From an uncultured Mageeibacillus sp. (GTDB taxonomy: Bacteria; Bacillota; Clostridia; Saccharofermentanales; DTU023): a stretch of 46,397 bases of DNA. The stretch lies in contig CAYFSZ010000002.1 in NCBI GenBank assembly GCA_964346085.1, positions 1-46,397 of the forward strand. Direction: 5' to 3'. A program made the position numbers and the translations under genes. Under the pieces are notes generated by a model. That model had not been told where the DNA came from and ran no database searches. It worked only from the letters and a program-made list of their open reading frames with translations. This document shows positions 1 through 46,397 of the stretch, piece by piece (position 1 is the first letter of the stretch; every line of letters starts with the position of its first letter).

Positions 1-161
1 GGCTTATTTCCGTCCTTTACCGCAAATTTTCAGGGACGGCTTATTGCAAAAACAGATCACTTCCGTACCTAGCTGCATTTTTCAATTGATGGATTTCTCG
101 ATTAAGTCGTAAATCCAACGCAAGTCTAGACTTCCCCTCTAAAAAAAGTTATAAAACTTAT

Positions 162-1259
162 ATGGAGAGCAACTTAACGCAACAATTAATATCTTGGTAC
201 GAAGCGAATGCAAGAGATTTGCCTTGGCGAAAGTCGACTAATCCTTATCATGTTTGGATTTCTGAAATTATGCTGCAGCAAACTCGCGTAGAAGCTGTGA
301 TCCCCTATTTCAATCGTTTCATGACACAATTTCCAACGATTCAAGCTTTAGCAAACGCAACTGAAGATGAGTATTTGAAAATTTGGGAAGGTCTGGGATA
401 TTATAGTCGTATTCTAAATATTCATAAAACAGCAAATATCATTAAAGACGAAGCGAATTTCCCGCAAAACTACGATGATTTACTAGTACTTCCAGGCATT
501 GGTCCTTATACGGCAGCTGCAATTGCCTCTATATCTTTTCATCAACCAGTTCCCGCTATTGACGGAAATCTATTACGTGTTTTTGCGAGAGTAGCGTGTT
601 GTGAAGAAAATATTTTGGATAATAAAACAAAAAAAGCAGCCTACGATTTTTTTGAACGACATATACCAACGAAAAATCCTGGTGATTTCAATCAAGCGTT
701 AATGGATTTAGGAGCAATAGTCTGTACACCCAAAAATCCGAAATGTGAATCATGTCCGATCCACAGTCATTGTCAAGCCTATCTTGAGAATAAAGTTGAC
801 CAATTACCGGTACGAATCAAAAAGCAAAAAATCATTAATGAAAAGAAAACTGTGTTAATTATTCATGTAGATGATTTTGTGATGCTCAGAAAGCGAGCAT
901 CAACAGGTTTACTTGCTAATATGTATGAATTTCCAAATGTCAAAAATCATCTTACACAAATGGAAGCTATACACTATATCGAATCATTAGGTTTAAAAGC
1001 CATTCGCATCAAACAAATTGAATCTTCTAAGCATGTTTTCAGCCATCGAATTTGGAATATGAAGGCTTATGAAATTTTCACGCAAAGTTCTGACTTTGAA
1101 AAAATAAATGCTTCTTCACTCCAATTGAATGAAGAAGCATATAACGAATTATTTTCGAATAAACTGTTCTTAAGTTCACTGAAAGATATTGAAAAAAGAT
1201 GGTCGATTCCTTCAGCTTTTGAGAAGTACAAAAAACATGTACTGCTCAACAGTCATTAA
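162..1259 (+). CDS. mutY: A/G-specific adenine DNA glycosylase MutY
   Basis: 365-aa ORF. HhH-GPD core (ISEIMLQQTRVEAV, LPGIGPYTAAAIASI, DGN). 4Fe-4S loop CTPKNPKCESCPIHSHC (C-x6-C-x2-C-x5-C). C-terminal NUDIX-like domain (VFSHRIW). Confidence 0.93.
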   Translation: MESNLTQQLISWYEANARDLPWRKSTNPYHVWISEIMLQQTRVEAVIPYFNRFMTQFPTIQALANATEDEYLKIWEGLGYYSRILNIHKTANIIKDEANFPQNYDDLLVLPGIGPYTAAAIASISFHQPVPAIDGNLLRVFARVACCEENILDNKTKKAAYDFFERHIPTKNPGDFNQALMDLGAIVCTPKNPKCESCPIHSHCQAYLENKVDQLPVRIKKQKIINEKKTVLIIHVDDFVMLRKRASTGLLANMYEFPNVKNHLTQMEAIHYIESLGLKAIRIKQIESSKHVFSHRIWNMKAYEIFTQSSDFEKINASSLQLNEEAYNELFSNKLFLSSLKDIEKRWSIPSAFEKYKKHVLLNSH

Positions 1260-2626
1260 GGTTGAGGTGGTAAATCTTTGAGGCCTTCTGCGATTTGTTC
1301 ATCGGTTGGTAATGTATCATTAATCTCCCCAGCCAAATAGCGACGATAAGCAGACATATCAAAATATCCTGTCCCTGTTAAACCGAATAAGATAACTTTT
1401 TTCTCACCTGTTTCTCTGCATTTGATAGCTTCATCAATTGCTGCTTTAATCGCATGTGATGATTCAGGAGCAGGTAATGTTCCTTCCACTTTTGCGAATA
1501 AAGTCGCTGCTTTGAAAATATCATTTTGCGTTTCTGCTCTTGCTTCATCTAAGAATCCATCATGATATAATTGCGATAAAATCGGGCTCATACCATGGAA
1601 TCGTAAACCACCAGCATGGCTTGAAGCTGGCATAAAGCTATGTCCTAATGTGTACATTTTTGCTAATGGTGTTACCATACCTGTATCGCAGAAGTCATAA
1701 GCGAATTTTCCTCTAGTCATACTTGGACAAGAAGCTGGTTCAACTGCAATAAAATACGGAGCCTTTTTACCAGTTAAACGATCTGCCATAAATGGACTCA
1801 TCAAACCACCTAGGTTTGAACCACCACCTGCACAACCGATGACGATATCAGGATAGCGATCGATTTTTTCTAATGCGATTTTACTTTCTAATCCAATGAT
1901 ACTTTGATGTAAAACAACTTGATTTAAAACAGATCCTAAAACATAACGATAACCTTCATGACTAACCGCATATTCTACTGCTTCTGAAATTGCAGTTCCT
2001 AAACTACCATTCTGATTTTTAGGATCGGCTAACATTTTTCTGCCTATTTCAGTTGTATCTGATGGAGATGGTGTTACATCTGCACCGTATGTTTCCATGA
2101 TAGAACGACGATCAGGTTTTTGTTCTGATGAAACACGAACCATAAATACTTTGCAATCTAAATCAAAATACCCACAAGCCATGGATAAAGCTGTGCCCCA
2201 TTGGCCTGCTCCTGTTTCTGTGGTCACACCTTTTAAGCCTTGTTGTTTTGCATAATATGCTTGAGCTATTGCTGAGTTTAATTTATGGCTTCCGGAAGTG
2301 TTACCCCCTTCGAATTTATAGTAAATTTCAGCAGGTGTATCGAGTGCTTTTTCTAAAAAATAAGCACGCGTCAATGGAGATGGTCGATACATTTTATAAA
2401 AGTCACGAATTTCTTCAGGAATCGGGATAAAACGATCTTGGTCATTCAATTCTTGATTGACTAATTCTTCACAAAAAACGACTGAGAGATCTTCTTTTTT
2501 CAAAGGCTGCATAGTCGCAGGATTTAGCAAAGGACGATGATCTGTTTTCATATCAGCACGGACATTGTACCAGCTCTCAGGAATCTCGTTTTCATTCAAA
2601 AATATTTTGTAAGGAATTTTACTCAT
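1256..2626 (-). CDS. TrpB-like PLP-dependent enzyme (tryptophan synthase beta, stand-alone TrpB2 class)
   Basis: 456-aa ORF, longer than canonical TrpB. PLP-lysine motif GGNTSGSHKLNSAIAQAY and glycine loop GCAGGGSNLGG. SD-like AAAGGGGA upstream. No trpA or other trp gene nearby. Confidence 0.85.
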   Translation of the reverse strand: MSKIPYKIFLNENEIPESWYNVRADMKTDHRPLLNPATMQPLKKEDLSVVFCEELVNQELNDQDRFIPIPEEIRDFYKMYRPSPLTRAYFLEKALDTPAEIYYKFEGGNTSGSHKLNSAIAQAYYAKQQGLKGVTTETGAGQWGTALSMACGYFDLDCKVFMVRVSSEQKPDRRSIMETYGADVTPSPSDTTEIGRKMLADPKNQNGSLGTAISEAVEYAVSHEGYRYVLGSVLNQVVLHQSIIGLESKIALEKIDRYPDIVIGCAGGGSNLGGLMSPFMADRLTGKKAPYFIAVEPASCPSMTRGKFAYDFCDTGMVTPLAKMYTLGHSFMPASSHAGGLRFHGMSPILSQLYHDGFLDEARAETQNDIFKAATLFAKVEGTLPAPESSHAIKAAIDEAIKCRETGEKKVILFGLTGTGYFDMSAYRRYLAGEINDTLPTDEQIAEGLKDLPPQP

Positions 2627-2651
2627 AGATATTCCCCTTTCTAATCAAATA

Positions 2652-5459
2652 TTATTTTTTATCGGCAGCTGCATTTCTTGTTTCTTTATGATAACTCAAT
2701 TTAAATAATTCACCAACCACAAATGGAATTAATGCTAATGCAACAATAATTAACCAATCTCTACCAGATAAAGCAATCGTACTAAAGTATTTTTGTAATA
2801 AAGGAACATATACGACCAAAATCATTAATGAACCAGATAACAATACTGCTTTATTCATTGTTTTATTATTAAAAACACCTAATTGGAAAATCGAATAATG
2901 TTCAGATCGGCTGGAAAATGCTCGCAATAACTCAGCAAAAATTAATGTAATGAAAGCAAATGTCCCAGCACCTTTGGAAGGAACAAATCCTTCATAAGCG
3001 AAGAAATGGAAACTTTCAGCAAAAACATTGCTATCTGCAATTGAAACGTCTGGATATAAGAAACGACCAATTTGGAAGGCTGTGAAAACTGCAACAAAAA
3101 TTGCCAATGATTGTGAAATAATCGACGCAATCATTTCTTTATTAATAATCTTTTCATCGCTTCTTCTTGGCGGATGAAGCATGATATCTTTTTCGCCTTT
3201 TTCTTGGCCTAACGCTAAAGCTGGGAAGCTATCTGTAACCAAATTCAAGAACAATAGTTGAATTGGTAATAATGGTGTATATTGAGGTCCTAATAAGAGG
3301 TTTGTTAGGAATACAACTAAAATTTCACCAACATTACAGGACAATAAGAAGCCAACGAATTTACGGATATTGCTGTAGATAATTCTACCTTCTTCAACAG
3401 CCGTTACAATAGTGGCGAAGTTATCATCCGTTAAAATCATATCTGAAGAATTTTTGGCAACTTCTGTACCAGTGATTCCCATCGCTACACCGATTTCAGC
3501 CTGTTTTAAAGCTGGTGCATCATTAACACCATCACCGGTCATCGAAGAGATATGATTCTTCGCTTTTAGAGCGGATACAATTCTAACTTTATGCTCTGGA
3601 GAAACCCTGGCATATACTGAAACTTCTTCACATGCAACTTGTAGTTCTTCATCAGACATATTCTCTAATTCAGAACCTGTTAAAACTTTGTCGCCTTCTT
3701 GCATTAGGTTTAGGTTTTTCGCAATTGCGACTGCGGTATCTTTATAGTCACCAGTAATCATGACAGCTCTAATACCAGCACCATGGCAAATAGCAATCGC
3801 ATCTTTTGCCTCTGGTCTAGCTGGATCGATCATTCCAGTTAATCCAACAAAAATCATGTTTTCTTCCGCGCCTTCAAATCCATCATTCTCATGAATTTTG
3901 TAGGCGAATGACAACACTCTTAATGCTGACGTTGCAAAAGCAGAGTTTGCTTCTAATATTTTACGACGATCTTCTTCTGTAATTGCTCGAATCTGTCCAT
4001 CAATTAAAATATCTGAACAACGGTCTAGAACAATGTCTGGAGCACCTTTCGTTAAGGATACAAATTGATGATCAATGTTATGGAAAACGGACATCATTTT
4101 ACGATCCGAATCAAAAGGCATATCGCCTAATCTTGGAAATTGTTCTGTCAATTTTTCTCTAACAAATTCTTTTTTTGCGCTCAAAGTAATCAAAGCACCT
4201 TCGGTTGGATCACCAAGAACAGACCAAATATTATTCTTTTCGACAAGACTTGCTTCATTACATAAAGCAGCGATTTGAAGCAATTTTGTCATTGCTTCTG
4301 AGGATTGTTCTGCACTATCTGAATTTTCAAATAATGTAATCTCACCTTTAGGTTCATATCCAGTACCGCTAACTTCAAACAACTGATCATTTGTATAAAT
4401 ACGAGTAACTGTCATTTCATTTTGGGTTAAAGTACCAGTTTTATCGGAACAAATAGTGTCTACTGAACCCAATGTTTCAACCGCGAGCAAACGCTTCACG
4501 ATAGCATTTTTCTTTGCCATACGGTTCATGCCAAGCGCCAATACTATTGTAACAATCGCTGGTAATCCTTCAGGAATGGCAGCAACAGCTAAGCTGACAG
4601 ATGTCATGAATAATTTTAAAACGCTACCACCTTGTAATAAGCCAACAACAAACACTGTTAAACAAACAGCTAAACAAATAATGGCCAAAATCTTACCCAT
4701 TTCATTTAAGCTTTTTTGTAATGGTGTGGCTTCTTGCTCAATGCCTCTTAAGCGATCAGCAATTTTTCCGACTTCTGTATCATTACCAGTTAAAACAACA
4801 ATACCTTTGCCTCGCCCATATGTGAGAGCCGTGCTAGAATAAAGCATATTGGTACGGTCACCAATTCCAAGTTCTTCACTAGTGGTGAACGCTGCATCTT
4901 TATCAACAGGTACGGACTCTCCTGTTAATGAAGCTTCTTCTGCTTGCAAATTACTGCTTTCAAGTAGTCGAATGTCTGCAGGAACAATATCTCCTGCTTC
5001 AAGAATAACAATATCGCCCGGAACGAGTTCCGCAGCTTTCACCATTTGCTGCTTACCATCACGAAGTACTCTTGCCTCAGGTGCAGCCATCTTTTGCAAT
5101 GATTCAATGGCTTTTTCTGCACGACCTTCTTGATAAACCCCTAAGATTGCATTAATCACAACAATGGCAATAATTAACGCTGCATCAACAACTTCTCCAA
5201 GAACTCCAGAAATAACAGCTGCCACAATTAATGTGATAACCATAATGTCTTTGAATTGTTCAAGAATTTTTTTCCACAGTGGTACGGCTTTTTCTGATTC
5301 TAATTCATTCTTACCATACTTTTCTTGCAAGGATGAAATATCACTATCAGACAGACCTTGTTCAGCATTTGAATCAAGGCGTGTGACAATTTCATTTTTT
5401 TCTAATTGGTAAAGATCTGCTGCGTTGATGCGATCTTGATTGTTTTTTGGCTCACTCAT
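2652..5459 (-). CDS. P-type (type II, SERCA/PMCA-like) calcium-translocating ATPase
   Basis: Phosphorylation motif CSDKTGTLT, TGES actuator motif, PEGLP in M4, hinge TGDGVNDAPALK, about 10 TM segments. Start placed at the ATG at 5459 (MSEPKNN...): GAGGA lies 9 nt upstream and it forms an ATGA-type overlap with the upstream stop. The longest ORF extends to 5483. Confidence 0.9.
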   Translation of the reverse strand: MSEPKNNQDRINAADLYQLEKNEIVTRLDSNAEQGLSDSDISSLQEKYGKNELESEKAVPLWKKILEQFKDIMVITLIVAAVISGVLGEVVDAALIIAIVVINAILGVYQEGRAEKAIESLQKMAAPEARVLRDGKQQMVKAAELVPGDIVILEAGDIVPADIRLLESSNLQAEEASLTGESVPVDKDAAFTTSEELGIGDRTNMLYSSTALTYGRGKGIVVLTGNDTEVGKIADRLRGIEQEATPLQKSLNEMGKILAIICLAVCLTVFVVGLLQGGSVLKLFMTSVSLAVAAIPEGLPAIVTIVLALGMNRMAKKNAIVKRLLAVETLGSVDTICSDKTGTLTQNEMTVTRIYTNDQLFEVSGTGYEPKGEITLFENSDSAEQSSEAMTKLLQIAALCNEASLVEKNNIWSVLGDPTEGALITLSAKKEFVREKLTEQFPRLGDMPFDSDRKMMSVFHNIDHQFVSLTKGAPDIVLDRCSDILIDGQIRAITEEDRRKILEANSAFATSALRVLSFAYKIHENDGFEGAEENMIFVGLTGMIDPARPEAKDAIAICHGAGIRAVMITGDYKDTAVAIAKNLNLMQEGDKVLTGSELENMSDEELQVACEEVSVYARVSPEHKVRIVSALKAKNHISSMTGDGVNDAPALKQAEIGVAMGITGTEVAKNSSDMILTDDNFATIVTAVEEGRIIYSNIRKFVGFLLSCNVGEILVVFLTNLLLGPQYTPLLPIQLLFLNLVTDSFPALALGQEKGEKDIMLHPPRRSDEKIINKEMIASIISQSLAIFVAVFTAFQIGRFLYPDVSIADSNVFAESFHFFAYEGFVPSKGAGTFAFITLIFAELLRAFSSRSEHYSIFQLGVFNNKTMNKAVLLSGSLMILVVYVPLLQKYFSTIALSGRDWLIIVALALIPFVVGELFKLSYHKETRNAAADKK

Positions 5460-6876
5460 CTTCTTTTTCCTCGTCTGTGCCATCTGTTGACTCAGTGAAT
5501 TCTAGTTTAATTTTAGCTATTCGTTTTTCGTCCATTTCTAAAACTGTAAATTTCATATTGTTAACATGTATACTCGGACATTCATCTTCTTCAGGAATTC
5601 TTTCTAATTGACTCAATACAAATCCCGCGATTGTGTCATAATCAAAATCATCTTCTGGCTCTATCGATGCGGCTGCTGGAATTCGTTCAATGACTTCTTC
5701 TGGACTAAGCATCCCATCAATAATGAAAGTTCCATCTTCATTGGCCTCAATTGCCTGATCAACTCGATCATATTCATCGGTGATATCCCCAACAATCTCT
5801 TCTAGTATGTCTTCAATTGTGATTAACCCATCGGTTCCACCATACTCATCAATAACAATAGCCAGCGAGATATTCTGTTGTTGCATCTCCCTGAATAAAA
5901 CGCTAATTGATTTTCCTTCAGGAACAAAATAAGGATCTCTGATATGTTTTTTTAAGTTAAAGTGATTTCGTTCATGTGAAGTAATTCGTAGGAGGTCTTT
6001 AATATGCAAAACACCAATAATATTATCCACTGTTTCTTCATAAACAGGAATTCGACTATATCTTTCATGAGCCGCAGAGTGTAAAACTTCACTGTAAGTT
6101 GCTTTAACATCAAGAGCTATCATTGCAGTTCTTGGAGTCATAATTTCAGAAACATCCGTATCATTCAATTCAAAAACATTATAAATCATTTTTGCTTCAT
6201 CACTTTGAATGCCACCCGTTTCACCGCTGGCTTTTGTCATCAAAATAATTTCTTCTTCTGTGACTTGATTTTCAACTTTATCAATATCAATTCCAATTAT
6301 GTAACAAACTAACTTTGCCGATGCATTCAGCAAGAAAGCAAAAGGACGAAGCAATTTATCCCAAAAACGTAAAATGCCTACAAATCTTCTGGCATACTTC
6401 TCTGGGTTTCTCATACCTATTTGTTTTGGAACCAATTCCCCCATAACTAGAGAAAAGTAGGAAATAATAAATGTGATAACAATTGTAATAATTGGCTCTA
6501 AATAACTCTTTTGCCTTGACGGATCAATGCTTTGATAAATTACTGGTGCTATCTGATTCGCACCAAAAGCTGATGATAGAAACCCAGCAAAGGTCACACC
6601 AACTTGTACAGTCGCTAAAAATCCTCCCTGATTCTCAATGAATGGGAGCAGTTTTTGCGCATCAGTATCTCCATCAGCGGCATTTGCTTTTAATTTTGTT
6701 TCATTTAGAGTAACGATTACCATTTCAGAAGCGGCAAAGAAACCGTTCAATAGAATTAATAACAAAATGACAATTGCATTAATAACGATAATTTTTGTTG
6801 TTTGTTGACTAAATAGATTCGAATTACTTAATAATATGTGTTGTGCTAGTAAGGCACAACTATGACCAGCGTCCAC
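5452..6876 (-). CDS. CNNM/HlyC-CorC family transporter (DUF21 + CBS pair + CorC_HlyC)
   Basis: 474-aa ORF. N-terminal 4-TM DUF21 region (LLNGFFAASEMVIV), CBS-pair region (IMTPR...), acidic CorC-type C-terminal domain. GTG start preceded by AGGAGG at 10 nt. Confidence 0.88.
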   Translation of the reverse strand: MDAGHSCALLAQHILLSNSNLFSQQTTKIIVINAIVILLLILLNGFFAASEMVIVTLNETKLKANAADGDTDAQKLLPFIENQGGFLATVQVGVTFAGFLSSAFGANQIAPVIYQSIDPSRQKSYLEPIITIVITFIISYFSLVMGELVPKQIGMRNPEKYARRFVGILRFWDKLLRPFAFLLNASAKLVCYIIGIDIDKVENQVTEEEIILMTKASGETGGIQSDEAKMIYNVFELNDTDVSEIMTPRTAMIALDVKATYSEVLHSAAHERYSRIPVYEETVDNIIGVLHIKDLLRITSHERNHFNLKKHIRDPYFVPEGKSISVLFREMQQQNISLAIVIDEYGGTDGLITIEDILEEIVGDITDEYDRVDQAIEANEDGTFIIDGMLSPEEVIERIPAAASIEPEDDFDYDTIAGFVLSQLERIPEEDECPSIHVNNMKFTVLEMDEKRIAKIKLEFTESTDGTDEEKEDE

Positions 6877-6976
6877 TTGGACTTAACCTCCTACAATTCT
6901 AATTATCCTAAGATAATATAAATAACTTGTCTCTCTGATAAATAATATTAAGAAATATAGCAAAACTATGTTGAGA

Positions 6977-9313
6977 TTACAAACTAAAGAGCTTTATTCC
7001 CATTTCATCCAGTAAAAACGAAAGAGAATTTTGGCTTGTAAATAACAATATTTGTCGCTTTTGCTTAATCCCAATTTCTTTTAATAATTCAATTGTATAT
7101 TTTGATCGTTCCTCATCAATTTGAATCAGTGGATCATCTAAGATAAGAGGTATCTTCCCTGCATTATCCTGTAAAAGTTCTGTCAAAGCTAGGCGCAAAG
7201 CTAAATTAATTTGATCATTTAAGCCTGCACTATAATAGGATTGTTCTTTAAACGTTTCATCATTTTCTTGAATCTTAATCATATAGTTTTGGTCAATACG
7301 CAAATCTGAATATTGATGATTTGTCATTTTTGCTAAATACTCACCAGCTTTATCGTTCAATTTTGGACGAATATTCTGTTCGAAAGTCATTTTACTATGT
7401 TCAAGCATATGAAGTGAAATGAGTAAGGAATGATAATTAAACTCTGCTTTCTCAATCGAAGATTTTAGTTCATTCAACTCTTCTTCTATATCGTACGTAT
7501 TATCATGACCAGCCTGAAAATGCTCCAATTTCACTTTACTCTCTGCAAGTTTTTCTCGTAAAAACATTCTTCTCTCAATTATTCCAGATAATTGAGTTTC
7601 TATGTAATGAAATGAATTCTCAGGGAAGATTTTCAATTCATGTTGATGCTCAGATAACCAATCTTGTGCATCTTCATATAATTGATGAAATTCAACAGTA
7701 GAGTGTTCTCCTATGAGTTCCTCAAGTTCTTCCTTGATTGCCTTGTCTCTCTCTTCTGTTTGAACAAAATCTACTGTTTTTTCTCGCAATGTTTGAATAG
7801 CTATATCGAGCTGATCATCATCAGGCAAGGAAGTAAAGAATGGTTGAATTAAATATTTTAACTTTTTCTTTTCACGTTCATAGTTATTGTAAGCAGTCTC
7901 GACCTCTCTATCGATTGCAGCTCTCTCCTCTTCGAAGTCGTTCGTTCTATTCTCGATTCTCTCCAAACTCCATCGCAAATCTTCTAAATCATTTTCGATT
8001 TTTAACTTGCGCATTTCATAATTTCGAATTGCAGCTTGTTGCTTCTTCAAATTCGCTACTTGTTGTTTTTCTAATAAGAAGTAGAGTAAAACCATAATAA
8101 ACGGTAAAAGAACAGCTAATACAATTAAAACAGCCGATAATCCAGGTGCTTTTGTCCGCAGTAATAAACCACCAAGTAAAAAGAAAACTTCCAAAATAAT
8201 CAATGGAAAAAATGACATTAAAGAAATTTTGGGTCTTCTCACCTTCTGAGGTGGTTGTTTTAAAGTATTTTTTTGCAAATATTGCAAACGACTTTTTTCT
8301 TTTAAAATGGTTGCTTTTTTCTTATCCACATCTTGGACAATTTGTTCTTGTTCAGCAATTCTTTTTCGTCTTAAATTATCCTTGATTTCATATTCACTTA
8401 AAGCATAAGCAACCGTTTGTCTTTGCACTGCTATTTCTGTCAATTCCTTGACGGTAACTGCCTCATTCTTTAAAATACTGTCTTTAATTTCTGCATCCTT
8501 TGTATGCTGATGCTTTAATTCTGCTTGTAATCGATGAAATTTTTGATAATCACTTACAATTTTCAGTTTTTGATGTTGAACACTTTGTAAACGCAATAAT
8601 TTTTCTCTATCATCTAATTCAGATAAATCACTTTCAGTATCACTAATGATTTGATTGATTTCAGAGATGGCTTGATCTCTTTGCGTCATTTGGTCAAGAC
8701 GCTCTTCAATTTCATGCTTTTTCGCATACAAATCATTAATATACCCTTTGTCGCCACGATCACTTTTTAGTTGTTTTTTTGCATTTTCTAATTTTGTTCT
8801 TATGTCATCATATGACCAATCATATTCAGCCAGACCTATTTTTCGATTAATCTTATCCTCAAAATTTTTGAGACGATCATTCTCAAGTTTTGGTGTTTCA
8901 ATAAATGCAGTATTTTCAAATTCAAGAGCAGAGATTTGAAACAATTCATTTCCTGGTTCATTCAAATTTTTCAGAAGAATTTTTTCTCCATCAGCATCAT
9001 TATATAGCACTACTATATCCTGAGATTTTTTGTCTGCAAAAATACGTTCTAAGCGATACCTTATCCCTTGATGTGTAAATACAATCGTACCACCCATCTG
9101 ATCACCTGACCACGGTGTATATTTTTTTCTTTGATTCGTTTCAACGGAATGTCCTGATTTTCCAAAACCATAAAACATTACTTTTATAAATTGTTGTATC
9201 GTTGTTTTTCCTGATTCGTTCGAACCATATATCACTTGAAAATCTGGTTCAAAATCGAGTGAAAAATCAGTAATCCCACCAAAATTCTTAATATATAAAT
9301 GATTAATTTTCAT
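6977..9313 (-). CDS. SMC/Rad50-like AAA ATPase, SbcE(YhaN)-like, with a central transmembrane hairpin
   Basis: Walker A GSNESGKT at the N-terminus. Long heptad-rich Glu/Lys/Gln middle. C-terminal signature SAGLNDQ and Walker B LILDDP. Two hydrophobic helices at about 8072-8227. Its start overlaps the upstream nuclease gene by 11 nt. Confidence 0.82.
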   Translation of the reverse strand: MKINHLYIKNFGGITDFSLDFEPDFQVIYGSNESGKTTIQQFIKVMFYGFGKSGHSVETNQRKKYTPWSGDQMGGTIVFTHQGIRYRLERIFADKKSQDIVVLYNDADGEKILLKNLNEPGNELFQISALEFENTAFIETPKLENDRLKNFEDKINRKIGLAEYDWSYDDIRTKLENAKKQLKSDRGDKGYINDLYAKKHEIEERLDQMTQRDQAISEINQIISDTESDLSELDDREKLLRLQSVQHQKLKIVSDYQKFHRLQAELKHQHTKDAEIKDSILKNEAVTVKELTEIAVQRQTVAYALSEYEIKDNLRRKRIAEQEQIVQDVDKKKATILKEKSRLQYLQKNTLKQPPQKVRRPKISLMSFFPLIILEVFFLLGGLLLRTKAPGLSAVLIVLAVLLPFIMVLLYFLLEKQQVANLKKQQAAIRNYEMRKLKIENDLEDLRWSLERIENRTNDFEEERAAIDREVETAYNNYEREKKKLKYLIQPFFTSLPDDDQLDIAIQTLREKTVDFVQTEERDKAIKEELEELIGEHSTVEFHQLYEDAQDWLSEHQHELKIFPENSFHYIETQLSGIIERRMFLREKLAESKVKLEHFQAGHDNTYDIEEELNELKSSIEKAEFNYHSLLISLHMLEHSKMTFEQNIRPKLNDKAGEYLAKMTNHQYSDLRIDQNYMIKIQENDETFKEQSYYSAGLNDQINLALRLALTELLQDNAGKIPLILDDPLIQIDEERSKYTIELLKEIGIKQKRQILLFTSQNSLSFLLDEMGIKLFSL

Positions 9314-10505
9314 ACAAATCCAATTCTTGTTCTGCTGCTTGCATCGTATAGTAATAAGCTTTTTCTATAAGTCTATCCGCCATCTGCATATTCATATTAT
9401 CTAAATCAAGTGATATCATCATTTGATTCAATAAATCTGGTTTTGTAGCTAACTGCTTTGCATATCTAGTTACATCTCCGCGTAATGAATGTTCTTCTAA
9501 TAAAACTTCCTTATCAATTTTCATCTTTGAACGATCAATGACTTCTGCATAAAAAAAGACTTCATTCATTTTATCTAATAATAGATGAATATTCATTCTT
9601 TTTGAAGTAAAACCTGTTAATATCAAACGACAAAAATGATAAGGAACTTGGGTTTGAGGGACTTTATCTTTAACTGAGTCGATGATGTTTTGAGATAAAT
9701 TAGACATGGATTCATCCTCAAACCGGGCCACATTAATTTGAACTTCAAAAAACTGAGGACTTTTCAATTTCAAGAAAGATGAATTTATCGTTTTTGCATT
9801 CTCGTCAATTTGGATTAGATGCACACCTTTTTCTCCAATCTCATCAAAACCTCTCCCCATTACACATCCATTATATAAGCATGGCAAATGCCGTTTATCG
9901 GTATAAATGATTTCATTCGATGTATGAATATGACCTAAAAGAGAAATGTCAAATTCCAGCTTATCAATCATATCCGAATATATCGGGTTATAATTTGATT
10001 TTGGATTTAATAAGTCTCCATGTTGCACCAAAATATTTAAGTTAGATTTATTTTGCTCATAATAAATATAATCTTCTCTTTCCCATAAAGGATTTATAGA
10101 GGATTGACTAAAAAATGGTTTTCCCCAAAACGTAATATCATGTTCATCAAAGTAAAAATTCATCTGTAAAGGATTGAATACATGAACATTCGGTAAACTC
10201 GAAAATGACGACCACAAACTGTGCGGATACCAATAATCATGATTTCCTGGATTAATAATGATCTGCGTATTTTTTAATTCTTCAAGTTCTTGTTTTACAG
10301 TACCTAATAAATGATTCTCAATTTGTATTGAGTCAAATAAATCTCCTGCGATTGAAATGTAATCTACATTTTCAAGTTTGGCGATTTGTAGGATTTCATG
10401 AAAATTACGTAATTGCTCCAAATGCATTTTATTACGTTTATTAGGTTCTAAGTATTGAAAAGGTGTACCTAAATGCAAATCTGCCATATGTAAAACAGAT
10501 ATCAT
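9303..10505 (-). CDS. Mre11/SbcD-family metallophosphoesterase nuclease, SbcF(YhaO)-like
   Basis: Calcineurin-like motifs ADLHLG, AGDLFD, GNHD and GHIH. GGAGGG lies 6 nt before the ATG. Translationally coupled to the downstream ATPase. Confidence 0.85.
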   Translation of the reverse strand: MISVLHMADLHLGTPFQYLEPNKRNKMHLEQLRNFHEILQIAKLENVDYISIAGDLFDSIQIENHLLGTVKQELEELKNTQIIINPGNHDYWYPHSLWSSFSSLPNVHVFNPLQMNFYFDEHDITFWGKPFFSQSSINPLWEREDYIYYEQNKSNLNILVQHGDLLNPKSNYNPIYSDMIDKLEFDISLLGHIHTSNEIIYTDKRHLPCLYNGCVMGRGFDEIGEKGVHLIQIDENAKTINSSFLKLKSPQFFEVQINVARFEDESMSNLSQNIIDSVKDKVPQTQVPYHFCRLILTGFTSKRMNIHLLLDKMNEVFFYAEVIDRSKMKIDKEVLLEEHSLRGDVTRYAKQLATKPDLLNQMMISLDLDNMNMQMADRLIEKAYYYTMQAAEQELDLYEN

Positions 10506-10577
10506 ATGCTTCCCTCCTCACTCCTAAATCAGGAATATCAAATGTAATCAATAACAAATTTACAATACTATTTCTCA

Positions 10578-10607
10578 TTGTCAAAAAGCAAGAAAAATCC
10601 TTATAAT
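10578..10607 (+). promoter_or_regulatory. sigma-A-type promoter for the GH13-like gene
   Basis: TTGTCA (10578-10583), 18 nt spacer, TATAAT (10602-10607), about 35 nt upstream of the start codon. Confidence 0.45.
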
Positions 10608-10642
10608 AAAAAAATAAATACTGCCTTTGAATGAGGGAAATT

Positions 10643-12649
10643 ATGGATACAAAAATAAAATGGACAAAAAATAGTCGCATCGGCGAAGTACTGGATTCTA
10701 AATTCGGAAAAGAAATTCTCACTTTCATCGCACAGTTTTCTGGAAAATCTATGAAAGATTTAGACAAATTCTATATTCGGACTTTGCCTCTAAAATCTTA
10801 TCCAATTATAAGTCGATTGTCTGGCATCGAATTCGACAGTCAATTGATCAACTGGATTGTTGAAAAATTAAATCAAAAAGATTTGTTTAGCAATCCATTG
10901 CCAATTCCTGAAAAATTCGAAAAACGATGGTGGAAAGATGCAGTCATTTATCATTTATTTGTTCCTAGTTTTCGTGATGCAAATAACGATGGTATTGGTG
11001 ACATCAGAGGAATTATTAATCGTTTCGAGTATTTATTGACTCTCAATATCAATGCGATATTATTAAGTCCATTATTTGATTCTCCTTTCCATGATGTTGC
11101 TTTTGATGTACGTAATTTCACAGAAATTAATGAAAAATTTGGAGATGAAAATGATTTAAAAGAATTAATTGCTCTCTGCCATCATCATAAAATAAAAGTC
11201 ATTTTGACTTTTCCTATGAATCAAACTTCCGATGAACATGCATGGTTTAAAGATGAAAGTAATATTCCATCTTATTCTTCAAAAGATACAACAGATTACT
11301 ATATTTCAGAGGAAGTCCCCAATAATTGGCAATCACATTACGGAGATTCTGCTTGGCGTTATGAGAGAGTTCCTAAAAGATATTATTTACACTTAAAAAG
11401 CACAAAGCAAATTGAATTAAATTGGCATAACGATGTCTTGAGGAAAGAGATGATTCAATCAATGCAATATTGGAAGCAATTTGACATTGATGGACTTTTA
11501 TTAGAATCATCAAGTTTCATTGCCAAAAATAAAAACTATGCTGAAGGAAATAAAATCATTGGAAATATTACTGGCATCACAGGTATTGAGCAATATACAT
11601 ATCAACCTGAATTATTACTTTGGTTAGAGGAAATATATGAGGCTCTAAAAAAAGATGATCCTAATTTTTTAATCATTTCTGATAATCAAAAAATGAACAA
11701 TTATTTTTTGAAGTACTTGAGTGGAGATGCAACAAAAAGAAGTGACTTAGGTCTTTCCTATTATCAATTCCTCCATCAGTTTGATGATAATCATCACGGG
11801 CCAGACAAAATCTCTCTTCAGCATTTAAACCATACTTGGCTCCAAATGCAAATTGATTCGGACAATTCATTTTGGCCAATTATATTTTGCGAGGATCTTA
11901 ATCATTCTAGAATTATCAGTCGCGTTTCTTCAGATATTTCCTATCGGTCACAAATCGCTAAACTCATTGCGACAATGCAGCTAACAGCAAAAGGAACTAT
12001 TTTACTCTATCAAGGACAGGAATTAGGTCAAGTCAATGCGTCTTTTCACAATATCTCTCAATTACGTGATATTGAAGCATTAAACAAATATGAAAAGATA
12101 ATCGAAAGCTCGGCTTCCATCGATCATTCCAATTCAGTAGAAAAAATATTGAATAGTAGTAAAGACCATGCACGCATTCCAATTGCTTGGAATGACTCAA
12201 TAAATGGAGGTTTTTCAGAGTGTAGCTCAACTTGGATTGATTGTTTCTCTGATCCCGGTATGACATTAATGGATCAGACGAATGATTCACATTCTATTTT
12301 GAACTATTATCGTAGTTTAATTTCTTTAAGATTACATTTTTCAACATTTATCAAGGGGAGATTTTATTCTTTAGATAGAAATAATAAACATATCATGAGA
12401 TGTCTTAGAATTGACAAAAATCATGCATTCTACATTGAAATGAACCTAACGGATGATCATTTAAACGTTGTTGGATTAAATAGAAATCAATTAAGAAAAG
12501 TTCAGGAAATTGAAAATATTCCTTATGATATTCCAGAAAAAATTGATCGTACGATTCTATTATCGAATTATCCAGACAGGAATCAACAAGAAATTAAGAG
12601 AAATAAAGATTTGCGTCCTTATGAAGCCTTTATCATAAAATTATATTAA
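10643..12649 (+). CDS. GH13 (oligo-1,6-glucosidase/alpha-glucosidase-like) protein with substituted catalytic residues and an N-terminal extension of about 90 aa
   Basis: Clear GH13 signature (WWKDAVIYHLF.PSFRDANNDGIGDIRGII, TSDEHAWF, LYQGQELG, RPYEAFIIKL), but conserved regions I-IV are altered (see finding). Start placed at the ATG at 10643, with GAGGG 5-6 nt upstream. The longest ORF starts at 10631. Confidence 0.8.
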   Translation: MDTKIKWTKNSRIGEVLDSKFGKEILTFIAQFSGKSMKDLDKFYIRTLPLKSYPIISRLSGIEFDSQLINWIVEKLNQKDLFSNPLPIPEKFEKRWWKDAVIYHLFVPSFRDANNDGIGDIRGIINRFEYLLTLNINAILLSPLFDSPFHDVAFDVRNFTEINEKFGDENDLKELIALCHHHKIKVILTFPMNQTSDEHAWFKDESNIPSYSSKDTTDYYISEEVPNNWQSHYGDSAWRYERVPKRYYLHLKSTKQIELNWHNDVLRKEMIQSMQYWKQFDIDGLLLESSSFIAKNKNYAEGNKIIGNITGITGIEQYTYQPELLLWLEEIYEALKKDDPNFLIISDNQKMNNYFLKYLSGDATKRSDLGLSYYQFLHQFDDNHHGPDKISLQHLNHTWLQMQIDSDNSFWPIIFCEDLNHSRIISRVSSDISYRSQIAKLIATMQLTAKGTILLYQGQELGQVNASFHNISQLRDIEALNKYEKIIESSASIDHSNSVEKILNSSKDHARIPIAWNDSINGGFSECSSTWIDCFSDPGMTLMDQTNDSHSILNYYRSLISLRLHFSTFIKGRFYSLDRNNKHIMRCLRIDKNHAFYIEMNLTDDHLNVVGLNRNQLRKVQEIENIPYDIPEKIDRTILLSNYPDRNQQEIKRNKDLRPYEAFIIKLY

Positions 12650-12671
12650 TTTGTTCCAGTCATTTAAGTAT

Positions 12672-12707
12672 AAAAAAAGCGTAACTCACTCTAGAGTTAC
12701 GCTTTTT
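12672..12707. terminator. bidirectional rho-independent terminator shared by the convergent GH13-like gene and secA
   Basis: Perfect 9-bp stem GCGTAACTC/GAGTTACGC (12679-12687 / 12694-12702) with a 6-nt loop, flanked by A7 on the left and T5 on the right. Confidence 0.8.
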
Positions 12708-12708
12708 C

Positions 12709-15540
12709 TCATCCATTGTCTTGATCTGATTGTAAATGACAATTCTTGTATTTTTTACCGCTTCCACACCAGCAAGGTTCATTTCTTCCTGGAATAAATT
12801 TTTTCTTTATGGGTTGTGTTTTCTCTGCAGGTGGTGCAGCTGTATTTGATTGATTTCCTGACATCATTTTAGAGAAATCCGCTGTTTTAACCCCTGCTGT
12901 CATATTTTCTTCCGAATCTGAATTCTGTGATTTCATGCTTTGTCGATTATCATTTACATTAATATTTGCTCTCATAAGCATGCGTACACAATCTTCTTGA
13001 ATTCCATTTGTCATGGCTTCAAACATTTCAAATCCTTCACGCTTATATTCCATAACTGGATCATGTTGCGCATATCCTCTGATACCGACAGAATCACGTA
13101 AATTATCCATCTCATCTATATGATCCATCCAATAATTATCTACGGTTTTTAAAAGGATATATCTTTCTGCTTCGAAAAGAATATCTTTCGAGCCTAAATT
13201 TGCAGCTTTGTCATCTAAGATTTCTAAACATTCTTCGTACATGTTTTCTCTGATATCATCAACATCTACTGTTCCTTCCAAATTTTCGAGAGCGAGGACA
13301 CTAGGGATTGGTCCAATTACATCTTTTAGTTGATTTGTTAAACCGAGTAAGTCCCATGAATCCACGTTATTAGTATTATTCGTGTATATAGAAAATGATT
13401 TATAAATATAATTGCTAATATTTCTAATGAAATAATCATGAACATTTTCACCTTCAAGAACTTCTCTTCTTTGATCATAAATAAGGTTTCTTTGCTGATT
13501 CATGACATCATCATATTGCAAAACATTTTTACGAATCGCGAAATTTCGTCCTTCCATGTTTTTCTGCGCAGATTCTATCATTCGGGTCAACATAGAATGT
13601 TCTACTTCCATGTCTTCATCAATTTTTAATGTTTCAAAAACACGTTCCATTCTTTCTCCGCCAAATAAGCGAAGTAAATCGTCTTCAAAAGATAAATAAA
13701 ATTTACTTGTACCTGGATCCCCTTGACGTCCAGCACGACCACGTAACTGATTGTCTATACGGCGTGATTCATGTCGTTCAGTACCAATTATATAAAGTCC
13801 GCCCGCTTCAACAACTTGTTTTTTCTCGTCAGCAATTGCATTCTCAAATTTTTGTTCCAATTCCTGGAATAATTGTCTTGCGTTTAATATCTGTTCATCA
13901 TCAGTTCTATTAAATGAGTTAGCTTGCTCAATCAGTTCCTCATCATAACCGAGCTTTCTCATTTCTTGCTTCGCCATAAATTCGCTATTGCCGCCAAGCA
14001 TAATATCCGTACCACGCCCAGCCATATTTGTAGAAATCGTAACAGCTCCCAAACGACCAGCTTGTGAAACAATTTCAGCTTCGCGTTGATGCTGCTTTGC
14101 ATTTAACACATTATGTTTAATCCCTGCTCTTGTAAATAAAGCAGATAAAATTTCAGATTTTTCGACTGAAACAGTACCAATTAATATTGGTTGTCCTGTT
14201 TCATGAATTTGTTTTACAGTTTCAATTATTGATTTATATTTTGCTTTTTGTGTTTTATAAACAGAATCAGGTAAATCATTACGTACCATCGGCTTATTCG
14301 TCGGAATAGTAATAACATCGAGTTTGTAAATTTCTCTAAACTCATCTTCTTCTGTCATGGCAGTACCTGTCATTCCAGATAATTTTTTATACATACGGAA
14401 ATAATTTTGGAAAGTAATCGTTGCCAAAGTCTTGCTTTCTCGCTCAACTTTCACACCTTCTTTTGCTTCGATCGCTTGGTGTAAACCGTTGCTATATCTT
14501 CTACCAGGCATAACACGACCAGTATTTTCATCAACAATGACAACTTCATTATCTTTTACAATGTAATCTATGTCTTTAAACATAGTTCCATGGGCTTTGA
14601 GTGCATTATTGATGTGATGGTTAATTAAATAATTATCAGGATCCGTTAAATTTTCAAGACCAAAAAACTTCTCAGCTTTAATAACACCTTGATCCGTCAA
14701 CACAGATGTTTTTGCCTTCTCATCAACGATGAAATCCGCATCTCCTTCGAATTCAGCTCTTTCATCAGCCGACATTTTATCATCAGTTTGCTTAAACACT
14801 TTTCCTTTGAGCCCAACAATCAGTTGATTCGCTCTCTCATACAAATCTGAAGATTTACCACTTGTACCAGAAATAATTAATGGAGTTCTCGCTTCATCAA
14901 TCAAAATACTATCCACCTCGTCGACAATGGCAAAATTTAATTCTCTTTGTACAAGACGATCTATTGAGGTAACCATGTTGTCGCGCAAATAGTCAAAGCC
15001 AAACTCATTGTTGGTTCCATATGTGATATCCGCATGATAAGCTTTCTGTTTTTCTTCTTTCGTTTTACCATGAACAATCAAACCTACAGAAAGACCGAGG
15101 TAACGATAGATTTTGCCCATCCATTCGCTATCACGTTCTGCAAGATAATCATTGACAGTTACAACATGAACCCCTTTTCCTGAAAGTGCATTTAAATAAA
15201 CCGGTAAAGTAGCAACCAATGTTTTCCCTTCACCAGTGCGCATTTCAGCAATTCGGCCTTGATGCAAGATAATCCCCCCAATAATCTGCACAGGAAAGTG
15301 AACCATTCCTAATACTCTTCTTGAGGCCTCTCTAACAGTTGCAAAAGCTTCTGGAAGAATATCATCAAGAGTTTCTCCTTTTTCAATTCTTTCCTTGAAA
15401 ACTTGTGTTTTCCCCTTCAGCTCTTCTTCGGAAAGAGCTTTATAGGATTCTTCTAAATCTAATACTTGCTTTTGAATCGGCAATATTTTCTTAATTTCAC
15501 GTTCAGAATGTGTGCCGAAAATTTTTGTTACTAAACCCAT
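12709..15540 (-). CDS. secA: preprotein translocase ATPase SecA
   Basis: 943 aa. MRTGEGKTL Walker A, DEVDSILIDEARTPLIISG, TNMAGRGTDI. C-terminal zinc-binding SEC-C tail [13 protein letters not shown]. Confidence 0.97.
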   Translation of the reverse strand: MGLVTKIFGTHSEREIKKILPIQKQVLDLEESYKALSEEELKGKTQVFKERIEKGETLDDILPEAFATVREASRRVLGMVHFPVQIIGGIILHQGRIAEMRTGEGKTLVATLPVYLNALSGKGVHVVTVNDYLAERDSEWMGKIYRYLGLSVGLIVHGKTKEEKQKAYHADITYGTNNEFGFDYLRDNMVTSIDRLVQRELNFAIVDEVDSILIDEARTPLIISGTSGKSSDLYERANQLIVGLKGKVFKQTDDKMSADERAEFEGDADFIVDEKAKTSVLTDQGVIKAEKFFGLENLTDPDNYLINHHINNALKAHGTMFKDIDYIVKDNEVVIVDENTGRVMPGRRYSNGLHQAIEAKEGVKVERESKTLATITFQNYFRMYKKLSGMTGTAMTEEDEFREIYKLDVITIPTNKPMVRNDLPDSVYKTQKAKYKSIIETVKQIHETGQPILIGTVSVEKSEILSALFTRAGIKHNVLNAKQHQREAEIVSQAGRLGAVTISTNMAGRGTDIMLGGNSEFMAKQEMRKLGYDEELIEQANSFNRTDDEQILNARQLFQELEQKFENAIADEKKQVVEAGGLYIIGTERHESRRIDNQLRGRAGRQGDPGTSKFYLSFEDDLLRLFGGERMERVFETLKIDEDMEVEHSMLTRMIESAQKNMEGRNFAIRKNVLQYDDVMNQQRNLIYDQRREVLEGENVHDYFIRNISNYIYKSFSIYTNNTNNVDSWDLLGLTNQLKDVIGPIPSVLALENLEGTVDVDDIRENMYEECLEILDDKAANLGSKDILFEAERYILLKTVDNYWMDHIDEMDNLRDSVGIRGYAQHDPVMEYKREGFEMFEAMTNGIQEDCVRMLMRANINVNDNRQSMKSQNSDSEENMTAGVKTADFSKMMSGNQSNTAAPPAEKTQPIKKKFIPGRNEPCWCGSGKKYKNCHLQSDQDNG

Positions 15541-15643
15541 AATTTATTTTTATTTAACCTCTATTTCAGAAATTCAATATTTATTTATCAGTGTACTAGT
15601 ATACATCAAAAATAAAAATAATATTATTAACTTAATAAAAACT

Positions 15644-16654
15644 TTACTCATTGTCCTTTTGTTCTATATATCGATAACTGTTTCCTATCGTTTCTAATTG
15701 TAAAATCACATTATTATTCTTTGCTATATTTTTCACATTGTCCAAAATTATCTTATTTTTTTCATTGATACCATTCTTAGGAACTACTATTATTAACCGT
15801 CGACTTATGATATCTTCTTCTGAAATCACTGACGGATTAATATTCGTCGGCTTATTACCACCTCGAAAATTAGATAAATCAGTCATTTCTTTCTCAAACT
15901 GTCTTTGCAGTATTTCATTATTCTGATATTGAGGAGCTGTTAAGTCTATACTCCTTATTCCAATCGCCTGGCCATTCTTAAAACCAGAAATCACAGGATA
16001 ATTAAACGGCAAATTTGCATCAAATTTTTCTCTAAAATACTTCCCTCGAACAAAATTATGCTCTTCCCAAATCCCATCTGCTTCTTTTCCATCAGAGACC
16101 GATTCGTCTTTAACTGGTATAAAGTCCGAATCATATTTTGTCCAAAGAGGAATATAACTATAAATAACTCTTTCCTTCTCTGTCCAAGGCGTTTTAATAT
16201 GATAATCCATCTTTAGTCTTAAGGCATAATCACCACTTGTTGAAATTGAAATCTTTCGTTGATCAGAAGGAATCTTAACCTTTAATTGATTTGCTCCGAT
16301 AATTAGCCATTTTTCAACTTTATTCTGAATAAAATCTTGTAAAAGAACAGAACTAGAAATATTCAGCAAATCTTCTTGCAAGGATTTAGGAACCTCTTCA
16401 AGTATTGGTATATTCTCATCAACAAATCCACTTAGATGATCTTGATATAGTGCTTCTGCAAATGGAAATAAAACTGATAGCTCCTTAGCAGTATTATCTA
16501 ATGCATATCTCATGATGACTTCATGCTGAACCGTTAAACTCGCACTTAACATAAAATAACAAATTACCATAATTACAGGAACAATCAAGGCTGCTTCTAA
16601 AACAATGCTCCCGTGTTCAGCATTTGCCTTAACTTTAATGATTCTCATCAACAT
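15644..16654 (-). CDS. hypothetical exported/membrane protein: TadE-like class III signal N-terminus plus a C-terminal PD-(D/E)xK-toxin-like domain
   Basis: 336 aa. N-terminus KANAEHG|SIVLEAALIVPVIMV (Gly, then Glu at +5, then a hydrophobic helix). C-terminal pattern RGKYFREKF..NLPFNYPVISGF.NGQAIGIRSIDL...Y....RRLIIVVP.....ILDNVKNIAKNNNVILQLETI. Starts 18 nt after the upstream stop. Confidence 0.55.
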   Translation of the reverse strand: MLMRIIKVKANAEHGSIVLEAALIVPVIMVICYFMLSASLTVQHEVIMRYALDNTAKELSVLFPFAEALYQDHLSGFVDENIPILEEVPKSLQEDLLNISSSVLLQDFIQNKVEKWLIIGANQLKVKIPSDQRKISISTSGDYALRLKMDYHIKTPWTEKERVIYSYIPLWTKYDSDFIPVKDESVSDGKEADGIWEEHNFVRGKYFREKFDANLPFNYPVISGFKNGQAIGIRSIDLTAPQYQNNEILQRQFEKEMTDLSNFRGGNKPTNINPSVISEEDIISRRLIIVVPKNGINEKNKIILDNVKNIAKNNNVILQLETIGNSYRYIEQKDNE

Positions 16655-16672
16655 TTTTGCGTCACTCCATCC

Positions 16673-18094
16673 TTAATTTTTGCTTATGATATTATCAGAA
16701 AACTCTCTCTGTAAATGAAATGTTTTGTTCTCAAAAGTCGCGTCTAATTGAAAAGCAACAGCAAATTGGCCTGGTATTAATTTACTTCTAATAGTTGTCA
16801 TCCCGCTGAGAAGATTACTTTCGGATTGAAAAAAACTAAGTGCATATAATAAGTCATAATAATTTAGGTTTATAGAAATATTTCCTATCTCGAAAGAAAT
16901 ACTTTTTCCGTCTAATAATGCATTGATATCTTTATTTGTTTCAATTCCCGCATCAATTAAAATTAGAATCATTTTAATTATCGTTGGCGGAATTATCACC
17001 GTCCCCAAACTTACTGTCGCGATTGTTGTACTAATTGAAGTTGCACTTGAAGTGTATGCTGCTTGATGAACTGAATCAGTCATTCGATGAACCAAATGAT
17101 AACAATACCGTAATGCGCTCATCGTTCCTTTCGCAGATTGTAAACCTTTTTCTGGAGATTCTTTACGAAAAATAATTTGTTCTATTTCATTTTTTCTGCC
17201 CGAATTAATCAACTCCGAACAGTGACGTCCATCGGGTGTAGTTAATACCATCATCTCACCGTTTTTTTCGATAGAAGAACATTCAAGTGTATAATAACGA
17301 AAAAGATATTCTGATACCTGAATACGATCTATTAACGGAATCTGATAATTGCCGAGCATAATATCAAATGAAGAAAAAATATTTTGAACTGAATTCGTTG
17401 CTAATGGTTGATCAGCTCCCACCGAACCAGTTGATTCATAGATAGGAATGATTGAATCGGCGGCATCTTCAAGTAAATCTTCAACGATTGCAAACCCAGC
17501 ATCCTGTAATTCCTTTATTTCTGTTTCTGATATCTCTTCTTCTGAACCGCTTTCTTCTTCAGGAGGTTCTGATTGTTCAATCTCATGAATATATTCATCT
17601 TTATTCTCCAAAATGGTCTCAAGATTGTCATTATCAAAATTTAGTTTTTCTTTCATACTGCTAATATTTTCGATGATTTGTGAATAAGCTTCCGTATTTC
17701 TTAAGTGATTATCCATTATCAAGATGGGTGCACGAATGCTCATATGTCTGGTAATTTGCTTCTTCAATTCTTCGTTATCATTTAAGTATCTATCAGCCTT
17801 TATGGTTGATTCTGTATATTTTTCATCACTCAAATAAAGTGCATTCAATTCATCAGACATTGAATTGACTTTTTCTGTATCCGTCCCCCATAACCCAAAA
17901 TCATGCCAAAGTTGCCGATTATAAGAAGCTAGCGTTAAATCCAATTCATTTTCACATTTTCTGATAAAATCAAGCTCAAGTTTATTTGTTTGTGTATCTG
18001 AAAATAATATAAAAAGCAACAACACTGTCACCGGAAATAAGAGTGAAAAAAACAGACTGATATTCCCTTTTTCATCTATTAATTTTTGTTTCAT
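16673..18094 (-). CDS. hypothetical membrane-anchored protein, TadG/DUF5702-like N-terminus
   Basis: 473 aa. N-terminus EKGNISLFFSLLFPVTVLLLFILF followed by LASYNRQLWHDFGLWG. Acidic linker EQSEPPEEESGSEEEISETE. Second hydrophobic segment near the C-terminus (TVIIPPTIIKMILILIDAGI). TAATG stop/start overlap with the upstream gene, with GGAGGA as SD. Confidence 0.55.
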   Translation of the reverse strand: MKQKLIDEKGNISLFFSLLFPVTVLLLFILFSDTQTNKLELDFIRKCENELDLTLASYNRQLWHDFGLWGTDTEKVNSMSDELNALYLSDEKYTESTIKADRYLNDNEELKKQITRHMSIRAPILIMDNHLRNTEAYSQIIENISSMKEKLNFDNDNLETILENKDEYIHEIEQSEPPEEESGSEEEISETEIKELQDAGFAIVEDLLEDAADSIIPIYESTGSVGADQPLATNSVQNIFSSFDIMLGNYQIPLIDRIQVSEYLFRYYTLECSSIEKNGEMMVLTTPDGRHCSELINSGRKNEIEQIIFRKESPEKGLQSAKGTMSALRYCYHLVHRMTDSVHQAAYTSSATSISTTIATVSLGTVIIPPTIIKMILILIDAGIETNKDINALLDGKSISFEIGNISINLNYYDLLYALSFFQSESNLLSGMTTIRSKLIPGQFAVAFQLDATFENKTFHLQREFSDNIISKN

Positions 18095-18366
18095 TATTCC
18101 TCCGATTTGTCCGATACAATTTGTCCAATATCCGTGAATAAAGAGATAATTTCTTGCACTTTCTGTGGATTCGTTTCTAATTTGGTCATTTCATTGTTCT
18201 CAAATGTTTTAAGCAGATGTGCATTTTTCACTAAATCCAACCTATTTTCTGCAATTTGTTTCGTTTGATTTTCAATTCTTATTTGAATTGGATGAACATA
18301 CATAATACCTTGTATAAAAATAACCATAGATAAAGGAACGGCTAACATAGCTTCGATTGATAACAT
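18094..18366 (-). CDS. small TadE-like pseudopilin-like protein
   Basis: Start placed at the ATG at 18366 (MLSIEAMLAVPLSMVIFIQG...), with AGGAGG 7 nt upstream. The longest ORF extends to 18393. Glu at position 5 followed by a hydrophobic helix. Confidence 0.5.
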   Translation of the reverse strand: MLSIEAMLAVPLSMVIFIQGIMYVHPIQIRIENQTKQIAENRLDLVKNAHLLKTFENNEMTKLETNPQKVQEIISLFTDIGQIVSDKSEE

Positions 18367-18449
18367 AAAAAAACCTCCTATCTGCATATACATATTTTAA
18401 ATATCTGCATTGAGGAAATTCGAATTCTTTTTTGGAAAAATGGGAATTT

Positions 18450-18487
18450 TAAGAAAACCCCTTACCAAGTCTAGGTAAAGGGTTTTA
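18450..18487 (-). terminator. rho-independent terminator downstream of pheT
   Basis: 13-bp stem (18454-18466 / 18474-18486) with a 7-nt loop. The single imperfect pair is G-U on the minus-strand RNA but C-A on the plus strand, so the hairpin favours the minus transcript. U-rich 3' side. Confidence 0.7.
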
Positions 18488-18516
18488 GAATGTATTTTTT
18501 TGTATCTTAGCAAATT

Positions 18517-20970
18517 TTAAGATCTTAAATGAATATCTTTTATTGCCATTTCTTGAATGATGGAATCAACAATTGGATTCACATCTTGATCATTGAGTGT
18601 TCTTTCTAAGGAACGGAATACTAGTGAGAATGCAACTGATTTTTTATCTTCTGCGATTCCTTTGCCCTGATAAACATCAAAAATTTCAATTTTCTCAAGT
18701 AATGTTTTTGCTAATTCCTTGATTTCAGATTCTACATCGGCAACCAAAATATCCTGATTCATGACAAAAGCTAAATCTCTTGTTACAGCAGGAAATTTAG
18801 GTAATGGTTTATAGGCAAATGATTTGCGGTTCGCATTTAATAATAATTCAATATCCAAATCTGCATAATAAACAGCATGCCCGAAAGCAAAATTTTTCTT
18901 GAGCGAAGGATGTACTGTTCCAATATAGCCTAACGGTTTATCTAAATTTTCTAAGTAAATAATTCCAGATTGCCCTGGATGTAAGAATGGATAATCTTCT
19001 TTATTTCTTTTAATCGTATATTTCTCAATTCCTAAAACATGGAATAATTGCTCGATAATGCCTTTTACTTCAAAATATCCAGCAGCTTCATCTTTTTTAC
19101 TCACAAACTTAGCAATTGCCAAATGTTGTCTTTCATCAGGTAAAACTTGATCTCTTTCAGGACGATGATCTTCTACTCCTTCAGCTATTGGATGATACGT
19201 TTTTCCGATTTCATAAATCAGACCTTCTTGATTACCACGAGCTACATTATATTCAATGACATTCAAAATGCTCGGTAAAAGAGACGTTCTCATTTTCGAA
19301 TATTCTTCGCCTAAAGGATTAAGAATGGTTAATTCATTTCTGAGTAAATGCTCTTCTGGCAAATTAATCTTATCAATATTTCCTGGTGATACGAATGTAT
19401 AGGTATAAACTTCATAAGCACCACAACCATTCAACACAGTATGGACACTTTCTATATCTAATTGCTTTTCAGAGCGCCCACCTAAGCTATTTGAATTGCC
19501 TTTGCTAAATTCTCCAGGAATACGATTGTAGCCATAAATTCTAGCAATTTCTTCCGCTAAATCAGCTTCTAATTGTAAATCGTCACGGAAACATGGAATT
19601 GTTGCAATCCAGCAAGATTCTTCTTCACAATATTCTGTAACAACTTCTAGCTGATTCAGAATTTGGTTAATATCTTCATCGGACAATTGTAAACCAGCAA
19701 TTTTATTCAATCTTTCCGTTTCATATTTGACAGTTAATTTCTCAGATTCAGTTTTTCCAACTGTGATTTGAGTTTGCGCAACTTTTCCGCAATCAAGCAA
19801 CTCTATAAGATAGCAAGCATAATCCATTGCTCTTTGCGCATTTTCAATTGGTAGTCCTTTTTCAAAGCGTAAAGAAGCTTCAGAACGAATATTGTATTTT
19901 TTTGCAGTTGCTCTGACAGATGCAGCATCGAAGTTTGCTGATTCAAACAAGATGCTCTTTGTCGTATCTCGAACTTCTGAATTTAAAGCGCCCATAACGC
20001 CTGCTAAGCCTACTGGACCGCTTGTATCTGCAATCACCAAATTATTGGAATCCATTTCAATTTCAGATTCATCAAGCAAAGTCATTTTTTCATTGTCTTG
20101 GGCTCGACGAACGATGATTGCATGATCTGTTAAAAATTCTAAATCATAGGCATGCATCGGTTGCCCCAATGTCAGCATGACAAAATTTGTAATATCAACA
20201 ATATTGTTAATCGGACGCATTCCTGCCGCTCTCAAACGCTTTTGCATCCAAATCGGAGATTGTTCAATTTTAATATCTGTAACAACACGACCGATGAATG
20301 TTGAACACAAATCTTCCGCTTCAATTTTTACAGAAGCAATGTCTTCACTCTTAGTATTTGATAATGTTGTTGGAGCATCAGAGATCGGAGTAAATGAATC
20401 TCCAAATGTCACAGCAGACTCTCTTGCTAATCCTTCAACAGAAAGACAATCTGGTCGATTGGAAGTAATTTCAAATTCAATATTTTCTTGTCCAATTCCA
20501 ATCACTTCAAGTGCATTGACACCAATTTCAGCATCTTCAGGTAAAACATATATCCCATTTTCTGCTGCATTAGGAAATTCATGAACAGTAAAGCCAAGCT
20601 CCTGAATTGAGCAAATCATCCCATTTGATTCAACACCACGTAATTTTGCTTTTTTGATTTTAAAGTCTTCACCTAATATAGCACCTACTTTTGCAACGAT
20701 AACTTTTTGTCCTTGCGCAACATTCGGAGCACCACAAACAATTTGCAGCGTCTCATCACCAACATTCACTTGGCAAACATGCATATGATCTGAATCAGGA
20801 TGATCAATACATTCTTCAACATAACCTGTGACTAAATTTGAAAGATTCTCTCCCTCAATATCATAGGTTTCTACTTTGGAACCAGACATTGTCATACCAT
20901 CAACAAATTCTTGTACAGTACCTTTATAATCAGTAAAATCTTTAATCCATTCTAAAGAAACTTTCATCAT
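18517..20970 (-). CDS. pheT: phenylalanine--tRNA ligase beta subunit
   Basis: 817 aa. N-terminal tRNA-binding OB domain (TGYVEECIDHPDSDHMHVCQVNVG), B3/4 and B5 domains, C-terminal FDX-ACB domain. Lies 6 nt after pheS. Confidence 0.96.
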   Translation of the reverse strand: MMKVSLEWIKDFTDYKGTVQEFVDGMTMSGSKVETYDIEGENLSNLVTGYVEECIDHPDSDHMHVCQVNVGDETLQIVCGAPNVAQGQKVIVAKVGAILGEDFKIKKAKLRGVESNGMICSIQELGFTVHEFPNAAENGIYVLPEDAEIGVNALEVIGIGQENIEFEITSNRPDCLSVEGLARESAVTFGDSFTPISDAPTTLSNTKSEDIASVKIEAEDLCSTFIGRVVTDIKIEQSPIWMQKRLRAAGMRPINNIVDITNFVMLTLGQPMHAYDLEFLTDHAIIVRRAQDNEKMTLLDESEIEMDSNNLVIADTSGPVGLAGVMGALNSEVRDTTKSILFESANFDAASVRATAKKYNIRSEASLRFEKGLPIENAQRAMDYACYLIELLDCGKVAQTQITVGKTESEKLTVKYETERLNKIAGLQLSDEDINQILNQLEVVTEYCEEESCWIATIPCFRDDLQLEADLAEEIARIYGYNRIPGEFSKGNSNSLGGRSEKQLDIESVHTVLNGCGAYEVYTYTFVSPGNIDKINLPEEHLLRNELTILNPLGEEYSKMRTSLLPSILNVIEYNVARGNQEGLIYEIGKTYHPIAEGVEDHRPERDQVLPDERQHLAIAKFVSKKDEAAGYFEVKGIIEQLFHVLGIEKYTIKRNKEDYPFLHPGQSGIIYLENLDKPLGYIGTVHPSLKKNFAFGHAVYYADLDIELLLNANRKSFAYKPLPKFPAVTRDLAFVMNQDILVADVESEIKELAKTLLEKIEIFDVYQGKGIAEDKKSVAFSLVFRSLERTLNDQDVNPIVDSIIQEMAIKDIHLRS

Positions 20971-20976
20971 ACACCT

Positions 20977-22020
20977 CTACTTAAATTGTTCTAAGAAACG
21001 TAAATCATTTTCATAAAATGAACGAATGTCTTTGATATCATATTTTGCCATTGTGACACGTTCCATGCCGATACCAAAAGCAAAACCTGAGTACTTCTTA
21101 GAATCAATTCCACAATTATCCAAAATTTCCGGATGAACCATACCAGCACCAAGGATTTCGATGTATCCTTCTCCACGGCAAGTTTTACAATTCGGATCAT
21201 GTCCACCACAAGTCCAACATGAAATATCTACTTCACAACTTGGTTCAGTAAATGGAAAATGATGTGGACGCAAACGAATTTTAGTCTCTTCGCCAAATAA
21301 TTTACGAGCAAACAGTTCTAATGTCGCAACCAAATCGGACATTTGTAAATTTTCATCAATCGCTAATCCCTCGATTTGATGAAATACTGGTGAATGCGTC
21401 GCATCAACTGCATCTGAACGATAAACTCTACCGGGACAAACGATATAGATTGGAGGTTTTTGATTTTCCATCACCCTGATTTGAACAGGTGATGTTTGAG
21501 ATCTCAATAATAAGCCTTTTTCATAATCAAGATAGAATGTATCTTGTTCATCCCTGGCTGGATGACCTTTCGGCAAACGCAACATTTCAAAATTATAATA
21601 ATCAAGTTCTACTTCGGGTCCTTCTGCAATTGAATAACCTAAGCCGATAAATATATCAGAAATTTCTTTTGACATTAAAGCCAAAGGATGTCTTGAACCT
21701 AGTTGATTCGTTTTTCCAGGTAAACTAATATCAATTGTTTCACTGGCAATTTTTGCAGCTTCCTCAGCTTCCAAAATCTGTGTTTTTTTCTCATTAATTT
21801 TTTGTTCAATTAATTGTCTAACACGATTCGCCTCTTGACCAAGAATCGGGCGTTCTTCATTTGATAAGCCACCCATACTTTTCATAATGGCAGTTATTTC
21901 GCCTTTTTTACCTAGCAATTTAACTTTCAATTGATCTAACTCAGCTTGATCATTGATTGATTCTAAAGTCGAAATAAATGTATTCTCTATTGCTTGCAGA
22001 TCAGATAATAACTTTTCCAT
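20977..22020 (-). CDS. pheS: phenylalanine--tRNA ligase alpha subunit
   Basis: Class II motifs (HPARDEQDTFY, FPFTEPS, GFAFGIGMER). Start placed at MEKLLSDLQ (ATG at 22020), with GGAGGG just upstream. The 23 extra residues of the longest ORF do not look like PheS. Confidence 0.95.
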   Translation of the reverse strand: MEKLLSDLQAIENTFISTLESINDQAELDQLKVKLLGKKGEITAIMKSMGGLSNEERPILGQEANRVRQLIEQKINEKKTQILEAEEAAKIASETIDISLPGKTNQLGSRHPLALMSKEISDIFIGLGYSIAEGPEVELDYYNFEMLRLPKGHPARDEQDTFYLDYEKGLLLRSQTSPVQIRVMENQKPPIYIVCPGRVYRSDAVDATHSPVFHQIEGLAIDENLQMSDLVATLELFARKLFGEETKIRLRPHHFPFTEPSCEVDISCWTCGGHDPNCKTCRGEGYIEILGAGMVHPEILDNCGIDSKKYSGFAFGIGMERVTMAKYDIKDIRSFYENDLRFLEQFK

Positions 22021-22051
22021 AAGCCCTCCACATTTGATAATTAACTTTATT

Positions 22052-22060
22052 ATCATACCA
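22052..22060 (-). promoter_or_regulatory. extended -10 promoter element for pheST
   Basis: The minus strand reads TGgTATGAT about 30 nt upstream of the pheS start. No good -35 element. Confidence 0.35.
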
Positions 22061-22063
22061 CAA

Positions 22064-22116
22064 TATAAGAAAAACCGAACATTTTTCACTATCAGATTAA
22101 CGAAAAAATCGGTTTT
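22064..22116 (-). terminator. AU-rich imperfect hairpin plus U-tract between the MBL-hydrolase gene and pheS (weak terminator/attenuator)
   Basis: Minus strand AAAACCGA...TCGGTTTTTCTTATATT. The inner U5/A5 extension has a 3-nt bulge, and only 3 pairs are G-C. Confidence 0.35.
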
Positions 22117-22135
22117 ATTTTGACATAAAAAAATA

Positions 22136-22792
22136 TTACATAGATAAATAAGGATTGAATGCCAATACTTGTCCTACTGTAGAAGGTTGTCCGTGACCTG
22201 GAAGCACTGGCAAATCCTCCGGTAATTTTTCAAAGATTTTTTTCAAACGTTTCAATGAATTTTGCATATCCGTCATACTTCCGTATTTCAAGTCTGTTCT
22301 TCCAATACTGTTGGCAAAGATAGTATCTCCTGAAATAAATGCAATTGGTTGATATGCAATATTATCGAATTGTTCTAGTAAATAGCAAGAACATCCTGGA
22401 CTGTGTCCCGGTGTATGAAAAACACGAATTTGCAAGCCTTCTTCTAATTCCAAAATTTCATTATCTGCAAGCAATTTTTCTGCAGGAGAAAAAGTCATCG
22501 GTTGCCCAAACATAAATGAGCAATTTGCTTCGTCATCACTCATCAACTTTTCATCTTCTTTAGGAATGAGCAGTTTAATCCCTTTTTCATCATGCCAAAA
22601 TGGCAATTTGCTAATATGATCGAAATGGCAGTGAGTGACGATTAACAAATCAATTTTTGAATCATCAATTTGTTCAGAAGAAAAAGAGGGATCAATTAAA
22701 TAATCCCTTTTCCCATGTATGATATATGAATTTGCATGTGCAAAATTTTCTGGTATATGCGTAATATGAATATCTAATCTAGCTTCTGACAT
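22136..22792 (-). CDS. MBL-fold metallo-hydrolase (glyoxalase II / hydroxyacylglutathione hydrolase-like)
   Basis: 218 aa. THCHFDH (HxHxDH), later HTPGHSPG and a distal GH. Starts 1 nt after the upstream stop. Confidence 0.85.
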   Translation of the reverse strand: MSEARLDIHITHIPENFAHANSYIIHGKRDYLIDPSFSSEQIDDSKIDLLIVTHCHFDHISKLPFWHDEKGIKLLIPKEDEKLMSDDEANCSFMFGQPMTFSPAEKLLADNEILELEEGLQIRVFHTPGHSPGCSCYLLEQFDNIAYQPIAFISGDTIFANSIGRTDLKYGSMTDMQNSLKRLKKIFEKLPEDLPVLPGHGQPSTVGQVLAFNPYLSM

Positions 22793-22793
22793 A

Positions 22794-23183
22794 TTACTTA
22801 ATCAATTCGCGCCAATCAAGATCTCCACGATCAATCGCTAATACTAAAACTTCTGCAGTTGCCACATTTGTGGCAAATGGAATGCTATTCGCATCGCAAG
22901 CTTTTAGTAAAGAGTTCGGAGAATCATACGAACGAAGCATAGGATCTCTCAAATAGATAACAGCATCAATTTCATTGTAATTTGTTTTGGATGCGAGTTG
23001 TTCTACACTTGCCATAATATCAGTTGTTAAAGTTTCAACTTCTAAATCTGTATTTTCGCGAATAGATCGAGAAATATTAAAAAGAGAAATCAAGCGATGT
23101 TTCGATAAGATTTGTCTATAAGCTATACAAAAGTTAACGAGCAAGTCATATTTTCTTGTATCTGCAATTAAAACGATGTTCAC
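22794..23183 (-). CDS. methylglyoxal synthase-like domain protein with non-canonical active site
   Basis: 129 aa, collinear with MgsA (IDAVIYLRDP, IPFATNVATAEVLV). The catalytic His/Asp positions and the phosphate-binding GTTG are replaced. GTG start with AGGAGG 5 nt upstream. Confidence 0.75.
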   Translation of the reverse strand: MNIVLIADTRKYDLLVNFCIAYRQILSKHRLISLFNISRSIRENTDLEVETLTTDIMASVEQLASKTNYNEIDAVIYLRDPMLRSYDSPNSLLKACDANSIPFATNVATAEVLVLAIDRGDLDWRELIK

Positions 23184-23287
23184 GTTGTCCTCCTAAATGA
23201 TAACCTTTATTCATACTATACAAAATAAACAAAAGTTTCAATACTAAAACAGTCGAAATTGTGCTTTTTATAAAAATTATTGAATTT

Positions 23288-25489
23288 TTAATTAAACCCA
23301 AAATATTCATCAAGCATTTGTCTTGCAACATCTGGCAATCCACTCTCTATATCAGCATTTTCAACAACGCCTGCGAAAACTACTTCAGGATCATCAGCAG
23401 GCGCATAACAGACGAACATCGCATTAATCTGAATATTCTCACTGGAGCTATTTTGCACTTCTGCTGTACCTGTTTTCATCGCAACAGAAACTGGAAAATC
23501 ATGAAATGCTTCATATGTTCTTGATCCTGGATCGCGAGCTAATCCTTCCATTGCATCTCTAACCATAGAGATTGCCGTTTCAGAAATATTTAAATCTTTT
23601 ACATCAATAACTTCAGGTTTAATAATTTCTCCATTTTCATTCGAGATTTCTTTAATTACGTGAGGTTGAACTAATTGACCCGTTGCAACACCACCAATTC
23701 CTCTTGCTAATTGTACAAGAGTATAAGCATTAAAGGATTGTCCAATCGTCGATTGAGCTGTATCAGCTGGAAACCAGATTTGGTCTTCAGGCAATGCTTG
23801 GGTTTGTCGTTTTAACTCAGGGCTTGGTCTAATCCCTTTTACTTCGCCAGGCAAATCAATATTGGTATATTCTCCCATTCCGAATTTTTTATATGTTTCT
23901 GATAATGCTTCTATTCCTGTATCCAATCCCATCTTAAAGAAATATAAATTACATGAAGTAACCATTGCATCGTGTAATGTTAATGCCCCATGACCATCTT
24001 CTGGTCTTGAGTAGCATTGCCAAACTCTATAGCCAATTTCTTCAGTACCATTGCACAAATAAACTTGATCTTCAGGAGTAATAACTCCATTCTCAATCGC
24101 AGCGATAGAAGAAATCGTTTTAAAAGTCGATGCAGGAGCGTATATTTCAGAAATAGCGCGATTTAACATTGGCTTTGCTTCATTGTCTGAAAAATATTCT
24201 CTAACTCTTTCTTCAGCAGCATCATCATATTGAGCCAAAGAAAAATCTTGTGGATTATAATACGGTACTGACGCCATCGAAATAATTGCTCCAGTCTTAA
24301 CATTCATCATGACTGCACTTGAAGCATTGGGTTTAACATCTTGCTTTTCCTTAATTCTTTCTATATTATTCGACAAAGCCTGAAGAGTTGTTTCTTGCAT
24401 TGATCTATTTAACGTCAAGCGAACTTTATTCCCAACTTGTGGAGAAATTCCTCCGCCACCTTTTACATATTCTAATTCATTATCAGTATTTCGTTGCCAA
24501 TAACCATACGGAATAGAACCTGGAACGCCATGTAAATAGCGCTCAGCATATAACTCAACTCCACTTTTTCCAACTACGTCATTGAAATTGTAAGACAAAT
24601 TTTTCAATTGTTGATATTCCTGCTCAGAGATATTTCCAATGTATCCAAGAACATGAGAAAACAATAAACTGTCTTCTGTATATTGTCTTTGTGATGTATC
24701 GGCTATCAAAACACCCGCATATTTTTGATTTTGTTCGTTAATCGTATTGACAATGGTCTGGTTAACAGGTCCACCGATGCTAATTGCTTCTCCCTGTAAA
24801 AATTGCCAGTTATTTTCCAAGATTAAATATCTCAACTGCATGATTTTAAAGGCTTCTTCCATTGTGTAAATGGTATCACCTGCAGCCTTTATATCTTCAA
24901 TTTGGAATTTATCATAAAGTAAATATTGATAGAAATCATTCGGATTAGTTTTAACTCGTTGCGTAGGATCATTCGTGTCTTCTTCTAATTTCAAACCGAA
25001 TAAATCATTATTCTGTTGCCATCTTTCGATTTCAGAAATATCTTTCTTAAAGACAAACTCCATATTATTATTTGATGGGTTATTTTTTGATTCTAAAGAA
25101 AGATCAAAATACTGTGTTAGGTTATCGGGTAACGTAACTCCATTATTAATCATTAACTCAGATAATTCGAGTAGCATTTCATTCAAAGCACGGTTTGATA
25201 ATCCTGCATTACTTAAATACAACATTGGTCTTGTAATTGAATAAGCTAATGTCTCACCATTAATATCGACAATATCCCCTCTTGGAGCTTGTACTGTCAT
25301 TTGAGCTCGATTACCAACAGTTTCCGGAATTTGATTGACTTGTGTAGAACTCAATTGAAGGATTGAAGTACGCACCAAAATAATCAATAGCATGATGATG
25401 ATAAAGATACCAATAATTGCATATCTCGAAAAACTATCATTGTTTCTGTTATTTCTATCATTAAATTTATTGAAAATTAGAGATTTCAT
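23288..25489 (-). CDS. mrdA: penicillin-binding protein 2 (class B elongation transpeptidase)
   Basis: 733 aa. N-terminal TM anchor. SxxK = STFK, SxN = SCN, KTG = KTGTAE. ATGA overlap with the mreD stop. Confidence 0.92.
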   Translation of the reverse strand: MKSLIFNKFNDRNNRNNDSFSRYAIIGIFIIIMLLIILVRTSILQLSSTQVNQIPETVGNRAQMTVQAPRGDIVDINGETLAYSITRPMLYLSNAGLSNRALNEMLLELSELMINNGVTLPDNLTQYFDLSLESKNNPSNNNMEFVFKKDISEIERWQQNNDLFGLKLEEDTNDPTQRVKTNPNDFYQYLLYDKFQIEDIKAAGDTIYTMEEAFKIMQLRYLILENNWQFLQGEAISIGGPVNQTIVNTINEQNQKYAGVLIADTSQRQYTEDSLLFSHVLGYIGNISEQEYQQLKNLSYNFNDVVGKSGVELYAERYLHGVPGSIPYGYWQRNTDNELEYVKGGGGISPQVGNKVRLTLNRSMQETTLQALSNNIERIKEKQDVKPNASSAVMMNVKTGAIISMASVPYYNPQDFSLAQYDDAAEERVREYFSDNEAKPMLNRAISEIYAPASTFKTISSIAAIENGVITPEDQVYLCNGTEEIGYRVWQCYSRPEDGHGALTLHDAMVTSCNLYFFKMGLDTGIEALSETYKKFGMGEYTNIDLPGEVKGIRPSPELKRQTQALPEDQIWFPADTAQSTIGQSFNAYTLVQLARGIGGVATGQLVQPHVIKEISNENGEIIKPEVIDVKDLNISETAISMVRDAMEGLARDPGSRTYEAFHDFPVSVAMKTGTAEVQNSSSENIQINAMFVCYAPADDPEVVFAGVVENADIESGLPDVARQMLDEYFGFN

Positions 25490-26064
25490 TTAAAACTCTC
25501 CTTACTTCTCAAACGGTCTTCCGCATATACATCTCTCTCTTTTTCTTCATACGGGATCACTTTAAGCATCATATAGCCGATTAAGAAGCTGATACAGGCT
25601 GTCATAATTATTAGAGTTATAAAAGAAAAATCCAAAAATGAAAACACCCTAAGAAAAGAAAAAGGAATTTCAAACTGAATTGATAAATTAATCATATTTA
25701 TAACACTTTCAAGTATTCTAGCAATTACATACACAATAGTGACTTGAGCTGGTAAGAAAATAAGTTTTCGTTGCCATACATTTTGCAAAAAATGATTCGC
25801 AAAAAATGAAGTTATCAAACCAATCAAAACACTCATCCCGAGCAGTGGGGAAAATATCCAATCTCGTAGAATAGATAAAACAACAGTTATCAGGAGATAC
25901 CAATGACCTCCAAATAAAAAAGAGAAGCTCCAAGGCAAAATCAATAATACATCAGGATACTCTTTCAAATTTGGAAAAACCGCTTGAATAATTTGATTCA
26001 GAAAAAGTACGATGACAATATAAAGAACTATTTTAATAATTCGGGAAAAAGAATTTGATTTCAT
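25486..26064 (-). CDS. mreD: rod shape-determining protein MreD
   Basis: 192-aa polytopic membrane protein immediately after mreC (1-nt gap) and overlapping the PBP2 start. Confidence 0.8.
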   Translation of the reverse strand: MKSNSFSRIIKIVLYIVIVLFLNQIIQAVFPNLKEYPDVLLILPWSFSFLFGGHWYLLITVVLSILRDWIFSPLLGMSVLIGLITSFFANHFLQNVWQRKLIFLPAQVTIVYVIARILESVINMINLSIQFEIPFSFLRVFSFLDFSFITLIIMTACISFLIGYMMLKVIPYEEKERDVYAEDRLRSKESFK

Positions 26065-26065
26065 A

Positions 26066-26947
26066 CTAATTTGACTCTTCTTCTATCGATGGCTGATCAA
26101 TAATTTCATTTCCAAACATAACAAAAACAATCTCAGTTGCATTTAATTGAATGGAAGGTTCAACGACTGCCTGACGAAATCCCTCTTCGTCAACAGGCAA
26201 AAGTTCAACGATTTTTCCAAGTTCAAGACCATAAGGGAAAATCCCGCCTAATCCACTCGTGAAAATTACATCGCCTACGTTTAATACAGCTGTTTTAGGA
26301 ATTCCATCTAAAATACATAATGTATCTAATTTATATTTTGCATCACCACGCAAAACGAAAGTTTGTCCCCGATTATTTTCAGCGAAGCAACTCACTGAAA
26401 ATCCTTCATGTATTAATGGCAAAACTTTAGCACTTAATTCATCTACATTATATATTCTACCAAAGACTTTACCTTCTGAATTAATCACGGGGAATCCTTC
26501 TATTTCCTCTAAATTGATTCCATCTTGACTGCCTCGATCAATTCGATAAAGACCAGAATCTAAATTAATCGGCTTTTGCAAAACTCTCGCGGCAACAAAC
26601 TCTGCATAATTATATCGATTTGATAAATTATATACATCTTTTAATTCATTGTATTCAATAGCAGCTACTTCATTTTCTTTAATTTTCAAGCGAAGATCTA
26701 CATTCTGTTGTTTTAATTCTTCAATTGTTTTTTCGTATTCAGCATTCTGACGGGCAACTTGGAAGTAATTCTTCACATCATGTCTGATTGATGAAACAAA
26801 ACGCTCAACAGGCGTGATGATAAATGATAATGGTGTCGTGCTTTTATTTACAATACTCGTAGGTAAAATTGAATAGACCATTAAAATAACTGAAATAATT
26901 GTAATAATAAAAACAATTAAAAATCTTTTCCTTCTGCTATTTAACAC
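26066..26947 (-). CDS. mreC: rod shape-determining protein MreC
   Basis: N-terminal TM, coiled coil (EELKQQNVDLRLKIKENE), beta-barrel motif GDVIFTSGLGGIFPYGLELGKIV. GTG start with GAGGAAA SD. Confidence 0.92.
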   Translation of the reverse strand: MLNSRRKRFLIVFIITIISVILMVYSILPTSIVNKSTTPLSFIITPVERFVSSIRHDVKNYFQVARQNAEYEKTIEELKQQNVDLRLKIKENEVAAIEYNELKDVYNLSNRYNYAEFVAARVLQKPINLDSGLYRIDRGSQDGINLEEIEGFPVINSEGKVFGRIYNVDELSAKVLPLIHEGFSVSCFAENNRGQTFVLRGDAKYKLDTLCILDGIPKTAVLNVGDVIFTSGLGGIFPYGLELGKIVELLPVDEEGFRQAVVEPSIQLNATEIVFVMFGNEIIDQPSIEEESN

Positions 26948-26975
26948 TTGCTTTCCTCTCTTGTTGGTGCATCAT

Positions 26976-27665
26976 TTATATATAACCTTCAGCTCTCATA
27001 CTGATGGATTTTTTCACACCGACAATAATATGATCCAAAATAGGCACTCTCAATTCTTGTCCCAAAGAAATGATTTTTTGAGTTGTCAAAATATCTTGTT
27101 CTGAAGGACTTGGATCTCCACTTGGATGATTATGTGCGAGAATAATACCTGCTGCATTACTCCGAATTGCTTCTCTAAAAATCTCACGTGCATCAAGCTC
27201 AATCGATTTTATATCACCGGTTGTCACTTGAACAACACGAATTAAATCTTGTTTTACATTCAATAATGCAACGTAAAACTCTTCTCTTGGCAAAGATTGC
27301 ATCAAATTTGCAAAATACAATAAGGCGCTATCTGAAGATCCAATATTTTGTTTTTGATCATGAGCCAGCGCATTGCTCATACGTTTGCCTAGTTCGATCG
27401 CTGCCTTCAATCGAATTGCTTTCACTCTACCTATCCCAGAAATTTGCCTTAACTCTTCTAAGCTCGCACTTTCAACGAAAGTAAAACCTCCGAGTAAATT
27501 AATAAGTTGTCTAGCCAATTCAACAGACGTTTTTCCATTTTTACCAGATCCGAGAATAATCGCAATCAATTCCGTATCCGATAAGCTCCTCGCACCGAGC
27601 ATTTCCATTTTTTCATATGGCCGATCATATGCTGGCCATTCGTTCATTCTTAGTGTTTCTTTCAT
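26976..27665 (-). CDS. radC: RadC-family JAB/MPN domain protein
   Basis: HhH (ISGIGRVKAIRL) plus JAMM motif HNHPSGDPSPSEQD. Confidence 0.92.
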   Translation of the reverse strand: MKETLRMNEWPAYDRPYEKMEMLGARSLSDTELIAIILGSGKNGKTSVELARQLINLLGGFTFVESASLEELRQISGIGRVKAIRLKAAIELGKRMSNALAHDQKQNIGSSDSALLYFANLMQSLPREEFYVALLNVKQDLIRVVQVTTGDIKSIELDAREIFREAIRSNAAGIILAHNHPSGDPSPSEQDILTTQKIISLGQELRVPILDHIIVGVKKSISMRAEGYI

Positions 27666-27716
27666 TTTTAATTCCTTTCTCTGACGGAGTAAAGAAATAA
27701 ATGAAATGAAATTTAA

Positions 27717-29111
27717 TTAATACTCTGCATGTCCTACCGTTCTAGAAAATGGTAGAACGTCTCTAATGTTATTAACACCAGTCAAATACATAATCATGCG
27801 TTCAAAACCTAAGCCAAATCCTGCATGGCGAATTGATCCGTATTTTCTTAGCTCTAAATACCAATTATAGTCTTCAACTTCCAGTCCTAATTCATTGATT
27901 CTACGAGTCAATAGTTCAAGACTTTCTTCCCTTTGGCTACCACCTATAATTTCACCGACTCCCGGAACAAGACAGTCCATTGCTGCAACTGTTTTACCGT
28001 CTTCATTCAATTTCATATAAAAAGCTTTAATATCTTTTGGATAATCAGTTACGAAAACAGGGCCTTTGCACACTTTTTCTGTTAGGTAGCGTTCATGTTC
28101 AGTTTGTAAATCAGTTCCCCATGAAACTGGATACTCAAATTTTTGATCAGCTTTCAAGAGCTCTTCAATAGCTTCCGTATAAGTCATATAAGCAAATTTA
28201 CTATTCAAAACAAGCTCTAAGCGATTGAGTAATGTTTTGTCAACAAATTGATTGAAAAATTCCATTTCCTCAGGGCATTTTTCAAGAACATGGCGAATAA
28301 TTGCCTTAATCATATTTTCAGCCAAATTCGCACAATCTTTAAGATCTGCAAATGCAATTTCCGGCTCAATCATCCAGAATTCTGCTGCATGTCTAGCAGT
28401 ATTCGATTTTTCAGCACGGAAAGTCGGCCCGAATGTATAGATATTTCGGAAAGCCATCGCATATGCTTCACCAGCTAATTGTCCACTAACAGTCAAATGT
28501 GTTTTTCCACCAAAGAAATCTTGTTTATAATCAATATTCCCCTCTTCATCCAATGGAGGATTTGCCGGATCTATTGTCGTTACTTGGAACATTTCTCCTG
28601 CACCTTCCGCATCGCTAGATGTGATAATCGGCGTATTTACATAGACGAAATCTTGTTCGTTAAAAAATTTATGAATAGCAAAGGCAGCTTCTGAGCGCAC
28701 TCTAAAAACAGCAGAGAAAAGATTTGTTCTCGGTCTTAAATGTGAAATTGTTCTTAAAAATTCTGGCGAATGACGTTTTGGTTGTAAAGGATAATCTTCT
28801 GGAGAATTTCCTTCCACAATGATTGATTTTGCTTTCATTTCAAACGGTTGTTTCGCTTCAGGAGTTAACACAATTGTTCCGCTAATCGTTAACGAAGCAC
28901 CATTACCTGTTCTTGCAATTTCATCATAATTATCGATATGCTCTCTTTCAAAGACAACTTGAATCGGTTTAAAAAAAGTCCCATCGTTCAATGTGATAAA
29001 GCCAAATTGTTTTTGATCACGAATCGTACGTATCCAACCACCTATGGTAACTTCTTGACCAGCGTATTTATCTATATCCCGAAAAATTTCTCGAATTAAC
29101 GTATATTCCAT
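27717..29111 (-). CDS. asnS: asparagine--tRNA ligase
   Basis: 464 aa. N-terminal OB fold, class IIb motifs [18 protein letters not shown] and GFGLGFERM. Confidence 0.95.
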
Positions 29112-29160
29112 CTTCTACCTCACTAATCTATTCTTACAGCCTCTGAAAATGAAGAATTAA

Positions 29161-29664
29161 TTATTTGCCACAGCACTTTTTATATTTTTTCCCACTACCA
29201 CATGGGCATGGATCATTTCGTCCAATTTTTTCTGATCTAACAATTTTGGACTGTCTCCATTCATAAACCATTTCTTGTTGTTTTTCTGGCTTTATAATTT
29301 CATCCCATGAATCAATTGTGTATAACCAATCTGCTTTTGCTTCATGCATCGCGATAAACAATTTTTCATAATCTATATCTAATTTTAATTCAGATTCATC
29401 ATTTAATTCTTCTAAATTTAATTCTTCTTTCAAACTTCCGTTCAAACCTTCAAGGAAACCAACAAAAATAACCGGCTTATTCTTGAACCCTAATAGTTCT
29501 TGGACTTCTGTGAATTTACCTGAAATTGTTTCCTTATGATTTTCCAAAATTTTCTCATAAGCAGCTGTCTCTAATTGATAATATAATTCTATTTCAGACA
29601 TATTCTTTTGTTGACTTTGTTGATCTTGGAACATTTCGCTCCATTGTTTAAGATATGAACTCAT
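29161..29664 (-). CDS. SEC-C metal-binding motif protein of unknown function
   Basis: 167 aa. C-terminal [18 protein letters not shown]. The N-terminal domain is not recognised. Confidence 0.75.
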
Positions 29665-29698
29665 ATATTTATTCCTTCCTTGTATCTACAATTCTTTT

Positions 29699-29728
29699 AT
29701 TATAATCTAGTTCTATTTTTTACGTCAA
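29699..29728 (-). promoter_or_regulatory. near-consensus sigma-A promoter for the SEC-C protein gene
   Basis: The minus strand reads TTGACG (29728-29723), 18 nt spacer, TATAAT (29704-29699). AAGGAAGGA SD lies downstream. Confidence 0.5.
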
Positions 29729-29758
29729 TGAAAGTCATTCAACAAAATAAACTCGTCT

Positions 29759-30808
29759 TTATTGAAAAACTAAACATGATTCAATGAGCAAGGTTTCAAA
29801 AGAGAGTCGATCATTCATCATTCCTTTTTTCACTTTCCAATCTGACTGAAATGTTAAAGAAAATAAATATTCAAGCTCTTCTATTTTTAAGTGTCTCGAT
29901 TGCCCAATTAGTCGTTTTGCAATTGACGGATATAACTTTAATACTTTCACTAATTCTTTATCATTACCTAGCTCTTTTGCACAAAGTAATTGTTTTAGAT
30001 GGCGAGAATACATATATCGAATCAGAGGAAGAGGCTCTTTTTGAGCTAGTAAAGTATCTAAAATGGTTAAAGCTTTCTTTGAATTTCCTGCAGACATTGC
30101 ATCTGTTAAATCAAATATATTCCCCCTCAAATCAGCCTTACACACTTCATCAATCATTTCTATATCAATGCCTTCCGCTTTGATATACTGGGCATAAAGT
30201 AAAACCTTGGAAAATTCTTTCTCGATTTGGGCCATATCTGCTTCGCATCGATCTATCAAACCTTCAGCGGCTTCTCTGGTAATTCGTAATTCCTTCTTCT
30301 GGGCTAGAACTTGGAGCCATTGTCGAAGAACTGAAAGATCTTCTTTATTCACTTCTGCGATTAGGCCATCCGCATCCGACCATTTCTCTAGTAATTTCTT
30401 GCGGCGATTATCAATTGAATTTTCGGTGATGATTAAACAACAATACTGGTTTAGCAAAGGAAAAATCGATTCAAATTGAGTAATCATCTCTTTATGTTTT
30501 TCGCTATTGCCTTTGTCAGACTTTTGGAAAATTTGTGGATTTTCAACCAGAATAACTTTTCGCTCTGATAAAAAAGCTGGTGTTTGAACTTCTTGCTTAA
30601 TTCGCTCGATTTGTGATTGATCAATTAATTTGTCCATTTTTAATTTAATTAAATCAACATCTTGCATTTCTTTACTCACAAAATGATTCACTAATTGATG
30701 GACTAATTGCGTAATTAAGTATTTTTCTTCACCGTAAAACAAATAAGCATGATGAAAATTATTATTATTTATTTCTTGTTTAACTAATCTATAATTTAAT
30801 GTATTCAT
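29759..30808 (-). CDS. holA: DNA polymerase III delta subunit
   Basis: 349 aa. N-terminal HAYLFYGEEKYL-type clamp-loader delta fold. Conserved position directly after comEC. Confidence 0.88.
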   Translation of the reverse strand: MNTLNYRLVKQEINNNNFHHAYLFYGEEKYLITQLVHQLVNHFVSKEMQDVDLIKLKMDKLIDQSQIERIKQEVQTPAFLSERKVILVENPQIFQKSDKGNSEKHKEMITQFESIFPLLNQYCCLIITENSIDNRRKKLLEKWSDADGLIAEVNKEDLSVLRQWLQVLAQKKELRITREAAEGLIDRCEADMAQIEKEFSKVLLYAQYIKAEGIDIEMIDEVCKADLRGNIFDLTDAMSAGNSKKALTILDTLLAQKEPLPLIRYMYSRHLKQLLCAKELGNDKELVKVLKLYPSIAKRLIGQSRHLKIEELEYLFSLTFQSDWKVKKGMMNDRLSFETLLIESCLVFQ

Positions 30809-30814
30809 CTTTCA

Positions 30815-33184
30815 TCACTCTAAATAAGTTGATACTTCCCAAGAATTATTTATTAATTCTAACACAATTGCCCCGTTTTTATCTGTCCTTTTCATTTCAA
30901 TATGATGTTTTTTTAATCTTTCTAACACCTCCTTATTCGGATGTCCATAAAAATTTCGACCTACTGAGATAATTCCTAATGTTGGATTTGTTGCCGACAA
31001 AAACGCATTAGAAGTCGAACCTTTTGAGCCATGATGAGAAATCTTCAAAATATCAGTAAATGATAATTCGGGATTTCTGATTAATTTTTCTTCCACTTTA
31101 TCTGTTATATCCCCTGTAAACAGAATAGATAACCCTTCAATATTTAATCTAAATGTAAAACTCTGATCATTTGAATTTTGATGATATAAATTAAATTTAT
31201 CAGGTGATAAAATTTTCGCATTTAGATTTAATTTGGAAAAGTGAAGAATATCCCCTGCTTTTTTCTCATGGAAAATAATTTGATTATTTTTGATTAATTC
31301 TCTCAACCTAGTTTGCAAATAATCAGAATCTCTTTGCGCATAAAGTATGCCCTCCGGCAGAATCAACTCGTTCACCATGTTCATTTCAAGTAACTCATAA
31401 ACACCTCCACAATGATCAATATCTAAATGACTCAATATTGCATAATCGATTTGAGAGATACCATAATGTTTTAACGCAGGAATGATAACATGATATCCAT
31501 TACCTATATTCCCTCCATCAATAAGTAATGTTCTCTTATCAGGAGAAATAATCAAACAACTATCTCCTTGTCCGACATCTAGAAATATAACTTTCCATTC
31601 GAACTGATACTGCCAAGAAAAAAACGTCAAACATAGGGCGATAATATAGACGATTAATTTTTTATTGACAATATAAAAACTACGATTTTTTAAGGAAATA
31701 GTCTGAAAAAATTTAATCAAGTAAAATATTCCTGAAAAAATTAATATAATCAAAATGATTTGACTCAATACATTTGCGTAATTCATCTGAAACAAACGAT
31801 TTATTTTAGATAATCCTATTTTTTTAATCACAAATAGCAACAATGAATAATATGACTTAATAACAGATTTCAATAGAAATATCTCAAGAGAAAAGATTGC
31901 TGTAAATAAGTAACGAATCATCAATACATAGCCACTCATAAACGCGATACAGAACGGAATCGTCACAATGGTATTTAGTAAAAAAGTAGAAAGAACGGAT
32001 TGATTAAATGTCAGCATGAGAAATGGAAATAAAAGTATTTGCACAATAAAGTTGAGCGCAATTGAGAATAGTATCTTTGATTTAGAAAAAATTTGTATAC
32101 TTTGTAGACGTGGAGAGACGATATAAATTAAAAAGCTTATGCCAAAGCTTAACTGAAATCCTAGTTGTATAGCTAAAAATGGCGATACAAAAAGACAAAT
32201 AAGCATTGCAAGTAACATTGAGTCTTTTTTAGAAATAAAAATATGCTTTTTCAAGGCTAGATTTTGAATAAAAAATTGTAAACTTGCACGTACTAAGCCA
32301 ATCGGATAATCACTAATCCATAAAAACAACAATATTAAAGCAAACATACTCAAAAGCATGGCATTACTTTTCTTTTTCTTTTTGGAAATCAATTTGGTAA
32401 ATGGAAATAGAAACAACTCAAAGTGAAAACCTGAAACAGCCAATACATGTTGTAAGCCTAAGCCAGAAAAAAACTGTTTCCAATCGTCCTTCATAAAATG
32501 CTTCTGTCCAAAGCAAAAGCTTAATATAAAATCTGCTATTTCTTGGTTGAAAGAAAGTTTTAACCATTCATTGAAGCTATTTAAATGCTGTTGTTTAATG
32601 CTATGGACCCGCGACCACTTAGAATATTGCATCTTTGCTTGCACAGGTTTGGCAATTGCAAAACAATTTTGATTTGCAAGAAATTTTGCCTGATTATATC
32701 CTCCAGGATTCCTCGACTCTTGTGGCTTTTCTATTTCAAATTCCCCCTCAATTTTCGATGGCACCATTTCATTTCTGTCAATCCATACTACAAACCTCAT
32801 TCCTGTCTTATCTTGATACATCACGAGGTATTTATTTTTTCCTATTTGAACAATCGATTTTCGAGATAAAGAAAGAAAGATTTTCTGTTCGAAATAATGA
32901 TTCACATTTTGAGCTGCTTCCTGTTTCACAATAATGATTTGCGTAAAAATGATTATTAGGAAAACAAGGATAAAATAAAACCAGCGATTTTTTGCAGATA
33001 ATAGATCGAATGTAAAAATGATTGCTGAAATAAATAATCCAAACATGATATACCATAGCATTAGGTTTTTAATCGCTAACATAATACATACAATCATGAA
33101 AAAACTAGCTTGGACTATACCAAACTTTTTCCAATCAAAAACAAAACTGATAATCCTCTTAAAATATGAAAAGTTCATAAGCAA
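30815..33184 (-). CDS. comEC: DNA internalization competence protein ComEC/Rec2
   Basis: 789 aa. N-terminal OB-like region, polytopic competence domain, C-terminal MBL domain (FLDVGQGDS, HLDIDHCGG, SHHGS). Confidence 0.92.
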   Translation of the reverse strand: MLMNFSYFKRIISFVFDWKKFGIVQASFFMIVCIMLAIKNLMLWYIMFGLFISAIIFTFDLLSAKNRWFYFILVFLIIIFTQIIIVKQEAAQNVNHYFEQKIFLSLSRKSIVQIGKNKYLVMYQDKTGMRFVVWIDRNEMVPSKIEGEFEIEKPQESRNPGGYNQAKFLANQNCFAIAKPVQAKMQYSKWSRVHSIKQQHLNSFNEWLKLSFNQEIADFILSFCFGQKHFMKDDWKQFFSGLGLQHVLAVSGFHFELFLFPFTKLISKKKKKSNAMLLSMFALILLFLWISDYPIGLVRASLQFFIQNLALKKHIFISKKDSMLLAMLICLFVSPFLAIQLGFQLSFGISFLIYIVSPRLQSIQIFSKSKILFSIALNFIVQILLFPFLMLTFNQSVLSTFLLNTIVTIPFCIAFMSGYVLMIRYLFTAIFSLEIFLLKSVIKSYYSLLLFVIKKIGLSKINRLFQMNYANVLSQIILIILIFSGIFYLIKFFQTISLKNRSFYIVNKKLIVYIIALCLTFFSWQYQFEWKVIFLDVGQGDSCLIISPDKRTLLIDGGNIGNGYHVIIPALKHYGISQIDYAILSHLDIDHCGGVYELLEMNMVNELILPEGILYAQRDSDYLQTRLRELIKNNQIIFHEKKAGDILHFSKLNLNAKILSPDKFNLYHQNSNDQSFTFRLNIEGLSILFTGDITDKVEEKLIRNPELSFTDILKISHHGSKGSTSNAFLSATNPTLGIISVGRNFYGHPNKEVLERLKKHHIEMKRTDKNGAIVLELINNSWEVSTYLE

Positions 33185-33251
33185 ATTATCAGTCTTGATA
33201 AATATTTATTTCTTATTTTTTTCTTGAAAAATGAGAAAAACGAAGAAATGA

Positions 33252-33845
33252 TTATTCAAGAATTGTTTCGATTACTGATCGTATTTGATCAAAGCCTGTT
33301 TTTTTCTCTGATGAAGTCACGATTGGCTGAAAATCTTCCCCTAATGTATCAGCAAGAAATTCTTTAATCATGTTGAGTTGAGGTTTAATTTTCGTTTTTT
33401 TCAATTTGTCTGATTTGGTTAAAACAATTGCATATGGAATACCTGAATGTGCCAACCAGTCAAGCATTGAAATATCATCTTGGGTTGGTTTATGTCTAAT
33501 ATCCAAAAGTTGAATCATCAAGTGAATGGTTTCATTTTCGATATAGTCATTCGTCAAGTTAGAAAATTTTTGTTTTTCTTTTTGCGATACTTTTGCATAA
33601 CCATAACCAGGTAAATCAACCAAATTGAATTTTTCATCAATATTATAAAAAATAATTTGTCTAGTTTTTCCTGGACTTTGGCTCGTCCTAGCAAGATTTT
33701 TTTTGTTGCATAATGCATTAATCAGCGAAGATTTTCCCACATTTGATTTTCCGGCAATTGCAATTCTTGGTAAATTATTCTGTGGAAATTGCTTTTTCTG
33801 CCCTGCTACTTGTTCTAATTTCGCATTTTGATAATTAATTTTCAT
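33252..33845 (-). CDS. engB: ribosome biogenesis GTPase YsxC/EngB
   Basis: G1 GKSNVGKSSLIN, G3 DLPGYG, G4 TKSDK. Confidence 0.93.
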   Translation of the reverse strand: MKINYQNAKLEQVAGQKKQFPQNNLPRIAIAGKSNVGKSSLINALCNKKNLARTSQSPGKTRQIIFYNIDEKFNLVDLPGYGYAKVSQKEKQKFSNLTNDYIENETIHLMIQLLDIRHKPTQDDISMLDWLAHSGIPYAIVLTKSDKLKKTKIKPQLNMIKEFLADTLGEDFQPIVTSSEKKTGFDQIRSVIETILE

Positions 33846-33850
33846 TTATT

Positions 33851-33879
33851 TTGTATCCCTTCTTAATCATTGTTATAAT
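33851..33879 (+). promoter_or_regulatory. extended -10 promoter for the tandem prs-like genes
   Basis: TTGTAT (33851-33856), 17 nt spacer, TGtTATAAT (33871-33879). Followed by a small 7-bp hairpin TTTACTT/AAGTAAA in the leader. Confidence 0.4.
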
Positions 33880-33914
33880 AGCTTTACTTGGCAAAGTAAA
33901 CAAGCGAGGTATTT

Positions 33915-35171
33915 ATGGAAAAACCAAATCAGGATTCTCCAATATCTTCTCAAGCGGAGATGTTGGTACTAAGAAATTATGAAGAAAGAATTTTGAAACC
34001 CATTGCGCCAATTGCAATCATTAGTGCCCAGATGGATTCCGCTTTTTCTGATGCTGTCAATTTCCACTTAAGAAATCGCAGATCAAAAACGATTGAGGAA
34101 TTTCCTGAGCAAAAGGACTTTCCAGGCTATTATCGAGCAGATTATCGTATCGATGTTAACTTAGACCGCTATTCATCAGGTGAAGGACATGCGCGCTTAC
34201 TAGATTCAGTAAGAGGTCATGACCTTTTTATTTTGACTGATGTTTTGAATTATGGTCAATTTTATCAACGATTTAATCAAACAGTCTCGATTAGTCCAGA
34301 TGAACATTTTGAAGATTTATGCCGAATCATTGCAGCTGCTCATGGTGTCGCAAAACGAATCAATGTGATTATGCCTTATTTGTATGAAGGTAGACGTTAT
34401 CGCAGAGCTTATCGAGAATCTTTAGATTGTGCAGTTATGCTGAAACGTTTATTTGAACTCGGAATTGATAATTTCATGACCTTTGATGCACATGATGATC
34501 GAATCGCAAATGCAGTACCGAGAAGAAATTTCGAATCCGTTCAAACTTCTTTACAACTTATTGAGGCATTATTAGAAGATTATGATGATTTAAAAATTGA
34601 TAAAGATAATTTTATGATTGTCAGTGCGGATGAAGCTTCTATCAAACGCTGCATCTATTATGCTTCTCTCATGAAAGTTCCTCTTGGAATTTTCTATCGT
34701 CGATATGATCCTCGTCTACTCGATGAAGGTGAATACACGGCTCAATATTTAAAAACAAATGCCACCAAATTATTCCTTGGTGAAAACATCGAAGGCAAAG
34801 ATATTTTGATTGTTGACGATATGATTGACACTGGTAAAACAGTTCTCGAAGGAGCAGCAATGCTTAAAGCTCAAGGAGCGAAAAGAGTTTTTGTTGCAGT
34901 TTCTTTTGCACAATTCTCAAAAGGATTTGAAAAGTTTAATCAAGCCTATGAAATGGGAACTATCACCAAAGTATTCGCAACGAATTTAGCTTATCGCTCA
35001 CCTGTTTTACTTAATACAAAGTGGTATCGCGATGTTAATTTATCTAAATACTTAGCATTATTGATTGATGGCTATAATCATAATGCTGCATTGACTAATA
35101 TTATTAGCCCAACAACTCGAATCGAAGAATTACTAGACGCATATAAAGGAGATATTCATGGTAAAGAATAA
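33915..35171 (+). CDS. ribose-phosphate pyrophosphokinase family protein, long form, divergent paralog 1
   Basis: 418 aa. Prs N-domain and PRTase domain (INVIMPYLYEGRRYRR, FDAHD, ILIVDDMIDTGKT), with insertions and a C-terminal extension. Confidence 0.8.
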   Translation: MEKPNQDSPISSQAEMLVLRNYEERILKPIAPIAIISAQMDSAFSDAVNFHLRNRRSKTIEEFPEQKDFPGYYRADYRIDVNLDRYSSGEGHARLLDSVRGHDLFILTDVLNYGQFYQRFNQTVSISPDEHFEDLCRIIAAAHGVAKRINVIMPYLYEGRRYRRAYRESLDCAVMLKRLFELGIDNFMTFDAHDDRIANAVPRRNFESVQTSLQLIEALLEDYDDLKIDKDNFMIVSADEASIKRCIYYASLMKVPLGIFYRRYDPRLLDEGEYTAQYLKTNATKLFLGENIEGKDILIVDDMIDTGKTVLEGAAMLKAQGAKRVFVAVSFAQFSKGFEKFNQAYEMGTITKVFATNLAYRSPVLLNTKWYRDVNLSKYLALLIDGYNHNAALTNIISPTTRIEELLDAYKGDIHGKE

Positions 35172-36375
35172 TCACACATTCAATCCGGAAGATAAAGATT
35201 ATTATCGCTACGATCAATATGGTGATAATCCAATGCCGGCAGATGCCCCTGTTGGCATCATCTCATTAATTGGAGCAAAAGATTTCGGAGCGAAAGTGAA
35301 TCAACATTTGATTGATCGACGCAAAGAATATCTTGAAACTTCTATTGAAACAATTAATACCCCAGGTTTTTTAAGAGACGATTATGAAATTAAAGCTGAT
35401 GCAGTCCGTTTTTCCACTGGCGAAGGAAAAGGTGTTTTAAATCAAACAGTTCGTGGACATGATTTATATATAATTTGCGATGTAACAAATTATAGTTGCA
35501 CTTATAAAATGCGCGGATTAACAAATCATTTTAGTCCAGATGATCATTATCAAGACTTAAAGAGAATTATTTTAGCTGCTTCAGGACAAGCTAGAAGAAT
35601 CAATGTCATCATGCCTTTCCTATATGAAAGCCGTCAGCATCGTCGAACTGGTAGAGAATCTTTGGATTGTGCATATATGCTTGAGGATATTTTTGATTTA
35701 GGTATTAGTAACTTCATCACCTTTGATGCGCATGATGATCGTGTCGCCAATGCTGTCCCAACCTCAAGTTTTGAATCAATTCCTTCTACTTATCAGATTT
35801 TAAAAGCGTTAATTCGTTCTATTCCGGATATCAAAATCAATGCTGATTCACTAATGATTGTCAGTCCTGACGAAGGAGCAATTGGAAGATCGATGTATTA
35901 TGCTTCCATGCTAAATGTTCCACTCGGCACATTCTATAAACGCAGGGATTATTCTCAAGTCATTGACGGTAGAAATCCAATTATTGCTCATGAATTCTTA
36001 GGTGACTCTGTTGAAGGTTATGATGTTGTCATCGTTGATGATATGCTTTCTTCCGGAGAATCGATGCTTGATTTAGCCAAATCATTGAAACAAAAAGGTG
36101 CAAATCGTATTATCTGTGCAACAACATTTGGCCTTTTCACAAACGGAATTCAAGAGTTCGACAATTACTATGAAAAAGGATTAATCGATCGAGTGATTGC
36201 TACTAACCTGACATATTTACCAGATGAAGTAAAAAATGCACCTTGGTTTGTTGAGGCTGATATGACCAAATTCGTTGCTTTACTGATAGATGCAATGAAT
36301 CATAATGCTTCTATGGGTAGCTTAATTACACCAACCAATAAGATTAGCAAATTGTTAAATAAACTAAACAAATAA
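35158..36375 (+). CDS. ribose-phosphate pyrophosphokinase family protein, long form, paralog 2
   Basis: 405 aa. RFSTGEG, INVIMPFLYESRQHRR, FDAHD, SPDEGA, YKRRD, VVIVDDMLSSGES. Overlaps paralog 1 by 14 nt. Confidence 0.8.
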   Translation: MVKNNHTFNPEDKDYYRYDQYGDNPMPADAPVGIISLIGAKDFGAKVNQHLIDRRKEYLETSIETINTPGFLRDDYEIKADAVRFSTGEGKGVLNQTVRGHDLYIICDVTNYSCTYKMRGLTNHFSPDDHYQDLKRIILAASGQARRINVIMPFLYESRQHRRTGRESLDCAYMLEDIFDLGISNFITFDAHDDRVANAVPTSSFESIPSTYQILKALIRSIPDIKINADSLMIVSPDEGAIGRSMYYASMLNVPLGTFYKRRDYSQVIDGRNPIIAHEFLGDSVEGYDVVIVDDMLSSGESMLDLAKSLKQKGANRIICATTFGLFTNGIQEFDNYYEKGLIDRVIATNLTYLPDEVKNAPWFVEADMTKFVALLIDAMNHNASMGSLITPTNKISKLLNKLNK

Positions 36376-36393
36376 TAAATTGTATGTAAAAGC

Positions 36394-36432
36394 AAAATAG
36401 CTTGTTCAAAATCCTGAACAAGCTATTTTTTT
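36394..36432. terminator. bidirectional rho-independent terminator between prs-like 2 and nagB
   Basis: Perfect 12-bp stem ATAGCTTGTTCA/TGAACAAGCTAT (36397-36408 / 36415-36426), extendable by A/T pairs, with a 6-nt loop. T6 on the right and A4 on the left. Confidence 0.85.
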
Positions 36433-36449
36433 ATTTGCAATTATTGAAA

Positions 36450-37178
36450 TTACGCTAATTCTGAAGCTGCCTCTTCATCTAAGACAACAATAACATCGCG
36501 ATGCAGCTGTAAAATAGAGGCTGGTACTTGAGGAGTTACTGGACCTTGTAATGCTTGTTTGACCACCTCCGCTTTGGATTTGCCTGAAACAACAAATAAA
36601 ATTCTTTGCGCCTGCATTATTGACATATAACCCATAGTAATCGCTTGTCTTGGCACTTCATCCGCAGATGCAAAAAATCTGGAATTGGCATCAATGGTTG
36701 GTTGTTGCAAATCAACGACATTCGTACTTACAACAAAAGAATCATTCGGTTCATTGAAACCAATATGTCCATCTGACCCCATTCCTAACAATTGTAAATC
36801 AATATGTCCAGCTGCTTTGATTTTTTCATCATAGGATTTACATTCAGTTAATTCATCTTCTGCTTTTCCATTTGGAACATGTGTATTTTCCATTGGAATA
36901 TTAATATGATTAAATAGCTGATGATTCATAAAATGACGATAACTTTGATTATGGTCAGCTTCTAGACCAATGTATTCGTCCAAATTAAAGGTTTTGACTT
37001 CGCTAAAATCTAAGTTTTCTTCTTTGCATTGACGAATCAATTCTTGATAGGCACCAATCGGTGTTGAACCAGTTGCAAGTCCAATGACTGAATCACTTTT
37101 GAGTCGAACTTGACTTGCAATAATATTCGCAGCATATTTGCTCAACTCGTCATAATCCTTTGTAACGATAATTCTCAT
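36450..37178 (-). CDS. nagB: glucosamine-6-phosphate deaminase
   Basis: 242 aa. GLATGSTP, NLDEY, LLGMGSDGHIGFNEP. Confidence 0.94.
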   Translation of the reverse strand: MRIIVTKDYDELSKYAANIIASQVRLKSDSVIGLATGSTPIGAYQELIRQCKEENLDFSEVKTFNLDEYIGLEADHNQSYRHFMNHQLFNHINIPMENTHVPNGKAEDELTECKSYDEKIKAAGHIDLQLLGMGSDGHIGFNEPNDSFVVSTNVVDLQQPTIDANSRFFASADEVPRQAITMGYMSIMQAQRILFVVSGKSKAEVVKQALQGPVTPQVPASILQLHRDVIVVLDEEAASELA

Positions 37179-37180
37179 TT

Positions 37181-37519
37181 TTATTCCTCCTCTATATCTT
37201 CTGTGTCGATAACAGAGCTTTTTCGCAACAAGAATAAAGTCCAGAATGTAATCATGAATATTAATAATTCAATTCCAGTTAAGAGTCCGAATGTCTCTAA
37301 TTTATTCCCTGAAAGGAAAACGTTGAGCAATATTATCGCCACAATGCATAAAGAATAAATCAAAAATTTTCCTAAGGGATTATAACGAAAAAATACCAAA
37401 ACAGTGTGAAAAGCGGTTGTGCTTTGCCCATCATTTTGCAATTTCTTCTGTTCTTTTCCCGTGGTCTTTTTTGAAGTACCCTTTTTACTTGTTTTAGATT
37501 TACCAGTTTGATTCTTCAT
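37181..37519 (-). CDS. small membrane protein with Lys/Thr-rich N-terminal tail
   Basis: 112 aa. Basic tail KSKTSKKGTSKKTTGKEQKK, then 2-3 hydrophobic helices and an acidic C-terminus. Its stop is 2 nt from the nagB start. Confidence 0.5.
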   Translation of the reverse strand: MKNQTGKSKTSKKGTSKKTTGKEQKKLQNDGQSTTAFHTVLVFFRYNPLGKFLIYSLCIVAIILLNVFLSGNKLETFGLLTGIELLIFMITFWTLFLLRKSSVIDTEDIEEE

Positions 37520-37578
37520 AAATTACTTTATTTCTTCATTCTCCTTTTATTTAATTTAACAATATAATTCATAACTAA

Positions 37579-39474
37579 TCAATAGTCATTCTCAATTTTT
37601 TCTGGCAATAAAGGTTTGACGAAATAAGTTTTAAAGTGAGTGTAGATGACCATTCCTGGTTTGGCACCTTTGGGCTTTTTGACGTATTTTGCCAAACAAG
37701 AATCCACTGCAATATTACCGCCAAAACCACTTTTAATTTTATTGCTTTCACTATACCAGGCAGCAATTTGAGCTGCTTTCTCTATGTGCTCATTTTCTAT
37801 TTCAATGCCATCTTCTGCTTTTAAAATGACATGCGTTCCTGCTATGTCCTTAGCGTGGAACCATAAATCGTCATCATCTGCAATGCGCATTGATAATTCA
37901 TCATTTTGCAAATTATTCCTTCCGGCAAGAGCAATGATTCCTTTATCTAATAAAAATTCTCGGAATGGCAATGACTCTTCCTTCTTCACTTTTTCTTTCT
38001 TCTTTTTATTCTGTTGCTTTTTTTGTAAATATTTTTTGCTTTTTTTACCAGGCTTTCCTGGGTTTAATGCGCTTTTTAGAATATGTTTCTCATTCTGCGC
38101 ATCATTACTTCGCTTCTCTTTCTCCGGTTTTTCTACACTTTTTATTTCTTGTTGAATAGCTTTTAAGTCTGAAATATTTTCTGCTTTATCGAGAGCTGTC
38201 CGCAATGAATAGAGCCATTGTATTTCTGCTTTATCCTCTTCTAACAACTTCGTAGAACTTACTAATTTAGATTGCGCTTTGCGATACTTTTTGAAAAACA
38301 CTGCAGCATTATCTGCTGGTGTCAAATGTGATTTGAGAGGAATTTTTAATTCTTTCTGTTCAGGATCAAAATAATCAATCAGCACTACCTCTTCAGCTCC
38401 ATCTTTCACTAGATAGAGTTGAGAATTTAATAACTCACCCATGTTTTTGAAGTATTCTGCTTTTTGACCCTCTTCATAATCTTTTTGATGATAATCTAAT
38501 TTCTTCTGCACATGTTGAACTGTCTGATTAATTAATCGTTCAAGGTCCGCTTTTCTCTGTGAGAAAACTTTCACTTCATCTTGTAATAAATAGAACACAT
38601 CCATTGCCATTGAAAATGAATCTATTTTTTTATAAAAAGGCTGTCTCGGGAGCAAAAACGCATGAAAATCAAAAGGTTCTGTATCATTTTCTCCTTTGAA
38701 ATAGAGCGTTGGACAGTCAGCTCCTATAAAAAACATTTCAGCAATTTTATAGAAAGACTTACTGAGTATTTTCTTCTGTTCGATGCTAAGTTGATCAACA
38801 TGCAAACGAGAATCTAAGCCTGAATCATCAACAATCGATCTAGCAATTAAAGGAGAAAATCCTAGTACATAATTCAAAAGACAGCGCTCTAAGTTTAATG
38901 CATTTTCATGTTCATTTAAGCATGGTAAAATTTCATTTTCATTAGACAGAATCTGTTCAAGTGTCAATTTATTTTGCGCAGGTGGTAAATCATAAACTCT
39001 AGCAGGCATAATTTCACGTTTGCTAGAAATTTCTTGATCAACATGAATCAAAGCGTCATGAATTTTATTTTCCTCATTTAAGAAAATGATATTCGAATAT
39101 CTACCCATTATTTCTGCAACTAATGTTTTTATGACTGAATCACCTAATTCATTCTTCGTCGCAAATCTGAAAAGAAATACTCGTTCATAGTCTGGTTGTT
39201 CAATATCAATTAAAGTTGCTCCAACGAGATGTTTTCTTAACATCATACAAAATGATGGCGGCATTTGAGGATTTGAAAATTCACGACTCGTCAAAAAAAT
39301 TCGCGGGGATGCCGGATTTGCTGAAATCAGCAATTTCTTCATGACTCGATTTGTTCTAAAATGCAATAAAATTGTAAAGCGATTCGGCTGGTAAACTTTA
39401 TCGATTTTCGCATCTTTTAGTTCATAAATTAATTCCTTTGCTAAAAACTTTGAACTAATTCCATCTAAAGGCAT
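37579..39474 (-). CDS. rqcH: ribosome quality control protein RqcH (NFACT / FbpA family)
   Basis: 631 aa. NFACT-N (PPSFCMMLRKHL), coiled-coil middle, Lys-rich linker, NFACT-R/DUF814 (DLWFHAKDIAGTHVILK). Confidence 0.9.
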   Translation of the reverse strand: MPLDGISSKFLAKELIYELKDAKIDKVYQPNRFTILLHFRTNRVMKKLLISANPASPRIFLTSREFSNPQMPPSFCMMLRKHLVGATLIDIEQPDYERVFLFRFATKNELGDSVIKTLVAEIMGRYSNIIFLNEENKIHDALIHVDQEISSKREIMPARVYDLPPAQNKLTLEQILSNENEILPCLNEHENALNLERCLLNYVLGFSPLIARSIVDDSGLDSRLHVDQLSIEQKKILSKSFYKIAEMFFIGADCPTLYFKGENDTEPFDFHAFLLPRQPFYKKIDSFSMAMDVFYLLQDEVKVFSQRKADLERLINQTVQHVQKKLDYHQKDYEEGQKAEYFKNMGELLNSQLYLVKDGAEEVVLIDYFDPEQKELKIPLKSHLTPADNAAVFFKKYRKAQSKLVSSTKLLEEDKAEIQWLYSLRTALDKAENISDLKAIQQEIKSVEKPEKEKRSNDAQNEKHILKSALNPGKPGKKSKKYLQKKQQNKKKKEKVKKEESLPFREFLLDKGIIALAGRNNLQNDELSMRIADDDDLWFHAKDIAGTHVILKAEDGIEIENEHIEKAAQIAAWYSESNKIKSGFGGNIAVDSCLAKYVKKPKGAKPGMVIYTHFKTYFVKPLLPEKIENDY

Positions 39475-40088
39475 ACAACTCGCCCTTCTTGTAATTGATT
39501 TTTTAGATTCTGAGGAATTTCGTAACTAGCTTGCTGTTTCACGATTTTCTTTTGGAAATCAGAATCCGCTAATGAAATCGCGCAACCACAGTATTTTTGG
39601 CGATATAATCCATCTTCTCTAGCCATTTGTTGGCCTTTTCTAAAGCCTTCTGTAAAATCGACTTCTAAGTAGGAAACACCAAATTTTTCAGCATTTCGCT
39701 TTCCCGCTGCGTGTATTAAATCATGTTTTTGATATGGGCTGACTAACAAAGTCGTTGTAAAAACATCAAAATCATTCTCTTTCGCATATTCTGCTACTCG
39801 TTCAAAACGATGATCATAACAAAATGCACAACGTTCAATCGTACGACCGTAGGAACACCATGTTCTAGGATCACATTTCTCTTCAACTAATATCGGTAGT
39901 TTGCGAATTTCAGCTAAACGCATCGCGCCTTCTAAACGGCGATACCACTCTTTCTCAGGTTGAATATTAGGATTATAAAAATACAAAGTAATGTCATATT
40001 TTTCATAGGACTTTAACAACTCTGTAGGATATTCTCCACAAGGTCCACAACACAAATGCAATAACATTTTTTCTACTTTATCACTCAT
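39465..40088 (-). CDS. queH: epoxyqueuosine reductase QueH (DUF208)
   Basis: 207 aa. LHLCCGPCG and YCGC cysteine motifs, plus CAFCY. Confidence 0.88.
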   Translation of the reverse strand: MSDKVEKMLLHLCCGPCGEYPTELLKSYEKYDITLYFYNPNIQPEKEWYRRLEGAMRLAEIRKLPILVEEKCDPRTWCSYGRTIERCAFCYDHRFERVAEYAKENDFDVFTTTLLVSPYQKHDLIHAAGKRNAEKFGVSYLEVDFTEGFRKGQQMAREDGLYRQKYCGCAISLADSDFQKKIVKQQASYEIPQNLKNQLQEGRVVCL

Positions 40089-40093
40089 TAACT

Positions 40094-41194
40094 TTATTCC
40101 TTTTCTTCTAATTCCATTTGTTGTAGCAACATGTTATTTTTACTATTTACGGGAGGTGTCATGTGCAAATGCTCCCAACCATATTTTGTTAAAATTCTAC
40201 CACGAGGTGTTTTAGCGATAAAGCCTAATTGCATTAAATACGGTTCACAAACATCTTCGATGGTTTTTGCATCTTCACCAGTCATTGCAGCCAAAGTATC
40301 AAGTCCAACAGGCCCTCCTCCAAACGTTTCAGCCATCGCTAGCATTAAATTTCTGTCCGTATTGTCAAGGCCACGTTCATCTATCTCCAAGGCCTTCAAT
40401 CCTTTACTAACCACATCAACATCAATGATACCAGTACCCTTTACCTCTGCAAAATCTCGCATTCGGCGCAATAAACGAATTGCAATTCTCGGCGTACCTC
40501 GGCATCTTGCGGACAACATTTCTAATCCTTCTTTATCCATCTTTACATCCATTAGCTCTGCATTATGAGCTAATATTTTTGCAACTTCTTGTGGTGAATA
40601 AAGCTCAAGTCGATGAATCATACCAAAACGATCGCGCAGAGGTGCACTCAAAGAACCCGCTCTCGTCGTAGCGCCAATCAGTGTAAATTGCGGCAAATCT
40701 AAACGAATAGATCTAGCACTTGGTCCTTTACCGATGATAATATCAACAATGTAGTCTTCCATCGCAGGATATAAAATTTCTTCAACTTGATAATTCAAAC
40801 GATGAATTTCATCAATGAATAACACATCATTCGGTTGAAGATTCGTTAGCAGAGCAACCAAATCACCTTGGCGCTCTATCGCTGGCCCAGAGGTGACTCG
40901 AATATTAGAATTCATACTTTGGGCAATTATCCCTGCCAACGTTGTTTTTCCAAGTCCTGGAGGACCATAAAGCAACACATGATCTAAAGATTCTCCTCTT
41001 TTTTTTGCTGCCTCGATAAAAACTTTTAGGTTTTCTTTGATTTTATTTTGGCCATAAAAATGCTCAAACGTCAAAGGTCTCAAGGCACCTTCACCTGCAT
41101 CATCCGCTCTTATCTCACGGTCAACAATTCTAGGTTCATCCATTTCTATATCGAAATCTTGATTAAAAATACTATAAAAACCATCTTCACTCAT
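40094..41194 (-). CDS. ruvB: Holliday junction branch migration helicase RuvB
   Basis: Walker [12 protein letters not shown], Walker B LFIDEIH, sensor TTRAG, RGTPRIA. Confidence 0.97.
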
Positions 41195-41227
41195 TAATGA
41201 TCATCCCTTTATATGAATTTTTCATTC

Positions 41228-41869
41228 TTATAAACGCACCAAAAATTTAAGTGCATTTTTCAATAATGCTTCAAGTGTCACTTCTTGCTCATTGTTCTGC
41301 ATATCCGAAATAGCTTTTGCAACAGCCTGCTCTGCTTCTCTTTCTCCATAACCAAGAACCACCAATGCTGCAATCGCCTCATTTCTCGCCCCAACAAAAC
41401 CTTGTTGTACAATTGAGTTATTGAACTCTTCGTTTTCTTTCTGTACCTTTTCAATTGCGGGCATAGATTTTTTGAGCTTATCTTTTAATTCAAGAATAAT
41501 ACGCTGCGCACCTTTTTTACCAATGCCTTTAATTCTAGTTAAAATTTCATAATTATCATTCAATACAGCAAGTGCAAAAGCATCTGAGCTTATATTGGCT
41601 ACAATCGTTCCTGCTACTTTCGGCCCGATACCACTAACTGTAATTAATAGTTCAAATAAACTTTTCATTTCTTGACTTGGAAAACCAAATAATGAAATTT
41701 CATTTTCACGCACATTCATATATGTCCATACTTTTGCTTCTTCTCCAATGGGAGGAAATTGTGCAGCTAATGCCGCATCACAATTAATTTGAAAACCTAC
41801 TCCTTGAACAGAAATGATAAAATTCTCTGGATTTTTCTGAATGATCTTTCCTTCTATATAAGCTAACAT
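41228..41869 (-). CDS. ruvA: Holliday junction DNA-binding protein RuvA
   Basis: OB domain followed by two HhH motifs (VSGIGPKVA, IKGIGKKGAQRI) and a C-terminal domain III. Confidence 0.95.
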   Translation of the reverse strand: MLAYIEGKIIQKNPENFIISVQGVGFQINCDAALAAQFPPIGEEAKVWTYMNVRENEISLFGFPSQEMKSLFELLITVSGIGPKVAGTIVANISSDAFALAVLNDNYEILTRIKGIGKKGAQRIILELKDKLKKSMPAIEKVQKENEEFNNSIVQQGFVGARNEAIAALVVLGYGEREAEQAVAKAISDMQNNEQEVTLEALLKNALKFLVRL

Positions 41870-41887
41870 TTACAAATCTTCCTTATC

Positions 41888-42394
41888 TTATTTTTGATAT
41901 CCACCAACGGCTAGTGAATCCAATCGATTACCGCTATGCGCATGACAAATAGCAATGGCTATCGCATCCGCGACATCATCTGGTTTTGGAATTGTCTTTA
42001 ATTTCAAAAAGATTTTTACCATTTCTTGCACTTGTGCTTTCTCCGCTAAGCCATATCCTGTTACTGCTAATTTCACCTGTTTTGGCGTATATTCAAAAAC
42101 AGGAATTCCTGCACTTGCAGCCGTCACCACAGCAACACCTCTCGCTTGAGCTGTGCCAATTGCTGTTGTTGTATTTCGACTAAAGAATAGTTCTTCAATC
42201 GCCATCACCTCTGGCTGATAATGCTCAATCAATTGTTCTAAACTTTGTTTAATGACTAAAAGCCGATTCGGGAAATATGATTTCGCCTTTGTTTTAATCA
42301 TGCCATAATCTAATACTTTGAACTTATTATCTGTATAGTCTATCAATGCATATCCAGTAATGGCATAACCTGGATCAATCCCTAGAATAATCAT
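41888..42394 (-). CDS. ruvC: crossover junction endodeoxyribonuclease RuvC
   Basis: 168 aa. ILGIDPG (catalytic Asp), AIEELFF (Glu), DVADAIAIAICH (Asp/His). AAGGA SD. Confidence 0.93.
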   Translation of the reverse strand: MIILGIDPGYAITGYALIDYTDNKFKVLDYGMIKTKAKSYFPNRLLVIKQSLEQLIEHYQPEVMAIEELFFSRNTTTAIGTAQARGVAVVTAASAGIPVFEYTPKQVKLAVTGYGLAEKAQVQEMVKIFLKLKTIPKPDDVADAIAIAICHAHSGNRLDSLAVGGYQK

Positions 42395-42410
42395 ATTCGT
42401 CCTTCACAAT

Positions 42411-42424
42411 CAAACATTTGTTCT
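42411..42424. promoter_or_regulatory. LexA (Cheo) box-like inverted repeat at the ruvC promoter
   Basis: The minus strand reads aGAACAAATGTTtG against the Bacillus-type consensus CGAAC-N4-GTTCG (2 mismatches). It lies directly downstream of a TGtTAAAAT extended -10 and 17 nt upstream of the ruvC ATG. Confidence 0.25.
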
Positions 42425-42516
42425 TATTTTAACATAATATTTTTCAAATCAGAATTTTTTATATAGAATTTTAATATGTTATCTTAAATAGTAGAAATTC
42501 AACGAAATGAGATATT

Positions 42517-43575
42517 ATGGAAAAAAAGAAATTAGAACCAAATAGAGGTTATTTCTCTCTTAATAAAAAACAAAAGGCAATTCGCCGACAATCATGGATT
42601 AGAATTATCAAATCCTTTATTCTGCGTGGGCCTGAAAAATGGAGAGGTAAAAGCGCAGGTCGTATTTGGGATTATGTCATCGACTATGTACTGCTAACAA
42701 CACACTATGATTTATTTGGACAAGCAGCCTCTGTTGTTTACTATTTGTTGTTGACTTTTTTCCCAATTCTGATTTTAACAATGTATTTCATCTCAATTCT
42801 AACCAGAAATCTAGATTTATCTCCTGATACAATCATGATGATTAGATCATTTTTGCCAGAACCAATCCTTAATATTGTAACTGGTTTATCAACAGATATT
42901 ATCGCCCCCATATCTAGGTTTTCTTTGGTGGCTTCATTTGCCACAACTTTGTGGGCAGCTAGTAAAGGTGTTGGTCAAGTATTTCAGGGAATTGCAAGAA
43001 TTTATCCTAAAAAAGAAAAAGGATTATCTTTATCTAATCGTGCTGCGGCAATTATTTTAACCATCTTTATTTTCATCCTATTGGGATTAGCCACGTTAAT
43101 AATGAGTTTCGGACGTGTTGTTTTTCATTTCATTATGACTCATTTGACGTTTATAAGGTTCAATAGAAGTTTAATTGATATCAGCACCTATGGAATCGGA
43201 TTTTTATTGATTTTTGCAATTCTATTTATTTTATATTTTATTTCAACAAAAAGATCGCCTGAAAAAATACCGAAAGTGCCTGGAGCATTGTTCGCTACAA
43301 TTGCTTGGGTTGCTTTATCTTTCTTTTACTCGATATATATTGCAAGCAAAGCAAATTTAGACAGCTTATATGGAGGATTAGCAAACATTATCATATTAAT
43401 GCTATGGTTAAACTTCACCGTGCAAATTATTCTATTTGGGGCTTTGATTAATTATCAAATAGCTTGGTATCGCAAGCAAAACAAGCATGATTATCTAATT
43501 TTGAATGAGACAATCAAAGAAATAGGCGATGACGAAAATCCATTCCATCATCTAAAGAAAGAGAATTTAAAATAG
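42517..43575 (+). CDS. YihY/BrkB (virulence factor BrkB / former RNase BN) family membrane protein
   Basis: 352 aa, about 6 TM helices. N-terminal basic region, YYLLLTFFP- and LYGGLANIIILMLWLNF-type motifs. Confidence 0.8.
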   Translation: MEKKKLEPNRGYFSLNKKQKAIRRQSWIRIIKSFILRGPEKWRGKSAGRIWDYVIDYVLLTTHYDLFGQAASVVYYLLLTFFPILILTMYFISILTRNLDLSPDTIMMIRSFLPEPILNIVTGLSTDIIAPISRFSLVASFATTLWAASKGVGQVFQGIARIYPKKEKGLSLSNRAAAIILTIFIFILLGLATLIMSFGRVVFHFIMTHLTFIRFNRSLIDISTYGIGFLLIFAILFILYFISTKRSPEKIPKVPGALFATIAWVALSFFYSIYIASKANLDSLYGGLANIIILMLWLNFTVQIILFGALINYQIAWYRKQNKHDYLILNETIKEIGDDENPFHHLKKENLK

Positions 43576-43576
43576 C

Positions 43577-44041
43577 TCATTTTTCTGTCTTGTGTTTCAA
43601 ATCATCAGTATCAAGGAGAATTGTAAACGGACCATCATTCAGAAGTTCTACTTTCATATCTGCACCAAACTCACCATGTTGGCAGTTAGGAAATTCCTGT
43701 TTTGCCAGATTGAGAACATATTCATACAACTCTTCTCCTAGAGCTGCTGAAGCAGAATTGGTGAAACTTGGCCGATTCCCTTTGCGACAGTCTGCGTAAA
43801 GTGTAAATTGAGAAATGATAAGAATATTCCCATCGATGGTTTTGAGATTTAGATTCGTTTTTCCATTTTCATCCGCAAATATTCTCATATTTGATATTTT
43901 TTTCCAAAGTAAATCCGCCTCACTTTTTGTATCCTCTTTTCCTACTCCAAGAAATACTAAGAGACCTTCCTTAATTTCTCCAATAATTTTTTGATTAACT
44001 GTAACACTAGCTTTTCTTACTCTTTGTACAACTGCTCTCAT
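43577..44041 (-). CDS. dtd: D-aminoacyl-tRNA deacylase
   Basis: MRAVVQRV..., SQFTLYADCRKGNRPSF, NDGPFT. The second ATG is preferred (SD spacing, typical N-terminus); the longest ORF starts at 44044. Confidence 0.93.
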   Translation of the reverse strand: MRAVVQRVRKASVTVNQKIIGEIKEGLLVFLGVGKEDTKSEADLLWKKISNMRIFADENGKTNLNLKTIDGNILIISQFTLYADCRKGNRPSFTNSASAALGEELYEYVLNLAKQEFPNCQHGEFGADMKVELLNDGPFTILLDTDDLKHKTEK

Positions 44042-44145
44042 CATCTTTCCTTCTTTATCGAATTATTCTACTTGTGACATAGACTAGAATATTCTACTAT
44101 AAGTAAAGAATAGCGTCATTTTATAAAACAAAGAAAGTTTACAGG

Positions 44146-45198
44146 ATGAAAAAAGAAACCTCAATTTTCACGAATGTACTCGCTTTTATTATCACCTTAA
44201 TATTAGCATTAATTCTGCTGTTCGTTATTTTAGGTAATCCATTCTCTGCAAAAAAAAATAATTTCGAAATGTCTTCAGTTACACAAAAAGTATCAAATCT
44301 AGCTGAGTCCAGTTCACAGACAAAAATTGGGCAATCCACATCATCAATCGTAACATCGATGCCAGAAACTGAATCATATCAGGCAAAGTCCTTCTCGACA
44401 ACTCACACTGAGGAAGAAGAAAAAGGAGTTTCCATAGAGCGACTAAATCAGATGGTTACAAATGTCATTGAACCTACTTATGAGAATTTTAATGGAACGG
44501 TTCAAATAGCATTCAAAGAGTTAAATCATGACTTTATGTACTCAAATTATGATGAGAATGTATTTTTATATCCCGCAAGCCTTCCAAAGTTATTTATGAT
44601 GTCCTACATCTATCACTTAGAAGATAAAGGTGTGTTAGAAATCACTGATGAAGTTTTTACTTTGATTGATGGCATGATTGTTTATAGTTATAACCATTCT
44701 TATAATGAGCTTTTGATAATAGCAGCGAATGCTTTGAATGGGAAAAACCCATTTACAGAACTAGACACATTTTTAGATAAATATGGATTTAATGATACAA
44801 TTCTTCACTCCTATTATTCCATTTCAGGTCAATATGAAGTTTTGTTAGCTCCATTCTTAAGTGACTTTACATTTCAGACAACCGTTGATGATATCGCATT
44901 ATTCTACGAACTATTATACAAAGAAAATTTAGTTAGTGCAGAGTCCTCAAAAGCAATGCTTGAAATTCTTGAAAAACAAAGTAGAACTTCAAAAATCCCT
45001 GCTCTATTGCCCGAGCATGTCATTTTTTATAATAAAACAGGAGAACTTGATTATTTTACACATGATAGCGCACTCATTCTTTCTCCTAATGCTGATTATA
45101 TTTTGGTAATCATGACCGCTGCAGAATATGATGCTTATCAAAACGAGTTGGCAATTCAAGAAATTTCCTATAACATATATAACTTTCTCAATCCTTGA
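44146..45198 (+). CDS. membrane-anchored class A beta-lactamase-like serine hydrolase
   Basis: 350 aa. N-terminal TM anchor, Ser/Thr/Glu-rich linker, SxxK = SLPK, SYN in place of SDN, KTG = NKTGE. Confidence 0.7.
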   Translation: MKKETSIFTNVLAFIITLILALILLFVILGNPFSAKKNNFEMSSVTQKVSNLAESSSQTKIGQSTSSIVTSMPETESYQAKSFSTTHTEEEEKGVSIERLNQMVTNVIEPTYENFNGTVQIAFKELNHDFMYSNYDENVFLYPASLPKLFMMSYIYHLEDKGVLEITDEVFTLIDGMIVYSYNHSYNELLIIAANALNGKNPFTELDTFLDKYGFNDTILHSYYSISGQYEVLLAPFLSDFTFQTTVDDIALFYELLYKENLVSAESSKAMLEILEKQSRTSKIPALLPEHVIFYNKTGELDYFTHDSALILSPNADYILVIMTAAEYDAYQNELAIQEISYNIYNFLNP

Positions 45199-45212
45199 TT
45201 GGAGTTTTTTTA

Positions 45213-46337
45213 ATGAATCAAGCATCTTTTTATAAAAAAATATTACTTTGTTTTTTAATTTGCAGTCAATTATTTTTAGTATCATGTCAATCCAGAAAAT
45301 CAACGATCGACTTTTCCAAACAAAACCGAGAAAAGCCAATCGAAACGACTGAAAAAACAGAAAATACCTCCGAAACTTTTCAAGAACCAGAACAGACAAA
45401 CACTTCTGTATACACACTTCCTGCTCGGTCAGATCAAATCGAAGTAACTGTTTCTGAAACATCGATATTGGAAAGCGAGCAATTGAAAAACACTAAAATT
45501 TCAAAAACAGAGTTGCCAGAAAACACCGAAATAAAAGAAACAGAAATTTTGGAATCAGAGAGTTCATCAAGTGATCAAACGAATGTTCAAGCACCTGTAT
45601 CTGATTCTATTAAAAATATTATCGATACTTATATTGCCGAATATCCTGGAATCATGTACGTTTCATTCAAAAATTTGACTTCTGGTCAGGAGTATATTTA
45701 TTCAGAAGAAGCTGTTTATGCTGCTAGCCTATCTAAATTATTTATGATGGGAACAGTTTACGATGCAATTGAAAACGGAATCATCGAATATTCCCCTGCA
45801 GTTGAACAGTACTTGGAAATCATGATAACCATCAGCGACAATAATGCATATAATCAATTTGTCTTCATGCTACAGGAAGCAATTCCTGATCGAAATGTCT
45901 TTTTGCTTTTAGATGAATTTTGCGCAAAATACGGTTTCTCCGACACGATAATTCATAATCTATTGCAATTGCCTGGTGATAGCTATTATCGATATCCAAC
46001 GGACCATGTTCTCGTTACAAGTGCGCGAGATGTCGGACGATTTTTAGATTTAGTATATCGAGGCGAAATGATCAACCCCGAAGTTTCGGAAGAAATGCTT
46101 GGTAGACTTAGAAGACAGCAACGTTTAGGTAAAATTCCAGCACTTCTTCCAGCTGATGCTGTAACCGCAAACAAAACCGGTGAAAGAGATTATTACAGCC
46201 ATGACTCAGCTATTATTGTCAGCCCAAAAGCAGATTATGTACTTGTCGTAATGACAGATGCAGCTCCTGCAGGGGTAATGGGAGATGGCTATATTCAGAG
46301 TTTGTCATTAGATATTTACAACGAATTAAATAAATGA
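45213..46337 (+). CDS. class A beta-lactamase-like serine hydrolase, predicted lipoprotein
   Basis: Start placed at the ATG at 45213 (GGAG 8 nt upstream); the longest ORF starts at a TTG at 45195. Signal peptide with lipobox LVSC. Long Glu/Thr/Ser-rich linker. SxxK = SLSK, SDN, KTG = NKTGE. Confidence 0.75.
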   Translation: MNQASFYKKILLCFLICSQLFLVSCQSRKSTIDFSKQNREKPIETTEKTENTSETFQEPEQTNTSVYTLPARSDQIEVTVSETSILESEQLKNTKISKTELPENTEIKETEILESESSSSDQTNVQAPVSDSIKNIIDTYIAEYPGIMYVSFKNLTSGQEYIYSEEAVYAASLSKLFMMGTVYDAIENGIIEYSPAVEQYLEIMITISDNNAYNQFVFMLQEAIPDRNVFLLLDEFCAKYGFSDTIIHNLLQLPGDSYYRYPTDHVLVTSARDVGRFLDLVYRGEMINPEVSEEMLGRLRRQQRLGKIPALLPADAVTANKTGERDYYSHDSAIIVSPKADYVLVVMTDAAPAGVMGDGYIQSLSLDIYNELNK

Positions 46338-46397
46338 TTTCAGTGATAAAAGTTTTGGTTCGTCACTACTCGATTTTACATAGTATTAGTGACAATT

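Follow-up and report, generated by a model that had tools for sequence, protein, structure and literature searches.

A candidate Tad minor-pilin module, with a head derived from a DNase toxin, encoded beside secA in an uncultured Mageeibacillus

What is the role of three adjacent genes for pilin-like proteins that are found on their own between pheST and secA, in a genomic neighborhood given over to housekeeping functions? This question is raised by a locus of an uncultured Mageeibacillus sp., which the original prediction had described as three coupled genes on the minus strand, in a region devoid of any pilus machinery. A literature search on DUF5702, DUF4320, a Mageeibacillus pilus, and pili in the Saccharofermentanales returned nothing.

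The locus and its conservation

The reading of the open frames in the window (the whole stretch of DNA analyzed, of 46,397 nucleotides) bears out the three genes, here g1, g2, and g3, which are real, co-oriented, and encode proteins of 90, 473, and 336 amino acids, respectively. The stop codon of g1 and the start codon of g2 share a TAATG overlap, and 18 nt separate g2 from g3; these junctions and the N-terminal strings quoted in the prediction are all present in the sequence. The features of the locus are the following:

15541–15643, minus strand: spacer of 103 nt between g3 and secA, with no terminator-like structure
15644–16654, minus strand: g3, TadE-like minor pilin of 336 aa with a toxin-derived head (open reading frame, Pfam, structure model, and profiles)
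15689–16087, minus strand: head of g3, residues 190–322, PD-(D/E)xK fold of the EC869/YPIII CdiA-CT DNase type (Pfam, Foldseek, and profile)
16088–16609, minus strand: pilin body of g3 (structure model, profile alignment, and TadE match in Pfam)
16610–16654, minus strand: prepilin-type leader of g3, residues 1–15, MLMRIIKVKANAEHG, net positive, with Gly at –1
16673–18094, minus strand: g2, DUF5702 protein of 473 aa (open reading frame and Pfam PF18960)
16844–17314, minus strand: DUF5702 core of g2, residues 261–417 (Pfam stretch, hydropathy, and high pLDDT)
18094–18366, minus strand: g1, TadE-like protein of 90 aa without a leader (open reading frame with one N-terminal hydrophobic helix)
18374–18379, minus strand: AGGAGG ribosome-binding site of g1, 7 nt before its ATG (sequence)
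18454–18486, minus strand: terminator hairpin of pheT, which separates the trio from pheST (folding)

The pheT terminator, which had been proposed from the sequence, was recovered by folding as a 13-bp hairpin (–18 kcal/mol, z = –3.4), having been overlooked by a scan of the sequence for promoters and hairpins, in which the promoter-like sites did not exceed the shuffle expectation (20 observed vs. 17.1 ± 4.3). Since no hairpin was found in the spacer between g3 and secA, read-through from the trio into secA is possible. No Rfam family was matched in the window, and no tandem repeats were found there, while the proteins of the trio matched no NCBIfam family and gave no match in PADLOC.

The claim that pilus machinery is missing from the 46 kb also holds. 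The best match in tblastn searches of the window with TadA, TadB, TadC, TadZ, the A24 peptidase, and Flp of two real tad loci had E = 0.06, two Flp1-like pilins used as queries matched nothing, and the open reading frames and Pfam matches around the trio represent only housekeeping genes. The comEC gene, placed 12 kb away in the prediction, lies at 30815–33184, at a measured distance of 12.4 kb.

The same trio was found in about 75 loci of other genomes and metagenomes, at identities of 23–53%, which indicates that its open reading frames are not the product of chance, and points to purifying selection. An exhaustive profile search recovered 213 cluster representatives at E ≤ 1e-30, a family that was badly undercounted by word-index searches for homologs (15–21 matches). 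In about 70 of the related loci, down to approximately 25% identity, secA lies directly downstream of the trio, and the upstream neighbor varies; secA is missing beside the trio in four loci (L009, L028, L032, and L039). The syntenic block runs radC-mreCD-PBP2-mgsA-MBL-pheST-trio-secA-PNP. In none of the approximately 75 loci was a gene for TadA, TadB, TadC, TadZ, the A24 peptidase, or Flp found at a distance of 10 kb or less, and the comparison of neighborhoods thus extends the isolation of the trio, as originally described, from the window to every relative examined. A recently translocated fragment was rejected as an explanation, given the synteny of the locus across the lineage. The accessory Sec (Asp-like) proteins were also rejected, as there is no similarity to the trio and the adjoining secA is the housekeeping gene.

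The three proteins

The original prediction attributed a polar leader followed by a TadE/TadG-type helix to each of the three proteins, which is correct for g2 and g3, but not for g1, which has no polar leader at all. The N-terminus of g3 carries a prepilin-type signal, with a charged leader, G or A at –1, E or D at +5, and a hydrophobic helix. Among about 30 distinct homologs of g3, the –1 residue is G in approximately 70%, A in approximately 27%, and C once, while +5 is E or D in all of them. The presence of G/A at –1 and E/D at +5 corresponds to the substrate rules of the prepilin peptidase (PMC3244431).

The TadE-type N-terminus predicted for g3 is supported, with scores on both sides of the Pfam threshold. 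Residues 15–56 score 19.5 bits against TadE (Pfam PF07811), below the gathering cut-off of 22.9, while the homolog in locus L032 reaches 28.0 bits, and only four of 33 diverse relatives match this family at E ≤ 1e-3. The profile of the g3 family (positions 7–191) aligns over approximately 180 residues with a TadE-like protein of 312 aa from the tad locus of Anaerocolumna, with a probability of 94.5% and E = 8e-8. In the structure model, the first helix of the body is long, reaching residue ~70, and is followed by another helix and by a three-stranded sheet (residues 134–169). A sequence search of the PDB with the full-length protein provided nothing useful. The body of g3 (the first ~190 residues) thus has its homolog in the TadE-like gene next after DUF5702 in the clostridial tad loci.

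The suggestion of DUF5702 has been confirmed for g2, which scores 32.3 bits against Pfam PF18960 (gathering cut-off 26), with 140.8 bits in its homolog in locus L032, whereas the alternative suggestion, DUF4320, found no counterpart in Pfam at E ≤ 1 in any of the three proteins, or in any of 20 homologs of g1. The N-terminus of g2 is also pilin-like, with the leader MKQKLIDEKG, G at –1, and Phe instead of Glu at +5, and each of some 22 distinct homologs has G or A at –1. The first helix, of ~55 residues, is followed by an acidic linker, and hydropathy reveals a moderately hydrophobic helical hairpin (residues ~350–385) within the DUF5702 core. The AlphaFold model (pLDDT 79.7) has a long N-terminal helix, and Foldseek found no match to its fold in the PDB (best E = 0.34). 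The profile of the g2 relatives retrieves two DUF5702 proteins from tad loci, P0041 (Anaerocolumna, complete genome) and P0040, which share the N-terminal signature of g2 and adjoin genes for Flp1, TadA, TadB/C, and A24. In complete tad loci of clostridia, then, the homolog of g2 is the DUF5702 gene located after the gene of the Flp1 pilin.

The open frame of g1 extends to 18393, and the 90 residues are counted from the ATG behind AGGAGG, which gives a product identical to one already on record. Its Met1 occupies the +1 position, with Glu5 and an AxxxVPL motif. An alignment by hhalign places the profile of g1 in register with the N-terminus of mature g3 (probability 79%, E = 1.6e-5), and reveals the mature N-terminal motif x-x-x-x-E-A-A-x-x-x-P-L, followed by the hydrophobic helix. 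In all 20 homologs checked, a Shine-Dalgarno sequence lies 5–9 nt before the ATG and the protein starts at the +1 position; a leader peptide with a cleavage site is absent from g1 and from all 20. A longer g1 with the leader MYMQIGG was rejected, given that it would shift the Glu to +7, that the additional upstream residues show no conservation, and that the inner ATG is the one preceded by the ribosome-binding site. Neither g1 nor the 20 homologs matched any Pfam family, and a major pilin of the Flp or Flp1-like type was rejected, as g1 has neither a leader and motif of the G|xxxxEY type nor a match to Flp or Flp1_like in Pfam. Judged from these sequence features, g1 is a small subunit of the TadE-like kind, synthesized with no leader. 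To our knowledge, no characterized pilin lacks one.

The C-terminal third of g3, overlooked in the original prediction, is a dead domain of the DNase-toxin type. The head matches the Pfam family CDI_toxin_EC869_like (PF21111) at 28.2 bits (cut-off 27), as do 24 of 33 relatives, and Foldseek aligns it with 4g6u_A and 4zqu_A at a probability of 1.0, with a TM of 0.72 on 4zqu_A, which the head profile also matches at E = 1e-5. The head is 27–39% identical to the C-termini of Rhs/YD-repeat toxins. The catalytic residues of the reference DNase toxin are E177, D198, S209, and K211 (PMC9086364). In the g3 of the window, Arg208 replaces the Glu, Ser223 the Asp, and Gly232-x-Arg234 the Ser-x-Lys. The position of the catalytic Glu is occupied by Arg in 108 of 121 relatives (89%), and by Glu in none, while that of the Asp has retained Asp in only four of the 121, with Ala, Ser, or Cys in 90%. 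The Ser-x-Lys strand is kept in most of the relatives, to which the g3 of the window is an exception, while the 25 toxin-type domains compared all keep the Asp, Ser, and Lys. The head of g3 is thus a DNase-toxin domain from which the catalytic acids have disappeared.

A proposed tip module and its alternatives

The most probable reading, to which we assign a probability of about 0.6, takes the trio for a module of minor pilins (tip or priming) that belongs to a Flp1-type Tad pilus of the Firmicutes and is encoded away from the assembly machinery. The g2 and g3 proteins would be inserted N-in/C-out and cut after the G or A by an A24 prepilin peptidase whose gene lies elsewhere, while g1 would require no cleavage. 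The first helices of the three proteins may then bundle into a heterotrimer that would prime the assembly of the filament by the TadA/TadB/TadC machine and remain at its tip. Within this heterotrimer, g2 is the proposed top subunit, given the lack of Glu5, as in the cap pseudopilins of the T2SS, and g3 would present its dead nuclease head on the outside, for use in binding. This reading is favored by the family membership of g2 and g3, their preserved prepilin-type signals, and the long N-terminal helices in both models, by the in-register alignment of g1 with the mature g3 and its conserved ribosome-binding site, and by the precedents of the Myxococcus Kil Tip clusters and the Gram-positive tad loci that lack a pilin gene.

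A number of observations stand against it, including the lack of machinery genes in the window and near the related loci, the score of g3 under the TadE threshold and the few relatives that exceed it, the leaderless g1, and the second hydrophobic stretch of g2, which could retain this protein in the membrane, while the near-universal adjacency of secA, with no terminator between, could mean a different, Sec-linked role. These observations, apart from the TadE scores, are the basis of a possible, if distinctly less probable, alternative, in which the trio is a relic that works independently of any machinery, its products staying in the membrane as envelope proteins with a signal anchor, perhaps expressed together with SecA, in which the old pilin helices serve only as anchors. 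The persistence of secA downstream despite the varying upstream neighbor, and the Ala, rather than Gly, at –1 in about a quarter of the g3 homologs, would also be accounted for. However, a plain anchor provides no cause for the retention of G/A at –1 and E/D at +5 across the homologs, and, as the whole neighborhood is syntenic, the adjacency of secA may reflect inherited gene order rather than function; it is also broken in the four loci cited above.

It is rather improbable that this pilin-derived trio, retained by a whole lineage of the Clostridia, works without a dedicated Tad machine, whether as a DNA-binding tip borrowed by another type IV filament, which would make it a first candidate for a DNA receptor in Gram-positive uptake, or as a Sec-linked envelope complex, in either case combining a leaderless pilin with a nuclease-dead toxin domain that has been domesticated.

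A special case of the tip module is a DNA receptor for natural transformation, which seems unlikely. The three proteins would then sit at the tip of a Tad or Com filament, where g3, through its nuclease-dead head, would capture extracellular DNA to be taken up by way of ComEC. This would be consistent with the origin of the head in a DNase toxin, with the fold and, for the most part, the Ser-x-Lys strand kept and the metal-binding acids lost, as well as with the comEC gene in the window, but comEC is also common in non-competent bacteria. The head is acidic (pI 5.9), its DNA binding is only predicted, and the g3 of the window has Gly-x-Arg where Ser-x-Lys would be expected. A precedent exists in Micrococcus luteus, which relies on Flp/Tad pili for transformation, and the com pili have no known DNA receptor (PMC6370729).

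A contact-dependent toxin system, with g3 as an active nuclease effector and g1 and g2 as delivery or immunity factors, is highly improbable, despite the Pfam score over the cut-off and the identity with the Rhs/YD-repeat C-termini, given the loss of the catalytic residues (on which grounds g3 was rejected as an active toxin), the presence of secA rather than a candidate immunity gene after g3, the pilin-like body in place of a delivery domain, the vertical inheritance at a constant position among core genes, in contrast to polymorphic toxins, and the lack of a PADLOC match.

If the trio is a tip module, DUF5702 would acquire a definite function, that of the large minor pilin without Glu5 in the Firmicute Tad pili, and detached clusters of tip genes, so far described in Myxococcus, would also exist in Gram-positive bacteria as a fixed core locus. 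The g3 protein would represent the exaptation of a polymorphic-toxin DNase domain as a non-catalytic pilus head, with substitutions that map to the catalytic residues, and g1 a pilin-like protein that would need no prepilin peptidase. If the head of g3 binds DNA, it would be a testable candidate for the DNA receptor that the Gram-positive uptake filaments still lack.

Comparison with known systems

Among the closest counterparts are the clostridial tad loci of the Flp1 type. In Anaerocolumna sp. AGMB13020 (CP136910), the gene order is A24, TadZ, TadA, TadB, TadC, Flp1, DUF5702, TadE-like, A24, TadE-like. In terms of families, the loci of P0040 and P0041 read A24, TadZ-like, T2SSE, two T2SSF, Flp1_like, DUF5702, TadE-like (~300 aa), A24, and then a small protein, which is TadE-like in Anaerocolumna, and has 118 aa and no TadE-like N-terminus in the P0040 locus. 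The order DUF5702 to TadE-like and a small TadE-like protein are common to the trio and the Anaerocolumna-type locus, but the genes of the trio are found alone beside secA, with no pilus genes around. The location beside a Flp1-like pilin gene, a trait drawn from these two distant DUF5702 members rather than a curated criterion, is not observed in the window or in the approximately 75 close relatives. The DUF5702 proteins of the tad loci are also larger (662–807 aa vs. 473 aa in g2), the TadE-like protein has a Cys-rich rather than an EC869-like head, and the small TadE-like protein has a leader (MKKKLEG, continuing as NYTLE), which g1 lacks.

For the Kil Tad pili of Myxococcus, minor pilins with variable heads are encoded in “Tip” clusters of three genes each, of which three clusters lie apart from the machinery, and TadE/F/G have been proposed as tip formers in general (PMC12075869), while the pilin gene is missing from some Gram-positive tad loci (PMC3244431). 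Like KilL/KilM/KilN of Myxococcus xanthus (Herrou et al. 2025, PMC12075869), the trio consists of three adjacent small, medium, and large pilin-like genes with N-terminal helices of the TadE/F/G type, one subunit with a variable, exposed head, and a location that can be remote from the machinery genes. The trio differs in its Gram-positive host, its DUF5702 large subunit, leaderless smallest subunit, and dead DNase-toxin head, as well as in the absence of machinery genes nearby; its role at a tip is predicted, and any sequence relation to KilL/M/N would be hypothetical.

The TadE/TadF/TadG proteins of Aggregatibacter actinomycetemcomitans resemble the trio in the positive leader, the small –1 residue, the Glu at +5 in the TadE-like protein and its lack in the TadG-like one, and the expected cleavage by a TadV-type peptidase. 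They differ in that the trio lies outside a tad locus, with post-helix domains that are unrelated, and matches the TadE HMM weakly and that of Tad_N/TadG not at all.

The head of g3, finally, differs from the CdiA-CT and Rhs DNase toxins in its fusion to a pilin-like body rather than a delivery domain, the lack of an immunity gene, and the loss of the catalytic acids, while it shares the fold of the CdiA-CT DNases of E. coli TA271/EC869o11 and Y. pseudotuberculosis YPIII (PDB 4G6U and 4ZQU) and of the Rhs C-termini, together with their RG, NLP, and S-x-D-(L)-T motifs.

The locus and its conservation

The three genes are tightly coupled on the minus strand, with a TAATG overlap between g1 and g2 and a gap of 18 nt between g2 and g3, as the original prediction had described, and the pheT terminator that it placed before the trio was recovered as a hairpin.

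18454-18486: hairpin downstream of pheT (13 bp; -18 kcal/mol, z = -3.4)
18094-18366, minus strand: g1, 90 aa counted from the ATG 7 nt behind AGGAGG
16673-18094, minus strand: g2, open reading frame of 473 aa
15644-16654, minus strand: g3, open reading frame of 336 aa

The 103-nt spacer between g3 and secA has no hairpin comparable to that of pheT. Housekeeping genes occupy the window elsewhere, including mutY, a P-type ATPase gene, sbcCD, an amylase gene, secA, pheST, mgsA, PBP2, mreCD, radC, asnS, holA, comEC, engB, two prs genes, nagB and ruvABC, among others. The names mreD and mgsA are given by position and synteny only, as the genes in these positions (25486-26064 and 22794-23183) had no Pfam match at E <= 0.01. 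No Rfam family reached its gathering score across the whole 46 kb, including the regions upstream of pheS and asnS, genes that are frequently preceded by T-box leaders in the Firmicutes. The two overlapping neighbour genes at 33915-36375 (418 and 405 aa), each with a long N-terminal extension, both resemble ribose-phosphate pyrophosphokinase and so form a tandem paralog pair. Two genes side by side at 44146-46337 (350 and 380 aa) encode exported Beta-lactamase2 family proteins with Ser/Thr/Glu-rich linkers behind the signal anchor, and a 167-aa protein between holA and asnS (29161-29664) is barely more than a C-terminal SEC-C motif, in a position kept in distant relatives (L006).

Word-index searches pointed to a tiny family; an exhaustive profile search recovered 213 cluster representatives at E <= 1e-30, or 942 with the limit relaxed to E <= 1e-10, most of them with the same 300-370-aa architecture. 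Among the data, an uncultured Mageeibacillus MAG is the relative closest to the window (g3 53%, secA 80%, pheS 89%). The loci examined comprise 23 in GTDB species genomes, all of them MAGs labelled Mageeibacillus, Saccharofermentans, Saccharofermentanales or Clostridiaceae, approximately 45 in metagenomes, and nine found by direct look-up. In about 70 of these loci, the trio is found immediately upstream of secA within one conserved neighbourhood, radC-mreCD-PBP2-mgsA-MBL-(pheST)-trio-secA-(PNP-AdoHcy hydrolase-amidohydrolase), in which the gene upstream of the trio may be pheT, the MBL hydrolase or dtd, while one sublineage (L032, L039) has PBP5-trio-PNP, without secA. The trio is therefore a core locus that a large Clostridia lineage has inherited vertically, and the comparison of neighbourhoods proposed at the outset speaks against a recently translocated fragment. 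The absence of pilus machinery from the 46 kb was borne out by tblastn with TadA, TadB, TadC, TadZ, A24 peptidase and Flp queries taken from two real tad loci, and no examined trio locus had a match to Tad machinery proteins.

Pilin-like features and counterparts in complete tad loci

The g3 protein has a positively charged leader of 15 residues, with Gly at -1 and Glu at +5. Among approximately 30 distinct homologs, position -1 is taken by G (~70%), by A (~27%) or, once, by C, and position +5 by E or D in all; these are the residues that the published rules set for substrates of prepilin peptidases (PMC3244431). The TadE model gave 19.5 bits for g3, under the cut-off of 22.9, and 28.0 for one homolog. 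The g3 structural model (pLDDT 75.8) opens with a long helix, continues with a second helix and a three-stranded sheet, and ends in a C-terminal domain set apart from the rest. The g2 protein scored 32.3 bits against DUF5702 (cut-off 26) and begins MKQKLIDEKG/NISLFFSLLFPV (leader before the slash); its homologs all have G or A at -1 and a hydrophobic +5 residue. Its AlphaFold model (pLDDT 79.7) starts with a helix of about 55 residues, beyond which no counterpart was found in the PDB.

No Pfam match was obtained for g1. Its profile, built from 20 homologs, matches the mature g3 N-terminus in register (probability 79%, E = 1.6e-5), so that the g1 Met falls at the +1 position of g3. A Shine-Dalgarno sequence lies 5-9 nt ahead of the ATG in 20/20 homologs. 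The g1 protein is therefore TadE-like but translated without a leader, and has Glu at position 5 or 6. Homologs of g1 in some lineages reach 150-180 aa (L005:6278-6724, L024:7865-8401, L025:7997-8476, L030:7927-8376) through a proline-rich tail of PALP/PGLP repeats that is absent from the g1 of the window; such tails often span Gram-positive cell walls. The pseudopilin identity originally predicted is supported by DUF5702/TadE-like homology and prepilin-type signals, with leaders present in g2 and g3 and absent from g1.

Searching with a profile built from diverse g2 relatives led to two distant DUF5702 proteins, each inside a complete tad locus, one in the complete genome of Anaerocolumna sp. 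AGMB13020 (L033) and the other on a metagenome contig (L034). Both loci have the order A24 peptidase, TadZ-like, T2SSE ATPase, two T2SSF, Flp1-like pilin and DUF5702, followed by a TadE-like protein of ~300 aa and a second A24 peptidase; the final gene encodes a small TadE-like protein in L033 and a 118-aa protein without a TadE-like N-terminus in L034. Their DUF5702 proteins start MRKKESG/VITVFLSL and MLRDHRG/SVTVFLSL, a signature shared with g2, and the g3-family profile aligns with ~180 residues of the Anaerocolumna TadE-like protein (probability 94.5%, E = 8e-8), spanning the first helix and the pilin body. Given this, g2 followed by g3 corresponds to the DUF5702 and TadE-like pair in true tad loci, but with the head swapped: the Anaerocolumna protein carries a Cys-rich head unlike that of g3. 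In both TadE-like proteins (L033:12560-13498, L034:7046-7921), the head repeats G-x-x-YH-x-x-x-x-C-x-x-L and has no Pfam match, and would be another tip head.

The toxin-derived head of g3

Residues 190-322 of g3 match CDI_toxin_EC869_like (28.2 bits, cut-off 27), the g3 model matches the CdiA-CT DNase toxins 4G6U and 4ZQU (Foldseek probability 1.0), and the head profile finds 4zqu_A (E = 1e-5). The catalytic residues of the toxin are E177, D198, S209 and K211, with Zn (PMC9086364). The metagenome scan also recovered Rhs/YD-repeat toxin C-termini (proteins of 1,300-2,100 aa) and smaller carriers, with 27-39% identity to the g3 head. In the joint alignment, the toxin motif is RG-x-x-[IFA]-E...NLP...FP[VT][IV]D...ATSIKSIDLTA, whereas the g3 family has Arg for Glu and Ala/Ser/Cys for Asp.

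Residues at the catalytic positions (toxin numbering) in 121 g3-family representatives and 25 toxin-type domains
Position; g3 family; toxin-type
E177; Arg 108/121, Glu 0/121; Glu 20/25
D198; Ala/Ser/Cys 109/121, Asp 4/121; Asp 25/25
S209; Ser 52/121; Ser 25/25
K211; Lys 71/121, Arg 41/121; Lys 25/25

The g3 of the window has Arg208, Ser223, Gly232 and Arg234 at these positions. Its head (pI = 5.9) therefore derives from a DNase toxin domain and is non-catalytic. The intact-site version is the toxin domain at the C-terminus of many Rhs/YD-repeat proteins in soil and sediment metagenomes (L082-L119, e.g., L083:5252-10384, L114:5408-10384; motif RG..IE..NLP..FPVID..SIKSIDLTA), and in L087 the C-terminal part occurs again, as an orphan-like second copy, after the full toxin.

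Proposed mechanism and comparison with known tips

The homology, the signal features, the leaderless start of g1 and the dead g3 head can be read from the genes themselves, and a mechanism may be proposed on this basis, in which a Tad tip module is the favoured reading. The g2 and g3 proteins would be inserted N-in/C-out and processed by an A24 peptidase whose gene would lie elsewhere, a cleavage that g1 would not need. The first helices of the three proteins may come together as a heterotrimer that both primes and caps a filament assembled by a TadA/TadB/TadC machine. The g2 protein would sit on top, because it lacks Glu5, as do cap pseudopilins such as GspK, while the head of g3, left exposed, would serve as a binding module.

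An envelope complex that works without the machinery, possibly with a tie to SecA, is a rather unlikely alternative. It fits the missing machinery, the adjoining secA and the leaderless g1, but leaves the conserved -1 and +5 positions unexplained, and the synteny of the whole region weakens the secA argument. Less probable still, as a special case of the Tad tip module, the trio might be a DNA receptor, given that comEC is present in the window, that Flp/Tad pili serve transformation in Micrococcus luteus, and that com pili have no known DNA receptor (PMC6370729). An active toxin is highly improbable: the catalytic residues are gone, no immunity gene is present, and the locus keeps a fixed position in the core genome.

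The Tad tip module reading has its closest described analogue in Myxococcus, whose Kil Tad pilus has Tip clusters of three minor-pilin genes each. These clusters have variable heads, three of them lie away from the machinery, and the authors of that work proposed TadE/F/G as general formers of such tips (PMC12075869). Some tad loci of Gram-positive bacteria are also reported to contain no pilin gene (PMC3244431). The novelty here would be a detached Firmicute Tad tip module, which combines a pilin without a leader with a domesticated toxin head.

Follow-up and report, generated by a model that had tools for sequence, protein, structure and literature searches.

The window analysed here, a stretch of 46,397 nucleotides (46 kb), carries on its reverse strand a cassette of three adjacent genes between pheT and secA. 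The last of these genes encodes a protein of 336 residues in which a TadE-like pseudopilin is joined to a domain of nuclease fold. The features of the cassette, with the basis of each assignment in brackets, are the following:

18454 to 18486, reverse strand: terminator hairpin 3' of pheT (13-bp stem, -18 kcal/mol)
18094 to 18366, reverse strand: cassette gene 1, TadE-like protein of about 90 aa, most likely leaderless (ATG at 18366 and homologue starts)
16673 to 18094, reverse strand: cassette gene 2, DUF5702 protein of 473 aa with the TadG-like N-terminus KG/NISLFFSLLFPV (PF18960)
15644 to 16654, reverse strand: cassette gene 3, modular TadE-like pseudopilin of 336 aa (ORF list)
16610 to 16654, reverse strand: leader peptide of gene 3, residues 1-15, MLMRIIKVKANAEHG (predicted prepilin-peptidase site G15/S16, with E20 at +5)
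16145 to 16609, reverse strand: pilin-like module, residues 16-170 (AF2 secondary structure)
16079 to 16144, reverse strand: acidic, weakly conserved linker, residues 171-192 (pLDDT and alignment columns)
15686 to 16078, reverse strand: CdiA-CT EC869-like domain of PD-(D/E)xK fold, apparently catalytically degenerate, residues 193-323 (Pfam, profiles, Foldseek and alignment)
15668 to 15685, reverse strand: conserved C-terminal tail motif G-N-S-Y-R-Y, residues 324-329 (homologue alignment)

The three genes are closely packed. Genes 1 and 2 overlap by 1 nt (stop/start), and genes 2 and 3 lie 18 nt apart. Judged from the sequence, the ATG at 18366 (MLSIEAMLAVP...) is the most likely start of gene 1, whose product would hence lack a leader and carry Glu at position 5. 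An AGGAGG is found 7 nt upstream of this ATG, and gene 1 homologues in other loci start with MxxxE or M(A/S/G)xxxE, and in many cases a stop codon precedes this start by a few codons. The product of gene 2 scores 32.3 bits with PF18960 (cutoff 26). Its AF2 model (pLDDT 78.9) has a long N-terminal helix, and no sequence or fold neighbour of significance was found for it in the PDB. None of the three cassette proteins is matched by NCBIfam, PADLOC gave no match, and the window yielded nothing in Rfam and tRNA scans. The hairpin after pheT is unusually stable (z-score -4.35; 0 of 200 shuffles as stable), which indicates that the cassette is its own transcription unit. At the other end, 103 nt (15541-15643) separate the pseudopilin gene from secA, and this gap holds neither an ORF nor a terminator-like fold. 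An initial sequence-only reading of this DNA had noted that secA comes next and that no immunity-like ORF intervenes, and this is correct.

Three samples underlie the counts given below: 172 sequences for the tally of catalytic residues, 144 for the signal and Pfam counts, and 56 Clostridia loci for synteny, the latter taken from a genome-collection scan with alignment A2 and a single pattern and hence biased towards closer relatives. In 55 of the 56 loci the DUF5702 gene is the immediate upstream neighbour of the target homologue and is itself preceded by the TadE-like gene, so that the order is small TadE-like protein, large DUF5702 protein and, last, nuclease-fold pseudopilin. Housekeeping genes in a deeply conserved order (mreCD-pbp2 ... 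pheST ... secA) surround the cassette; in a second clade it adjoins a D-Ala-D-Ala carboxypeptidase. Clustering of the neighbouring ORFs gives as recurrent partners pbp2, an unannotated ORF of 129 aa, an MBL-fold protein, pheST, secA and a TrpR-like protein, and further PNP, a DUF4080 radical SAM protein, a DacA-like protein and FapA. An immunity-like gene is absent from the window locus, and elsewhere the gene that follows is secA, a TrpR-like regulator or some different housekeeping gene. No small downstream gene recurs among the 56 loci other than the TrpR-like regulator and a 77-aa ORF in one clade. The window also contains comEC, 14 kb off. A 790-aa neighbour of the cassette that had been suspected to be ComEC proved to be PBP2, and there is thus no positional link to competence genes.

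The N-terminus of the pseudopilin reads G/SIVLEAALIVP, with G15 at -1 and E20 at +5, and shows the elements of a class III signal, namely Gly or Ala at -1, Glu or Asp at +5 and a hydrophobic alpha1N. Across the family, position -1 is Gly in 108 and Ala in 17 of 144 members (together 125), and E20 is conserved to at least 90%. With the TadE model PF07811 the window protein reaches 19.5 bits, below the cutoff of 22.9; the model is nevertheless found in 41 of the 144 members at E<=0.01 (best E 2e-9), for example in L026 with 23.3 bits. The earlier description of the carrier as pseudopilin-like is supported. The AF2 model places helices at residues 2-70 and 103-124 and strands at 134-140, 144-154 and 159-169; the pilin-like module thus consists of a hydrophobic alpha1, a helical stretch of low confidence and a three-stranded antiparallel sheet spanning 134-169, the strands of which have pLDDT values of 77-82. 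Foldseek with this model gave no significant match to any solved pilin, and the N-terminus of the family profile weakly matches an archaeal flagellin (7txi_A, E 0.72). In the linker that follows, residues 183-188 fall below pLDDT 50, and the corresponding alignment columns differ in sequence and length among homologues.

Residue 193 begins at 16078 and residue 323 finishes at 15686, and the coordinates and peptides given for this segment in the sequence-only reading agree with the translation. That reading had likened the segment to PD-(D/E)xK modules of polymorphic toxins and had proposed profile and structure searches as a check, which now bear the likeness out. PF21111 (CDI_toxin_EC869_like) matches the whole protein with 28.2 bits (E 2.4e-6) and the domain alone with 30.8 bits (E 4e-7), above the Pfam cutoff of 27 bits, and it matches 131 of the 144 family members. 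A single-sequence search of PDB sequences returned nothing relevant; CdiA-CT was reached by family profiles only. The profile of 15 sequences finds 4ZQU_A (CdiA-CT) at E 2.7e-5, and the profile of 144 sequences finds 4ZQU_A at 6.7e-12 and 4G6U_A (EC869 CdiA-CT) at 1e-11. The AF2 model, with pLDDT 77-94 in the C-terminal blocks, retrieves the same two structures by Foldseek at probability 1.0, 4g6u_A with E 8.8e-6 and an rmsd of 2.3 over 144 columns, and 4zqu_A with E 2.6e-5 and TM 0.72 on the target; besides these two there was no match at E<=1e-3. Its alpha/beta core is of the PD-(D/E)xK, restriction-endonuclease type and superposes on the solved CdiA-CT structures. Profiles and predicted structure together establish that the C-terminal domain is homologous to the PD-(D/E)xK DNase toxin domain of CdiA-CT EC869/YPIII and does not resemble it by chance. 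The tail motif lies outside this homology, as CdiA-CT chains stop before residue 324 in the profile alignment. Within the tail, G324, S326 and Y329 are invariant or conserved to at least 90% among close homologues, and the consensus of the broader family is GxSxRY.

CdiA-CT EC869 has an active site that has been published as E177/D198/S209/K211 (PMC9086364). Residue-level alignment places S223 (in VIS) opposite D198, G232 opposite S209 and R234 (in IRS) opposite K211, so that the (S/D/E)xK motif reads G-I-R in the window protein. Two of these exchanges, Asp to Ser and Lys to Arg, had been seen from the sequence at the outset; the loss of S209 is a third. For E177 there are two candidate counterparts, both of them unconserved (position 209, Glu in 79 of 172; position 202, Glu in 37 of 172). 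Throughout the family these positions drift. Position 223 is Ala in 82, Ser in 50, Asp in 16, Cys in 14 and Asn in 8 of the 172 sequences, i.e. A/S/C/N in 154, and the 16 members with Asp all lack the Lys. Position 232 is Ser in 69, Ala in 39, Met in 29 and Leu in 16, and position 234 is Lys in 88, Arg in 46 and His in 10, with Thr and Val occurring as well. The complete E-D-S-K set is present in none of the 172. The sequence-only reading had suggested a search for homologues which keep Asp and Lys next to immunity genes; no complete set turned up among the 172 sequences, and no immunity gene at the loci compared.

Conservation lies elsewhere in the domain. W196, N200, R203, G204, R208, N214, L215, P216, P220, S235, D237, T239, G265, I282, R285, P292 and N294 are conserved in the family and all present in the window protein, and among them W196, R203, G204, D237 and P292 form a different, invariant set. 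That this set is kept while the catalytic one is lost suggests selection for a function other than catalysis. The mean character of the domain is acidic (median pI 5.5), which disfavours non-specific DNA binding, a function that had been considered for it. The conserved basic positions R203, R208, K/R234 and R/K285 may hint at an anionic ligand, e.g. a nucleic acid or a wall polymer.

Might the domain still cleave DNA? As an active but divergent extracellular nuclease it would use a relocated active site, for instance around D237, E209 or N294, and serve on the surface as a DNase that scavenges nutrients or processes DNA. Migrated catalytic residues are known among PD-(D/E)xK enzymes, D237 is invariant, and S235, T239 and R/K285 also occur in active toxins; moreover, the CdiA-CT relative E479 has His in place of the catalytic Lys (PMC9086364). 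Yet in the window protein Ser takes the place of the metal-binding Asp and the motif with the Lys is replaced, the family positions vary freely without the set ever being complete, which is unexpected under catalytic constraint, and neither candidate for E177 is conserved. D237 itself, 3 residues past the Lys position and at the end of a strand, is by register more likely a structural cap than a catalytic residue. On the alignment, the catalytic set is lost across the family, and a repurposed, non-catalytic family is clearly favoured over an active nuclease, which we regard as unlikely.

A weapon is harder still to reconcile with the data. A polymorphic-toxin-like effector, a toxic nuclease domain that reaches the inside of neighbour cells by way of a pilus or pseudopilus, could draw on CDI toxins being the only significant relatives in structure and sequence, and on the contact killing mediated in Myxococcus by a Tad-like pilus with specialised tips (PMC12075869). 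The catalytic set is lost, however, no immunity-like ORF is found in the 103 nt to secA, and the domain is not polymorphic, being one conserved family at one conserved chromosomal position. Nor do PADLOC or the N-terminus lend support: the first 190 residues form a TadE-like signal and a pilin-like module, not a toxin-delivery protein, and the usual toxin-delivery N-terminal domains are absent. We consider this explanation largely refuted and its probability minimal.

The family in which the fold is joined to a pilin is large. The domain profile matches at least 1,655 clusters (50% identity), and among the best 150 of these nearly all combine a TadE-like class III signal, a small pilin-like domain and the nuclease-fold domain; full-length homologues number 21. 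Proteins that seemed to consist of the domain alone, such as P0022 (142 aa), are actually pieces of a fragmented cassette. The family is common in Clostridia of gut, rumen and digester, and its housekeeping synteny, conserved across several Clostridia families, looks like vertical inheritance. Carriers of the cassette include Mageeibacillus, Fastidiosipila, Saccharofermentans, Ruminococcaceae bacterium YRB3002 and chromosome OW818679.1. Given size, synteny and apparent vertical inheritance, descent between pilin-borne and toxin domains may have run either way. Of the earlier proposal of a toxin-derived and repurposed domain, the non-catalytic half is clearly favoured, whereas derivation from a toxin is one of two possible directions. 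The companion statement that no such fusion had been described fares similarly. No paper on it was found, and a literature search on DUF5702, PF21111 and nuclease modules on Tad minor pilins yielded nothing specific; on the other hand, public precomputed Pfam annotation already tags pilin-fused proteins with PF21111, and pilins and Tad tips with grafted modules have been published (PMC8179133, PMC12075869).

Does the cassette belong to a filament? Neither an ATPase, a platform protein or a prepilin peptidase of Tad or type IV filaments nor Flp was found in the 46-kb window (Pfam, essentially all ORFs of at least 90 aa), and none of this machinery turned up in the gene clusters that recur within 10 kb at the 56 loci, about ten of which were checked with Pfam. 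The filament therefore remains putative. These findings count for a rival reading, a membrane-anchored envelope complex without any pilus, in which the TadE/TadG-like N-termini are signal anchors only, the three proteins constitute a fixed trio outside the cytoplasm with a core envelope role, and the dead fold is structural or binds a protein. The position of the cassette between mreC/mreD/pbp2, pheST and secA, or beside the D-Ala-D-Ala carboxypeptidase, would likewise suggest a vertically inherited core function, and cassette protein 1 needs no prepilin peptidase. A simple anchor, though, would not require the class III-specific pattern of Gly or Ala at -1 and Glu at +5 seen in 125 of the 144 members, and the TadE/TadG/TadF-like gene layout matches known tip triplets, which can be encoded apart from their machinery (PMC12075869). 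A pilus-free complex is thus an alternative to be taken seriously, if on balance a rather unlikely one.

We favour, with moderate confidence, a modular minor pilin of TadE/TadF type which belongs to a Tad 'Tip'-like trimer and in which a catalytically dead nuclease fold serves as the binding module. The class III signal, with predicted cleavage at G15/S16, and the small pilin module would carry the PD-(D/E)xK domain by way of the acidic linker. The translationally coupled cassette would supply a leaderless TadE-like protein, the TadG-like DUF5702 protein and then the nuclease-fold pseudopilin, whose three N-terminal helices may bundle into a heterotrimer by analogy with the TadE/F/G (KilL/M/N) 'Tip' trimers. 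Such a trimer would cap a Tad-type filament or a short pseudopilus whose machinery is encoded elsewhere, with the dead nuclease fold exposed outside the cell, where it most likely acts as a surface-displayed binding module and not as a weapon. Processing, trimer formation, tip location and binding role are here inferred. Besides the absence of filament machinery from the regions searched and the acidic character of the domain, two further points count against the pilus-tip model: the housekeeping setting of the cassette, which is unlike that of typical accessory tip clusters, and the sub-cutoff PF07811 score of the window protein. A bolder version, which we judge unlikely as it stands, sees in the cassette a widespread pilus-tip or pseudopilus complex of the Clostridia core genome, primed by a leaderless pilin that bypasses prepilin peptidase and using an exapted toxin-type nuclease fold as receptor module, possibly to capture DNA outside the cell or some other anionic polymer. 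If true, type IV filament tips would gain a new functional class, and a CDI-toxin fold would for the first time be seen recruited as adhesin or receptor of a pilus.

Tad minor pilins and tip complexes are only now recognised as giving pili specific functions. The nuclease fold described here is otherwise known, by significant match in our searches, only from contact-dependent toxins, and the family offers a testable example of a toxin-shared fold that may serve as a display module. In addition, DUF5702 gains its first context, and orphan cassettes of this kind prompt one to ask whether any machinery assembles them and, if so, which.

Among known systems, the closest relatives of the C-terminal domain are CdiA-CT EC869 (o11; PDB 4G6U; TA271 in the cited review) and CdiA-CT YPIII (PDB 4ZQU), Zn-dependent DNase toxin domains of PF21111 that act in contact-dependent growth inhibition. 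Both groups share LP.NF, S.K-S.D.T, (R/K)..L..(I/V)P and G(V/I), and the pilin-fused family has in addition a conserved N-terminal helix motif (D.IW...NF.RG..FR) and the G.S.RY tail. The toxins occur in Proteobacteria, the pilin-fused family in Clostridia. The window protein comes without a CdiA/Rhs/LXG delivery region, an immunity gene or polymorphism, and its domain is instead fused to a class III signal and a pilin module.

The pilin half resembles the TadE/TadF pseudopilins (PF07811) of the Aggregatibacter tad locus, which have the motif G/xxxxE followed by a hydrophobic helix and neighbours with TadE-like and TadG-like N-termini. The window protein differs in lying outside any tad locus and in its roughly 145 extra residues, which form the nuclease fold. 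Modular pilins with grafted modules are known from Streptococcus sanguinis, PilB with a vWA module and PilC with a lectin module (PMC8179133, PMC9934059). Like the window protein they consist of an N-terminal pilin module, a short linker and a grafted C-terminal functional module for display on a filament in a monoderm host; their class III signal, however, is IPR012902 (T4aP or Com type), and their genes lie with those of the machinery, whereas the signal of the window protein is of TadE type. A nuclease-fold module goes unmentioned in the survey of modular pilins (PMC8179133), where the word 'nuclease' occurs 0 times.

By layout, with no sequence relationship claimed, the cassette is most like the KilL/KilM/KilN 'Tip' of Myxococcus xanthus (TadE/TadF/TadG homologues), which comprises genes for a small, a very large and a C-terminally extended pilin (PMC12075869). 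Triplets of Tad minor pilins make up tip complexes whose distal domains vary, and their genes may lie away from the machinery (PMC12075869). In the Kil proteins the large pilin has a domain without structural homologue, and such clusters may sit off the assembly genes, with the variable modules distal (PMC12075869). The cassette likewise has three adjacent genes for proteins of 90, 473 and 336 aa, all with TadE/TadG-like N-termini. In contrast to KilL/M/N, it belongs to monoderm Clostridia and a housekeeping context with no Tad machinery identified, its first pilin is leaderless, and the extra module that can be recognised is part of its mid-sized, TadF/KilL-like protein and not only of the large one.

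The pseudopilin studied here carries a toxin-like C-terminal domain and is encoded by the third gene of a cassette of three closely packed minus-strand genes, which in the window lies between pheST upstream and secA downstream:

15686-16078, minus strand: C-terminal domain of the pseudopilin (residues 193-323), within the 336-aa ORF 15644-16654
16673-18094, minus strand: second cassette gene, DUF5702 protein of 473 aa (ORF call)
18094-18393 as listed, more likely 18094-18366, minus strand: first cassette gene (ORF call)
18454-18486, minus strand: terminator-like hairpin directly after pheT (13-bp stem, -18 kcal/mol, z -4.35)

The C-terminal domain is homologous to the CdiA-CT toxin module. PF21111 (CDI_toxin_EC869_like, "CDI toxin restriction endonuclease-like domain") aligns to residues 215-317, scoring 28.2 bits with the whole protein and 30.8 bits with the domain by itself (cutoff 27). 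A profile of 15 homologous domains matched CdiA-CT of Yersinia pseudotuberculosis (4ZQU_A) at E 2.7e-5; with a full-length profile of 144 relatives the values were 6.7e-12 for 4ZQU_A and 1e-11 for EC869 CdiA-CT (4G6U_A). The AlphaFold2 model, computed from an alignment of 21 homologues, has a mean pLDDT of 75.8, with blocks of 77-94 in the C-terminal domain. Foldseek against PDB returned exactly two significant matches for this model, 4g6u_A (E 8.8e-6, rmsd 2.3 Å across 144 columns) and 4zqu_A (E 2.6e-5, TM 0.72 on the target). Thus the restriction-endonuclease-fold toxin resemblance proposed in the sequence-only reading, whose peptide strings for 15686-16078 agree with the translation, is borne out by Pfam, profile and Foldseek searches alike. 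Behind the final strand of the nuclease fold comes a conserved G-N-S-Y-R-Y tail (residues 324-329; 15668-15685, minus strand), with the consensus G.S.RY in the broader family. The CdiA-CT homology stops before this tail, which could serve in docking.

CdiA-CT toxins of this type are Zn-dependent DNases with the active site E177, D198, S209 and K211 (PMC9086364). In the HMMER alignment with 4G6U_A, whose chain index is offset by 5 from the published numbering, D198 corresponds to S223 (P-V-I-S), S209 to G232 and K211 to R234. This confirms the two substitutions noticed earlier, Asp to Ser and Lys to Arg, and adds the loss of one more catalytic position. The aligned block begins downstream of E177, whose candidate counterparts are V202, assuming no indel, or E209, as the sequence-only reading had guessed. 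Neither is conserved in the family domain alignment, where Glu occupies position 202 in 37 and position 209 in 79 of 172 domains. Across these 172 domains the D198 position holds A (82), S (50), D (16), C (14) or N (8), the S209 position S (69), A (39), M (29) or L (16), and the K211 position K (88), R (46), H (10) or T (9). A complete E-D-S-K set was found in none of the 172. Sequences bearing the Asp almost all lack the Lys (EDSS, EDSV, DDSR, KDSL); the single exception seen, KDAK, is without the Glu and the Ser. An active nuclease is unlikely, given this catalytic degeneracy, and a toxin very unlikely.

Other residues are invariant or nearly so, namely W196, N200, R203, G204, R208, N214, L215, P216, P220, S235, D237, T239, G265, I282, R/K285, P292 and N294, all present in the target. 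LP.NF, S.D.T, R/K285 and P292 are common to family and toxins, whereas the helix motif D.IW...NF.RG..FR and the C-terminal G.S.RY tail are specific to the family. The residue pattern is that of a fold apparently kept by selection for a role other than metal-dependent phosphodiester cleavage. Since the domain is acidic on average (median pI 5.5, median net charge -3; pI 6.8 for the target copy), a non-specific DNA clamp is not the obvious reading; a specific site for anions could nonetheless be built from four conserved basic positions. From the earlier reading, homology to a toxin module and catalytic degeneracy stand, while a toxin origin of the domain and a binding role are putative.

Concerning the size of the family, a word-indexed search yielded only 21 full-length homologues, all "hypothetical proteins" from Clostridia MAGs and, except for one 99% identical copy, of 30-53% identity. 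When the domain profile was run exhaustively with HMMER against 1.84 billion cluster representatives, it matched 126 clusters at E<=1e-30, 910 at E<=1e-10 and at least 1,655 at E<=1e-3. Among the best 150 of these at least 1,655 clusters, nearly all proteins have 300-410 aa, a TadE-like N-terminus and the domain at the C-terminus. PF21111 was detected in 131 of 144 scanned members (best E 4.3e-16) and TadE (PF07811) in 41 (best E 2e-9). Shorter entries appear to be fragments, as checked for one, P0022 (142 aa), at whose source locus the DUF5702 protein and the target are both in pieces. At L057:3683-6429, a related locus from a Saccharofermentanales MAG, six short ORFs take the place of the cassette, about four from the DUF5702 gene and two from the target, owing either to pseudogenisation or to assembly frameshifts; this accounts for PF21111 proteins that seem to stand alone, P0022 among them.

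The carrier is pilin-like. The N-terminus MLMRIIKVKANAEHG/SIVLEAALIVPVIMV (a slash precedes position +1) has a hydrophobic helix behind a short basic leader, with Gly at -1 and Glu at +5, and is by these features a predicted class III signal of the kind known from type IV pilins and from TadE/F pseudopilins. Counted from the conserved acidic residue, position -1 is G in 108 and A in 17 of 144 relatives, and E20 is conserved to at least 90% in the family alignment. The model runs from a long N-terminal helix through a low-confidence stretch, a second helix, a three-stranded antiparallel sheet (134-169) and an acidic disordered linker to the nuclease fold. Foldseek found no significant PDB neighbour of the pilin-like part.

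The DUF5702 protein has a TadG-like N-terminus (KG/NISLFFSLLFPV) and a confident AlphaFold2 model (pLDDT 78.9); neither sequence nor fold comparison of the protein with PDB gave a relative. The first cassette gene most likely starts at 18366, where an ATG 7 nt past AGGAGG opens a product (MLSIEAMLAVP...) with Glu5 and no leader. At most other loci the homologue likewise opens with MxxxE or M(A/S/G)xxxE, and an in-frame stop is often found just 2-8 codons upstream. With a bulky second residue (MxxxE) Met would be kept; in M(A/S/G)xxxE its removal is expected, placing Glu at +5. Unlike the target and the DUF5702 protein, which retain leaders, the first protein is thus probably a leaderless pilin-like protein and would bypass prepilin peptidase.

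Because a strong hairpin follows pheT, genes 1 and 2 overlap by 1 base and genes 2 and 3 are 18 nt apart, the cassette forms its own operon. The hairpin, which by fold stability divides pheST from the cassette, was not picked up by a simple terminator scan of the window. Scanning the 103-nt gap before secA revealed no ORF and no terminator-like structure, and the sequence-only reading had already noted that no small immunity-like ORF follows; transcription possibly runs on into secA. In the window (1-46397), Rfam at gathering score and a tRNA scan detected nothing, including no T-box leader upstream of pheS (20977-22089) or of another aminoacyl-tRNA synthetase gene (27717-29111). At 29161-29664 (minus strand), 14 kb from secA, a 167-aa protein with a C-terminal SEC-C motif (PF02810) matches SecA proteins of related loci by BLAST and is apparently a small paralogue of the C-terminal end of SecA. 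Two tandem paralogue pairs lie at 33915-36375 and 44146-46337 (both plus strand), one ribose-phosphate pyrophosphokinase-like (418 and 405 aa), the other of the Beta-lactamase2 family (350 and 380 aa); in each protein the C-terminal half contains the matched domain.

We compared 56 loci (53 from GTDB, one genome per species, and three contig look-ups). The DUF5702 gene directly precedes the target homologue in 55 and is an obligate partner; the small TadE-like gene stands ahead of it in most. Hosts are Clostridia, including Mageeibacillus, Fastidiosipila, Saccharofermentans and members of Ruminococcaceae, Oscillospiraceae and Hungateiclostridiaceae. Housekeeping genes flank the cassette, which is preceded by mreC-mreD-pbp2, an unannotated 129-aa ORF, an MBL-fold gene and pheS-pheT, and followed, after a 77-aa ORF and a TrpR-like gene at some loci, by secA. 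A second clade (loci L021, L022, L026, L027, L033, L034, L041-L043, L045 and L047) has larger proteins (TadE ~240 aa, with a normal G/S.T.E leader; DUF5702 ~760-940 aa; target ~370-490 aa) and at most loci neighbours DUF4080 B12-binding radical SAM and D-Ala-D-Ala carboxypeptidase genes, not pheST/secA.

No gene for a Tad ATPase, platform protein, prepilin peptidase or Flp lies in the window, nor did one turn up in the neighbour gene clusters that recur within 10 kb at the 56 loci, about ten of which were Pfam-checked. That assembly genes are wholly lacking nearby, and that the context is core-genome, speaks for the main rival reading, a membrane-anchored three-protein complex that never forms a filament, which we consider rather improbable. 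We lean towards the target being a modular TadF-like minor pilin in a three-protein tip-like complex, where it would display a dead PD-(D/E)xK fold as a putative binding module.

The domain call itself is already known, since public precomputed Pfam annotation labels family proteins PF21111; the interpretation is new. Literature searches turned up nothing on DUF5702, no study of PF21111 beyond the CDI setting, and no account of a Tad minor pilin that carries a nuclease-fold module. Modular pilins are described in S. sanguinis, where PilB has a vWA and PilC a lectin module; the accompanying survey covers IPR012902-type pilins only and does not mention nuclease modules (PMC8179133). The closest working analogy for the cassette is the Tad "Tip" complex of Myxococcus, encoded by three-gene clusters of TadE, TadF and TadG homologues located partly away from the kil machinery. 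There KilM is small, KilL extended and KilN very large, with a domain without structural homologue; the AlphaFold-predicted heterotrimer is joined by three alpha1N helices, and its variable domains are exposed at the pilus end (PMC12075869).
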